Shown here piece after piece: positions 1 to 32,592 of a stretch of 32,592 nucleotides of DNA. Both the position numbers and the translations under genes were made by a program. The notes under the pieces are model-generated. The model had not been told where the DNA came from and ran no database searches. It saw only the letters and a program-made list of their open reading frames with translations. How positions within the stretch are numbered: the first letter of the stretch is position 1; each line of letters opens with the position of its first letter. The DNA comes from an uncultured archaeon (GTDB lineage Archaea; Asgardarchaeota; Lokiarchaeia; Sigyniarchaeales; SOKP01): the NCBI GenBank assembly GCA_964447495.1, contig CAYUTF010000017.1:17904-50495 (forward strand), read 5' to 3'.

Positions 1-2
1 CT

Positions 3-440
3 GGTTGGTCACTTACAGTAGAGTTTTGGGATTATAAAATGGATTGGGGTCAAAGTGGAAGTATAGAAACGCTATTTCTGTCTAAGTATACATATCTCTA
101 TAATGATTTCATCTTTGTACTCACCCCCGTAGCGGATTATCTCGCAGAAGTTGACGAAGAAATGGGACCAGAATATTCTGTAACCCAAAATTCAATATCA
201 AAGGTTATTCGAGCAGAAACAGGGAGAGATTATATTATGACAAAAACTTATGATCGAAAAGGAATACCTAGTTCAGAAGCATTATATGAGTATACAACAG
301 GAAGAATGCTAGTTTGTGTTGAAGGCAGTTTATCTTTAATTCCATTTGGGTTTTACTTTATAGGATTCATGATTGTGGCATTAACAGCCGTGATATTTAT
401 CACTCTGAGAAAGAAACAAATCATATTCAAAAATAAATGA
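3..440 (+). CDS. 5'-truncated surface/secreted protein with C-terminal membrane anchor (Loki-CTERM/PGF-CTERM-like)
   Basis: Frame is open from position 3 (GWSLTVEFWDYKM...). It ends in IPFG + hydrophobic helix + RKKQ. Confidence 0.65.
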   Translation, partial: GWSLTVEFWDYKMDWGQSGSIETLFLSKYTYLYNDFIFVLTPVADYLAEVDEEMGPEYSVTQNSISKVIRAETGRDYIMTKTYDRKGIPSSEALYEYTTGRMLVCVEGSLSLIPFGFYFIGFMIVALTAVIFITLRKKQIIFKNK

Positions 441-478
441 ATAAAAGAAAAATATTCTTTTTAATTAAACAAAACATT

Positions 479-883
479 TTAGAATTTGAAGTCTTTTTGC
501 CATTTTTGATATCCTAGCCGAAGTAGATTGAACCGTGACTTATTTATTTTACTATCTACTTTATGATTAGAACCATATTTCATCATTTTATGATAGCGTT
601 CATAATATAGTTCAGATATGGGATTATCTTGAATAAGTTGTAAAATTGACCCTTCAGTAAAATAGAGTATTAGGTCTGGTATAAGCTTTGGGTTTTTTTG
701 TGTAAGTTCCAAATTCTTATTGTCTTTTTTATAAAGAAAATAGTGTAGCTTAATTTCATTTTCCTCTAAAGAGTTTTGATATATTATGTATTCCCAACAA
801 GCATTAACATGAAGGTGTCTCATCAGATCAGGATTATTAAGATAGTAATTTTTTAACGTAGTAAGTAAATCTTTAGGATTCAT
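479..883 (-). CDS. Hypothetical protein, SCP2 (sterol-carrier)-like fold; paralog of 2454-2933
   Basis: 134-aa ORF. Shares PDLILYFTEGSILQLIQ / KSRFNLLRLGY with ADLELALSVSAVEKLIQ / KRTQTLIDMGY of the 2454-2933 protein. Confidence 0.55.
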   Translation of the reverse strand: MNPKDLLTTLKNYYLNNPDLMRHLHVNACWEYIIYQNSLEENEIKLHYFLYKKDNKNLELTQKNPKLIPDLILYFTEGSILQLIQDNPISELYYERYHKMMKYGSNHKVDSKINKSRFNLLRLGYQKWQKDFKF

Positions 884-900
884 TAGGAAAGTAAGCTATA

Positions 901-2394
901 TTATTTTATTTTCTCTAAATATTTAGATGTTCCATCGTAGATGTATTTCGGATATACTAACTCTTGAGGGTAATACTTGCAGCCTGGAGGATACGCTGAA
1001 TCCTTAATTCCTCCAAGGGAGACAGTAATATCTGTGAGCATCGGGCGAGCATTGATATAAATATTAGCAGCTTCCAATTTTGTCTTGAATGTTTCGATAT
1101 TTTCTTTATTTGTTGTGTATGCAACAGCCCTCATACCATAATTACTCGCATTAGCTAATTTTATTGCATCATTTAAATCTTTTGCTTTAGTGATAGAGCG
1201 AACAGGTCCGAATGCTTCTTCTCTCCATAGAAAGGGAGCCTTTGATAAATCGTGACATAATTCTGGCTTTATTTCTACAAGGGTAGGTACATAAAATAAC
1301 CCAAAATCTTCACCCGTATCTATTTTTTCCCCTCCAGTAAAAATTTTAGCTCCAAATTTTTTTGCATCACTCACCATTATTTCCATCATCATGAGAATCT
1401 TCCGGCTTCCTAAAGGACCAATATCCACATCGGGGTCAGTAGGATCACCATATTTTAACTTCTCAATTTCTTTTATTAAACATTCTACATAATCATCATA
1501 AATGTCGTTATGAACTATAATTCGCTTCATAGAGAAACATTGTTGCCCAGAGTTGGTATAACTTGCCATTGCATTCCATTTTGCTACCTGCTCAATATTT
1601 ACATCATCCATAACGATACCCGCATCGTTTCCGGCGCATTCAAAAAAGAAATTTTTAAACGGGCTTGTATACATAGTTACGCCCATCGATTTATCTACAC
1701 TTTTTTTTAAGATCTGTGCATATCTCACTAAAATATCTTTAGCTGTGTGAGAGGCTGTGATCGTCATTATTGTTTTTATAAGAGGAGATCTTAGAAATTC
1801 ATCAACTGCCCAATCACCAGGAGCTATTACTATATCTAAAGCATCGAGAGCAGGAAATTCCATTTCCTCCATCATAGAATATGCTTTTAGCATAGTCAAT
1901 GGGCATGCAGTAGATGGTTTAACGAGGGCGCCATTTCCTACCAAGTAATTTGCACCAAGTTGATATAGCGGGAGACTAATCGGAGTGTTTCTAGGCGATA
2001 CGCAAGCTGCTAAGCCTTTTGGTATATATCGAATTTTAACTAATTGTTCTCCTTCAATACTTGTTAAAGACTTTTCTTCTATAAATTGGTAATACCAATC
2101 ACAAAAACGGAATCCTGTTGTAACAATGTTTAATTCCCACTCTGAATATTTTATGGGCAAACCTCCTTCAGCTACGATTAAATCTTTTAGTTCTTTTTTT
2201 TTGAAGCGTAACTTACTTGCAAATTTGGAGAGAAGCTGTGCTCTTTCAAAGAAGTCCATCTCTTTTAATAAATCTTGATTTTTATAAGCAAATTTAATTT
2301 TTTCTTGAACGCTTTCTACTGTATCAGCCGGAATGCTTTCTATTAATTCTCCTGTGTATTTATTTTTAATTTCTAATACTTTTACTTTTGACAT
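901..2394 (-). CDS. Aldehyde dehydrogenase family protein (divergent)
   Basis: PRNTP (PxN), KPS, ECAGND (ELGG equivalent), catalytic GQQC, EEAFGPV, ANASNYGM. Confidence 0.93.
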   Translation of the reverse strand: MSKVKVLEIKNKYTGELIESIPADTVESVQEKIKFAYKNQDLLKEMDFFERAQLLSKFASKLRFKKKELKDLIVAEGGLPIKYSEWELNIVTTGFRFCDWYYQFIEEKSLTSIEGEQLVKIRYIPKGLAACVSPRNTPISLPLYQLGANYLVGNGALVKPSTACPLTMLKAYSMMEEMEFPALDALDIVIAPGDWAVDEFLRSPLIKTIMTITASHTAKDILVRYAQILKKSVDKSMGVTMYTSPFKNFFFECAGNDAGIVMDDVNIEQVAKWNAMASYTNSGQQCFSMKRIIVHNDIYDDYVECLIKEIEKLKYGDPTDPDVDIGPLGSRKILMMMEIMVSDAKKFGAKIFTGGEKIDTGEDFGLFYVPTLVEIKPELCHDLSKAPFLWREEAFGPVRSITKAKDLNDAIKLANASNYGMRAVAYTTNKENIETFKTKLEAANIYINARPMLTDITVSLGGIKDSAYPPGCKYYPQELVYPKYIYDGTSKYLEKIK

Positions 2395-2453
2395 ATAAAA
2401 TTCTCTTTAAGTTTTATTTAATCTAAATTTAAGAATACCTTTTTTAAAAAAAT

Positions 2454-2933
2454 TTAAATACTATAAATATCATCATCATCTTCAAGAATACCCGCTGTTT
2501 GAGCGAATCTTCCATAACCCATATCAATTAGAGTTTGAGTTCTTTTATGCAACATAAAATCAATCCATCCTTTACATTCATCGGGTTCATTATAGAAAAA
2601 TCCGAGAAGTTGGGCATATTCTACTTTGTTGTTGGTTTGGATCAATTTTTCCACTGCGGATACTGAAAGTGCTAGTTCTAAATCAGCGTTAGTTGCTCTT
2701 CCCGGTTTGATTTCAATACCTTGACCATTTCGATAAACATTAAAAATATCTTGAGGTAAAGTTGCATCATAATCTTCAATAGAATTATAAATTGCGAAAT
2801 CAAAATTAGAGCCAGAGACTAAATCAGAAAAGATTTCAGGGTATTGCGATAAAAAGGTAGTATAATTTTTGGCTAATTTAGTTTTAAACTGTTCTTGATT
2901 AACAAGTTTACTTATTAATTGATCTTCTGCCAT
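2454..2933 (-). CDS. Hypothetical protein, SCP2-like lipid-binding fold
   Basis: FNVYRNGQGIEIKPGRATNADLELALSVSAVEKL resembles the beta-hairpin / aD-strand / helix pattern of SCP2 domains. Confidence 0.55.
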   Translation of the reverse strand: MAEDQLISKLVNQEQFKTKLAKNYTTFLSQYPEIFSDLVSGSNFDFAIYNSIEDYDATLPQDIFNVYRNGQGIEIKPGRATNADLELALSVSAVEKLIQTNNKVEYAQLLGFFYNEPDECKGWIDFMLHKRTQTLIDMGYGRFAQTAGILEDDDDIYSI

Positions 2934-2953
2934 TTTTTACAAACTCCTAATTC

Positions 2954-3958
2954 CTATTTTTTTTTTAATCTATTTTCTTCGATGAATTTTTTATACCAAT
3001 CTATGGTTTTAGTTAATCCTTCTCTTAAAGGAGTAATTTTATAGCCCAGTTCTTTTATAGCTTTTTCTGATGAATATGACCAATTATAGTTGATCATTTT
3101 AATAGTCGGTCGGTTTATATAAGGCACTTTTTTCGTGAATTTTGTCTTAAGTTCACATAACCAACCATATAAAAGAGCCAAGCTCATTGGAAAATGTCGT
3201 ATTTTTTTATCACTTCCTGATATATCAGCAATTGAATTAAGCCAATCATTAAAGAGCATATTCACCCCTCCAAGGATGAATTCTTCTCCCTTTAAATCAT
3301 TTTTTTCTATTATACTTGTCAAACCATTGGCTATATCATTAACGTAAACAAAGGAACCAACATTATCTCCTTTACCAGGACATCCCATAAAGGATTCGCT
3401 AGTTATATCTAGTATAGTCTGCCCAAATATATTAAAATCTCTGGGACCATAAGCTATTCCAGGATAGAACATTACTGCATTAAGTCCTTTTTCAATATAG
3501 TCCTTTATCAATTTTTTTGCTTTAAATTTTGTCTTAGCATAATCAAGGAATAATCCATCCTCACTTTCAAAAGTCTCATCTACTGGTTCTTCAGGAGTTG
3601 CACCTAACGCAATAAAAGAACTAACATATATTAATCTAATATCATTTTTCATTGCTACTTTAGCGACATTCTCTGTACCCTTTATGTTTATATCTTCAAA
3701 TACTGATTCATCTTGAGCCCACATGCGTGTAAATGCAGCTAGATGATATATAATATCAACATCATCTACTACTTTATAGAAACTTTCTATATCTCGAACA
3801 TCGCCATAAATATACTCTATATTTTTAAAATTCTGAAAAGGGGAGATATCACTCGATTCACGTACTAAAAGTTTAAGAGAATGACCTAGTTCATAGAGTT
3901 TTTCAACTAATGGAACACCAATAAATCCCGTTCCCCCAGTAATTAAAATATTTACCAT
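2954..3958 (-). CDS. Extended SDR, NAD-dependent epimerase/dehydratase (3-beta-HSD/HpnA/dihydroflavonol reductase-like)
   Basis: TGGTGFIG, HLAA, VSS, YAKTK (YxxxK), YGP, ELGY. Confidence 0.9.
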   Translation of the reverse strand: MVNILITGGTGFIGVPLVEKLYELGHSLKLLVRESSDISPFQNFKNIEYIYGDVRDIESFYKVVDDVDIIYHLAAFTRMWAQDESVFEDINIKGTENVAKVAMKNDIRLIYVSSFIALGATPEEPVDETFESEDGLFLDYAKTKFKAKKLIKDYIEKGLNAVMFYPGIAYGPRDFNIFGQTILDITSESFMGCPGKGDNVGSFVYVNDIANGLTSIIEKNDLKGEEFILGGVNMLFNDWLNSIADISGSDKKIRHFPMSLALLYGWLCELKTKFTKKVPYINRPTIKMINYNWSYSSEKAIKELGYKITPLREGLTKTIDWYKKFIEENRLKKK

Positions 3959-3998
3959 AGTATAAAGATAAAAAGTTCAATAAATTAAAGAAGAAATT

Positions 3999-4033
3999 TA
4001 ATCATACTTTTAAATTATAATCATACTTTTAAA
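3999..4033. repeat. 16-bp perfect direct repeat TAATCATACTTTTAAA x2 (19-bp period) in a divergent intergenic region
   Basis: Copies at 3999-4014 and 4018-4033. Confidence 0.8.
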
Positions 4034-4113
4034 AATTGTAATAGTTAATACTTGGAATCATAGGAAAGAGAAATTTTATATATACAAAATAGTAAGTTTT
4101 AATTTAAAGAAAG

Positions 4114-4656
4114 ATGTCTGATTATCTCAAATTTGTTTCACAATTGAGTCTACCATTTTTAGAAACGCCTTGGGAGCTCATACCAAATATATTTAATCTT
4201 TTGGCAGAGAAGTTCAATCTAATTCATAATTCCTCCCAAAAACTAATCGACTTAGGCGCAGGAAATGGTCGAGTAGTTATATATTCTGCATTAAATTATG
4301 GAATTAAATCCATTGGAATTGAAATTAATCATAACTTAATGGAGGAAGCAAAAGAAATAATAAAAACATTGAAACAAGAAAAAAGTTATAGAAAGGAACT
4401 ATTTAGATTAATAGAACTTAGGAATGAAGATTTATTTCAGCAAAATTTAAAGGATTATGACTTTATATATATTTATTCCTTGCCATCTATGCAGAAGTCT
4501 TTGAATCATGTATTTAAAACAGCAAAAAACGGAGCTATATTCATCTCATTCAAATACGAGCTTAACGGTTTCGATTCTTATTTACAGAAAGAATATAGTT
4601 TAGAAATTGATCAAAAAAATAAAGTTTGGACAGCATATTATTACAAAAAATTCTGA
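4114..4656 (+). CDS. Class I SAM-dependent methyltransferase, aKMT/FAM173/DOT1-like protein lysine methyltransferase
   Basis: PFLETP, IDLGAGNGRVV, GIEIN, DLF, YIYSL, ISFKY. Confidence 0.8.
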   Translation: MSDYLKFVSQLSLPFLETPWELIPNIFNLLAEKFNLIHNSSQKLIDLGAGNGRVVIYSALNYGIKSIGIEINHNLMEEAKEIIKTLKQEKSYRKELFRLIELRNEDLFQQNLKDYDFIYIYSLPSMQKSLNHVFKTAKNGAIFISFKYELNGFDSYLQKEYSLEIDQKNKVWTAYYYKKF

Positions 4657-4719
4657 TTAAAATTATTTTTGATTTCGCAAAATCATACAAACCTTCTAAG
4701 TGAAATTCTTTAGTTTAAA

Positions 4720-5214
4720 TCATTTCGGGGATATTTTTTCTCTCAACCAAAGCAAATGTTGATATTGCCACTCTCTTTCTTTAGCTACAGCAGCATAGGC
4801 ATCAGAGGAGTTGCTGGCTCTATGTATAGCCTGTAAGCCATAAATTGCAGCACCAATAGAATGAGTTTTAACGTGAGCTGTTGCAACTGCCTGACCTGCG
4901 GCACGTGCTGCAGAGCGAGCGGCATTATCCTCGCCTATTTCACGAGCAGCAGTATGTGCATCAAGTGAAGCTTTGCGTATAACTGCCATCTTAAATGAAC
5001 CTGTATTTATCCATGTTTGGAGCGTTTCGAAAGCATTTTTGGGACGATGATCTTTAGGACATTTTTTCTCAAAGTATGGCAGAACACGTTTGGTACAATC
5101 AAATGCCCAGACAGCTAATGTCTTTTTATCAGTTTTATTTACAAGCTCTACAAGTCTCTCGTCTTTTCTGTAATCTATAAGTGAAAATTTGGATTTTTCT
5201 TTTTCAATTTTCAT
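4720..5214 (-). CDS. Imm5-like putative immunity protein
   Basis: WAFDCTKRVL...DHRP...ASLDAHTAARE...AARAAGQAVATAHV.THSIGAAIY signature. Confidence 0.8.
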   Translation of the reverse strand: MKIEKEKSKFSLIDYRKDERLVELVNKTDKKTLAVWAFDCTKRVLPYFEKKCPKDHRPKNAFETLQTWINTGSFKMAVIRKASLDAHTAAREIGEDNAARSAARAAGQAVATAHVKTHSIGAAIYGLQAIHRASNSSDAYAAVAKEREWQYQHLLWLREKISPK

Positions 5215-5366
5215 ATAATTAAATGAATAGTGTAAATAATTATAAAATCTTTGATTATGAGAGTAAAAATGAAGTTCATTCTCGATTAAAGCAGGAAAGA
5301 ATAAATTGCTTTTTTGTCATCATGTTTGAATGAATCATTCAAAACTTCGTGAAATCATCGTTATAG

Positions 5367-5528
5367 CTTAAAGATACTAAAATAAATTTGGAAAATCCAA
5401 TTGTCATTAATGCTAGTATTAGGGCAAAATTAGATGTTTTTAAGGATAAATACCCAACAACAACAATTTGGTCATGGTTTGTACAGCGTACAAGGAAAAT
5501 TACTGAAAATGATTTTAAAATAATTTAA
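5367..5528 (+). pseudogene. C-terminal remnant of an EVE/PUA-like domain protein
   Basis: Start-less frame LKDTKINLENPIVINASIRAKLDVFKDKYPTTTIWSWFVQRTRKITENDFKII*, preceded by an in-frame TAG at 5364. Confidence 0.45.
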
Positions 5529-5647
5529 AAAAAAAATATTGAAATTTATGACTAATGAAAATCTAATTGAGATTGATATTAAAGTAATTAAAAAAAAAAG
5601 ACAAATTTTTAAATTTAGCTGTAATAATGAAAAATGTAAAAATAAAA

Positions 5648-5665
5648 AATGAATAATTATTCATT
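5648..5665. promoter_or_regulatory. Perfect 18-bp palindrome AATGAATAATTATTCATT, candidate operator of the respiratory operon
   Basis: Self-complementary; ends 8 bp before the ATG at 5674. Confidence 0.55.
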
Positions 5666-5673
5666 AAATAGAA

Positions 5674-5985
5674 ATGATCATAATTGAACTTCTAGTATCA
5701 CTACTTATCGTATACCTTGTTGCATTTATAATTTATTTATTAGGAAGCAAAAAAAGAAGATATAGTGACACCTATCATTGTGGTGAAAGATTAATAGAAC
5801 ATAAGGTGAAATATCAAGTCCCATGGATATATTATGCCAGTCTTTTTATCGCATTTGATGCCACAGTAGTTCTTGTTGCAATTACCTCTCTTTCACTAAA
5901 TATTATAACTTTAATTTTCTTGATTTTGATCATGCTCTCTTTATTTTTTATTCCCAAAGAAAAAGAGAGTGTGAATGATGATTAA
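5674..5985 (+). CDS. nuoA: NuoA-like (complex I subunit 3) membrane subunit
   Basis: 3 TM; YHCGE (YECG equivalent); FIAFD. Confidence 0.85.
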   Translation: MIIIELLVSLLIVYLVAFIIYLLGSKKRRYSDTYHCGERLIEHKVKYQVPWIYYASLFIAFDATVVLVAITSLSLNIITLIFLILIMLSLFFIPKEKESVNDD

Positions 5986-6949
5986 AATCGCAATGATATT
6001 GATATGGGTTCTTCTATCGTTTTTATTCTCCCTTTTTTATGAGTGGTTTGATAGGAAGGTGTATGCACGTTTTCAAAATAGAATAGGCCCTCAAATGACC
6101 GGTTTCAAAGGAATAATGCAACCATTGGCGGACTTCATTAAATTATTAAACAAGGAGAGTATATTTCCAAAAGTAAGTAATACTTTTTTGATAACATTCT
6201 CTGCAATATCATCAGTCGCACTAATGTTTTTTATATTACTTTTTATTCCTCTTTATGATTTTAATGCACCACTTTCGTTTAGTGGTGATTTAATTTTATT
6301 ATTCGGGATCGGTGTGCTTATAGATCTTTTAATTATAATAACTGGTTATTCTGTTGCTTGCCCTTATTCAAATGAAGGTGCAGCAAGAAAGGCAGAGATG
6401 ATAATTTCCTTCGAAATTCCTTTCGGAATATCAATAGCAACTATTATAGCCATATCCAAATCTATTACTATAAAAGAAAGTTTGTTATTTCAATCGTCGG
6501 GTATTCCCCTTATATTATTCATGCCTTTAAGTTTTATTGCATATATATTTAGTAGCATAGCAAAAATAGAAAAAGTCCCATTTGATTCTCCAAGTGCAGA
6601 GTCAGAAATCGTAGCAGGATGGTCAACAGAAATCAGTGGGAGAACATTAGCCTTATTCAGACTTTCTTCGGATCTTGATATGTATTTTGTGGCATCTTTT
6701 GCAGCCATCCTTTTCCTAGGTGGTCCAACATTCCCTTATTTTAACTATCCTGAGTTATTATTTCTTAATCAGACTTTAAATTTTATAATATTCTTTCTCA
6801 AGACATCATTAATTGTCTTTATAATAACAATGATAAGGAGCCTTACTGCAAGATATCGCATTGATCAAGTAATTAACTATTTCTGGAAAGTTATTTTTCC
6901 ATTGGCAATGTTGAATTTAATTATAATTATTATATTTGGTTTGGGGTGA
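5975..6949 (+). CDS. nuoH: NuoH/MbxM-like membrane anchor subunit
   Basis: RKVYARFQNRIGP, GIMQPLADFIKLLNKE, PFD..AESEIVAGW.TEISG, RYRIDQ. Confidence 0.95.
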   Translation: MMIKIAMILIWVLLSFLFSLFYEWFDRKVYARFQNRIGPQMTGFKGIMQPLADFIKLLNKESIFPKVSNTFLITFSAISSVALMFFILLFIPLYDFNAPLSFSGDLILLFGIGVLIDLLIIITGYSVACPYSNEGAARKAEMIISFEIPFGISIATIIAISKSITIKESLLFQSSGIPLILFMPLSFIAYIFSSIAKIEKVPFDSPSAESEIVAGWSTEISGRTLALFRLSSDLDMYFVASFAAILFLGGPTFPYFNYPELLFLNQTLNFIIFFLKTSLIVFIITMIRSLTARYRIDQVINYFWKVIFPLAMLNLIIIIIFGLG

Positions 6950-6955
6950 TTCAAT

Positions 6956-7210
6956 ATGAATGTTCTTATTATTCCTCTGTCGTTATTTATTTTAATAATA
7001 CTAACCACATTAACAATCTATTTTGTAGAAAAATTAATGCACGTTGCTATTTTTTTTACAGTATTCAATATCTTAATAGGAATATTTTATATTTTTTTGG
7101 GCTATACTCTCTTGGGCATATTTCAGATAACATTATACTCTGTTTCGATGGCAACTCTATTTTTTTATATAATATGTTTAATAGGAGGGGAAGATAATAA
7201 AGAAGAGTAA
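6956..7210 (+). CDS. NuoJ N-terminal half / MbhD-like small membrane subunit
   Basis: 3 TM; LGY.LLGIFQITLYSVSM resembles NuoJ TM3; position between nuoH and nuoK. Confidence 0.7.
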   Translation: MNVLIIPLSLFILIILTTLTIYFVEKLMHVAIFFTVFNILIGIFYIFLGYTLLGIFQITLYSVSMATLFFYIICLIGGEDNKEE

Positions 7211-7214
7211 ATTA

Positions 7215-7469
7215 TTGTCATGTGTGTTATTGTTCTTAATGGTAACAATTACTGTTTCTTATGCCATTGAATTTGAGAATATTCAAAGCAATTATGTAGA
7301 AAACACAGGTGATATTTTAACAGGTGAGGATGGTAAAGTATTTGATACATTAATAGGAAAATTTATCTGGGAATATAGGGGATTCGAGATGATCATAATA
7401 GCTTTTATTTTACTCAGCGTATATGCTGGTATTTCAACACAAATTAGGAGATCCAATGATAGGAAGTGA
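7215..7469 (+). CDS. NuoJ C-terminal half / MbhE (MnhB-like) small membrane subunit
   Basis: IGKFIWEYRGFE motif followed by a TM helix; TTG start uncertain. Confidence 0.65.
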   Translation: MSCVLLFLMVTITVSYAIEFENIQSNYVENTGDILTGEDGKVFDTLIGKFIWEYRGFEMIIIAFILLSVYAGISTQIRRSNDRK

Positions 7470-7792
7470 TAAAAATGATTGATATAATAATACTTATATT
7501 TTTTTTAATAATGACAGAATTTTTCATAAGCTTGGTAATAGCTGCCACTAGTAAAAATGTAATCAAAATAATAATAGGCGTGGAGATTTTAATAATTACT
7601 GCAAATGCATTTCTAGTCTTTTTTTCTGTATATTTTGCAGGCGGTAGTTTAGATCCATTTGTTGTAACAATCGTTATGATCTCGACAATAATTGCAGCAA
7701 TTGTTGCTGCGTTTGTTCTTATTATTGTTTATATGATGCAAGAAAAATTCAATACACTTAATGCTGAAAAAATTAGTGAGCTTAGGTGGTAA
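7466..7792 (+). CDS. nuoK: NuoK/MbhG/MnhC-like subunit
   Basis: KNVIKIIIGVEILI, DP, 3 TM. Confidence 0.8.
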   Translation: MIKMIDIIILIFFLIMTEFFISLVIAATSKNVIKIIIGVEILIITANAFLVFFSVYFAGGSLDPFVVTIVMISTIIAAIVAAFVLIIVYMMQEKFNTLNAEKISELRW

Positions 7793-7801
7793 AAGATATA
7801 T

Positions 7802-9880
7802 ATGGAAGCTTGGGCGATATGGTTAATTCCATTGATTGGTTCCTTTATAGCATATGGGATTGCGAAGAGGAGGAAGTCATACGCCGGATATTTTTCGTTA
7901 GGTATATCAATTATGTGTTTTTTTTTATCCGTAAAAATTTTATATGATATGATCACATCTCCACTATCTCTCCCCTACCAAGACACATTCAATTTATTTT
8001 ACGGTTTTGGAGTAGCTTATTTAGAATTTGGTATATTAATTGATGAGTTTAGTGTACTTATAATAATTATTATCGCATTTATTTCAATTTTGATTTTTAT
8101 TTATAGCTTGGGTTACATGCGTGAAGAAATCGATTTAGGGCGATATTGGTTTTGGATGAATTTCTCATTAGGTTCTATGTTTCTTTTGGTAATATCGAAT
8201 AATTTTATTGAAATGCTATTAGCATTTCTAATGGTCAGTCTTTGTAATTGGGGACTAATCTCATTCTGGTATAAAAAAACAAACCCAAGTCTGGTTCCTG
8301 GTTTTGATACTGATGGAAAATATAATAGACACTGTGGAACTAAGGCACTAATAACTATATTTATCGCTGGGTGCTTTATGGAGGTTGCAATTATTTTACT
8401 CGAATTCGCTACTATGAATTCTTTTGGTCATCCTACTTCAAATTTTTTGACTCTTAGTAAAGATAATTGTTGGGTAACTAAACTTTTAAATGCTGGAATC
8501 CTTCCTCTATTCTCAATATTGATAATTTCAAGTTCTCTCGCAATAAGTGCTCAGTTCCCATTTCATGATTGGCTTCCTGAGTCGACAGCTGGGCCTATAA
8601 CTGCTTCCACATTAATGTTTTCCGCGACTACGATAAATGCAGGTGTTTATATACTTGGTAGGCTCTTTTTAATAAATTATGACTTATATTCTTTATCAGT
8701 TGCTTCTGAGCTCTCATTAATATTTGAAATTGCGATTGTATGCGGACTAATAACTATTATATTAACTGGTGCTTATGGAATAGTAGCGAGGGATCTAAAG
8801 AGAATTCTTGCTTTTTCAACCTCAAATCAGTTGGGATACATATTCTTTATATTCGGTGTTGCAGGTCTTTATCTTAATTATTCAGCATTTGTTGCAGGTG
8901 TTCTTTATATCCTCGCACATAGCATATTTAATTCGCTTCTTTTTTTAAGTTCTGGCTTAATAATACACTCAACAGGTATCAAAAATGTCTATGAAATGGG
9001 CTCTCTTAGAAAATATATGAAAAAGACTTATATCTTAATGATTATAGGAGCATTTTCGATTGTTGGAATCCCTCCATTGGTGGGATATCTCAGCATTCAA
9101 CTTATAGTTAACGAAATATTTGTTCTCCCTGCATGGATTACTATTCTATTTATCATGACATTTCTCCTAACTAACCTATATATATTTAGAATGATTGGGC
9201 TTATATTTTTTGGGACCGAGAGTGAGAAAATTAAAAAAATCGAGACAATGGAAAAAGTACACAAGCCTACCTCCATAATGACAGTTCCTCTAATTATTTT
9301 AGCCACTTTATCTTTTGGATTAATCTTTTTTTACCCTACTATTATTAATTTTATATCTAGAAGTATTCCACTGGATATCTCATTTGATAAACTATTGTAT
9401 TTCCTTTCTAATACATATTTGTCTATTGGTAGTTATATAATTGTTACATTACTTATAGTGGGCTTATTAATAACCTATCCTTTCTATTTCACAAGAAAAA
9501 TCTCTACTCGTGCTATAACATCAAAATATCTCATAAAAGATATACATAAATTGTTAAAGAAGCGAGTGATCTTTAATCCTCTTTATTATTCATTCTACCA
9601 AGGGATTTTTAAATTAGGAAATGCCACAAAAAACTTCCATCAATCAATTGATAAGCTTTATTACGGTGTTGGCCAAAGGATTACTAAATTAGGAAATGCC
9701 ACAAAAAACTTCCATCAATCACTTGATAAATTTTATTGCAGGCTTGCGTATAGTGTTAGAAAGAGTGGTGATCATATAAGAAAATTCCACACTGGAAAGA
9801 TAAATTTAAATTTGATTTATTATGTTATCAGTATATTTTTATCCCTTATTATTATATATGCGTTGGTGAAGCTGAGTTAA
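7802..9880 (+). CDS. nuoL: NuoL/MrpA-like antiporter-type subunit with degenerate proton-channel residues
   Basis: IYSLGYM, SAQFPFHDWLP, GP, DLKRILAFST.NQLGY, C-terminal lateral helix + HTG + TM16. Confidence 0.92.
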   Translation: MEAWAIWLIPLIGSFIAYGIAKRRKSYAGYFSLGISIMCFFLSVKILYDMITSPLSLPYQDTFNLFYGFGVAYLEFGILIDEFSVLIIIIIAFISILIFIYSLGYMREEIDLGRYWFWMNFSLGSMFLLVISNNFIEMLLAFLMVSLCNWGLISFWYKKTNPSLVPGFDTDGKYNRHCGTKALITIFIAGCFMEVAIILLEFATMNSFGHPTSNFLTLSKDNCWVTKLLNAGILPLFSILIISSSLAISAQFPFHDWLPESTAGPITASTLMFSATTINAGVYILGRLFLINYDLYSLSVASELSLIFEIAIVCGLITIILTGAYGIVARDLKRILAFSTSNQLGYIFFIFGVAGLYLNYSAFVAGVLYILAHSIFNSLLFLSSGLIIHSTGIKNVYEMGSLRKYMKKTYILMIIGAFSIVGIPPLVGYLSIQLIVNEIFVLPAWITILFIMTFLLTNLYIFRMIGLIFFGTESEKIKKIETMEKVHKPTSIMTVPLIILATLSFGLIFFYPTIINFISRSIPLDISFDKLLYFLSNTYLSIGSYIIVTLLIVGLLITYPFYFTRKISTRAITSKYLIKDIHKLLKKRVIFNPLYYSFYQGIFKLGNATKNFHQSIDKLYYGVGQRITKLGNATKNFHQSLDKFYCRLAYSVRKSGDHIRKFHTGKINLNLIYYVISIFLSLIIIYALVKLS
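9581..9739 (+). repeat. 75-bp (25-aa) in-frame tandem duplication in the NuoL lateral helix
   Basis: 37 identical bp at 9610-9646 and 9685-9721; protein KLGNATKNFHQS(I/L)DK twice. Confidence 0.95.
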
Positions 9881-9881
9881 T

Positions 9882-11390
9882 ATGTCAGAATTAGTATTTT
9901 TAACAAGTAAGTATCTATTTCCCATAATTATACCCCTAATTACAGCTATTATAGTTTTAATAACCGGAAAGTGTCGGGAAAATAAAGTAATATTAGGAGC
10001 TATTAGCACAGGTGGTTCATCTCTAGTTGTGTTCTTTTCCTTATGCAATCTTATCGAGTCATTGACTACTCCAATTCTTCTCGATTTTCATACCGGAGGA
10101 ACAATTATTGCAATTGATGGTCTTTCTGCATTAATATCACTTTTTTCCTCCATTCTAGGGACGATAATATCTCTTTACAGTATTGGTTACTTAGAGGAAA
10201 AACGAATAACAGAATATTATTTTCTGCTTTTGTTAATGATATCGGCACTAAATGGTGTAGCATATTCGGGTGATCTCATAACCCTTTTTGTGTTTACTGA
10301 ATTTCTCGCAATTACCGCTTATATTCTAGTTGCTTTTTACAGAAATAAGGAATCTATTGAAGCGTCATTTAAGTATATCATAATGGGCTCAATTGGTGCT
10401 GCTTTAGTGTTGTTTGCACTATCATTTGTCTACATCATCGCAGGCACTACTAATTTGACAGAATTAAATAGTGCATTAAATGATCAACCCCTTACCATTT
10501 ATTATTTCCTTTTTATCATGTTCGTACTTGGATTTGGTGTGAAGGCAGCAATCTTTCCACTCCACACATGGTTGCCGGACGCACATTCAGCAGCTCCATC
10601 TGGAGTAAGTGCAATGCTTTCGGGAATTGTTATTGAAATAGAAATGTTCGCATTAATAAAAGTATTAGTCTCTATCTTTTATAACGAGATTTTATTATCT
10701 TTTGACAATATAATGGTAATCTTTTTGCTTATAATATCTGCGTTAACTATAACAATTCCAAATTTAACTGCACTAGTACAAGAAGATATAAAAAGAATGC
10801 TAGCCTATTCCAGTGTCTATAATATAGGTTTGATGATAGTAGGTATAGCGATAGGTACTCCTTTCGCACTAGCAGCAACAATATTTCATATTCTAAATCA
10901 TGGAATATCAAAAGCGACCATGTTTATTTGTGCTGGATCATTTATAAAAGAGGGGAAAACAAGGGAAATAAAGAAGTTGATGGGGATCGGAACTAAAATG
11001 AAAGTTACAGGGATGATATTTGCCCTAAGCGCATTTTACTTAGCAGCATTTCCACCATTAGCTATGTTTTGGAGTAAGCTATTTCTGATAGAAGCTGCAA
11101 TTGGATCATCACAACAAGTTGGTTGGATGGGGATTATGATCGCAATTATAATCGTAGTGAACACTGTGATTTCTATAGGCTATTATTATGGCGTTTTAGT
11201 AAAAAACATAGTCATTGTTCCCGAAAATCAGATTTCAGAAGAAGTTCATAATGCCTTAGAAAAAAACAATACGATATTAGCGTCCGAGGTAACACTTTTC
11301 ATTATAATGCTACTAGTATCCATTATGTCGTTATTCATTTGGGGATTTATTTGTAAATGTGTAGATTCTTTCTTATCTGTTTATAGTTGA
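9882..11390 (+). CDS. NuoN/NuoM/MbhH (MrpD)-like antiporter subunit
   Basis: VFTEF (TM5 Glu), GVKAAIFPLHTWLPDAH, KRMLAYSS, NHGISKA, FWSKL. Confidence 0.92.
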   Translation: MSELVFLTSKYLFPIIIPLITAIIVLITGKCRENKVILGAISTGGSSLVVFFSLCNLIESLTTPILLDFHTGGTIIAIDGLSALISLFSSILGTIISLYSIGYLEEKRITEYYFLLLLMISALNGVAYSGDLITLFVFTEFLAITAYILVAFYRNKESIEASFKYIIMGSIGAALVLFALSFVYIIAGTTNLTELNSALNDQPLTIYYFLFIMFVLGFGVKAAIFPLHTWLPDAHSAAPSGVSAMLSGIVIEIEMFALIKVLVSIFYNEILLSFDNIMVIFLLIISALTITIPNLTALVQEDIKRMLAYSSVYNIGLMIVGIAIGTPFALAATIFHILNHGISKATMFICAGSFIKEGKTREIKKLMGIGTKMKVTGMIFALSAFYLAAFPPLAMFWSKLFLIEAAIGSSQQVGWMGIMIAIIIVVNTVISIGYYYGVLVKNIVIVPENQISEEVHNALEKNNTILASEVTLFIIMLLVSIMSLFIWGFICKCVDSFLSVYS

Positions 11391-11404
11391 GGTGTCATTT
11401 TTAT

Positions 11405-11899
11405 ATGTCTGAAGGAATTAGTTTTTTAAAACAACTTAAAGAGGATTCATTAGAATATATAGAAGATAAAAATATCTTTTTTTTTAAAATTAGGGAAAAG
11501 GATTATCTCAATATCGCAAAATACCTCAAAGACCATGGGTTCCGAAGATTATTAACTTTAAGTGCGGTGGACTGGATAAAAGATGATTCATTTGAGATAT
11601 TTTTTATCTTACATATTATGAACAAGAATATCTATATTAAAGTTTCCACACGCATTCCACGTAGAGAGAATGTTAAAATTGAAAGCTTATCCAAGTTATG
11701 GCCGAATGCTGCGTTGCACGAAAGAGAGGTATGGGAAATGTTCGGTATTATCTTTGAGGGGAATAAAATGTTAAAACCATTATTTTTAGAAAATTGGATA
11801 GGTCCACCTCCCTTTAGAAAGGATTTTGATTGGAGGAAATATGTCAAAAGGAATTTCAACATAATGATGCCAGAGTTTAAAAGAGATGATGGAAAATGA
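11405..11899 (+). CDS. nuoC: NuoC/MbxK-like subunit
   Basis: LSAVDW, WPNAALHEREVWEMFGIIFEG, PFRKDF; ATG at 11405 preferred over TTG at 11387. Confidence 0.93.
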   Translation: MSEGISFLKQLKEDSLEYIEDKNIFFFKIREKDYLNIAKYLKDHGFRRLLTLSAVDWIKDDSFEIFFILHIMNKNIYIKVSTRIPRRENVKIESLSKLWPNAALHEREVWEMFGIIFEGNKMLKPLFLENWIGPPPFRKDFDWRKYVKRNFNIMMPEFKRDDGK

Positions 11900-13896
11900 T
11901 TAAGAGAGCATTTAATATATTAAAAACAGGGGTAAAACTATTTATAAAAAAACCAATTACATTCAAATTTCCTCCAGAGTCACCAATCTCAAAGAAATTT
12001 AGGGGACGGCATATCTTTCATCCAGAAAAATGTATATCTTGTGGGATATGTTTTAGAATCTGTCCTAATAAAGCGATTAATATGGTAGAACGACAAAAAG
12101 ATGGAAGAATTGTCTATTATCCAAGTATTAATTATTCAAAGTGTTGTTTTTGCGGACTGTGTCTCGATTTATGTCCTACAAAAGCTCTTGATACAACAAA
12201 TTTTTCTATAATAATTTCGATAAATAAAAAAGATTTAATTTTCACACCCGAAAAGTTGGCTCAACAACCAGTGTTAGAACATCCTGAAAAACCAAAGAGG
12301 AAAAATATTGTAAGTTGGGCGCGTTCAAGGAGCTTATGGATAACAAACTATTTTGTTGGATGCTGTTTCATAGAAGCAATACCATGGATTGGTAGTGGAT
12401 TTGATATGGAAAGATTTGGGATGATTGCAAAAGGAAGCCCGTTACATTCGGATGTACTTCTTATAGGGGGCTATGTGACTTATAAAACATTAAAGAGGAT
12501 AATTAGTATATATAAAGCGATGCCTCAACCTAAATTTGTATTGGTTCTTGGAAACTGTCCTATGACAGGAGGAACATATTGGGATAGTTACAATACCATA
12601 AAAAAGATTGATGATTATATCCCTGTGGATATATGGATCGCTGGATGTCCGACTAGACCAGAGTCAATAGGTTTTGCTGCCTACCATGCAATACTAGCTA
12701 TCGAAAGCGGATATATGCCGAGGGAAATAAAAGTTAGAACAAAGAAGAAGATTCAATATAGAAATACAGATGATTTAAAAGTAGAACCAATCATAAAGAA
12801 AATTAGAACCGATGAGAGGATACTTTCATTTGGCCCTCAACATCCAGCATCAGGTAATTTTTCGCTAAGATTAAATATTAAGGGAGAAACAATATACAAT
12901 GCTGTAAGTATTGTGGGGTATCTCCACAGAGGACTTGAAAAACTCTTTGAATATAGAACGTGGTATCAAAACATAATACTTATATCACGTATTTGTGTGT
13001 TAGATGGAGCATCATATGAAATAGGATATGTTAATGCCGTAGAGAAATTATTAGAAATTGAAATTCCAGATAAAGCAAAGTATCTACGAGTAATTCAGGC
13101 AGAATTATCAAGGATTCAAAGTCATTTAATTAATTTAGGGCTCGTTGCTTATAGTAGTGGATTTGATACAGTAGCGAGGCTTGTATGGGGGGATAGAGAA
13201 AAAATACTTTTCCTCCTTGAGGCGTTATGTGGAGGTCGTATTTATCAAATATATAATATTCCAGGAGGGGTGAGGTGTGATGTCTCAGATGAATTTAAAA
13301 AAAATGCTCCGAATATAATATCATATATAAAAAATAGACTTAAAATTCTTGATGACCTCTTTATGGAAAATTTAGTTTTCAGAAAAAGAGCTATTAATTT
13401 AGGGAAAATATCTCGTGATATTGCAATAGAATCTGATATTACTGGTCCCAACATTAGGGCATCAGGTGTAAAATTTGATGTGAGAAAAGCAACTCCATAT
13501 GCAGCCTACGACAAACTTCATTTCGATGTGCCAATATTTAACGATGGAGATGTATACCATAGAGTTTTAGTAAGACGACTAGAAATCGAAAAAAGCTTAA
13601 ATTTAATAGAAGAAAGTATGAATAAGTTACCTGGTGGTCCTATTAAAGTGGAATTTAGCCCCATGGATCAAATTCAAAAAGGAGAAGCAATATCTTTTGT
13701 CGAAAGTGCAAGAGGAGAGCTATGTTTTCATGTGGTAAGCGATGGGGGACAATATCCTTATAGAATTAAAGTAAGGGGGCCCACATTTGATTCCATTCTT
13801 TTTTTGTTGCCAAAATTACTGAAAGGGTATTTTCTAGCTGATTTACCATTAATTTACTGGAGTCTGGATAATTGTCCCGCAGATCATGATAGATGA
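11896..13896 (+). CDS. Fused NuoI-NuoB-NuoD (MbxN-MbxJ-MbxL-like) catalytic module, MBS-type two-Cys active site
   Basis: Two CxxCxxCxxxCP motifs; GCCFIE...GNC...GCP.RPE; FGPQHP, GYLHRGLEK, RICVLD, ESARGE, DNCPADHDR. Confidence 0.93.
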   Translation: MIKRAFNILKTGVKLFIKKPITFKFPPESPISKKFRGRHIFHPEKCISCGICFRICPNKAINMVERQKDGRIVYYPSINYSKCCFCGLCLDLCPTKALDTTNFSIIISINKKDLIFTPEKLAQQPVLEHPEKPKRKNIVSWARSRSLWITNYFVGCCFIEAIPWIGSGFDMERFGMIAKGSPLHSDVLLIGGYVTYKTLKRIISIYKAMPQPKFVLVLGNCPMTGGTYWDSYNTIKKIDDYIPVDIWIAGCPTRPESIGFAAYHAILAIESGYMPREIKVRTKKKIQYRNTDDLKVEPIIKKIRTDERILSFGPQHPASGNFSLRLNIKGETIYNAVSIVGYLHRGLEKLFEYRTWYQNIILISRICVLDGASYEIGYVNAVEKLLEIEIPDKAKYLRVIQAELSRIQSHLINLGLVAYSSGFDTVARLVWGDREKILFLLEALCGGRIYQIYNIPGGVRCDVSDEFKKNAPNIISYIKNRLKILDDLFMENLVFRKRAINLGKISRDIAIESDITGPNIRASGVKFDVRKATPYAAYDKLHFDVPIFNDGDVYHRVLVRRLEIEKSLNLIEESMNKLPGGPIKVEFSPMDQIQKGEAISFVESARGELCFHVVSDGGQYPYRIKVRGPTFDSILFLLPKLLKGYFLADLPLIYWSLDNCPADHDR

Positions 13897-14243
13897 GCAA
13901 TGTAAAATATACTGTTACTTATAATTTTAAATTGAGATTCTTAGAAACTAAAATAATAATTGATAAAATATCCCAATTTAAATTTTTAGTTAATCTATTA
14001 ATATTTTACCTTCAGAGTTTTACAGTTTTTAAGAAATAAAAAGATAATGGAGTAATTGGTTAAAAATTAAAAAATGTTGTAAACGAATTCCTCTTTATGA
14101 ACTGAATAGAAAAAAAATTGATAATTGGCTTCATTAAATTACAATTTAACAAACTTACTAATCATATACTTGATATGAAAATTTAAAGAATAATCAGTGT
14201 TTCACGATCTTACTTCTTAATTTTCCTGATATTGAATCTAGAT

Positions 14244-14870
14244 TTATTTCCTATCATGCAGCATTTCCCACATAGGCAACTGTAATGTTGGAACCATAAT
14301 TTTTTTTAATACTTTAAAACCTAATCTTTCATAGAGCCTAACATTTTTTTCAGTTTCGGTTTCTAAGTAAATAGGAATCTCAGGAGGGAGATGAGCTAAC
14401 ATATTATTAATTAAACGTGATCCAATCCCTTTTCCTTGATGGTCAGGTGCCACTCCTATTACATATAGATAAAGATAGGTTCCTTTCATGTTAATTTCGC
14501 GGTCTTTGGTGATAATTTCAAAGACTTCCTGAATAAGTTTTCCTATTTTACTTCCCATTTTCATGGCACTCCTTAAGGCTCCACTCATTAACAAGCGAAA
14601 GAAACCCATTTTAATATAGTCAGAGGGTATCCATGCCACAATTCCTTCTAAATTGGGAGATGAGGCTAAAACAACCCCATATTTAAGACTATATTTGAGA
14701 GGCACTCCAAAAACAAATGAGAATTTATCAGGATCATCTTTAAGAATCGCTTTCCATATTGGATCTTCTTGAAATGCCAAACCTAATACTTCACATGCCC
14801 TAGAATAATCTTTAGAAGTTAAACGATAAAGATCAGAAATTGATGGAATAATTAAATTATTTTTTTTCAT
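14244..14870 (-). CDS. GNAT family N-acetyltransferase
   Basis: AFQEDP, YLYVIGVAPDHQGKGIGS, YLET, NVRLYERLGF. Confidence 0.92.
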   Translation of the reverse strand: MKKNNLIIPSISDLYRLTSKDYSRACEVLGLAFQEDPIWKAILKDDPDKFSFVFGVPLKYSLKYGVVLASSPNLEGIVAWIPSDYIKMGFFRLLMSGALRSAMKMGSKIGKLIQEVFEIITKDREINMKGTYLYLYVIGVAPDHQGKGIGSRLINNMLAHLPPEIPIYLETETEKNVRLYERLGFKVLKKIMVPTLQLPMWEMLHDRK

Positions 14871-14954
14871 TATTAATTATCAACCTTTAGGGAATTAAAA
14901 CCCTTCTCATTCTCTCGAATTATGGCAGTTCTTCTAACTTTATTTATATTTATA

Positions 14955-15311
14955 TCACAAATGGAGCTGTTTTATTCTTTCTCGAGTATACTGCGACTTT
15001 AGGTAATCAGTTATAGATTGAAGCCTTTGTTCAAATGATAGTGTCTCATCATAAATCATTTTTCGCATGAGAGCTTGGTATTTCCCTTCTACTTTTTCTA
15101 TAAATGTATTGTGCTCTGTTTGAATAAGTCGTATTTTCGGTTGTTTCTGTATATAATCAATCAATTTCAACCATGTTTCCGCAGAACTGGGATTTAATCC
15201 GATATCTTTTAACCGACTTTTTGGAAAGGGTTTATCATGCGAATTAATGAATTTAAAGATATCTTCTACCCGTTCTTGAATGGTTCTCCGTTTTGGTTTT
15301 TTATCTAACAT
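14955..15311 (-). CDS. Hypothetical winged-helix-like DNA-binding protein
   Basis: Basic N-terminus; helix-PKSRLKDIGLNPSSAETWLKLI-helix followed by a beta wing. Confidence 0.5.
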   Translation of the reverse strand: MLDKKPKRRTIQERVEDIFKFINSHDKPFPKSRLKDIGLNPSSAETWLKLIDYIQKQPKIRLIQTEHNTFIEKVEGKYQALMRKMIYDETLSFEQRLQSITDYLKSQYTRERIKQLHL

Positions 15312-15358
15312 TCCTATATAATATATTATTGTATCTTTGATATTTAAAGATTGGTATG

Positions 15359-15382
15359 TTATTGGATCTTAGAATCCAATAA
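15359..15382. promoter_or_regulatory. Inverted repeat TTATTGGAT-N6-ATCCAATAA between divergent genes
   Basis: Perfect 9-bp arms; lies in the 147-bp intergenic region. Confidence 0.5.
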
Positions 15383-15458
15383 GAAAATCTTTATTTATTG
15401 ATGCTTTATTAATAAATAGTATTACAATAGATTTTTTAACTCATTCAGTTGAAAAAGA

Positions 15459-17513
15459 ATGGTAAAAATACAAGATATTCAGATTAACATCGATTCGCAA
15501 AAACTAGCCCAAGGATATTACGTAAAATATATTCTGGAAACAAATGGCAACACAGAAGCAGAATCTTTAGGCGAAAAATTTATGCAACAATATGAAAAGT
15601 TACTTAAAAAGCACGAAGAGGAAGACATTTACGATCTCCATCGATATTATCGACTAATAACCGAATTTAAACCTGCTCTGTTGATGATTTTGAAACCAGG
15701 TAAGGAATTTGATATGATTTGCGATGTCGCTGTAAAGAATTTCAATGTAGCTTTAGATAGGATTAGAAAGCAAATTAAGCAAAATAAACTCACTCCAACA
15801 ATGAAGGGTCCTATTATGCCAGGGAGTAGCAAAACCATGAATTTAAAGTATCTATGTACAGTTTGTAAGCAGACTTTCGATATTCCAACTGAAACTAAAG
15901 AAAAATTGTTGAACAGCGATGAAAAACAAAAACTTCCAAAACACTGCGAAAAAGAAATGATTCTTAAAATAGTAAGGACTCAAGAAGACGTATCTATTGA
16001 TAAAACTAAAGAAATTGAGCCCGAACTCAAAATCTTTTCTGCTGAAGTGTTAATGAGTCATATAGATTCTGAAGAAGCAAAAACAGAATACTTAAAACTA
16101 TTAAGTGTCGGAATAGATGTTGGCTCCTCCACATGTCATCTTGTGTTCTCGGCCCTTACTCTGAAAAGGGAGTTGAGTTTTTTTAACATGTCAAATCGAT
16201 TTATTCTTAATGATCGAGAGATAATATATGAAGGGAATATCATAATCACTCCTTTAATTGATCGTAATACAATCGATATTGAGGCAGTTATAAAGTTTTT
16301 TAAAGAAGAATATGAGAAAGCAGGTATTACTCCTGACATGGTAGATACAGGTGCGGTAATTGTTACTGGTGAAACTGCTAAAAAGCAAAACGCGTTAGAG
16401 ATTGTAAGTCAACTTTCTTCCGAGTCTGGAAAATTTGTAAGCGCTTCAGCTGGTCCTAATTTTGAATCAGTTCTTGGAGCAATGGGAAGTGGCATCGTTG
16501 AATTGTCTAAACAGAAACAAAACACTATATTAAACGTGGATATCGGAGGAGGTACAAGTAATCTCGCAATTTCATCAAAAGGAGAGATACTTACTACCTC
16601 CTGTATCAACATTGGAGGTCGACTACTTGGAATAGACGATAATTTTAAGATCTGGAGAATTGATGCTCCAACTGAAATTGTTATGAATCAGTTGAACATG
16701 AATTATGAGATTGGTGATAAAATAACTAAAGATGATATTAGGAGGATAGCCCATGAATATGCAAAGTCTCTATTTGAGGTGATGAGAGGCCCAGCAACTA
16801 GTAACATTGCTATAGAATTAATGATGACTAATGATTTGGATTTCTCTATCCCAATCGATGAAGTATCTTTTTCGGGGGGAGTTGCAGAAATGATTTATGG
16901 TAAAACCTCTGAGACATATGAGGATATTGGTATATACATAGCCGAAGAAATCAAAAATCTAATAAAAGAATTTAATGTACCATTAATTGAACCTGAAAAT
17001 AAAATAAGGGCAACAGTGATCGGAGCTGGTGCATTTTCTCTCTCGGTATCTGGTTCTACTTCCTATTACGATGAAAATATTGATTTACCCATCTTAAATG
17101 TACCAGTAGTACCTGCTAATATAAATCCAAGAGAGCAAAATCTAAAAAGTAAAGTGAAACAAGCGCTAAAGAACTTTAATTTAACAGAAGGTGAAGACGT
17201 TTTTGCCTTATATTTCAAAGATTTAATAGCTCAAAATGATTTAGAGATGCTTGCTGAAGAAATCGAAAAAGCTCTTCCAAATTCAGTGGCAAATAAGAAA
17301 TTAATAATGATTATTCTTAGATATGATGGAGCAAAAATGTTTGGAATAACTATTAGAGATAACACTTCAATAAAACAAAACCTTTTTTGTTTAGATGAAT
17401 TAGAGTTAGAAGCTGGAGATTGGATTGACATAGGTGCTCCTCTCAAAGATGGAGTAGCATTCCCGGTCACGATTAAAAGCTTAGTATTTAATAAAGTTAG
17501 GAAAGATTTGTGA
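15459..17513 (+). CDS. eutA: EutA-family reactivating factor (actin-like ATPase) with ~210-aa N-terminal extension including a CxxC...HC Zn-binding motif
   Basis: LLSVGIDVGSST, TGAVIVTGETAKKQNA, AGPNFES, NVDIGGGTSN, FSGGVA, IRATVIGAG, GDWIDIG.P, PVTIKSLVF. Confidence 0.88.
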   Translation: MVKIQDIQINIDSQKLAQGYYVKYILETNGNTEAESLGEKFMQQYEKLLKKHEEEDIYDLHRYYRLITEFKPALLMILKPGKEFDMICDVAVKNFNVALDRIRKQIKQNKLTPTMKGPIMPGSSKTMNLKYLCTVCKQTFDIPTETKEKLLNSDEKQKLPKHCEKEMILKIVRTQEDVSIDKTKEIEPELKIFSAEVLMSHIDSEEAKTEYLKLLSVGIDVGSSTCHLVFSALTLKRELSFFNMSNRFILNDREIIYEGNIIITPLIDRNTIDIEAVIKFFKEEYEKAGITPDMVDTGAVIVTGETAKKQNALEIVSQLSSESGKFVSASAGPNFESVLGAMGSGIVELSKQKQNTILNVDIGGGTSNLAISSKGEILTTSCINIGGRLLGIDDNFKIWRIDAPTEIVMNQLNMNYEIGDKITKDDIRRIAHEYAKSLFEVMRGPATSNIAIELMMTNDLDFSIPIDEVSFSGGVAEMIYGKTSETYEDIGIYIAEEIKNLIKEFNVPLIEPENKIRATVIGAGAFSLSVSGSTSYYDENIDLPILNVPVVPANINPREQNLKSKVKQALKNFNLTEGEDVFALYFKDLIAQNDLEMLAEEIEKALPNSVANKKLIMIILRYDGAKMFGITIRDNTSIKQNLFCLDELELEAGDWIDIGAPLKDGVAFPVTIKSLVFNKVRKDL

Positions 17514-17569
17514 TTTTAATAAATTTCATATATTTATAGAAATAAAATTAAAAATAGTGAATACTAAAT

Positions 17570-18454
17570 ATGTCAAAAGCAAAAGTAAATCAAATAGAAA
17601 TTCAATACGAGACAATTGGGGATCCATCTTCAAAACCTTTGCTATTGATTGCTGGGTTAGGCAGTCAGTTGTTAGCTTGGTCAGATGAGATTTGCGAAAT
17701 GATTGCCGAAAATGGTTTCTATATCATCAGATTCGACAATCGAGATGTTGGGTTGTCAACGAAGTTTGATGATGCTGGGATTCCAGATATGATGGCGATA
17801 AGTGCTGCTTATACCCGTGGAGAAAAACCCAAGCTTCCTTATACATTAGACGATATGGCAGATGATGCTATTGGGTTATTAGATGCATTGAATATAGAAA
17901 GTGCGCATATATGTGGAGCTTCGATGGGGGGAATGATCGCACAAATAATAGCTTATAGACATCCGTCTCGAGTTCAGTCTCTAATAGTTATGATGAGTAC
18001 AACAGGAAATCCCGCTTTACCAGCAGCCAAGCCAGAAATAATGGCAAAGTTTTTCGCACCCGTACCTTCTAAACGTGAAGCCTATATCGAAGAGATGATT
18101 AAACGGGATAGTCTCATTTGTGGAGCTTTTGAATATGATGAAGTAGAAGGAAGAAGATATAGAACAGAAGAATACGATAGAAGTTATTATCCTGAGGGAA
18201 TAGTTCGTCAAATGGCAGCAATGGCAGTACCTGGTAATGTGAAGCCTTATATCTTTTCAATAACAGCACCAACTCTCGTGATCCATGGAAAAGAAGATCC
18301 TTTTAACTCTGTTGATGCTGCTAAAGAAATTGCCTCAACAATACCAGGTGCAGAATTGTTACTCATCGATGGAATGGCGCATAGTTTTCCTCGAAAGATC
18401 TTACAACAAATAATTGATGCTATTGTATCTCATTGTAGTAAATATAATAAATAA
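17570..18454 (+). CDS. Alpha/beta hydrolase (esterase family)
   Basis: FDNRDVGLS, GASMGG nucleophile elbow, HGKEDP, GMAH. Confidence 0.92.
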   Translation: MSKAKVNQIEIQYETIGDPSSKPLLLIAGLGSQLLAWSDEICEMIAENGFYIIRFDNRDVGLSTKFDDAGIPDMMAISAAYTRGEKPKLPYTLDDMADDAIGLLDALNIESAHICGASMGGMIAQIIAYRHPSRVQSLIVMMSTTGNPALPAAKPEIMAKFFAPVPSKREAYIEEMIKRDSLICGAFEYDEVEGRRYRTEEYDRSYYPEGIVRQMAAMAVPGNVKPYIFSITAPTLVIHGKEDPFNSVDAAKEIASTIPGAELLLIDGMAHSFPRKILQQIIDAIVSHCSKYNK

Positions 18455-18811
18455 TTAATCGGGAAAACAACGATGAATTTTAACTAATGCGTGCTTTAAG
18501 TATTGCTTCATATAAAATCGCTCACTTGTGCAGTATTCTAGTTTTTGGTCATTCGTTAGGTCATCGCAATGTTCTAAGACTTCATGGATATCACTGATAA
18601 GAGTTAAGTATTCTTTCTTTGCAATCTCGCATTCTTTTATTACTAGATCATGAACTAATTGAAGAGGTAGATTAGGCTCTGCTATTGAAACCTCTCCTTC
18701 TTCTAAATGAGATTGAGCTTCTATAGAATTTATCTCTTCAGGAAGATTATCTATTTCTGTTTTATTTGTAAAGCCTTTAGAAATGAAGAACCATCTCGGA
18801 GAAGATTCAAT
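18455..18811 (-). pseudogene. Start-less 118-codon open frame, probable 5'-truncated gene
   Basis: IESSPRWFFISKGF...LVKIHRCFPD*; bounded upstream by an in-frame TAA; the only ATG is near the C-terminus. Confidence 0.45.
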
Positions 18812-18858
18812 TTAATAAAATTAAGAGGATAATAGTATTTAAAAAGAAAGAGCCGTGA

Positions 18859-19050
18859 AGTTTAGTATATTTAGAAATTTACTTGAAGGAACGGATAAAT
18901 AAAGAAACGGATTCCAACGCATTATTTTCGTCCATTCAGAGAAAAAGATATGCGCTTCGCACCATAAATGATTATATAAGGAATTCTGTTATCCGTTTGG
19001 ATCTTGAAAAGTGGATTTCATGCCATTCTTTCAGAATAACTCTACACTGA
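18859..19050 (+). pseudogene. Tyrosine recombinase/integrase fragment
   Basis: LEIYLKER...NALFSSIQRKRYALRTINDYIR...LEKWISCHSFRIT: LF patch and HxxR box; flanked by in-frame stops. Confidence 0.75.
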
Positions 19051-19230
19051 AAGAACATTGAACTATGGTATAGTCCTGCACCCATTCGTTGAATTTCCCA
19101 TCAAAAAGCATTGTATATAACTTTAATAAAATCTATGACTTAAAAATTATTAATGAATTTTATTTATTTATTGCAAATTTTTATCTTATATTAGAAATTA
19201 CTTTAAAAAATCAAACTTGGGAAAATATTC

Positions 19231-19671
19231 ATGAGCTTTAGAATTAAAAGTAAAGAACAATTTGTCGAATTATGGACTAAGATTTATAACACCGAAAGTA
19301 AACCTGATTGGTCCCATATCCTCCCATATTATGACGATAAGATATATTTTCGCGATACTATTCAAGAAATTCGAGGTAAAAAAGAATTTAAAGCTATGAC
19401 TGAACGATTAGTTGAGCGATCTAAAGATTTAAGAATGAAAATTGTCAATATTCTTTTTGAAGGGAATATCATTTTTTTTGAATGGGAGATGGGGTTAAGT
19501 TTTAAGAAAACTCCTGATTCGAAGATATTCGGGGCAAGTCGTCTGATATTGAATGATAATGGAAAAATCATAGATCAAAGGGACTATTATGATCTCTGGG
19601 GTGATATTCTCGATAATATTCCAGGTTTAGGTAAAGGGTATCGAAAGTTTATGAGGAAAGTGTTCGGGTGA
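19231..19671 (+). CDS. NTF2/SnoaL-like fold protein
   Basis: YYDDKIYFRDTI..IRG, EW.M, GAS.L, GKIIDQRDYYD. Confidence 0.88.
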   Translation: MSFRIKSKEQFVELWTKIYNTESKPDWSHILPYYDDKIYFRDTIQEIRGKKEFKAMTERLVERSKDLRMKIVNILFEGNIIFFEWEMGLSFKKTPDSKIFGASRLILNDNGKIIDQRDYYDLWGDILDNIPGLGKGYRKFMRKVFG

Positions 19672-19677
19672 TTATCC

Positions 19678-20613
19678 TTGAATAGATACAAATACTTGGG
19701 ACAGTATAGGGTATCCAATATCATGGCAATGCTCCACAATAGCAATGCAGAGCCATTGGAATGCCAAGAAGATTTTAAAGGGCGTTTAGTTGCGATAACT
19801 GGAGCAACGTCTGGAATTGGATATTTCACTGCAAGAGAATATGCTTCACACGGAGCGAACCTGTTAGTGATAAACCGAAACAAGGAAAAAACCTTAAATC
19901 TATACGATGAAATCAAACGGGATTTTGGAGTTGAATGCAAATACAAGCTCGTAGATTTTGCTCACATTTCCGAGGTGAAGAAAGTTGGTAAAGAACTTGC
20001 AAATTCCGATCTGAATATCGATGTGTTCATTCATAACGCAGGTGTCTATTTGCCGGAGAGAACGCTCTCTGATGATGGTCTTGAGATGGTTTTCCAAGTA
20101 GACCATCTAAGCTCCTTTATCTTAAATTTCATTTTGAAGGATAAACTTAAAGCCCAGCAAAAATGCAGGATTATATTAGTGAACTCTGAGGGCCACCGCT
20201 TTGCCATCCTTGGTTTGAAATTAGATGATCTCACCTGGCAGAAGCGAAGTTATTCGGGACTCAAAAGCTATGGATCAGCAAAAACTGCCCAACTTCTTAC
20301 AATGATCAAATTTAATGATTACTTCCGAAATAGTGGCGTGACGATTAACGCAATGCATCCTGGCAATGTAAAAACCAACATGGGAGAAGAAAGTACTGGA
20401 TTATTCCAGAGGGTTTTCATCGAACCCTCTTACAGATCGCCAAGGATATCCGCTAAATCCTTATACTATCTTGGGGTTTCGAAGGATATTGAGGGTGTGA
20501 GTGGTAAGTTTTTCAACCTCACTTACGAAGAGGAGCCCGCACCTCCTGCCTCGGACCGAGTAGTCGCAGAAAAGATGTGGGATTTAAGTATAAAATTAGG
20601 CAGGTTAGCATGA
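19678..20613 (+). CDS. SDR oxidoreductase, retinol-dehydrogenase/WWOX-like subgroup
   Basis: TGATSGIG, HNAG, DGLEMVFQVDHL, YGSAK, HPG.V.T; start codon uncertain. Confidence 0.88.
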   Translation: MNRYKYLGQYRVSNIMAMLHNSNAEPLECQEDFKGRLVAITGATSGIGYFTAREYASHGANLLVINRNKEKTLNLYDEIKRDFGVECKYKLVDFAHISEVKKVGKELANSDLNIDVFIHNAGVYLPERTLSDDGLEMVFQVDHLSSFILNFILKDKLKAQQKCRIILVNSEGHRFAILGLKLDDLTWQKRSYSGLKSYGSAKTAQLLTMIKFNDYFRNSGVTINAMHPGNVKTNMGEESTGLFQRVFIEPSYRSPRISAKSLYYLGVSKDIEGVSGKFFNLTYEEEPAPPASDRVVAEKMWDLSIKLGRLA

Positions 20614-22211
20614 CGACTAGAACTCATGAAGTTATCATTGTAGGAGCGGGGATGGCGGGTTTAACCGCTGCGGCTTATTTATCAAGGGCGGGACATGATG
20701 TTCTTTTAATTGAAAAGAACAAAAATTGTGGTGGCTTGCTAAGTTCAATCCAAAAAGATGATTTTGTTTTTGATACTGGTCCGAGGTCCATTGAAAATTC
20801 AGGAGCCGTGCGACCCTTATTAAAAGATCTTGGAATTTCACTTGAACTACTTAAAAGTCCGGTTTCGATTGGTATTGAGAATGAAATTTTACACTTCACG
20901 TCAGAGGAAAGTATATATGAATATCAGTCTCTATTAGAAAAGCTGTATCCCAATAATAAAGAGGACATTGCCGCAATTTTCTTGTTAATCGAAAAAATCC
21001 TGAAAGACATGGCCATTCTAAATGAGATTGATAATCCTATTTTCAGAGACATTAAAAAAGAGATAGGTTATCTTTTTAAGGAACTTCTTCCCTATTTAGG
21101 CAAGTTCCTTCTTACTATTCGCCGGATAAATCGAAGGAAGGATCCGGTTGAAGATACTCTAAAAAAAATGACTTCAAACCAATCACTTATCAATATTATG
21201 ACACAACATTTCTTCAGGAGCACGCCTACTTTTTTTGCCTTAGGATATTTTCACACTTACCTTGATTATTTTTATCCAAAGGGGGGTACAGGTAAAATTC
21301 CAGAAGCTCTCATGCAAAAGATCATTGATTGGGGAGGGGCAATTTTATATGGTACAGAAATACACGAAGTCATTCCTGCTGAAAGCAAGCTAACTGATAT
21401 TGAAGGTAACACGTTTTCCTATGAAAAGCTTGTTTGGTGCGCGGATTTGAAATCTTTATATCGATTTCTTAAATTGCGTGATTTAGAGGAAAAAGTTTCT
21501 CGCAAGATATCAATTCAAAAAGAGAAATTTCTATTGAGTCGAGGCGGAGATTCAGTCTTTACTATATTCCTAGGGATAGATGAACCTCTCGACAAATTTC
21601 AATCGATTTCGAACGGTCATTTTTTTTATACTCCATCAAAAAAAGGTTTAAGAGAATCAACTTGGAGTACATTAAATACAATTATTAAGAATTTCGAAAC
21701 AACTCCCAAAGAAGCCATTATGCAGTGGTTAGACGAGTATTGCCAACTGAATACATATGAGATTTCCATTCCAGAGCTTAGAGATCCCACCTTAGCTCCA
21801 AAAGGAAAGACTGGATTAATAGTGAGCATTCTCTTTGAATATGATCTCATGAAAAAGGTCCAAGAGGGAGGATGGTATGAAGATTTCAAAATAGAAGTCG
21901 AGAATCGCATGATAGAGGTTTTATCAAAATCCGTATACCCAAAAATCAAAGATAAGATTCTCTTTCGTTTCTCTTTAACACCCGTCAGCATTTCAAACAG
22001 AGTAGGAAGCTCTGAAGGAGCAATAACAGGTTGGACGTTTGAGAATCCCATTCCTGTGGTTCAAGATATTCTTAAAATGACTAAATCTGTGAAAACTCCT
22101 ATTCCAAATATACTCCAAGCTGGTCAATGGGTATATAGTCCTTCTGGAATACCCATTGCGATTCTTACAGGATTGGCAGCTGCCAAGAAATTAATGAAAG
22201 GTAAAAAATGA
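20610..22211 (+). CDS. Phytoene desaturase/retinol saturase-like FAD-dependent oxidoreductase
   Basis: VGAGMAGL, EK...GG, FDTGP, YPKGG, DPTLAPKGK, TP..N+.QAGQW..SPSG; ATGA overlap with the SDR stop. Confidence 0.88.
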   Translation: MTTRTHEVIIVGAGMAGLTAAAYLSRAGHDVLLIEKNKNCGGLLSSIQKDDFVFDTGPRSIENSGAVRPLLKDLGISLELLKSPVSIGIENEILHFTSEESIYEYQSLLEKLYPNNKEDIAAIFLLIEKILKDMAILNEIDNPIFRDIKKEIGYLFKELLPYLGKFLLTIRRINRRKDPVEDTLKKMTSNQSLINIMTQHFFRSTPTFFALGYFHTYLDYFYPKGGTGKIPEALMQKIIDWGGAILYGTEIHEVIPAESKLTDIEGNTFSYEKLVWCADLKSLYRFLKLRDLEEKVSRKISIQKEKFLLSRGGDSVFTIFLGIDEPLDKFQSISNGHFFYTPSKKGLRESTWSTLNTIIKNFETTPKEAIMQWLDEYCQLNTYEISIPELRDPTLAPKGKTGLIVSILFEYDLMKKVQEGGWYEDFKIEVENRMIEVLSKSVYPKIKDKILFRFSLTPVSISNRVGSSEGAITGWTFENPIPVVQDILKMTKSVKTPIPNILQAGQWVYSPSGIPIAILTGLAAAKKLMKGKK

Positions 22212-22226
22212 GTTTTTTACCCAAAC

Positions 22227-23240
22227 TTATCGGAAGAGTAGTATTAGTAAAAATACAATTGTACTGATAAGTCCTACGTAAGAAATTAAGATCATTCTAT
22301 AAATGGGTTTTTTTATATCATCACCCGACATGGCTTTAAATCCAGTTCTGCTAAGGAAAGACTTTATTTGAAGATCTAAGTCCTTTTGATTTTTAACCGC
22401 ATACTTTTCCAGGTCTTGCTTAATAATGAAGTGCTGACTATAAGGAAAGATAAGAGCATTAACTGGCTTAACAGGATCAATAATATTACCCAGATAGGAG
22501 TTTGACTTGATTGAAACATTTTCTAAAGGTATGTTTACCGCTTCTTTCACCATATCTGCATCAAAAATCAGGCTGAAAGGCTCTGAAAAATCACTTTTTA
22601 GCTCGCCACCATAATCGACAATAAGATTTCCTTCAATCCAGAGAGATTCGTCCAATTCCCTTGAATTACCTTTTTCTAAGTCAACCGATACAATGAATTC
22701 TTTATTGTTGGTGCGATTCTTAATATCAACCAGTAACTCCCCAAAGTATGTGGTTGTATACACGGCTGGATCACAAGTGTACCCACAAAATCCATTTTTT
22801 GGGTCATAGCTGTTAGTATTCGTTTCATAATCACAAATGATCCAAGATAACATCCCGGTTTCTTTATTGCGAGCAATAATATAAAACTCGAGTCTCATGC
22901 CTATAAATCCTGATGTTCGAGCGGTAAATACGCTTGCAATTGCCATGGGAAACTTTGCATCGTTCTTAAAGAATGAGGCTTCTGCTAATTCATATCCATC
23001 GGGGAGCATCTCTTGCGCTGCTGAAGTATTTGTTATCTTAAAAGATAGAAATAAACCATAGGGATCTACTATGAATCCCATATAAGGAACTTTTTTCTTG
23101 CCGCTCTCTGTAAATTTATGTTGTGTTTTTTTAGGAAGAGATTTACTGAAACTGCTCAAAAAACTAATGGCAGTTACATCTTGAGGTTTTACAAGAGATT
23201 CTGTCTTTTTTATAAATTTCTTGTTTTCTTCTTGGTTCAT
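22227..23240 (-). CDS. Hypothetical protein (acetoacetate-decarboxylase-like fold?) with C-terminal TM; paralog of 23276-24289
   Basis: PYMGFIVDPY, LPDGYEL, RLEFYIIA..KETG.LSWI, FPYSQHF. Confidence 0.6.
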   Translation of the reverse strand: MNQEENKKFIKKTESLVKPQDVTAISFLSSFSKSLPKKTQHKFTESGKKKVPYMGFIVDPYGLFLSFKITNTSAAQEMLPDGYELAEASFFKNDAKFPMAIASVFTARTSGFIGMRLEFYIIARNKETGMLSWIICDYETNTNSYDPKNGFCGYTCDPAVYTTTYFGELLVDIKNRTNNKEFIVSVDLEKGNSRELDESLWIEGNLIVDYGGELKSDFSEPFSLIFDADMVKEAVNIPLENVSIKSNSYLGNIIDPVKPVNALIFPYSQHFIIKQDLEKYAVKNQKDLDLQIKSFLSRTGFKAMSGDDIKKPIYRMILISYVGLISTIVFLLILLFR

Positions 23241-23275
23241 TTATATAACCTTTGTATTTTTTTTTTAATCCATCT

Positions 23276-24289
23276 TCATAGATTGATTATCAATATAATA
23301 ATTAGGGAAATAAAGATTACCATAAATAAAGATATTCCAAATAATAACATTCTCTTTATACCTCTAGTTGAAAATGTTTGAATTTCTTCCATATCTGCAA
23401 TTTTATTATAATTTTCGATCATGTCATTGATATCTTTGATATAGGTGCGACGGCCTGGACTGTCGGCAATATAGTGCTGAGCGAAGGGGAAACATAATGC
23501 CTTGCATAGTTCCGGCTCTGCTAAATCCGGAAAAAGTGTATTATACTTTAAGTGAATATCCTCAATAGGAATGTCTAAAGCCTTTTCAACTTCAGCAGGA
23601 TCAAATATTACAGCAAGTGTATCATCATTTTTATTATCTGAAAATTTTTTACTGTGACCGATAGATGAATTTCCCATTACCCAAAGGGGTTGATCAAGAC
23701 TACGCATTTTTCCATTGGTAATATTACCCGTTAAGATTATCTGTCGGTCAGTTTTGTCTTCTTTAAAATCCAGTAGTATATCTCCCTTTGAGCTAGTCGT
23801 ATATATCGCATTTTTACTGTTTCTATCTGCAACTCCTACTGAAGGGAGTGCAATTATTGTATTGCTCAGAATATCGATAAAAATCCAGGATATAAGACCA
23901 GTTTCTTTATCTTCTGCAATGAGATATGTTTCTAGTCTAGAACCCCAAAAAGTACTTGCTCGGGTATTGAAAACCCCCATTCCCAGATAATGTTCTGGTT
24001 CTTCATCAGCAAAAATTCTAGATTTTTTCAACTCATAACGTTCCGGCAATAATGATTTTGCCTTCTCGATATTTTTAAGCTTAAAGAATAAAAACAGACA
24101 ATAAGGTTCAATTACAAAACCCATGTAGGGAGTCTTTTTTGAAGTTTTAATTAATAGTTTTTTAAAAAGGGAGCGAGGTAATAGCTTTTTGAATGTTTGG
24201 AAGAAATATAAATGGCTAACTTCCTTTGGATCAATTAAGTTTTCCACATTTCTGATAAATTTTTCATCATCTAAAATTTTCATATTCAA
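23276..24289 (-). CDS. Hypothetical protein (acetoacetate-decarboxylase-like fold?) with C-terminal TM; paralog of 22227-23240
   Basis: PYMGFVIEPY, LPERYEL, RLETYLIA..KETG.ISWI, FPFAQHY. Confidence 0.6.
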   Translation of the reverse strand: MNMKILDDEKFIRNVENLIDPKEVSHLYFFQTFKKLLPRSLFKKLLIKTSKKTPYMGFVIEPYCLFLFFKLKNIEKAKSLLPERYELKKSRIFADEEPEHYLGMGVFNTRASTFWGSRLETYLIAEDKETGLISWIFIDILSNTIIALPSVGVADRNSKNAIYTTSSKGDILLDFKEDKTDRQIILTGNITNGKMRSLDQPLWVMGNSSIGHSKKFSDNKNDDTLAVIFDPAEVEKALDIPIEDIHLKYNTLFPDLAEPELCKALCFPFAQHYIADSPGRRTYIKDINDMIENYNKIADMEEIQTFSTRGIKRMLLFGISLFMVIFISLIIILIINL

Positions 24290-24595
24290 AAATAGAAATA
24301 ATTCCCTATATTAAAGTGCGTCTCTAATAAATCATTAATGTTAATCAAAGACATATAAATTGTCAAAACTGGAAAATTGTAGAGTATCAAGAAATTAAAA
24401 ACCAATTATAATTGATCTTTTTGCAGAGGAATTTAGTATTTAGACATGTGAATCTATTCCAGCATCTCAAACATAACTTTCATTAATTCTAACTTTTATA
24501 GACAAAAAAGTCCTGAGTTCTGTGAAAAATTAACTCGAAACTCGAGATATCTCTGAAAATTTTAAACCAATCTATATTTCACTCTACACTGTAAG

Positions 24596-25720
24596 TTATT
24601 CTGGGCAATTATTCTGGACAAACTCTTCTAATCCTTCTAAGATAGATTTTGTACCAACCGTATTATATACTTCGTTTAAATCCTCACGCGAGACAGTTTT
24701 TTCTTTTTTAGCGGAGAGATAACATAATAAAACATCATAAATAGCTTCTCTTGCTTGTTCAGGAGAAAATTTAGGAATAGTATCATTAATAATACAATCA
24801 GTAAAATGGGAATCTTCATTTCTCATAGACAACTCATAATAAAGAGGGAATGGTCCATGCTCAATTTTTGGTACATACCACTTTTTTGCATTTTTCCCCA
24901 TTTGCTCGTTTTTAGAGAAGATCTTAATTGGATTTATTAACTCATGACTCTCAATAATTGTACCTTCTGTTCCATATAATTCTAAACTATTATTAAAGGG
25001 AGATACTACAGAAAAACTAACTGTTATATCGGCAATTGTCCCATTTTTGTATTTAATGAGCGCCATGGCATTATCTTCTGCTTTTTCTTCTAAATTAGTG
25101 CATTGTTTTGTTATCCAACTATAAGCAGATTCGATTGTATCGTTTAGAATCCAATTAAGAGTGGCAAATTTATGAGCTCCCATGTCAATCAATGCACCTC
25201 CTCCCGCTAATATAGGGTGTCCTTTCCAAAATCCCTCTCTCATTAACCCTTTTATTTCATTCACTCCTTCGTAAGCGCGTACTAAAAAAACTTTTCCTAT
25301 TAATCCAGTTTGTATTGCTTCCATAATATATTTATGTGCGGGTAAGAATCTGTGATTCTCAGCAATCATAAATTTAACTCCTGCTTTTTTTGTCGCTTTA
25401 ATCATTGCATCACACCCTTCTAGGGTCGTAGCCATCGGTTTTTCACATAATACATGCTTTCCCGCTTCTGCGGCAGCTATAACATATTTTTCATGGAGAT
25501 AGTGGGGTGTCATTACTATAACGGCATCAATATCACTCTTAAGAAATGTGTTTAAATCAGAATAATAGTTCATATTTCCAGCTTTAGCGACTTTTTTCCC
25601 ATTTTTCTCATTAATATCAAATAATGATTTGATTTTCATTTTAGGAATATTTCTTATCCCAAATTGATGGTATTTCCAAACGACTCCACTCCCAATAAGT
25701 CCATATTTAACAAATTCCAT
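24596..25720 (-). CDS. Gfo/Idh/MocA family oxidoreductase
   Basis: GLIGSG, TPHYLH, GKHVLCEKPMA, GGGALIDMGAH. Confidence 0.93.
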   Translation of the reverse strand: MEFVKYGLIGSGVVWKYHQFGIRNIPKMKIKSLFDINEKNGKKVAKAGNMNYYSDLNTFLKSDIDAVIVMTPHYLHEKYVIAAAEAGKHVLCEKPMATTLEGCDAMIKATKKAGVKFMIAENHRFLPAHKYIMEAIQTGLIGKVFLVRAYEGVNEIKGLMREGFWKGHPILAGGGALIDMGAHKFATLNWILNDTIESAYSWITKQCTNLEEKAEDNAMALIKYKNGTIADITVSFSVVSPFNNSLELYGTEGTIIESHELINPIKIFSKNEQMGKNAKKWYVPKIEHGPFPLYYELSMRNEDSHFTDCIINDTIPKFSPEQAREAIYDVLLCYLSAKKEKTVSREDLNEVYNTVGTKSILEGLEEFVQNNCPE

Positions 25721-25878
25721 AATTGAGAAAAATTTTTAAGATATTTATAGCTTATTAAGCTGTTCAATACAAAAAAGTAAAAATTAGAAAAATGAATCTA
25801 ATCGATGATTAACAAAAATCTAAAAAGTTTTTTATTAAAATTGAATTCTAATCTTTAAATATTCGATAATTGTGAAAA

Positions 25879-27015
25879 ATGATGATTAAACCAATTGGAT
25901 ATAGTAAAAAAAGAGCTCAAGAAGTATTGAACAAGTATAATATTGATTTATTGATTGCCTCAACACCAGTAAATGTATTTTATACAACTGGTTTACCTGT
26001 TACTCATGTAGCGCCCAATCCAATATTATATGTTTTATCTAATCAGTATCCTAATCTTTCCTTAGTCCGTAAGGATGGTGAGGAGAGTGCTATTGTATGG
26101 TCGCTATATGATAGCGTAGAAGAATTTTCGTGGGTACCTCCTAGTGATGTTTTTCGCGTAGGATCCCTAGAAGGCGCAGTAAAGAAGCTTATAGAAAAAA
26201 TCGAGGAATGGGGTTTAGTAGATAAAACTATAGGTCTTGAGTCGTATATGCCACGATATCAATCTGAAGCTTTACGAGCAAAATTTCCTAATGCAAAATT
26301 TGTTAATGGAGATCAAGCGTTTATTGGAATGCGATTGATTAAAACTGAGGAGGAGATAAGAAGAATAAAGAAATCAACAGAAGTTGCAGAAAAAGCAATA
26401 AACACTTGTATAGAAGCAGTTAAATTAGATATGAAGGATACTGAGCTTTTGCAACTTGCAAGAAGAACTATTGTAGATGAGGGGGCGTGGGGATGGGATC
26501 ATTTAACTATGAGTATTGGATCGTCAGATCCAGAAGCTCCAGGATTAGGAACACCTGTAACTCCGAATGATATTGTTCGATTTGATTTTGGTGCAGTCTG
26601 GGAAGGATATATTTCAGATGTTAGTAGAGGGGTAGTAATTGGTGAAGTTCCGAAGAAGGCACAAGAAGCAATGGAGTATATGATCCAAGTTCAAGAATTT
26701 TGCGCAGATAATATTAAATCAGGAGTTAATGCTAAAGAATTTAAAGTGGAAGCAACAAATTATTTAAAATCATTAACCAAAAGGGGCTTTTATCTGATTA
26801 CAGCACACAGCATTGGCCTTGAGTGTGAAGAAACTCACTTATTTGGTCCTAGTAGTGCAATGGATGTACCTTTTGAAAGAAATATGGTCCTCGATCTCGA
26901 AGTATGGCTCAATGTTCGCGGGCAAGGGTTGGTAGGAGTAGAAGATTGTTATCGAGTCAATGATTCTGGATGTGAAAGATTGTCTAAACTAAATAAAGAA
27001 ATAGTAGTAAAATAG
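25879..27015 (+). CDS. M24 family (Xaa-Pro peptidase/creatinase-like) hydrolase
   Basis: NVFYTTG, R.IKT.EEI, DFG....GYISDVSR, HSIGL, DLE, GVED. Confidence 0.9.
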   Translation: MMIKPIGYSKKRAQEVLNKYNIDLLIASTPVNVFYTTGLPVTHVAPNPILYVLSNQYPNLSLVRKDGEESAIVWSLYDSVEEFSWVPPSDVFRVGSLEGAVKKLIEKIEEWGLVDKTIGLESYMPRYQSEALRAKFPNAKFVNGDQAFIGMRLIKTEEEIRRIKKSTEVAEKAINTCIEAVKLDMKDTELLQLARRTIVDEGAWGWDHLTMSIGSSDPEAPGLGTPVTPNDIVRFDFGAVWEGYISDVSRGVVIGEVPKKAQEAMEYMIQVQEFCADNIKSGVNAKEFKVEATNYLKSLTKRGFYLITAHSIGLECEETHLFGPSSAMDVPFERNMVLDLEVWLNVRGQGLVGVEDCYRVNDSGCERLSKLNKEIVVK

Positions 27016-27027
27016 AGGTTATCTAAA

Positions 27028-27807
27028 ATGAGAATGGAAGATAAAATAGTTGTATTAACAGGTGCAGCTTCAGGTATTGGACAAGCTACAGCGAAATTAT
27101 TCGCAAGTGAAGGTGCTATTCAAATCTTATCTGATATCGATGAAGAAGGTTTAAAAAAAACATTTAATATGCTAAGAGAAGAAGAACAAAATAAGACTAC
27201 AATAATGAAAATTGATGTGAGAAAATCAGAAGAAGTAAAAGAGATGATGGAGCATGTTATTAAAGTATATGAAAGAATTGATGTTTTGATTGTGAATGCT
27301 GGTGTTGTACGAGTAGGTCCCGTCGAGACTTTTCCAGATGAAGATTATGATTTGTTAATTGATGTTAACTTAAAAGGTACACATTATACGTGTAAATATG
27401 CTGTTCCGTATTTCAAAAAACAAAAATTTGGGTCAATTATAACATTAGCTTCTGTTGCGGCTCACATCGGCCAGGTAGCTCATGCTAACTATTGTTCAAC
27501 GAAAGCAGGGGTTCTTGGTTATACACGAGCATTAGCGTTAGATTTAGCACCATATAATGTTAGAGTAAATAGTGTTTCACCCGGAGCAACTGATACTCCA
27601 ATGTTACAAAGCGATGTTGCAAAACAAGCTCGCGACAGAGGTGTATCCTATGAAGAGGTTAAAAAGGAGTTTGAAAAAGAAGGAGTATTAGGACGTTGGG
27701 CAACACCCGAAGAAATTGCCAATGGAATCCTCTTTTTAGCATCTAAAGAATCCTCATATATCACCGGTGCTGATTTAAGGATTGATGGAGGATGGACCAC
27801 AAGATAA
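27028..27807 (+). CDS. Classical SDR oxidoreductase
   Basis: TGAASGIG, NAG, YCSTK, VSPG.TDTPM, DGG. Confidence 0.93.
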   Translation: MRMEDKIVVLTGAASGIGQATAKLFASEGAIQILSDIDEEGLKKTFNMLREEEQNKTTIMKIDVRKSEEVKEMMEHVIKVYERIDVLIVNAGVVRVGPVETFPDEDYDLLIDVNLKGTHYTCKYAVPYFKKQKFGSIITLASVAAHIGQVAHANYCSTKAGVLGYTRALALDLAPYNVRVNSVSPGATDTPMLQSDVAKQARDRGVSYEEVKKEFEKEGVLGRWATPEEIANGILFLASKESSYITGADLRIDGGWTTR

Positions 27808-27827
27808 GATTTTAGAGTATATTATCT

Positions 27828-28577
27828 TTACATCGTCATACCGCCATCAACTAAAAGACTTACACCTGTACAGAATTCATTTGTAGCTAAAAATAAAACC
27901 CCTTCTGCTATTTCCTCTGGTTTTCCAAGACGTTTTAGTGGTTGTCGATCGATATATTCTTGTCTAACTTTATCATAATCCCCACCACGACTCTTAATTC
28001 TTTCTGCTAGAGAAGGAGTATCCGTAGTTCCGGGACAAATTGCATTTACACGAATATTGTCTTCAAGATAATCCGAAGCCATCGCTCTCGTCATTGAAAG
28101 GACAGCTCCTTTAGATGCGGTATAAGCAGCACGATTAGAAACTCCTTTGAAAGCTACCGAAGAAGCGTTATTTATGATACATCCTTTATTTTTCTTCAAA
28201 TAAGGAATTGCATATTTTGATACTAAATAAACGCCTCGAACATTTACAGCCATTGTTCGATCCCAATCTTTAGTGGAAAGAGAATCTATAGTTCCTCCCA
28301 AAACAATGCCAGCGTTATTAAACAAGATGTCAATCTTTTTATACGCTTTAATTGTTTCCTCAATTAAATTTCTTGCCTCTTGCTCGTTTGAAACATCTCC
28401 TTGCACAAAAATTGCTTCTCCTCCGTTCTTGATTATATCATTTACGACGCCTAATGCGGATTGAGATATAGAATTACAACTGACCTTAGCGCCTTCTTTA
28501 GCGAATAATTTAGCTGTAGCTTCTCCTATGCCTGCCCCTGCGCCAGTTATTATTACTACTTTATCTTTAAGTTTCAT
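27828..28577 (-). CDS. Classical SDR, 2-keto-3-deoxy-L-fuconate dehydrogenase/BDH2-like
   Basis: TGAGAGIG, NNAG, NR..YTASK, NAICPGTTDTPSLAERI, RQPL.RLG.PEEIA. Confidence 0.85.
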   Translation of the reverse strand: MKLKDKVVIITGAGAGIGEATAKLFAKEGAKVSCNSISQSALGVVNDIIKNGGEAIFVQGDVSNEQEARNLIEETIKAYKKIDILFNNAGIVLGGTIDSLSTKDWDRTMAVNVRGVYLVSKYAIPYLKKNKGCIINNASSVAFKGVSNRAAYTASKGAVLSMTRAMASDYLEDNIRVNAICPGTTDTPSLAERIKSRGGDYDKVRQEYIDRQPLKRLGKPEEIAEGVLFLATNEFCTGVSLLVDGGMTM

Positions 28578-28607
28578 AACTACAACACTTTAATTTTTAA
28601 TTAAGTA

Positions 28608-29417
28608 TTATATACCAATAATTTTTCTTGCTTCAGAAGGATCGGCAACTTCACGATTCATTTCTCTGCTAATTTTAATCATTCTTGAAACTAACTCTGC
28701 ATTATTCTTCGCAGGACGTCCTTCTTTTATAAAAGGATAATCCTCTGTCCCTATTCTCACATTTCCTCCATTTGCAATAGATAGCATTGCAATTTTCGTT
28801 TGTTCATTTCCCATAATGCTTACCGTATGGAGACAATTCTCAGGCATATATTTGACTCTGTGAAGATATTCATCTGGCGTAGGAGGAGACCAAGTTCCAC
28901 CTGGCCAATTAAAAAAAAGGGTTAATACATGCGGAGGTTCTAATAATCCTTTATCAATTAAATACTCTAAATTCCAATAAGAGCCAGTATGCCAAACCTC
29001 CCATTCGGGCTTTATATTAAATTTCTTACAAGTAATACAGTATTGTTCTAATTCATCAAGATCATGCAGTTGGTTTACAGCTATTCCTGTAAAATGCTCA
29101 TCATGATGATTAAGAATAATTGAAAGCATATCTGGTTTTGCATAAAAATCAGGAGCTCTATCCTCTATTGGATAGCTGGACATCCCTCCTTGGATAATAA
29201 TATCACATCTTTCCCTGATTCTTTTTACTGTATCTGCTTCTTCTCCTCTTGGAAGGTGAACATGAGCGATAGCGGCTCCCGCCTCGTAACATTGAACTAC
29301 ATCCTCTATTAAAGCATCAGTAGTTTCCGCCCAATTTTTTACGTTTGGAAATATCCAAGAATTCGCGGTGGTCGCGGTAATTATCATCTTTTCACTATTT
29401 AGGATCAAAATAATCAC
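28608..29417 (-). CDS. Beta-keto acid cleavage enzyme (BKACE/DUF849, Kce-like)
   Basis: IITA, AGAAIAHVH, KPEWE, GGNVRIGTED, N.ELV, A.P.EAR..+G; start may be 29387. Confidence 0.9.
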   Translation of the reverse strand: MIILILNSEKMIITATTANSWIFPNVKNWAETTDALIEDVVQCYEAGAAIAHVHLPRGEEADTVKRIRERCDIIIQGGMSSYPIEDRAPDFYAKPDMLSIILNHHDEHFTGIAVNQLHDLDELEQYCITCKKFNIKPEWEVWHTGSYWNLEYLIDKGLLEPPHVLTLFFNWPGGTWSPPTPDEYLHRVKYMPENCLHTVSIMGNEQTKIAMLSIANGGNVRIGTEDYPFIKEGRPAKNNAELVSRMIKISREMNREVADPSEARKIIGI

Positions 29418-29502
29418 TTAAAAACTAAATTAGATACTATTTTTAGAAATTATTTGTGAGTTATAAATTATCTTTTCATATGAATATTTAGTACAACTTG
29501 AT

Positions 29503-30540
29503 TTATCTCGTGACTCTTCCAGAAAGATCTCCTTTCATAATTTTCTGTACTTCTTCTACAGACACTAAATTGAAGTCGCCAAAGATCGTATGCTTCAAAC
29601 AAGATGATGCTACCGCAAAATTTAAAGCTTTTTGAAGATCGTCTTTAAAATTAAGTAGACCATATATCAAACCAGCGACAAATGAATCTCCGCCGCCAAC
29701 TCTATCAATAATGTGAGTTATATCATAGTGAGGGGCGATATACATTTGTTTTTTATCATAAAGAATTCCAGACCAGGTATTATGGCTAGCAGATAATGAC
29801 CCACGCAATGTAATGGCAATAAATTTTAAGTTTGGATAATGTTGAGCCATTCGCTCAACCACATACTTGTATTTGTTCGGATCTATTTTTCCAGAAGTGA
29901 TGTCTGTATCGGGAGCTTTTATCCCAAGGACTTTATCAGCATCCTCTTCATTTCCAATGGCAATATCGCATAAACTTAATAGTTTTGGCATGATATCTGA
30001 TGCTTTCTTCCCATAATTCCAGAGTTTATTTCTAAAATTAAGGTCACATGAAATTGTTATTCCTTTAGATTTTGCTATTTTTATTGCTTCTAAGCATATA
30101 TCGGCTAAGTTTTGAGATATTGCAGGTGTTATTCCTGTCCAGTGGAACCACGATACTCCTTTAAAATTTCTTTGCCAATCAAACATCTCTGGTGTGGCAG
30201 TAGCTATCGCAGAATTGGCTCGATCATATATGACTTGACTTGAACGAGCTGATGCACCCACTTCAAGAAAGTATATTCCCATCCTTTCTCCTCCGAATAT
30301 AATCTTATCAGTATTGACGCCATATTGTCGTAAATATTGAATACATGCCCTGCCTATGTCATTCTTAGGTAATCGGGTCACAAAATCAACGGGTATTCCG
30401 AAATTTGCTAGAGATACTGCTACATTTGCCTCACCACCACCATATATTGCTTCAAAAGATCTTGCTTGGGTGAATCTTTTAAAATTGGGAGGTGAAAGCC
30501 TTAACATAATTTCCCCAAAAGTAAGAACAGAACTTTGCAA
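29503..30540 (-). CDS. kdgK: 2-dehydro-3-deoxygluconokinase (PfkB family)
   Basis: FGEIMLRLSP, GGGEANVA, YDRA.SA, HWTGITPA, DRVGGGDSF, KHTIFGD. Confidence 0.88.
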   Translation of the reverse strand: MQSSVLTFGEIMLRLSPPNFKRFTQARSFEAIYGGGEANVAVSLANFGIPVDFVTRLPKNDIGRACIQYLRQYGVNTDKIIFGGERMGIYFLEVGASARSSQVIYDRANSAIATATPEMFDWQRNFKGVSWFHWTGITPAISQNLADICLEAIKIAKSKGITISCDLNFRNKLWNYGKKASDIMPKLLSLCDIAIGNEEDADKVLGIKAPDTDITSGKIDPNKYKYVVERMAQHYPNLKFIAITLRGSLSASHNTWSGILYDKKQMYIAPHYDITHIIDRVGGGDSFVAGLIYGLLNFKDDLQKALNFAVASSCLKHTIFGDFNLVSVEEVQKIMKGDLSGRVTR

Positions 30541-30654
30541 TTTAATGCTCTCTTATTTAATTAATCTATGCTGTTACATGATCTAATTATCCTTATTATA
30601 TTAAATATAGATGCTAAAAAAAAATTAATAAAAAAAGAATTTAAAAAGTGCAGT

Positions 30655-31221
30655 TTATAATTTTGAACCGCAAAACGCACAATATTGGGAGCCTTCTCTG
30701 ACTTTATTTCCACAATATACACAATAAGTTTTTCCTTCTGAAGGAAGTGCGGAGTCTAGATTTTTAGGAGCTACAAAGTTCTCTACAGGAGCATATTTAA
30801 CTTCTTCACCTAATATAATCTCTCCTGTATCTGAGTTAAAACGATACGTTATCTCTCCCCTTGCTCGTAAATCCACTAAAACTCTAAGCACATCTTTTGG
30901 TTTTATTCCAACCTCAAGAGCTAAATCTTCTAAGTTAAATATTCCCTGTCCTCCACGATCTAAGATAGCATTCTTAACGGCATTTTTAAATTTATTATTA
31001 GTATAAATTTGTTGGAAACCACCTATAAAAATAAAGAATGCGGGAATAAAGAACCAGTATCCCCAGGCAGAAAGTGCAATTATGTCGAATGTGGGAAAAC
31101 TTCTCAACACTAAAGACAATATTGCGACAAACAAGAAAACTATTGCTGTTGCGAATGTTCCTATTGCGGCTTCATACTTTTGCTTTGAATAATATCGGTG
31201 TTTATCTATATCATATGGCAT
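30655..31221 (-). CDS. Membrane protein: 2 TM + wHTH/PCI-like domain + C-terminal zinc ribbon
   Basis: Two hydrophobic helices; LEDLALEVGIKPKDVLRVLVDLRARGEI; CVYCG...CAFCG. Confidence 0.7.
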   Translation of the reverse strand: MPYDIDKHRYYSKQKYEAAIGTFATAIVFLFVAILSLVLRSFPTFDIIALSAWGYWFFIPAFFIFIGGFQQIYTNNKFKNAVKNAILDRGGQGIFNLEDLALEVGIKPKDVLRVLVDLRARGEITYRFNSDTGEIILGEEVKYAPVENFVAPKNLDSALPSEGKTYCVYCGNKVREGSQYCAFCGSKL

Positions 31222-31381
31222 TTCTACATCACTTTTTTTTTGGATATCAAATTTCTTACAAAATTAATACGTATATTACTTTAAGATTTAAAATTAAAAT
31301 ATATATATTTAGATTTTAGAGTCCAATTTTTATCGAACTCTTTGTTATAATAATTAAAAGATAACTTAATATTAGTAATAA

Positions 31382-32592
31382 TTAAAAAATATCGAATGCT
31401 TTTCCCATCCAATAGATGACTAGATAAGAATTAGGTATGACTTGTTTCAATCCATTATCCTCCGGTTTGTTATCCCCTCCTTTTCCAAAAAACTTGCTGT
31501 GTTCCCACTCAAAATGATGTACCCCCATTTCCGAAACGGTTAATGGTAATAAATATTGAACATCATTAAAATTAATTAAGTCTCCAAGCCAAGCAAATAA
31601 AGTGCCATAAATGTTGTTCTCGAAGAAATCTTGCCATTTTGCTCTATTGAGATTAATTTCCATTTTTGCTATTTCTGGATTAAGACTGGTTGCGCGAGTT
31701 GAATTTGGCCGGACCGTTAAGTTATAGTTTCTAATTCCATTACCCCATCCCGAAGTGTTGAATCTCCATAATTGGTCAAGGATATCCCATTTAATCATCT
31801 CATCATTATATTCTTGTTTTTCAAAAAGACGAGAATCTGGAACAAGAGTCATAAACGCAAGATGTATGACATTAAAATAGGCATTCCTATGATATCTCAA
31901 ATAGTCGTAAAAGCCTCTTTCAAAATTCTTAATATAGTGTAATTGTAATTGGGGATTATCTTCTAGAATAATTAAGGAGAACATCACATCCATAGAAAAT
32001 GCTAAGGCATAAGTATCATATGCGGTGTTTGCCCTATCAGATTTGCCTAAACTGTTCATTGAAAGCATCTTGGCAGCAGCATAATTATAGAGCGATTCGT
32101 ATTTTTCTGGAAGTGCCGTAGCACCGATTCTTAATAAGGTAATTTGCCACGGACTTCCTTCAAAAATAGGATTGAGATCAGACCCAGTTGGTTCTCCATT
32201 ACCTCCTAAAACGAGCCAGTTTGTTTTTCTAAATCCTTCAATCATTTGTTCGGTTAATAATTTTATTCTTTCTACACACCATCTACTATCCTCATTAACA
32301 GTAGGATCGATAAATTTTAAGACTGATGCAAAACCTAAATAATAGCCCGCAAGTTCGTCTCTACTGGTATGTAACCGAACTCTCCAATTATGATATTTAC
32401 CTGTTCCGTTAAAATGACGAGAATTTGGATTTTCAGAATCTTGATCAAAGAGCCATTCATGATATTTTTTATTTTCTGGAGCACTCACAAACCTAGCGGG
32501 AGTCCCGGGATACTCTGGTCCGATGCCTCCATTTGGTGCTGCCAGCATATTACTAAACCCAGAAACACATTTTTTTACCATTCTTGTTGCAT
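31382..32592 (-). CDS. 5'-truncated hypothetical protein (aromatic-rich, possibly extracellular)
   Basis: Frame stays open to the window edge; more than 399 aa; no confident family. Confidence 0.7.
   Translation of the reverse strand, partial: ATRMVKKCVSGFSNMLAAPNGGIGPEYPGTPARFVSAPENKKYHEWLFDQDSENPNSRHFNGTGKYHNWRVRLHTSRDELAGYYLGFASVLKFIDPTVNEDSRWCVERIKLLTEQMIEGFRKTNWLVLGGNGEPTGSDLNPIFEGSPWQITLLRIGATALPEKYESLYNYAAAKMLSMNSLGKSDRANTAYDTYALAFSMDVMFSLIILEDNPQLQLHYIKNFERGFYDYLRYHRNAYFNVIHLAFMTLVPDSRLFEKQEYNDEMIKWDILDQLWRFNTSGWGNGIRNYNLTVRPNSTRATSLNPEIAKMEINLNRAKWQDFFENNIYGTLFAWLGDLINFNDVQYLLPLTVSEMGVHHFEWEHSKFFGKGGDNKPEDNGLKQVIPNSYLVIYWMGKAFDIF

Follow-up and report, generated by a model that had tools for sequence, protein, structure and literature searches.

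A predicted oxidoreductase operon of an Asgard archaeon joins a complex-I-type membrane arm to a fused, MBS-related catalytic protein

Operon layout and gene content

The DNA analysed (hereafter the window; 32,592 nt of contig CAYUTF010000017.1, assembly GCA_964447495.1) belongs to an uncultured archaeon. A preliminary description, made from the sequence alone, had called it a probable Asgard archaeon, with which the names on its relatives agree. Positions 5674–13896 of the plus strand form one tightly packed operon, in which gene junctions are tight or overlapping. Pfam and NCBIfam matches identify nuoA-H-J(split)-K-L, one MrpD/MbhH-like antiporter gene, nuoC and a gene for a NuoI-NuoB-NuoD fusion. 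The open reading frames lie where the preliminary description had placed them:

5345–5673, no strand: upstream non-coding part of a shared island; left border of the 97%-identical stretch at 5345
5674–5985, plus strand: nuoA, 103 aa; Pfam PF00507, 30.4 bits against a cut-off of 23.3
5975–6949, plus strand: nuoH, peripheral-arm membrane anchor of the complex-I/NDH-1 type, 324 aa; Pfam PF00146, 253.9 bits
6956–7210, plus strand: N-terminal half of nuoJ, 84 aa; PF00499, 29 bits, below the cut-off of 33.2, covering profile positions 3–63 of 146
7215–7469, plus strand: 84-aa reading frame without family match; conserved in a second genome (G252) at 153 bits
7466–7792, plus strand: nuoK, 108 aa; Pfam PF00420, 42.5 bits
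7802–9880, plus strand: nuoL, 692 aa; Pfam PF00361 and PF00662; NCBIfam NuoL, 298 bits over residues 3–635
9882–11390, plus strand: second antiporter-like subunit of the MrpD/MbhH/MbsH type in the NuoM/N position, 502 aa; PF00361, 204 bits
11387–11899, plus strand: nuoC, 170 aa; Pfam PF00329, 107 bits
11896–12270, plus strand: fusion gene, NuoI domain, residues 1–125; Pfam Fer4 families and NCBIfam NuoI models
12271–12792, plus strand: fusion gene, NuoB/MbsJ-like domain, residues 126–299; best PDB match MbsJ
12793–13896, plus strand: fusion gene, NuoD/MbsL-like domain, residues 300–666; best PDB match MbsL
13897–14196, no strand: downstream non-coding part of the shared island; right border at 14196

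Short NuoJ models of NCBIfam match the frame at 6956–7210, which is kept in G252. The following frame (7215–7469) gave no match in Pfam or NCBIfam and no BLASTP alignment with the NuoJ-position frame of locus L118, but its position and two hydrophobic segments make it the probable C-terminal half of a split NuoJ. At its C-terminus, NuoL has a lateral helix, with an amphipathic stretch and a last transmembrane helix. An internal direct repeat of 25 aa was observed within the amphipathic stretch.

The operon contains neither Mrp-specific genes nor NuoEFG, and its PF00361 genes number two. The absence of both modules, the restriction to two antiporter subunits, the stand-alone NuoA and the full NuoL with a lateral helix, all pointed out previously, were confirmed. 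No sulfur gene was found linked to the operon and no partner-protein gene inside or adjoining it.

Domain structure of the fusion protein

The fusion protein comprises 666 aa in the domain order NuoI-NuoB-NuoD. Its NuoI domain, likely the ferredoxin entry point, carries two four-cysteine motifs for two [4Fe-4S] clusters, and none of the eight cysteines (C46, C49, C52, C56, C83, C86, C89 and C93) varies across 54 aligned family members. For the B domain, MbsJ was the best PDB match (147.5 bits), ahead of NdhK (123), MbhJ (95) and Nqo6 (93). The MbxJ-like strings noticed earlier are visible in the alignment to PDB 6u8y chain J, as GYVTPKTLKRII and GGIYWDAYN of MbsJ. The B-domain loop has the length found in MBS and is three residues shorter than that of four-Cys hydrogenases. 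Among the cluster cysteines of this domain, C156, C221 and C251 are invariant in the same 54 members, whereas C157 is variable. The tandem C156-C157 (codons at 12361–12366) resembles that of complex I cluster N2; 55 of the 71 fused-family sequences carrying the motif have CC[FY] and 16 have CGF. Unfused relatives in the two-Cys clade described below possess a single Cys at this first motif, consistent with three cysteines holding the cluster.

In the D domain, the motifs are RICVLD with C367 (codon 12994–12996) and DNCPADHDR with C660 (codon 13873–13875). Three residues beyond each cysteine, Asp occupies the place of the second [NiFe] Cys, so the proposed retention of one Cys per CxxC with Asp as its partner was verified at codon level. 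The stop codon directly follows DNCPADHDR and the protein lacks a C-terminal extension. MbsL (6u8y_L) is the best PDB match over the full domain length (303 bits; Nqo4, 247; MbhL, 194), and its RICVPE and DNCPPDIDR motifs can be seen in the alignment to this chain. The structure prediction suggested earlier yielded an AlphaFold2 model in which the domains of the fusion form a single packed body (pTM 0.90), with 6u8y_L as the best target-normalised match (TM 0.91, 40% identity).

The two cysteines are conserved in homologues. Of the fused-family cluster representatives, 73 of 74 have the first (L1), and among the 68 whose C-terminus is intact, 67 have the second (L2); the one sequence that deviates has lost both. 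This conservation is well beyond chance.

Phylogeny of the D domain

Trees of the D domain were calculated with IQ-TREE (80 rows) and FastTree (251 rows), and their topologies agree. In the IQ-TREE phylogeny, a two-Cys core clade of 44 rows (SH-aLRT 98) contains the fused family (10 rows, support 100), which groups with an unfused sister clade (92). NuoD/FpoD-type rows form a separate clade (97), while the four-Cys rows are found on the opposite side of the tree (98). The D domain of the window thus belongs to the two-Cys clade, apart from NuoD/FpoD and four-Cys hydrogenases, and is sister to the MBS clade but outside it. The assignment to the MBS type made in the preliminary description therefore holds for the resemblance of the B and D domains to MbsJ and MbsL, but not for membership in the MBS clade.

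Signature residues of both neighbouring groups are lost from the active site. In the 251-row alignment, 42 of 43 four-Cys rows have E in the column of the hydrogenase proton-path Glu, where the window has G. The columns of Nqo4 Tyr87 and His38 hold Y and H in 59 and 58 of 98 Cys-less rows, respectively, and V and S in the window. The NCBI NuoD equivalog model nevertheless scores above its own cut-off (375.9 vs 360 bits), so routine annotation names the protein a quinone-reducing NuoD.

Descent of the membrane arm

NuoH of the window scored best against NdhA, ND1 and Nqo8 (137–120 bits), compared to 98 bits for MbhM and 73 for MbsM. In the NuoH tree it falls into a clade (SH-aLRT 98) with NuoH of Asgard hydrogenase-type (four-Cys), Asgard Nuo-type and complex I loci; both tree and bit scores place it away from NuoH of the D domain's own relatives. 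Likewise, NuoL matches NdhF best (156 bits over residues 3–608, vs 66 for MbsH'). The 502-aa subunit is closer to MbhH (177 bits), MbsH (171) and MrpD (154) than to NdhB (127). The claim of a complex-I-like membrane arm is thereby substantiated. Since complex-I-type NuoH and NuoL are combined with an MBS-related peripheral arm, the complex is a chimera of two modules of different descent.

Distribution and genomic context

The NuoI-NuoB-NuoD fusion occurs in about 70 protein clusters (74 representatives), mostly from Asgard archaea. Synteny was surveyed in 15 fused-family loci with usable flanks, and in every one the fusion gene is immediately preceded by nuoC. The usual form is nuoC plus fusion gene without membrane genes: in 10 of the 15 loci neither membrane nor Fdh genes adjoin the pair, and in three FdhA-like and FrhB-like genes (with FmdE) do. 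The pair is portable, and as most relatives of the fusion have no adjacent membrane genes, the module may function without a pump as well. The preliminary description had missed the fusion, its usual pairing with nuoC alone and the Fdh gene link. All 13 clade-B loci have the Mrp module and are arranged in the MBS order; the window operon has neither.

A BLASTN match of 97.2% identity over 8853 columns links window positions 14196–5345 to positions 1129–9975 of contig C16 of G252, a genome of another genus, while the flanks are without match. All operon frames (9–10) are intact and 95–97% conserved in this second copy of the 8.85-kb island. The operon was not found in any of 27 other genomes of the same genus searched. 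Of 30 same-genus genomes, 27 hold homologues of the right flank (67–77% DNA identity). Both island junctions are spanned by contigs assembled from other runs; contigs of runs X1 and X2 cross the right border (14196) with zero differences, and one contig of run X2 ends at 5344, just before the left border. The runs holding this DNA are labelled salt marsh, marine sediment, vent and seep, which are habitat labels only. Judged from these sequence comparisons, the operon is a recently transferred island. For this reason, the sulfur respiration previously suggested for the lineage does not generalise to it.

The genome is 98.4% complete (bin contamination 3.75%). The window holds its only PF00346 locus and its only two PF00361 genes. 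HypD, two other [NiFe] large subunits, A/V-ATPase subunit I and 37 CCG-domain matches are present; no Rnf was found. Among the menaquinone families searched (MqnA/D, MenA), MqnA/D gave no match and MenA only 16.8 bits against a cut-off of 102.

Proposed function

We consider it probable that the operon encodes a membrane-bound, ion-translocating, hydrogenase-related (Ehr/Mbx-MBS-like) oxidoreductase. The membrane arm would consist of NuoA, NuoH, split NuoJ, NuoK, NuoL with its lateral helix and one MrpD/MbhH-like subunit. NuoC and the fusion would form the peripheral arm, with B and D domains of the two-Cys clade that holds MbsJ and MbsL of Pyrococcus furiosus. Electrons from reduced ferredoxin would enter at the two [4Fe-4S] clusters in the I domain and next reach the B domain's proximal cluster. 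The acceptor would be reduced in the chamber between the B domain, the D domain and NuoH, driving ion export via NuoH/J/K and the two antiporter-like subunits, and the exported ions could feed an A/V-type ATP synthase. The ferredoxin donor, ion pumping and direction of operation are what we infer from these similarities.

Hydrogen and quinone are probably not the acceptor. By homology, the best single candidate, albeit a tentative one, is sulfane sulfur or polysulfide, and sulfur reduction by the complex is plausible from its sequence. It is possible that the complex is a functional MBS, i.e. an energy-conserving ferredoxin:sulfane-sulfur (polysulfide) oxidoreductase reducing S–S bonds at the Cys pair or the proximal cluster. 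The PDB matches, the same two cysteines with acidic residues replacing the other two, the loop length, the single Cys of the unfused relatives and the habitat labels speak for this. However, the D domain branches beside, not within, the MBS clade, the operon lacks the Mrp module, the gene order of MBS and a linked sulfur gene, and Cys-Cys stands at the site where one Fe stays free in MBS. Moreover, MbsL C85A/C385A enzyme keeps its activity, catalysis being assigned to the proximal cluster held by three cysteines (PMC7684303). As the pair is dispensable in MBS in vitro, its conservation says little about the acceptor, and the earlier idea of the two cysteines as the sulfur site is not supported, the window having a complex-I-like Cys-Cys pair instead. 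Rather doubtful is a reading in which the D site serves for docking or relay and not for a small molecule: the fusion would exchange electrons with a partner protein or a soluble or heterodisulfide-type acceptor, an idea already put forward for Fpo-like complexes, or the complex would run in reverse, using the ion gradient to reduce ferredoxin. The portable pair, the loci with FdhA-/FrhB-like neighbours, those with neither membrane nor Fdh genes, and the CCG domains favour it, as does the prior proposal of FDH-Ehr complexes (PMC6349859), but a partner gene is missing in and around the operon.

Protons or quinone are unlikely acceptors. The public annotation, NADH-quinone oxidoreductase subunit D, would imply a quinone-/phenazine-type reductase, an 11-subunit-style complex I/Fpo minus one antiporter subunit. 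The NuoD model score, the tandem Cys and the membrane arm with NuoA and lateral helix fit this, yet it is very improbable given the missing Tyr87 and His38 equivalents, the position outside the NuoD/FpoD clade, the menaquinone searches and the absence of the second Cys of the B-domain pair from 16 of 71 family members. H2 evolution by a complex-I-like group 4 [NiFe] hydrogenase has even less to recommend it. The Asgard literature predicts such activity for these complexes (10.1101/2024.07.04.601786; PMC11291895), Asgard four-Cys operons have similar membrane arms, and HypD and other [NiFe] large subunits are encoded; against it stand the two missing Ni-Fe cysteines, Gly at the proton-path Glu, the lack of a C-terminal extension and the distance from Asgard four-Cys D subunits. 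That the contig is mis-binned or chimeric, or the operon decaying and unexpressed, is hardly credible: the failure to find the operon in same-genus genomes, the bin contamination and the fact that no RNA run is listed as holding the operon are outweighed by intact, conserved frames, a right flank with homologues in most same-genus genomes and junctions bridged by contigs of other runs.

Comparison with known systems

MBS (formerly Mbx) of P. furiosus (PDB 6U8Y; PMC7684303) provides the best-scoring solved structures for the large and small subunit homologues. Both complexes keep the same two of four [NiFe] cysteines with an acidic residue after each, share the short B-domain loop, lack the quinone Tyr/His and hydrogenase Glu, and have one MbsH/MbhH-like antiporter subunit and ferredoxin-type input via a subunit with two [4Fe-4S] clusters. 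Unlike MBS, the window has a D domain of the sister clade, fuses I, B and D in one protein, contains NuoA, NuoL with lateral helix and a complex-I-type NuoH, and lacks both the gene order of MBS and its Mrp Na+ module (MbsA/B/C and others). At the first cluster motif it has Cys-Cys, in contrast to C-x-x-C with one Cys out of reach in MBS. The organism derives from sediment and has a low G + C content, and is not a hyperthermophile of the Thermococcales.

Ehr (energy-converting hydrogenase-related) complexes were reportedly treated by Marreiros et al. in 2013 (cited in PMC6349859). Ehr/mbx-like complexes are relatives of group 4 hydrogenases and complex I without full Ni-Fe ligands and with antiporter-like subunits, and vestigial cysteines in NuoD homologues, including some Nuo-type operons, have already been described (PMC6349859; PMC4758237). 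The window complex shares these features, so hydrogenase-related complexes of this kind are not new. It differs in the I-B-D fusion, the Asgard complex-I-like membrane arm paired with it and the Asgard distribution, none of which was found in the literature searched.

Asgard complex-I-like group 4 [NiFe] hydrogenases (PMC11291895; 10.1101/2024.07.04.601786; examples in G048:C248, L118, and G041, L119 and L121) also combine NuoA, H and K with a lateral-helix L subunit and a single additional antiporter-like subunit, and lack NuoEFG; NuoH of the window is 46% identical to the copy in G048. Their D subunits, however, have RICGICS, a full four-Cys site and a C-terminal extension, the C-x-x-C loop in B is long, and separate genes encode B, C, D and I. 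Complex I relatives of eleven subunits that have no NADH module (NDH-1, Fpo-like and the Bathyarchaeia 'Hfo' Fpo-like hydrogenase, 10.1101/2020.12.10.419648) likewise lack NuoEFG, have a complex-I-type membrane arm and likely use ferredoxin as donor, but contain three antiporter-like subunits instead of two. The D domain of the window is neither of the Cys-less quinone/phenazine type nor of the four-Cys Hfo type. Taken together, this Asgard machine joins a complex-I-style, putatively ion-pumping arm to a fused, MBS-related catalytic protein.

Operon content and neighbourhood

The operon (window 5674-13896, + strand) consists of ten ORFs, which are packed tightly or overlap. Its features are listed below.

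Features of the operon (+ strand), with the databases used to identify them
NuoA, 103 aa, Pfam and NCBIfam
NuoH, 324 aa, Pfam and NCBIfam
NuoJ, N-terminal half, 84 aa, Pfam and NCBIfam
NuoK, 108 aa, Pfam and NCBIfam
NuoL, 692 aa, Pfam and NCBIfam
Second antiporter-like subunit, 502 aa, Pfam and NCBIfam
NuoC, 170 aa, Pfam and NCBIfam
Fusion protein with the domain order NuoI, NuoB, NuoD, 666 aa, Pfam and NCBIfam
7215-7469 (+), ORF without assigned family, 84 aa, no match in Pfam or NCBIfam

The ORF at 7215-7469 is the sole one that is not of Nuo type. Its position and two hydrophobic segments suggest that it is the other half of a split NuoJ. It gave no BLASTP alignment to the NuoJ-position ORF of L118, an operon of the Asgard genome G048, and the N-terminal half of NuoJ matched the same ORF only at E = 0.096. 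The Pfam/NCBIfam scan of the operon yielded neither NuoEFG genes nor Mrp-specific genes, as had been stated in the preliminary description. The Mrp-type Na+ module and the gene order K-H-H'-M-J-K-L-N of the sulfane sulfur reductase of P. furiosus (MBS) are absent.

The ten flanking ORFs scanned are unrelated to the complex (aldehyde dehydrogenase, epimerase, methyltransferase, Imm5-like, GNAT, EutA-like and hydrolase proteins). For the aldehyde dehydrogenase, a protein of at least 90% identity carries the name Candidatus Thorarchaeota. The gene of the Imm5-like putative immunity protein (4720-5214, - strand; PF21805, 149 bits) directly adjoins the left border of the segment shared with another Asgard genome, which is described below. 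In the EutA-like protein (15459-17513, + strand; 684 aa), residues 213-678 match PF06277 with 448 bits, and about 210 residues at the N-terminus form an extension without a match; homologues are present in genomes of the same genus.

Phylogeny of the peripheral arm

Both ligand motifs named in the preliminary description are present in the window: RICVLD (L1; C367, 12994-12996) and DNCPADHDR, followed by the stop (L2; C660, 13873-13875). The strings that it had given for MBS were seen in HMMER alignments to PDB entry 6u8y, namely RICVPE and DNCPPDIDR in chain L (MbsL), and GYVT.KTLKRII and GG.YWD.YN in chain J (MbsJ). These matches bear out the preliminary observation. Against all PDB chains, the D domain scored 303 bits with MbsL over the full length, followed by Nqo4 of T. 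thermophilus (247), MbhL (194) and HycE (170). The B domain scored 147.5 bits with MbsJ, 123 with NdhK, 95 with MbhJ and 93 with Nqo6.

The tree set of 251 homologues was composed of 149 sequences representing 50%-identity clusters, 80 named loci taken from species genomes, and members of the fused family and its neighbours; Thermococcus loci served as MBS reference sequences. Sorted by the four Ni-Fe ligand columns, the set comprises 43 four-Cys sequences, 89 with the pattern C-[DE]-C-[DE], 98 without Cys and 21 others. Trees calculated with FastTree (251 rows) and with IQ-TREE (80 chosen rows, LG+C20+F+G4, SH-aLRT) agree, and the support values given here are those of IQ-TREE. Forty-four rows form a two-Cys core clade (support 98) with two branches, clade B (88) and clade A (92). 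'CPP[DE]' motifs characterise clade B, to which Thermococcus MbsL and many mbx-like sequences from bacteria belong. In clade A the motifs are of the form 'CPAD', and the fused family (100) has as its sister group (92) unfused proteins 366-385 aa long, most of them publicly named Bathyarchaeota. Cys-less rows with NuoD-type motifs form their own clade (97), from which the window is excluded. The four-Cys hydrogenases, among which are the D subunits from the Asgard complex-I-like operons L118, L119 and L121, stand on the opposite side (98).

The D domain of the window is thus located in clade A, which is sister to the MBS-holding clade B, and lies outside both the NuoD/FpoD clade and the four-Cys hydrogenases; nothing in the phylogeny speaks against the preliminary description on the latter point. 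Its label 'MBS-type' holds for the sequences, which find their best PDB scores in MbsL and MbsJ, but not as strict membership of the MBS clade. Judged from scores and trees, the peripheral arm is MBS-like, not MBS.

Two side observations concern neighbouring branches. Locus L120 (G041:C7, 1-16000) carries a full Nuo-like operon (A-B-C-D-H-I-?-K-N-N-L). In its D subunit, L1 contains one Cys (RQCLPDV) and L2 has Trp where the Cys would stand (LDYWPPDADR); the subunit falls in a separate small clade outside the two-Cys core. In bacterial mbx-like operons of clade B (e.g. L055, L044, L066 and L034; around 11,000-13,000 in each), the gene in the NuoI position encodes 590-625 aa, compared to a usual length of about 130-230 aa. 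Their length fits the GltD-like fusion reported in PMC4758237.

Active site and proximal cluster

C367 and C660 align to C85 and C385 of MbsL, i.e. two of the four [NiFe] cysteines are kept. At the position of the hydrogenase proton-path Glu, 42 of 43 four-Cys rows have E; the window has G, as do 79 of 89 two-Cys rows. The Nqo4 Tyr87 position is occupied by Y in 59 of the 98 Cys-less rows, and the window shares V there with 79 of 89 two-Cys rows. At Nqo4 His38, H is found in 58 of the 98 Cys-less rows, while the window has Ser (or a gap). The fusion protein stops at the L2 motif and has no extension for endopeptidase maturation, unlike the D subunits of Asgard four-Cys hydrogenases, in which a C-terminal extension is present. 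Without the proton-path Glu, Tyr87, His38 and the C-terminal extension, the site in the D domain is neither a [NiFe] site nor the canonical quinone site.

Conservation of the two cysteines in homologues, on which the preliminary description depended, was confirmed: among cluster representatives of the fused family, the L1 Cys is present in 73 of 74 and the L2 Cys in 67 of 68 with an intact C-terminus. In the single exception both are gone, and both are also gone in a Cys-less subclade within clade B. That the two are kept or lost together suggests that they act as a pair. The published mutants of MBS urge caution, by analogy, in reading this as an active pair: according to passages of PMC7684303, the C85A/C385A enzyme of MbsL still reduces polysulfide, and the catalytic role is given to the proximal cluster of MbsJ, for which only three Cys serve as ligands.

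The B subunits differ at this cluster. Clade B shows C-T-G-C-G, the C25/C28 pattern of MbsJ, unfused clade-A proteins have a single Cys (C-G-F), and Asgard four-Cys hydrogenases have a G-C-N-G-C loop that is three residues longer. The B domain of the window reads G-C-C-F (C156-C157) in a loop of MBS length, with an adjacent Cys pair as in cluster N2 of complex I; Phe occupies the position of MbsJ C25, and the extra Cys directly follows the equivalent of C28. Of the 71 fused-family sequences with the motif, 55 have the second Cys of the pair and 16 lack it (C-G-F). Across the fused family, C156, C221 and C251 do not vary.

The AlphaFold2 model of the fusion protein is confident (mean pLDDT 83.7, pTM 0.90). 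In Foldseek, the modelled D domain matches all chains of the 49-kDa/NuoD type. Chain L of 6u8y gave the best target-normalised TM-score (0.91) and the highest identity (40%) and ranks 14th by E-value; hence, the comparison of predicted structures does not separate MBS from complex I for this domain.

Membrane arm

Of the arm subunits of complex I, the operon encodes A, H, J (split), K and L in complex-I-type versions, with only one further antiporter-like subunit, which is of MrpD/MbhH type. Against PDB chains, NuoH scored 137-120 bits with NdhA/ND1/Nqo8, 98 with MbhM and 73 with MbsM, and NuoL scored 156 bits with NdhF and 66 with MbsH'. The best matches of the 502-aa subunit were MbhH (177 bits), MbsH (171) and MrpD (154). 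The C-terminus of NuoL has an amphipathic stretch of about 95 residues, followed by a final transmembrane helix.

An internal direct repeat of 25 residues was observed in the predicted lateral helix of NuoL (window 9500-9800, residues ~600-650). One repeat copy is missing from NuoL of P0305, a member of the 90%-identity cluster, so that the length of the lateral helix varies within the population. A tandem duplication was considered as the cause of the 692-aa and 655-aa versions of NuoL and rejected; the difference lies in the called N-terminus.

The best homologues of NuoH, L, K and A within the phylum belong to operon L118, with 260, 337, 46 and 31 bits, respectively. Compared to L029, the one clade-A locus with a full membrane arm, the same subunits scored 156, 120, 15 and 18 bits. 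The B, C, D and I parts showed the reverse trend, with higher scores to L029 than to L118. The D subunit of L118 contains RICGICS, which marks this operon as a complex-I-like four-Cys hydrogenase of the described Asgard kind. In L118 (G048:C248, 1-19644), nuoA-B-C-D-H-I are located on one strand and (J)-K-L-N on the other, and D has a C-terminal extension. In a NuoH tree of 26 rows, the window groups with NuoH of the Asgard four-Cys type, of the Asgard Nuo type and of true complex I (98), with their inner order unresolved, and NuoH of clades A and B fall outside this group. This makes the complex a chimera, in which a clade-A redox module sits on an arm of the complex-I/Asgard-hydrogenase type.

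Distribution and gene contexts of the fused family

A word-indexed search yielded 74 clusters that represent the fusion or fragments of it. Among their public names are Promethearchaeota, Heimdallarchaeota, Odinarchaeota, Njordarchaeia, Freyarchaeota and Asgard group, and a few are named Bathyarchaeota, Hecatellaceae or Anaerolineae. Full-length matches with 53-96% identity were found in 22 of 301 sampled genomes of the phylum, from about ten families.

Gene contexts were surveyed at 15 fusion loci with usable flanks. In all 15, nuoC directly precedes the fusion gene. Only two, the window and the genome G252, have a membrane arm adjoining it. In three (G041, G058 and G076), genes for an FdhA-like molybdopterin oxidoreductase and an FrhB-like protein, with FmdE, adjoin the fusion gene; these formate-dehydrogenase-type neighbours were confirmed by Pfam for G041 and part of G076, and the rest were assigned by homology. 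Neither partner adjoins it in the remaining ten. By these contexts, the pair of nuoC and the fusion gene seems to behave as a portable module. At the 13 clade-B loci examined, MBS gene order was found throughout.

In L122 (G041:C6, 910000-929999), L131 (G058:C74) and L126 (G076:C21), the pair forms one gene string with the genes of a 675-686-aa FdhA-like molybdopterin oxidoreductase, an FrhB/FdhB-like protein of about 415 aa and FmdE, which suggests a soluble, formate-dehydrogenase-linked form of the module. At L025, in a Hecatellales MAG, a 429-aa pyridine nucleotide-disulfide oxidoreductase with a dimerisation domain and CoA-disulfide/NSR-like architecture (3917-5206, + strand) is encoded about 1 kb downstream of the fusion gene and adjoins an aldehyde:ferredoxin oxidoreductase and a ferredoxin, which may be coincidence.

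Transfer of the operon and genomic background

G252, a genome of a different genus in the same family, has a 10.1-kb contig that aligns to window 5345-14196 over 8853 columns with 97.2% DNA identity; outside these positions no match between the contig and the window was found. In all 27 other genomes of the window's genus, the 666-aa fusion had no match at E <= 1e-20. Homologues of the right flank (67-77% DNA identity) are present in 27 of 30 genomes of the genus. This marks the contig as native to the genus, into which the operon came as a transferred island. Contigs of other sequencing runs bridge both junctions, the right one in X1 and X2 and the left one in X1 and X3. Among the runs listed as containing the operon, none is an RNA run.

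One contig of X2 ends exactly at 5344, the left border of the island being at 5344/5345. In X3 the left flank differs at many positions, and no differences are listed in the operon part. This border pattern fits a conserved island in diverging genomic backgrounds. A repeat search at the borders found nothing resembling attachment sites, and the ten flanking ORFs that were scanned include no integrase.

The genome is 98.4% complete with 3.75% contamination. The operon contains its only PF00346 locus and its only PF00361 genes. No match to Rnf-Nqr was found, and subunit I of an A/V-ATPase is present. The genome also encodes HypD and two further [NiFe] large subunits (~435-440 aa); the means of Ni maturation thus exist and do not help to choose between the readings. 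MqnA/D had no match in the genome and MenA reached only 16.8 bits against a cut-off of 102. The genome holds 37 CCG-domain matches.

Interpretation

Taken together, the complex is best read as a chimeric ion pump of the kind of the hydrogenase-related (Ehr) and Mbx complexes, probably driven by ferredoxin. On this reading, its acceptor would be neither protons, with H2 formed, nor a canonical quinone. Among candidate acceptors sulfane sulfur comes first, albeit tentatively. A wider proposal is that nuoC and the fusion gene form a portable Asgard catalytic cassette with a conserved two-Cys/two-carboxylate site and varied partners (a complex-I-type pump of the Asgard hydrogenase/Nuo lineage here, FdhA/FrhB-type formate dehydrogenase genes elsewhere, none in others), which would reduce sulfane sulfur or another disulfide-like acceptor instead of serving H2 or quinone. 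As a whole, we regard this proposal as rather unlikely. If it were true, transfer of the whole 8.85-kb operon would have given a genus otherwise without such complexes its only redox-driven ion pump.

That an MBS-type redox module and a complex-I-type arm are joined in one natural complex bears on the evolution of complex I, as the two modules thereby appear interchangeable. For Asgard bioenergetics, a fused protein that occurs across Asgard lineages and is annotated 'NuoD' has neither a hydrogenase nor a quinone site, and metabolic models that count it as complex I or hydrogenase need checking. Since the island holds the only Nuo/Mrp-type pump found in the genome and Rnf was not found, whether the organism can respire or is confined to fermentation would depend on the acceptor of the complex. 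Further study would pay most for the fused, portable redox module and for the module swap.

Comparison with known systems

Passages of PMC6349859 establish Ehr complexes without Ni-Fe ligands and count Mbx as one type. The operon falls under the definition in these passages: kin of group 4 hydrogenases and complex I, without Ni-Fe ligands and with antiporter-like subunits. Vestigial NuoD cysteines are described in parts of PMC4758237 for mbx-like operons, including those of Thermotoga and proteobacteria, which have a GltD-like subunit, and for the Nuo operons found in Nautiliales and Desulfurobacteriales. Complex-I-like complexes of Asgard archaea that possess a lateral helix, have fewer antiporter subunits and lack NuoEFG are described, and read as H2-evolving hydrogenases, in PMC11291895 and in section 7 of 10.1101/2024.07.04.601786. 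A four-Cys Fpo-like hydrogenase of Bathyarchaeia appears in part of 10.1101/2020.12.10.419648. No description of a NuoI-B-D fusion or of an Mbx/MBS-like module in Asgard archaea was found in the article texts searched; the supplementary hit tables of PMC8163825 and of the two Asgard hydrogenase papers may already list the fused family.

Compared to MBS, the complex of the window keeps the equivalents of MbsL C85 and C385, but has neither the Mrp module nor the MBS gene order. It differs from group 4 [NiFe] hydrogenases in having two Cys, not four, and Gly instead of the proton-path Glu. With complex I, NDH-1 and Fpo it shares a tandem N2-type Cys pair, the second Cys of which 16 of 71 relatives lack. 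Its arm has A, H, J (split), K and L of complex-I type, but only one subunit, of MrpD/MbhH type, in the NuoM/N position, and Tyr87 and His38 are missing.

Follow-up and report, generated by a model that had tools for sequence, protein, structure and literature searches.

Among described systems, the nearest relatives of the membrane arm discussed here are the "complex-I-like" group 4(g) [NiFe] hydrogenases of Asgard archaea and Korarchaeia, which carry an L-like antiporter subunit with a lateral helix (HL) and a second antiporter-like subunit (Valentin-Alvarado et al. 2024, PMC11291895; PMC10667645). For the head, the comparison is with the Pyrococcus furiosus enzyme MBS, a membrane-bound reductase of sulfane sulfur that was earlier called MBX (Yu et al. 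2020, PMC7684303; PDB 6U8Y). There is still no agreement on the number of ions moved by each antiporter-like subunit of complex I, or on where these ions exit. In the "domino" model of Sazanov all protons exit via NuoL/ND5 (PMC10212512), and truncation of E. coli NuoL at its termini is described as giving a fragile complex I (PMC3274701). Yu and colleagues have speculated on the consequence of inactivating one MBS pump (PMC7684303).

The window, by which is meant the whole 32,592-nucleotide stretch of Lokiarchaeal DNA analysed here, holds an operon at 5674-13896 that is predicted to encode a complex-I-superfamily enzyme, in which NuoC and a nickel-free, MbsL-like, fused NuoI-B-D head would sit on an arm of NuoH, NuoA, a split NuoJ, NuoK, one intact antiporter-like subunit (MN) and a distal NuoL-like subunit (L). 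In a literature search, no description was found of a naturally occurring NuoL without its relay, nor of the Lokiarchaeal operon.

The operon and its relatives

The genes, all on the + strand, are as follows.

5674..5985, +: NuoA-like small membrane subunit, 103 aa (PF00507, E 4e-7; aligned with relatives)
5975..6949, +: NuoH/MbsM-type membrane anchor of the head, 324 aa (PF00146, E 3e-75)
6956..7210, +: N-terminal half of NuoJ as a separate 84-aa ORF (PF00499 profile positions 3-63 of 146, below the curated cut-off)
7215..7469, +: 84-aa membrane ORF in place of the C-terminal half of NuoJ (position and match to sister ORFs)
7466..7792, +: NuoK-like subunit, 108 aa, first conserved Glu kept (PF00420; alignment)
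7802..9880, +: NuoL-like distal antiporter-like subunit L, 692 aa, without the canonical Glu/Lys/His relay
9882..11390, +: second antiporter-like subunit MN, 502 aa, of MbhH/MbsH/NuoM-N type, relay intact except the TM8 Lys
11387..11899, +: NuoC/MbsK-like subunit, 170 aa (PF00329, E 1e-30)
11896..13896, +: fused NuoI-NuoB-NuoD head subunit, 666 aa (profile and alignment evidence)

The split of NuoJ recurs in L009, L018 and L042, and the ORF at 7215..7469, which has no Pfam or NCBIfam match, resembles the C-terminal part of ORFs of 124-183 aa that occupy the place of NuoJ in the sister loci L013, L025 and L026. The initial annotation had the neighbouring antiporter subunit keeping its Glu and Lys residues; the TM5 Glu and the Lys of TM7, TM11 and TM12 are indeed present in MN, but the TM8 Lys is a Glu (E252, codon 10635-10637), a change found in 5/5 operons of the clade to which the window belongs, where 9/9 sister sequences have Lys. 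The whole genome, 98% complete, has two PF00361 genes, both within the operon, where three (L, M and N) would be expected of complex I.

The fused head subunit has eight ferredoxin-type cysteines, and a CC motif in its B part aligns with the CC of E. coli NuoB and with NdhK; no Fe-S cysteine motif is missing. The D part resembles MbsL and lacks the [NiFe] site and the quinone His/Tyr. It shows C-x-x-D at both [NiFe] motifs, both of which are CxxC in the D proteins of the sister clade, and E. coli NuoCD H224 and Y273, which we take to be the equivalents of Nqo4 H38 and Y87, align with G/N and V, the pattern seen in MbsL.

The group 4(g) hydrogenases share the arm A-H-J-K-L-MN (L 37-46% and MN 39-48% identical), and they and the window operon each have just two antiporter-like subunits. 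They keep the full L relay, however, which is missing from the window, and encode B, C, D and I as separate genes with [NiFe] Cys motifs in D and CxxC in B, whereas the window has a nickel-free fused I-B-D. MBS resembles the window mainly in its head: MbsL (6u8y_L) is the best PDB match of the D domain, aligned over the full length with 303 bits, and MbsJ is that of the B domain. MBS likewise has two antiporter-like subunits, one with a lateral helix. Its arm is Mrp-derived (MbsA-G, H and H'), in contrast to the NuoA/H/J/K/L type of the window, where MN alone resembles MbsH/MbhH; its I, B and D are unfused; and MbsJ, whose proximal [4Fe-4S] cluster has just three Cys ligands, has C25-x-x-C28 in a shortened loop where the window B domain has adjacent CC as in Nqo6, in a loop of the same length as that of MbsJ, which aligns without gaps and places Phe at the C25 position. 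Of the four cysteines that once held [NiFe], the window D domain keeps the two that MbsL also retains (PMC7684303), with matching Cys-containing motifs at both sites, and neither protein has counterparts of Nqo4 H38 and Y87. Both MBS pumps have a charged axis (PMC7684303), unlike the distal pump of the window, which is without any. Stand-alone pairs of NuoC and fused NuoI-B-D from other Asgard archaea and Bathyarchaeia have the same architecture (~666 aa, 53-64% identical) with no adjoining membrane-arm genes (10/10 loci upstream, 4/4 downstream), whereas the window pair is welded to a membrane-arm operon. The fused protein, with NuoC, occurs in 23/400 sampled Asgard genomes, G000 included.

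Family and fold of the distal subunit

Pfam (PF00662, Proton_antipo_N, E 2e-10; PF00361, Proton_antipo_M, E 3e-32), HMMER against the PDB, and AlphaFold with Foldseek all place L in the NuoL/ND5/NdhF type, although its PF00361 score (112-130 bits) lies below the 184-200 bits of sister-clade L proteins. The AlphaFold model (pLDDT 84.4, pTM 0.83) has NdhF/NuoL as best Foldseek matches (TM-scores 0.65-0.83) and comprises a 14-TM core, with TM7 broken at 249-256 and TM12 at 422-426, followed by the lateral helix and TM16. With NuoL/ND5/NdhF proteins (6hum_F, 8e9g_L, 7p63_L, 3rko_L) L shares both Pfam domains, the discontinuous TM7 and TM12, the beta-hairpin after TM2, the lateral helix, TM16 and a gene position after NuoK. 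It differs from them in being uncharged at E144, D178, K229, H254, H334, K342, K399 and D400 (E. coli numbering), in having new conserved Glu at 137, 194, 309 and 438, in bearing a 25-aa repeat of variable copy number on the lateral helix, and in having one antiporter-like partner rather than two.

9575..9880, +: lateral helix HL (residues 592-663) and TM16 (668-691) of L (model secondary structure; pLDDT here only 41-67)
9598..9747, +: tandem 75-nt (25-aa) repeat within the lateral helix (1, 2 or 3 copies in relatives)

Loss of the relay residues

The initial annotation had listed, by eye, seven substitutions in L (E144L, R175F, D178G, K229I, H254F, K342N and K399I) amid intact flanking motifs in a 692-aa frame. 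All hold in the computed alignments, which were made with phmmer (NdhF 6hum_F and plant Nad5) and with MAFFT including E. coli NuoL (NC_000913); the flanking motifs are in register, the frame is open throughout, and both alignments add H334Y and D400Q to the list. Three independent methods agree on uncharged residues at the relay sites, and the AlphaFold model puts these sites in TM5, 7, 8, 11 and 12. The replacements, given as E. coli residue and then window residue, are each based on the alignments and a codon check.

8228-8230, +: E144 to L143
R175 to F187 (phmmer and MAFFT)
8369-8371, +: D178 to G190
8543-8545, +: K229 to I248
8618-8620, +: H254 to F273
8906-8908, +: H334 to Y369
8930-8932, +: K342 to N377
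9095-9100, +: K399 to I432 and D400 to Q433

The loss of charged relay residues from L is thereby confirmed: where the relay consists of TM5 Glu, TM7 Lys, TM8 His/Lys, TM11 Lys and TM12 Lys/Glu, L has L143, I248, F273, N377 and I432. Since the relay residues are absent, L is a descendant of the family without the feature that underlies the function of the family. E. coli NuoL H338 is retained as H373, and it is one of the structural residues (D81, R114, K181, R287, H373 and R463) still present.

How specific the losses are can be judged from the relay columns, which are 89-100% conserved in the 115 other homologues of the MAFFT alignment; K229, H254 and K399 are kept in all of a further 149 representatives of clusters made at 50% identity. 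The losses are confined, among the homologues compared, to a small Lokiarchaeal clade, in which five orthologous protein clusters share them. Eighteen columns have a charge conserved in at least 85% of the 115 homologues; the clade keeps ten, which are structural, and has lost or is losing exactly the eight of the relay. For the other subunits, charged columns invariant in the sister clade were counted as kept if identical in all clade members, which gave 20/21 for NuoH, 17/18 for MN, 2/3 for NuoK, 1/2 for NuoA and only 14/29 for L. As far as these alignments reach, relay loss is specific to L of this clade.

Head subunits were dropped as a control in this test, because hydrogenase and MbsL-like heads are of different kinds and their counts are invalid for the purpose. 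Decay of the E-channel in NuoK and NuoA was also considered and rejected, because the sister clade likewise lacks the NuoA Glu and the second Glu of NuoK, and their absence is therefore not clade-specific.

Selection, drift and deletion of the core

The L gene is not decaying but is kept by selection. Its 692-aa frames are free of stops in the window, L009, L018 and L021, and between the window and L018 dN/dS is 0.31 for L, 0.26 for MN, 0.13 for NuoH and 0.17 for the fused head subunit. For the L core by itself, the four pairs that have diverged most give 0.29-0.33; values of about 0.3 indicate purifying selection on L and not the incipient pseudogene that the initial annotation had allowed for. 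Constraint is about equal in the pump core (0.30) and the N-terminal part (0.23) of the long forms. The C-terminal part, with the lateral helix, is the least constrained in 4/6 pairs, including the four most diverged, with values of 0.5-1.06. Such weak constraint, together with a repeat present in anything from 1 to 3 copies, is not what one would expect of a clamp with an exact fit.

The residual relay positions vary freely. Across the six long forms, position 248 is Ile in three and Lys in three; position 273 is Phe, Asn, His, His, His and Ile; position 369 is Tyr, Tyr, Phe, Tyr, Cys and Cys; and position 377 is Asn, Lys, Lys, Lys, Thr and Thr. Marine-sediment variants have a His codon at 273 and a Lys codon at 377. 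As a baseline, 42% of L core columns are variable, and at least three residues occur in 43/338. Other positions have gained a charge: Glu is conserved at 137, 309 and 438 in 6/6 long forms and at 194 in 5/6, where other homologues have Q at 137, L at 194, L/H at 309 and A/V at 438. E137 precedes the lost Glu by 6 residues, whereas E194 follows the lost Asp by 4 and E438 the lost Lys by 6; by the helix order of the model and the topology of NuoL, all three are shifted toward the outer side.

In a quick tree, long and short forms of L fall into a single clade (SH-aLRT 100), whose stem is the longest of the internal branches (1.03) and which is sister to the intact-relay proteins P0007, P0008 and L010. 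One short form comes from a related genus. In the orthologous operon of genome G075, L is a 369-aa protein consisting of residues 2-207 and 549-689, an in-frame deletion that removes TM7-14 and leaves TM1-6, the lateral helix and TM16; E137 and E194 persist in the short forms, and the MN of this operon has its full relay. A second short L (344 aa, 87% identical) has the same boundaries and represents a cluster of 12 sequences. AlphaFold modelling of the 369-aa form was poor (mean pLDDT 53.6, with 70-86 for the first five helices alone), and from it just the all-helical outline was used.

Distribution of the operon

The operon is a mobile cassette, in which an Asgard hydrogenase-type membrane arm has been joined to a nickel-free MbsL-like fused head, and it appears to have spread recently between genera. 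It was matched in 4/161 genomes of the class, G000 included, and a search of 41 further species of its genus gave no match. In three genomes the full set of nine ORFs is intact, as are those ORFs that are present in L021 and G075. At 95-100% identity the cassette recurs in salt-marsh and marine-sediment runs from 12 studies, and L is free of indels in the four environmental runs examined. In the one metatranscriptome run examined, two short contigs (232 and 151 nt) fell within the MN gene and L was not covered; they may stem from DNA carry-over. A search of the cassette surroundings for terminal repeats, both direct and inverted, returned only short, AT-rich, chance-like matches and no integration signature. 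In the flanks, the aldehyde dehydrogenase of contig C17 is 79-84% identical to those of both genus g1 and genus g22, and a EutA-like gene was matched in 1/2 g1 genomes and 0/3 others searched. The cassette would be a mobile respiratory unit moving between Lokiarchaeal genera that are otherwise without any such complex.

What the distal subunit may do

The reading we favour, at a probability of roughly 70%, is that the canonical proton path of L is dead and that L is kept as a scaffold or clamp, with ions passing through MN (perhaps also NuoH/A/J/K) and one pump fewer in operation. The buried charges of TM5 (Glu), TM6 (Asp), TM7 (Lys), TM8 (His), TM11 (His/Lys) and TM12 (Lys-Asp) have all given way to uncharged residues; because these charges are replaced, L should, judged by its sequence, be incapable of proton uptake, transfer or release in the NuoL/ND5 manner. 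Its retention could be explained if its first six helices pack on MN while the lateral helix and TM16 clamp a short membrane arm. Translocation would then run via MN only, perhaps with the NuoH/A/J/K channel, one module below the hydrogenase-type relatives. As to the order of events, E144, D178, H334, K399 and D400 were probably lost once, on the long stem branch of the clade; the leftover K229, H254 and K342 would have decayed independently in different sublineages; and in one lineage the TM7-14 core would have been removed in frame.

The description of L as switched off in the initial annotation has good support: every canonical relay residue is gone, the leftovers vary freely, and a relative has deleted the pump core in frame. 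That L is purely structural, as was also suggested, fits the favoured reading, but a core under purifying selection (~0.3) and the conserved Glu gained at E137, E194, E309 and E438 do not sit easily with it. A mere spacer might have been expected to drift faster, and the constraint on the core counts to that extent against a scaffold, as may the Lys-to-Glu change on TM8 of MN that accompanies relay loss in the clade.

We infer that a relay-less L would lower the H+/e- stoichiometry. The initial annotation had linked this to a low-driving-force acceptor such as polysulfide. For polysulfide there is circumstantial evidence in the D domain, which is most MbsL-like, with 2-of-4 Cys and without the quinone His/Tyr. 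The energetic logic fails, because the sister [NiFe] hydrogenases, with an even smaller driving force, keep an intact L, and Pyrococcus MBS is reported to have more pumps than the hydrogenase MBH, not fewer (PMC7684303). The suitability of the enzyme for polysulfide and a low driving force is only weakly suggested. The genome has no match to PF02621, a family of the futalosine pathway, although a single family cannot show quinones to be absent; no sulfur-related gene was seen in the operon flanks examined.

A further suggestion, tentative and rather to be doubted than believed, is that the complex still pumps and that the ion handled by MN exits via MN itself or via a newly formed acidic vestibule on the outer side, where MN meets L (E137/E194).

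A rewired path through L is conceivable because the clade gained conserved Glu residues, but we regard it as unlikely. An acidic set made up of E137 (TM5), E194 (TM6), E309 (TM9), E438 (TM12b) and D256 (TM7 break) would on this account serve another route, either as a vestibule or outward-facing exit between MN and L for an ion passed on by MN, or as a cation (Na+) site. The near-invariance of the four Glu in the long forms, the outward displacement of three of them, the survival of E137 and E194 after deletion of the core, purifying selection on that core and the correlated K-to-E change in TM8 of MN are all consistent with it. Three of the new Glu, however, lie within a few residues of helix ends in the model and so may simply be surface residues; no Lys or His is present to pass protons between them; the leftover relay sites drift freely; and one lineage dropped TM7-14, and E309 and E438 with it, in an operon that is otherwise intact.

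That the operon as a whole is a relic, no longer functional and nearing loss, in which the changes to L are the first decay to be seen, seems very improbable. Its patchy spread (0/41 and 4/161, as above), the relatively high dN/dS of the small subunits (0.4-0.5) and the large deletion of L in one lineage would suit such a relic, but the ORFs are intact in the three genomes with all nine and, where present, in L021 and G075, the large subunits give dN/dS of 0.13-0.31, NuoH and MN retain nearly all sister-invariant charged columns (20/21 and 17/18), and every Fe-S cysteine motif is present. The deletion itself is in frame and is repeated in the second cluster of 12 sequences, and the near-identical cassettes from 12 studies, with L indel-free in four runs, and the apparently recent spread between genera also speak against decay.

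An artefact, whether charges misplaced by alignment or a chimeric or erroneous assembly, has a negligible chance of accounting for the losses, given three concurring alignment methods with flanking motifs in register, the helix positions in the AlphaFold model, contigs of an independent salt-marsh DNA run identical to the window across 7987-9639 and the same changes in five orthologous clusters, and no evidence for it was found in the alignments, the model or those contigs.

Loss of the relay in a subunit that is nevertheless retained, in a few Loki-type Asgard archaea, provides a natural test of the role of the outermost subunit. It amounts to a stepwise experiment by nature, in which the relay residues go, the leftovers drift, and finally the core is deleted while the N-terminal and lateral helices stay. 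If the enzyme is active, the end subunit would be reducible to a clamp, the lateral helix would have a value apart from pumping, and a complex-I-type arm would be workable with a different exit. The window complex would then correspond, in nature, to the experiment of inactivating one pump that has been proposed for MBS, and pumping with a relay-less L, if true, would be a natural counter-example within the superfamily to a strict "NuoL/ND5-only exit".

A NuoL-like subunit without its charged relay

The relay of buried Glu, Asp, Lys and His residues that characterizes NuoL is missing from the NuoL-like subunit (L) of the operon at 5674-13896; the fold is retained, purifying selection acts on the gene, the neighbouring antiporter-like subunit (MN, 9882-11390) is intact, and a natural variant exists from which the core itself is gone.

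7802-9880, + strand: L, NuoL-like; open frame of 692 aa with PF00662 and PF00361 (Pfam)

NuoL is the top NCBIfam match of L, at 298 bits far under the equivalog cut-off of 556, and NdhF, Nad5 and NuoL are the top PDB sequence matches. An AlphaFold model with 40 homologues as input is confident (pLDDT 84.4, pTM 0.83), and as modelled the chain carries the hallmarks of the NuoL/NdhF family, with a beta-hairpin following TM2, breaks in TM7 (249-256) and TM12 (422-426), and a long lateral helix at 592-663, itself of low confidence, before TM16. The first Foldseek matches of the model are NdhF and NuoL chains (TM-scores 0.65-0.83). The lateral helix contains a tandem 75-nt (25-aa) repeat (window 9598-9747) whose copies are 85% alike; among relatives it occurs once in P0006, twice in P0001, P0004 and P0134, and three times in G075, a genome of another genus, so that by repeat count the helix would vary by up to 50 residues among otherwise similar operons.

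Alignment of E. coli NuoL (from NC_000913), L and 120 database homologues shows E144 replaced by L143, R175 by F187, D178 by G190, K229 by I248, H254 by F273, H334 by Y369, K342 by N377, K399 by I432 and D400 by Q433; H338 (H373 in L) is the sole key residue retained. Independent phmmer alignments of L to 6hum_F and two plant Nad5 chains give the same replacements, and the replaced codons were confirmed at the DNA level. Every relay substitution proposed in the initial annotation is thus borne out by computed alignments, with two more added. As had been stated there of its Glu and Lys residues, MN retains Glu in TM5 and Lys in TM7, TM11 and TM12, along with the TM11 His.

These losses are highly specific. 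Across 115 homologues outside the relay-less clade, conservation at the nine key columns is 94% for E144, 98% for D178, 99% for H334 and 89% for D400, and 100% for K229, H254, H338, K342 and K399. When all 18 columns with a charged residue at 85% or more were considered, the clade was found to retain ten (D81, R114, K181, H255, R287, K333, H373, H389, R463, H487), and the eight lost or being lost are exactly the relay positions. HMMER was run exhaustively against 1.84 billion cluster representatives, and 151 sequences were aligned from the 150 best matches. Of these, 128 are canonical at the nine columns, 18 have a single deviation, two have two and one has three; larger deviation is confined to the clade representative P0004 (five columns) and the L query (eight), and none of the 149 others among these best matches deviates at K229, H254 or K399. 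Charged columns invariant in the sister clade of intact-relay, hydrogenase-type Asgard operons are unchanged in all clade members at 20/21 sites in NuoH, 17/18 in MN, 2/3 in NuoK and 1/2 in NuoA, and at only 14/29 in L.

Variation, selection and a core-deleted relative

All relay-less forms fall in one clade of a quick IQ-TREE phylogeny (SH-aLRT 100), set off by the longest internal branch, 1.03 changes per site, with short branches within; P0007, P0008 and locus L010 are its sister. The next relatives of L, 37-46% identical and from Njordarchaeales and other Asgard MAGs, retain the whole relay. Orthologs share the substitutions to the extent that loss of E144, D178, H334, K399 and D400 is common to five protein clusters (69-94% identical), and the remaining three sites vary. 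In E. coli numbering, the six long forms read I,I,I,K,K,K at 229, F,N,H,H,H,I at 254, N,K,K,K,T,T at 342 and Y,Y,F,Y,C,C at 334. All four of these residual sites are variable, three of them with at least three residues, against 42% of core columns variable and 43/338 with at least three residues; that sites invariant elsewhere are among the most variable here is the pattern expected from loss of constraint.

Purifying selection, proposed at the outset as a check, is evident in Nei-Gojobori comparisons with locus L018 (dS 0.28), in which dN/dS is 0.31 for L, 0.26 for MN, 0.30 for NuoC, 0.13 for NuoH, 0.17 for the fused head protein, 0.40 for NuoK and 0.25-0.48 for the NuoJ halves. Split by region, L gives 0.23 over residues 1-207, 0.30 over the core (208-545) and 0.50 over 546-692; this last region reaches 1.06 in the pair with L021, on only 5 synonymous differences, and in four of six pairs constraint is weakest in this C-terminal part, which bears the lateral helix. 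The closest pair, with L009 (dS 0.04), gives 0.71 on 18 synonymous differences. L is stop-free over 692 codons in all four loci with DNA (window, L009, L018, L021). Over 7987-9639, a stretch that includes the F273 and N377 codons, the window is matched exactly by contigs from an independent salt-marsh DNA run (X2), and two marine-sediment runs hold variants 90-99% identical with no indel in L, which carry letters making codon 273 His and codon 377 Lys. By its stop-free frames, its dN/dS values and these independent copies, L is not a pseudogene.

The complete genome G075 (100%) has the identical operon order A, H, J1, J2, K, L', MN, C and start of the head fusion, with subunits 57-88% identical to those of the window. 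Its L' has 369 aa, in which long-form residues 2-207 are fused in frame to 549-689, residues 66-87 also being missing; its MN has a complete relay. A second short L' of 344 aa (87% identical, same boundaries) represents a 12-sequence cluster. One lineage has thus wholly discarded TM7-14; TM1-6, a TM15-like helix, the lateral helix and TM16 are retained.

The operon and its head

The operon encodes NuoA, NuoH, NuoJ as two ORFs, NuoK, L, MN, NuoC and a 666-aa NuoI-NuoB-NuoD fusion (I-B-D, 11896-13896); no further PF00361 genes occur in the 98%-complete genome. The two 84-aa NuoJ ORFs (window 6956-7469) are also found in L009, L018 and G075, and a single ORF of about 182 aa occupies the position in the sister loci L025 and L026. 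Sister-clade operons differ in having the order B-C-D-I-A-H-J-K-L-MN, a D subunit with both [NiFe]-site CxxC motifs, and CxxC in B. They are of the type described as Asgard 'complex-I-like group 4 hydrogenase', with lateral helix and two antiporters (Valentin-Alvarado et al. 2024, PMC11291895), and noted in Korarchaeia too (PMC10667645).

The D domain of the window aligns full length with MbsL of P. furiosus MBS (6u8y_L) at 303 bits, versus 248 for Nqo4 and 194 for MbhL, and the two retain the same two of four cysteines. MbsJ is the top PDB match of the B domain, which nevertheless carries the adjacent CC pair seen in complex I. The D domain lacks the residues aligned to E. coli NuoCD H224 and Y273, which we take to be the equivalents of Nqo4 H38 and Y87. 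MbsL likewise lacks this quinone-site His/Tyr pair (PMC7684303).

Of 400 Asgard genomes sampled, 23 (this one counted) have a fused I-B-D, 53-64% identical, as do Bathyarchaeia; outside the window it forms a stand-alone pair with NuoC. Membrane-arm genes were absent beside this pair upstream at 10/10 loci and downstream at 4/4; these loci (L067-L080, in G312, G313, G281, G267, G272, G260, G269, G248, G290 and G258) have none within about 4-15 kb. The genome of L010, the nearest intact L, also has fused I-B-D, on a different contig. The window operon thus joins a hydrogenase-type arm to a nickel-free, quinone-site-free head. Two I-B-D homologues, L048 (G283) and L052 (G303), are full-length matches but for a single in-frame stop, TAA in the first and TGA in the second; gene disruption or sequencing error could account for either, and selenocysteine for the TGA.

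Distribution and flanking genes

Matches to L at E <= 1e-30 occur in 4 of 161 genomes of the class, namely the window's own (G000), G110, G120 and G075, or in 2/54 species of genus g22 and 1/5 of g12 besides G000, and in none of 41 other species of the same genus. DNA similarity to L009, a locus in a genome of another genus (97.2% over window 5345-14196), and L018 (89.5% over 5672-13897) ends at the operon borders, and the flanks are unrelated. Operon proteins are 89-98% identical to those of G120 (large ones 94-98%), and an aldehyde dehydrogenase in the flank shares only 83% identity with its G120 counterpart, located elsewhere in that genome, a difference that points to recent transfer of the operon as a mobile cassette. 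No terminal repeats or integrase were seen at the cassette (5345-14196). Metagenome runs of 12 studies, on salt marsh, marine sediment and vents, contain near-identical cassette DNA. The flanking genes include:

4114-4656, + strand: small methyltransferase; top Pfam match DOT1 histone-methyltransferase, E 5e-8, above the curated cut-off
4720-5214, - strand: Imm-5-like immunity protein, 164 aa; PF21805, E 9e-44, strong
15459-17513, + strand: EutA-like protein; PF06277, E 5e-134

The Imm-5-like gene lies directly upstream of the cassette, in an archaeal genome. The EutA-like protein has an N-terminal extension of about 210 residues without family match, and its gene is matched in 1/2 same-genus genomes and 0/3 others searched.

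Function of the relay-less subunit

We favour, at a probability of roughly 70%, the reading that L no longer translocates protons and would serve as end-cap and clamp of the membrane arm, with ion movement restricted to MN and perhaps the NuoH/A/J/K channel. The enzyme probably oxidises ferredoxin, as its relatives do. Counting against a scaffold role are the continued constraint on the L core, the low constraint and the one to three repeats of the C-terminus bearing the lateral helix, and the gain of conserved Glu residues.

The gained residues are the basis of an alternative, which we consider unlikely, that L has been rewired around a new acidic set. E137 (TM5, six residues ahead of the old Glu), E194 (TM6, four past the old Asp), E309 (TM9) and E438 (TM12b, six past the old Lys) are conserved among clade members and rare outside the clade, and the short forms still have E137 and E194. 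From helix order in the model and the NuoL topology, presumably hairpin outside and lateral helix inside, E137, E194 and E438 would all lie nearer the outer face. In MN, the TM8 residue (codon 252, window 10635-10637) is Glu in 5/5 clade operons and Lys in 9/9 sister sequences, as it is in NuoM and NuoN of E. coli; the charge reversal coincides with a relay-less or truncated L in all five. Together, the gained Glu residues and the Lys-to-Glu change could be signs of a new exit where MN meets L.

The initial annotation had held that the lost pump would suit a weak acceptor such as polysulfide. The MbsL-like head gives polysulfide some footing; the weak-acceptor argument does not fit, because hydrogenase-type sisters with less driving force retain an intact L and P. 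furiosus MBS is described as having two pumps versus one in MBH (PMC7684303).

Literature searches turned up neither a naturally relay-less NuoL/ND5 nor an account of this Lokiarchaeal cassette; such sequences might sit in Supplementary Fig. 9/Data 8 of PMC11291895 or the supplementary alignments of PMC7684303. In the 'domino' model every proton exits via NuoL/ND5 (PMC10212512), and Yu et al. speculated on one MBS pump being inactivated (PMC7684303). The relay-less clade is a pump-inactivation experiment performed by nature, in graded steps.
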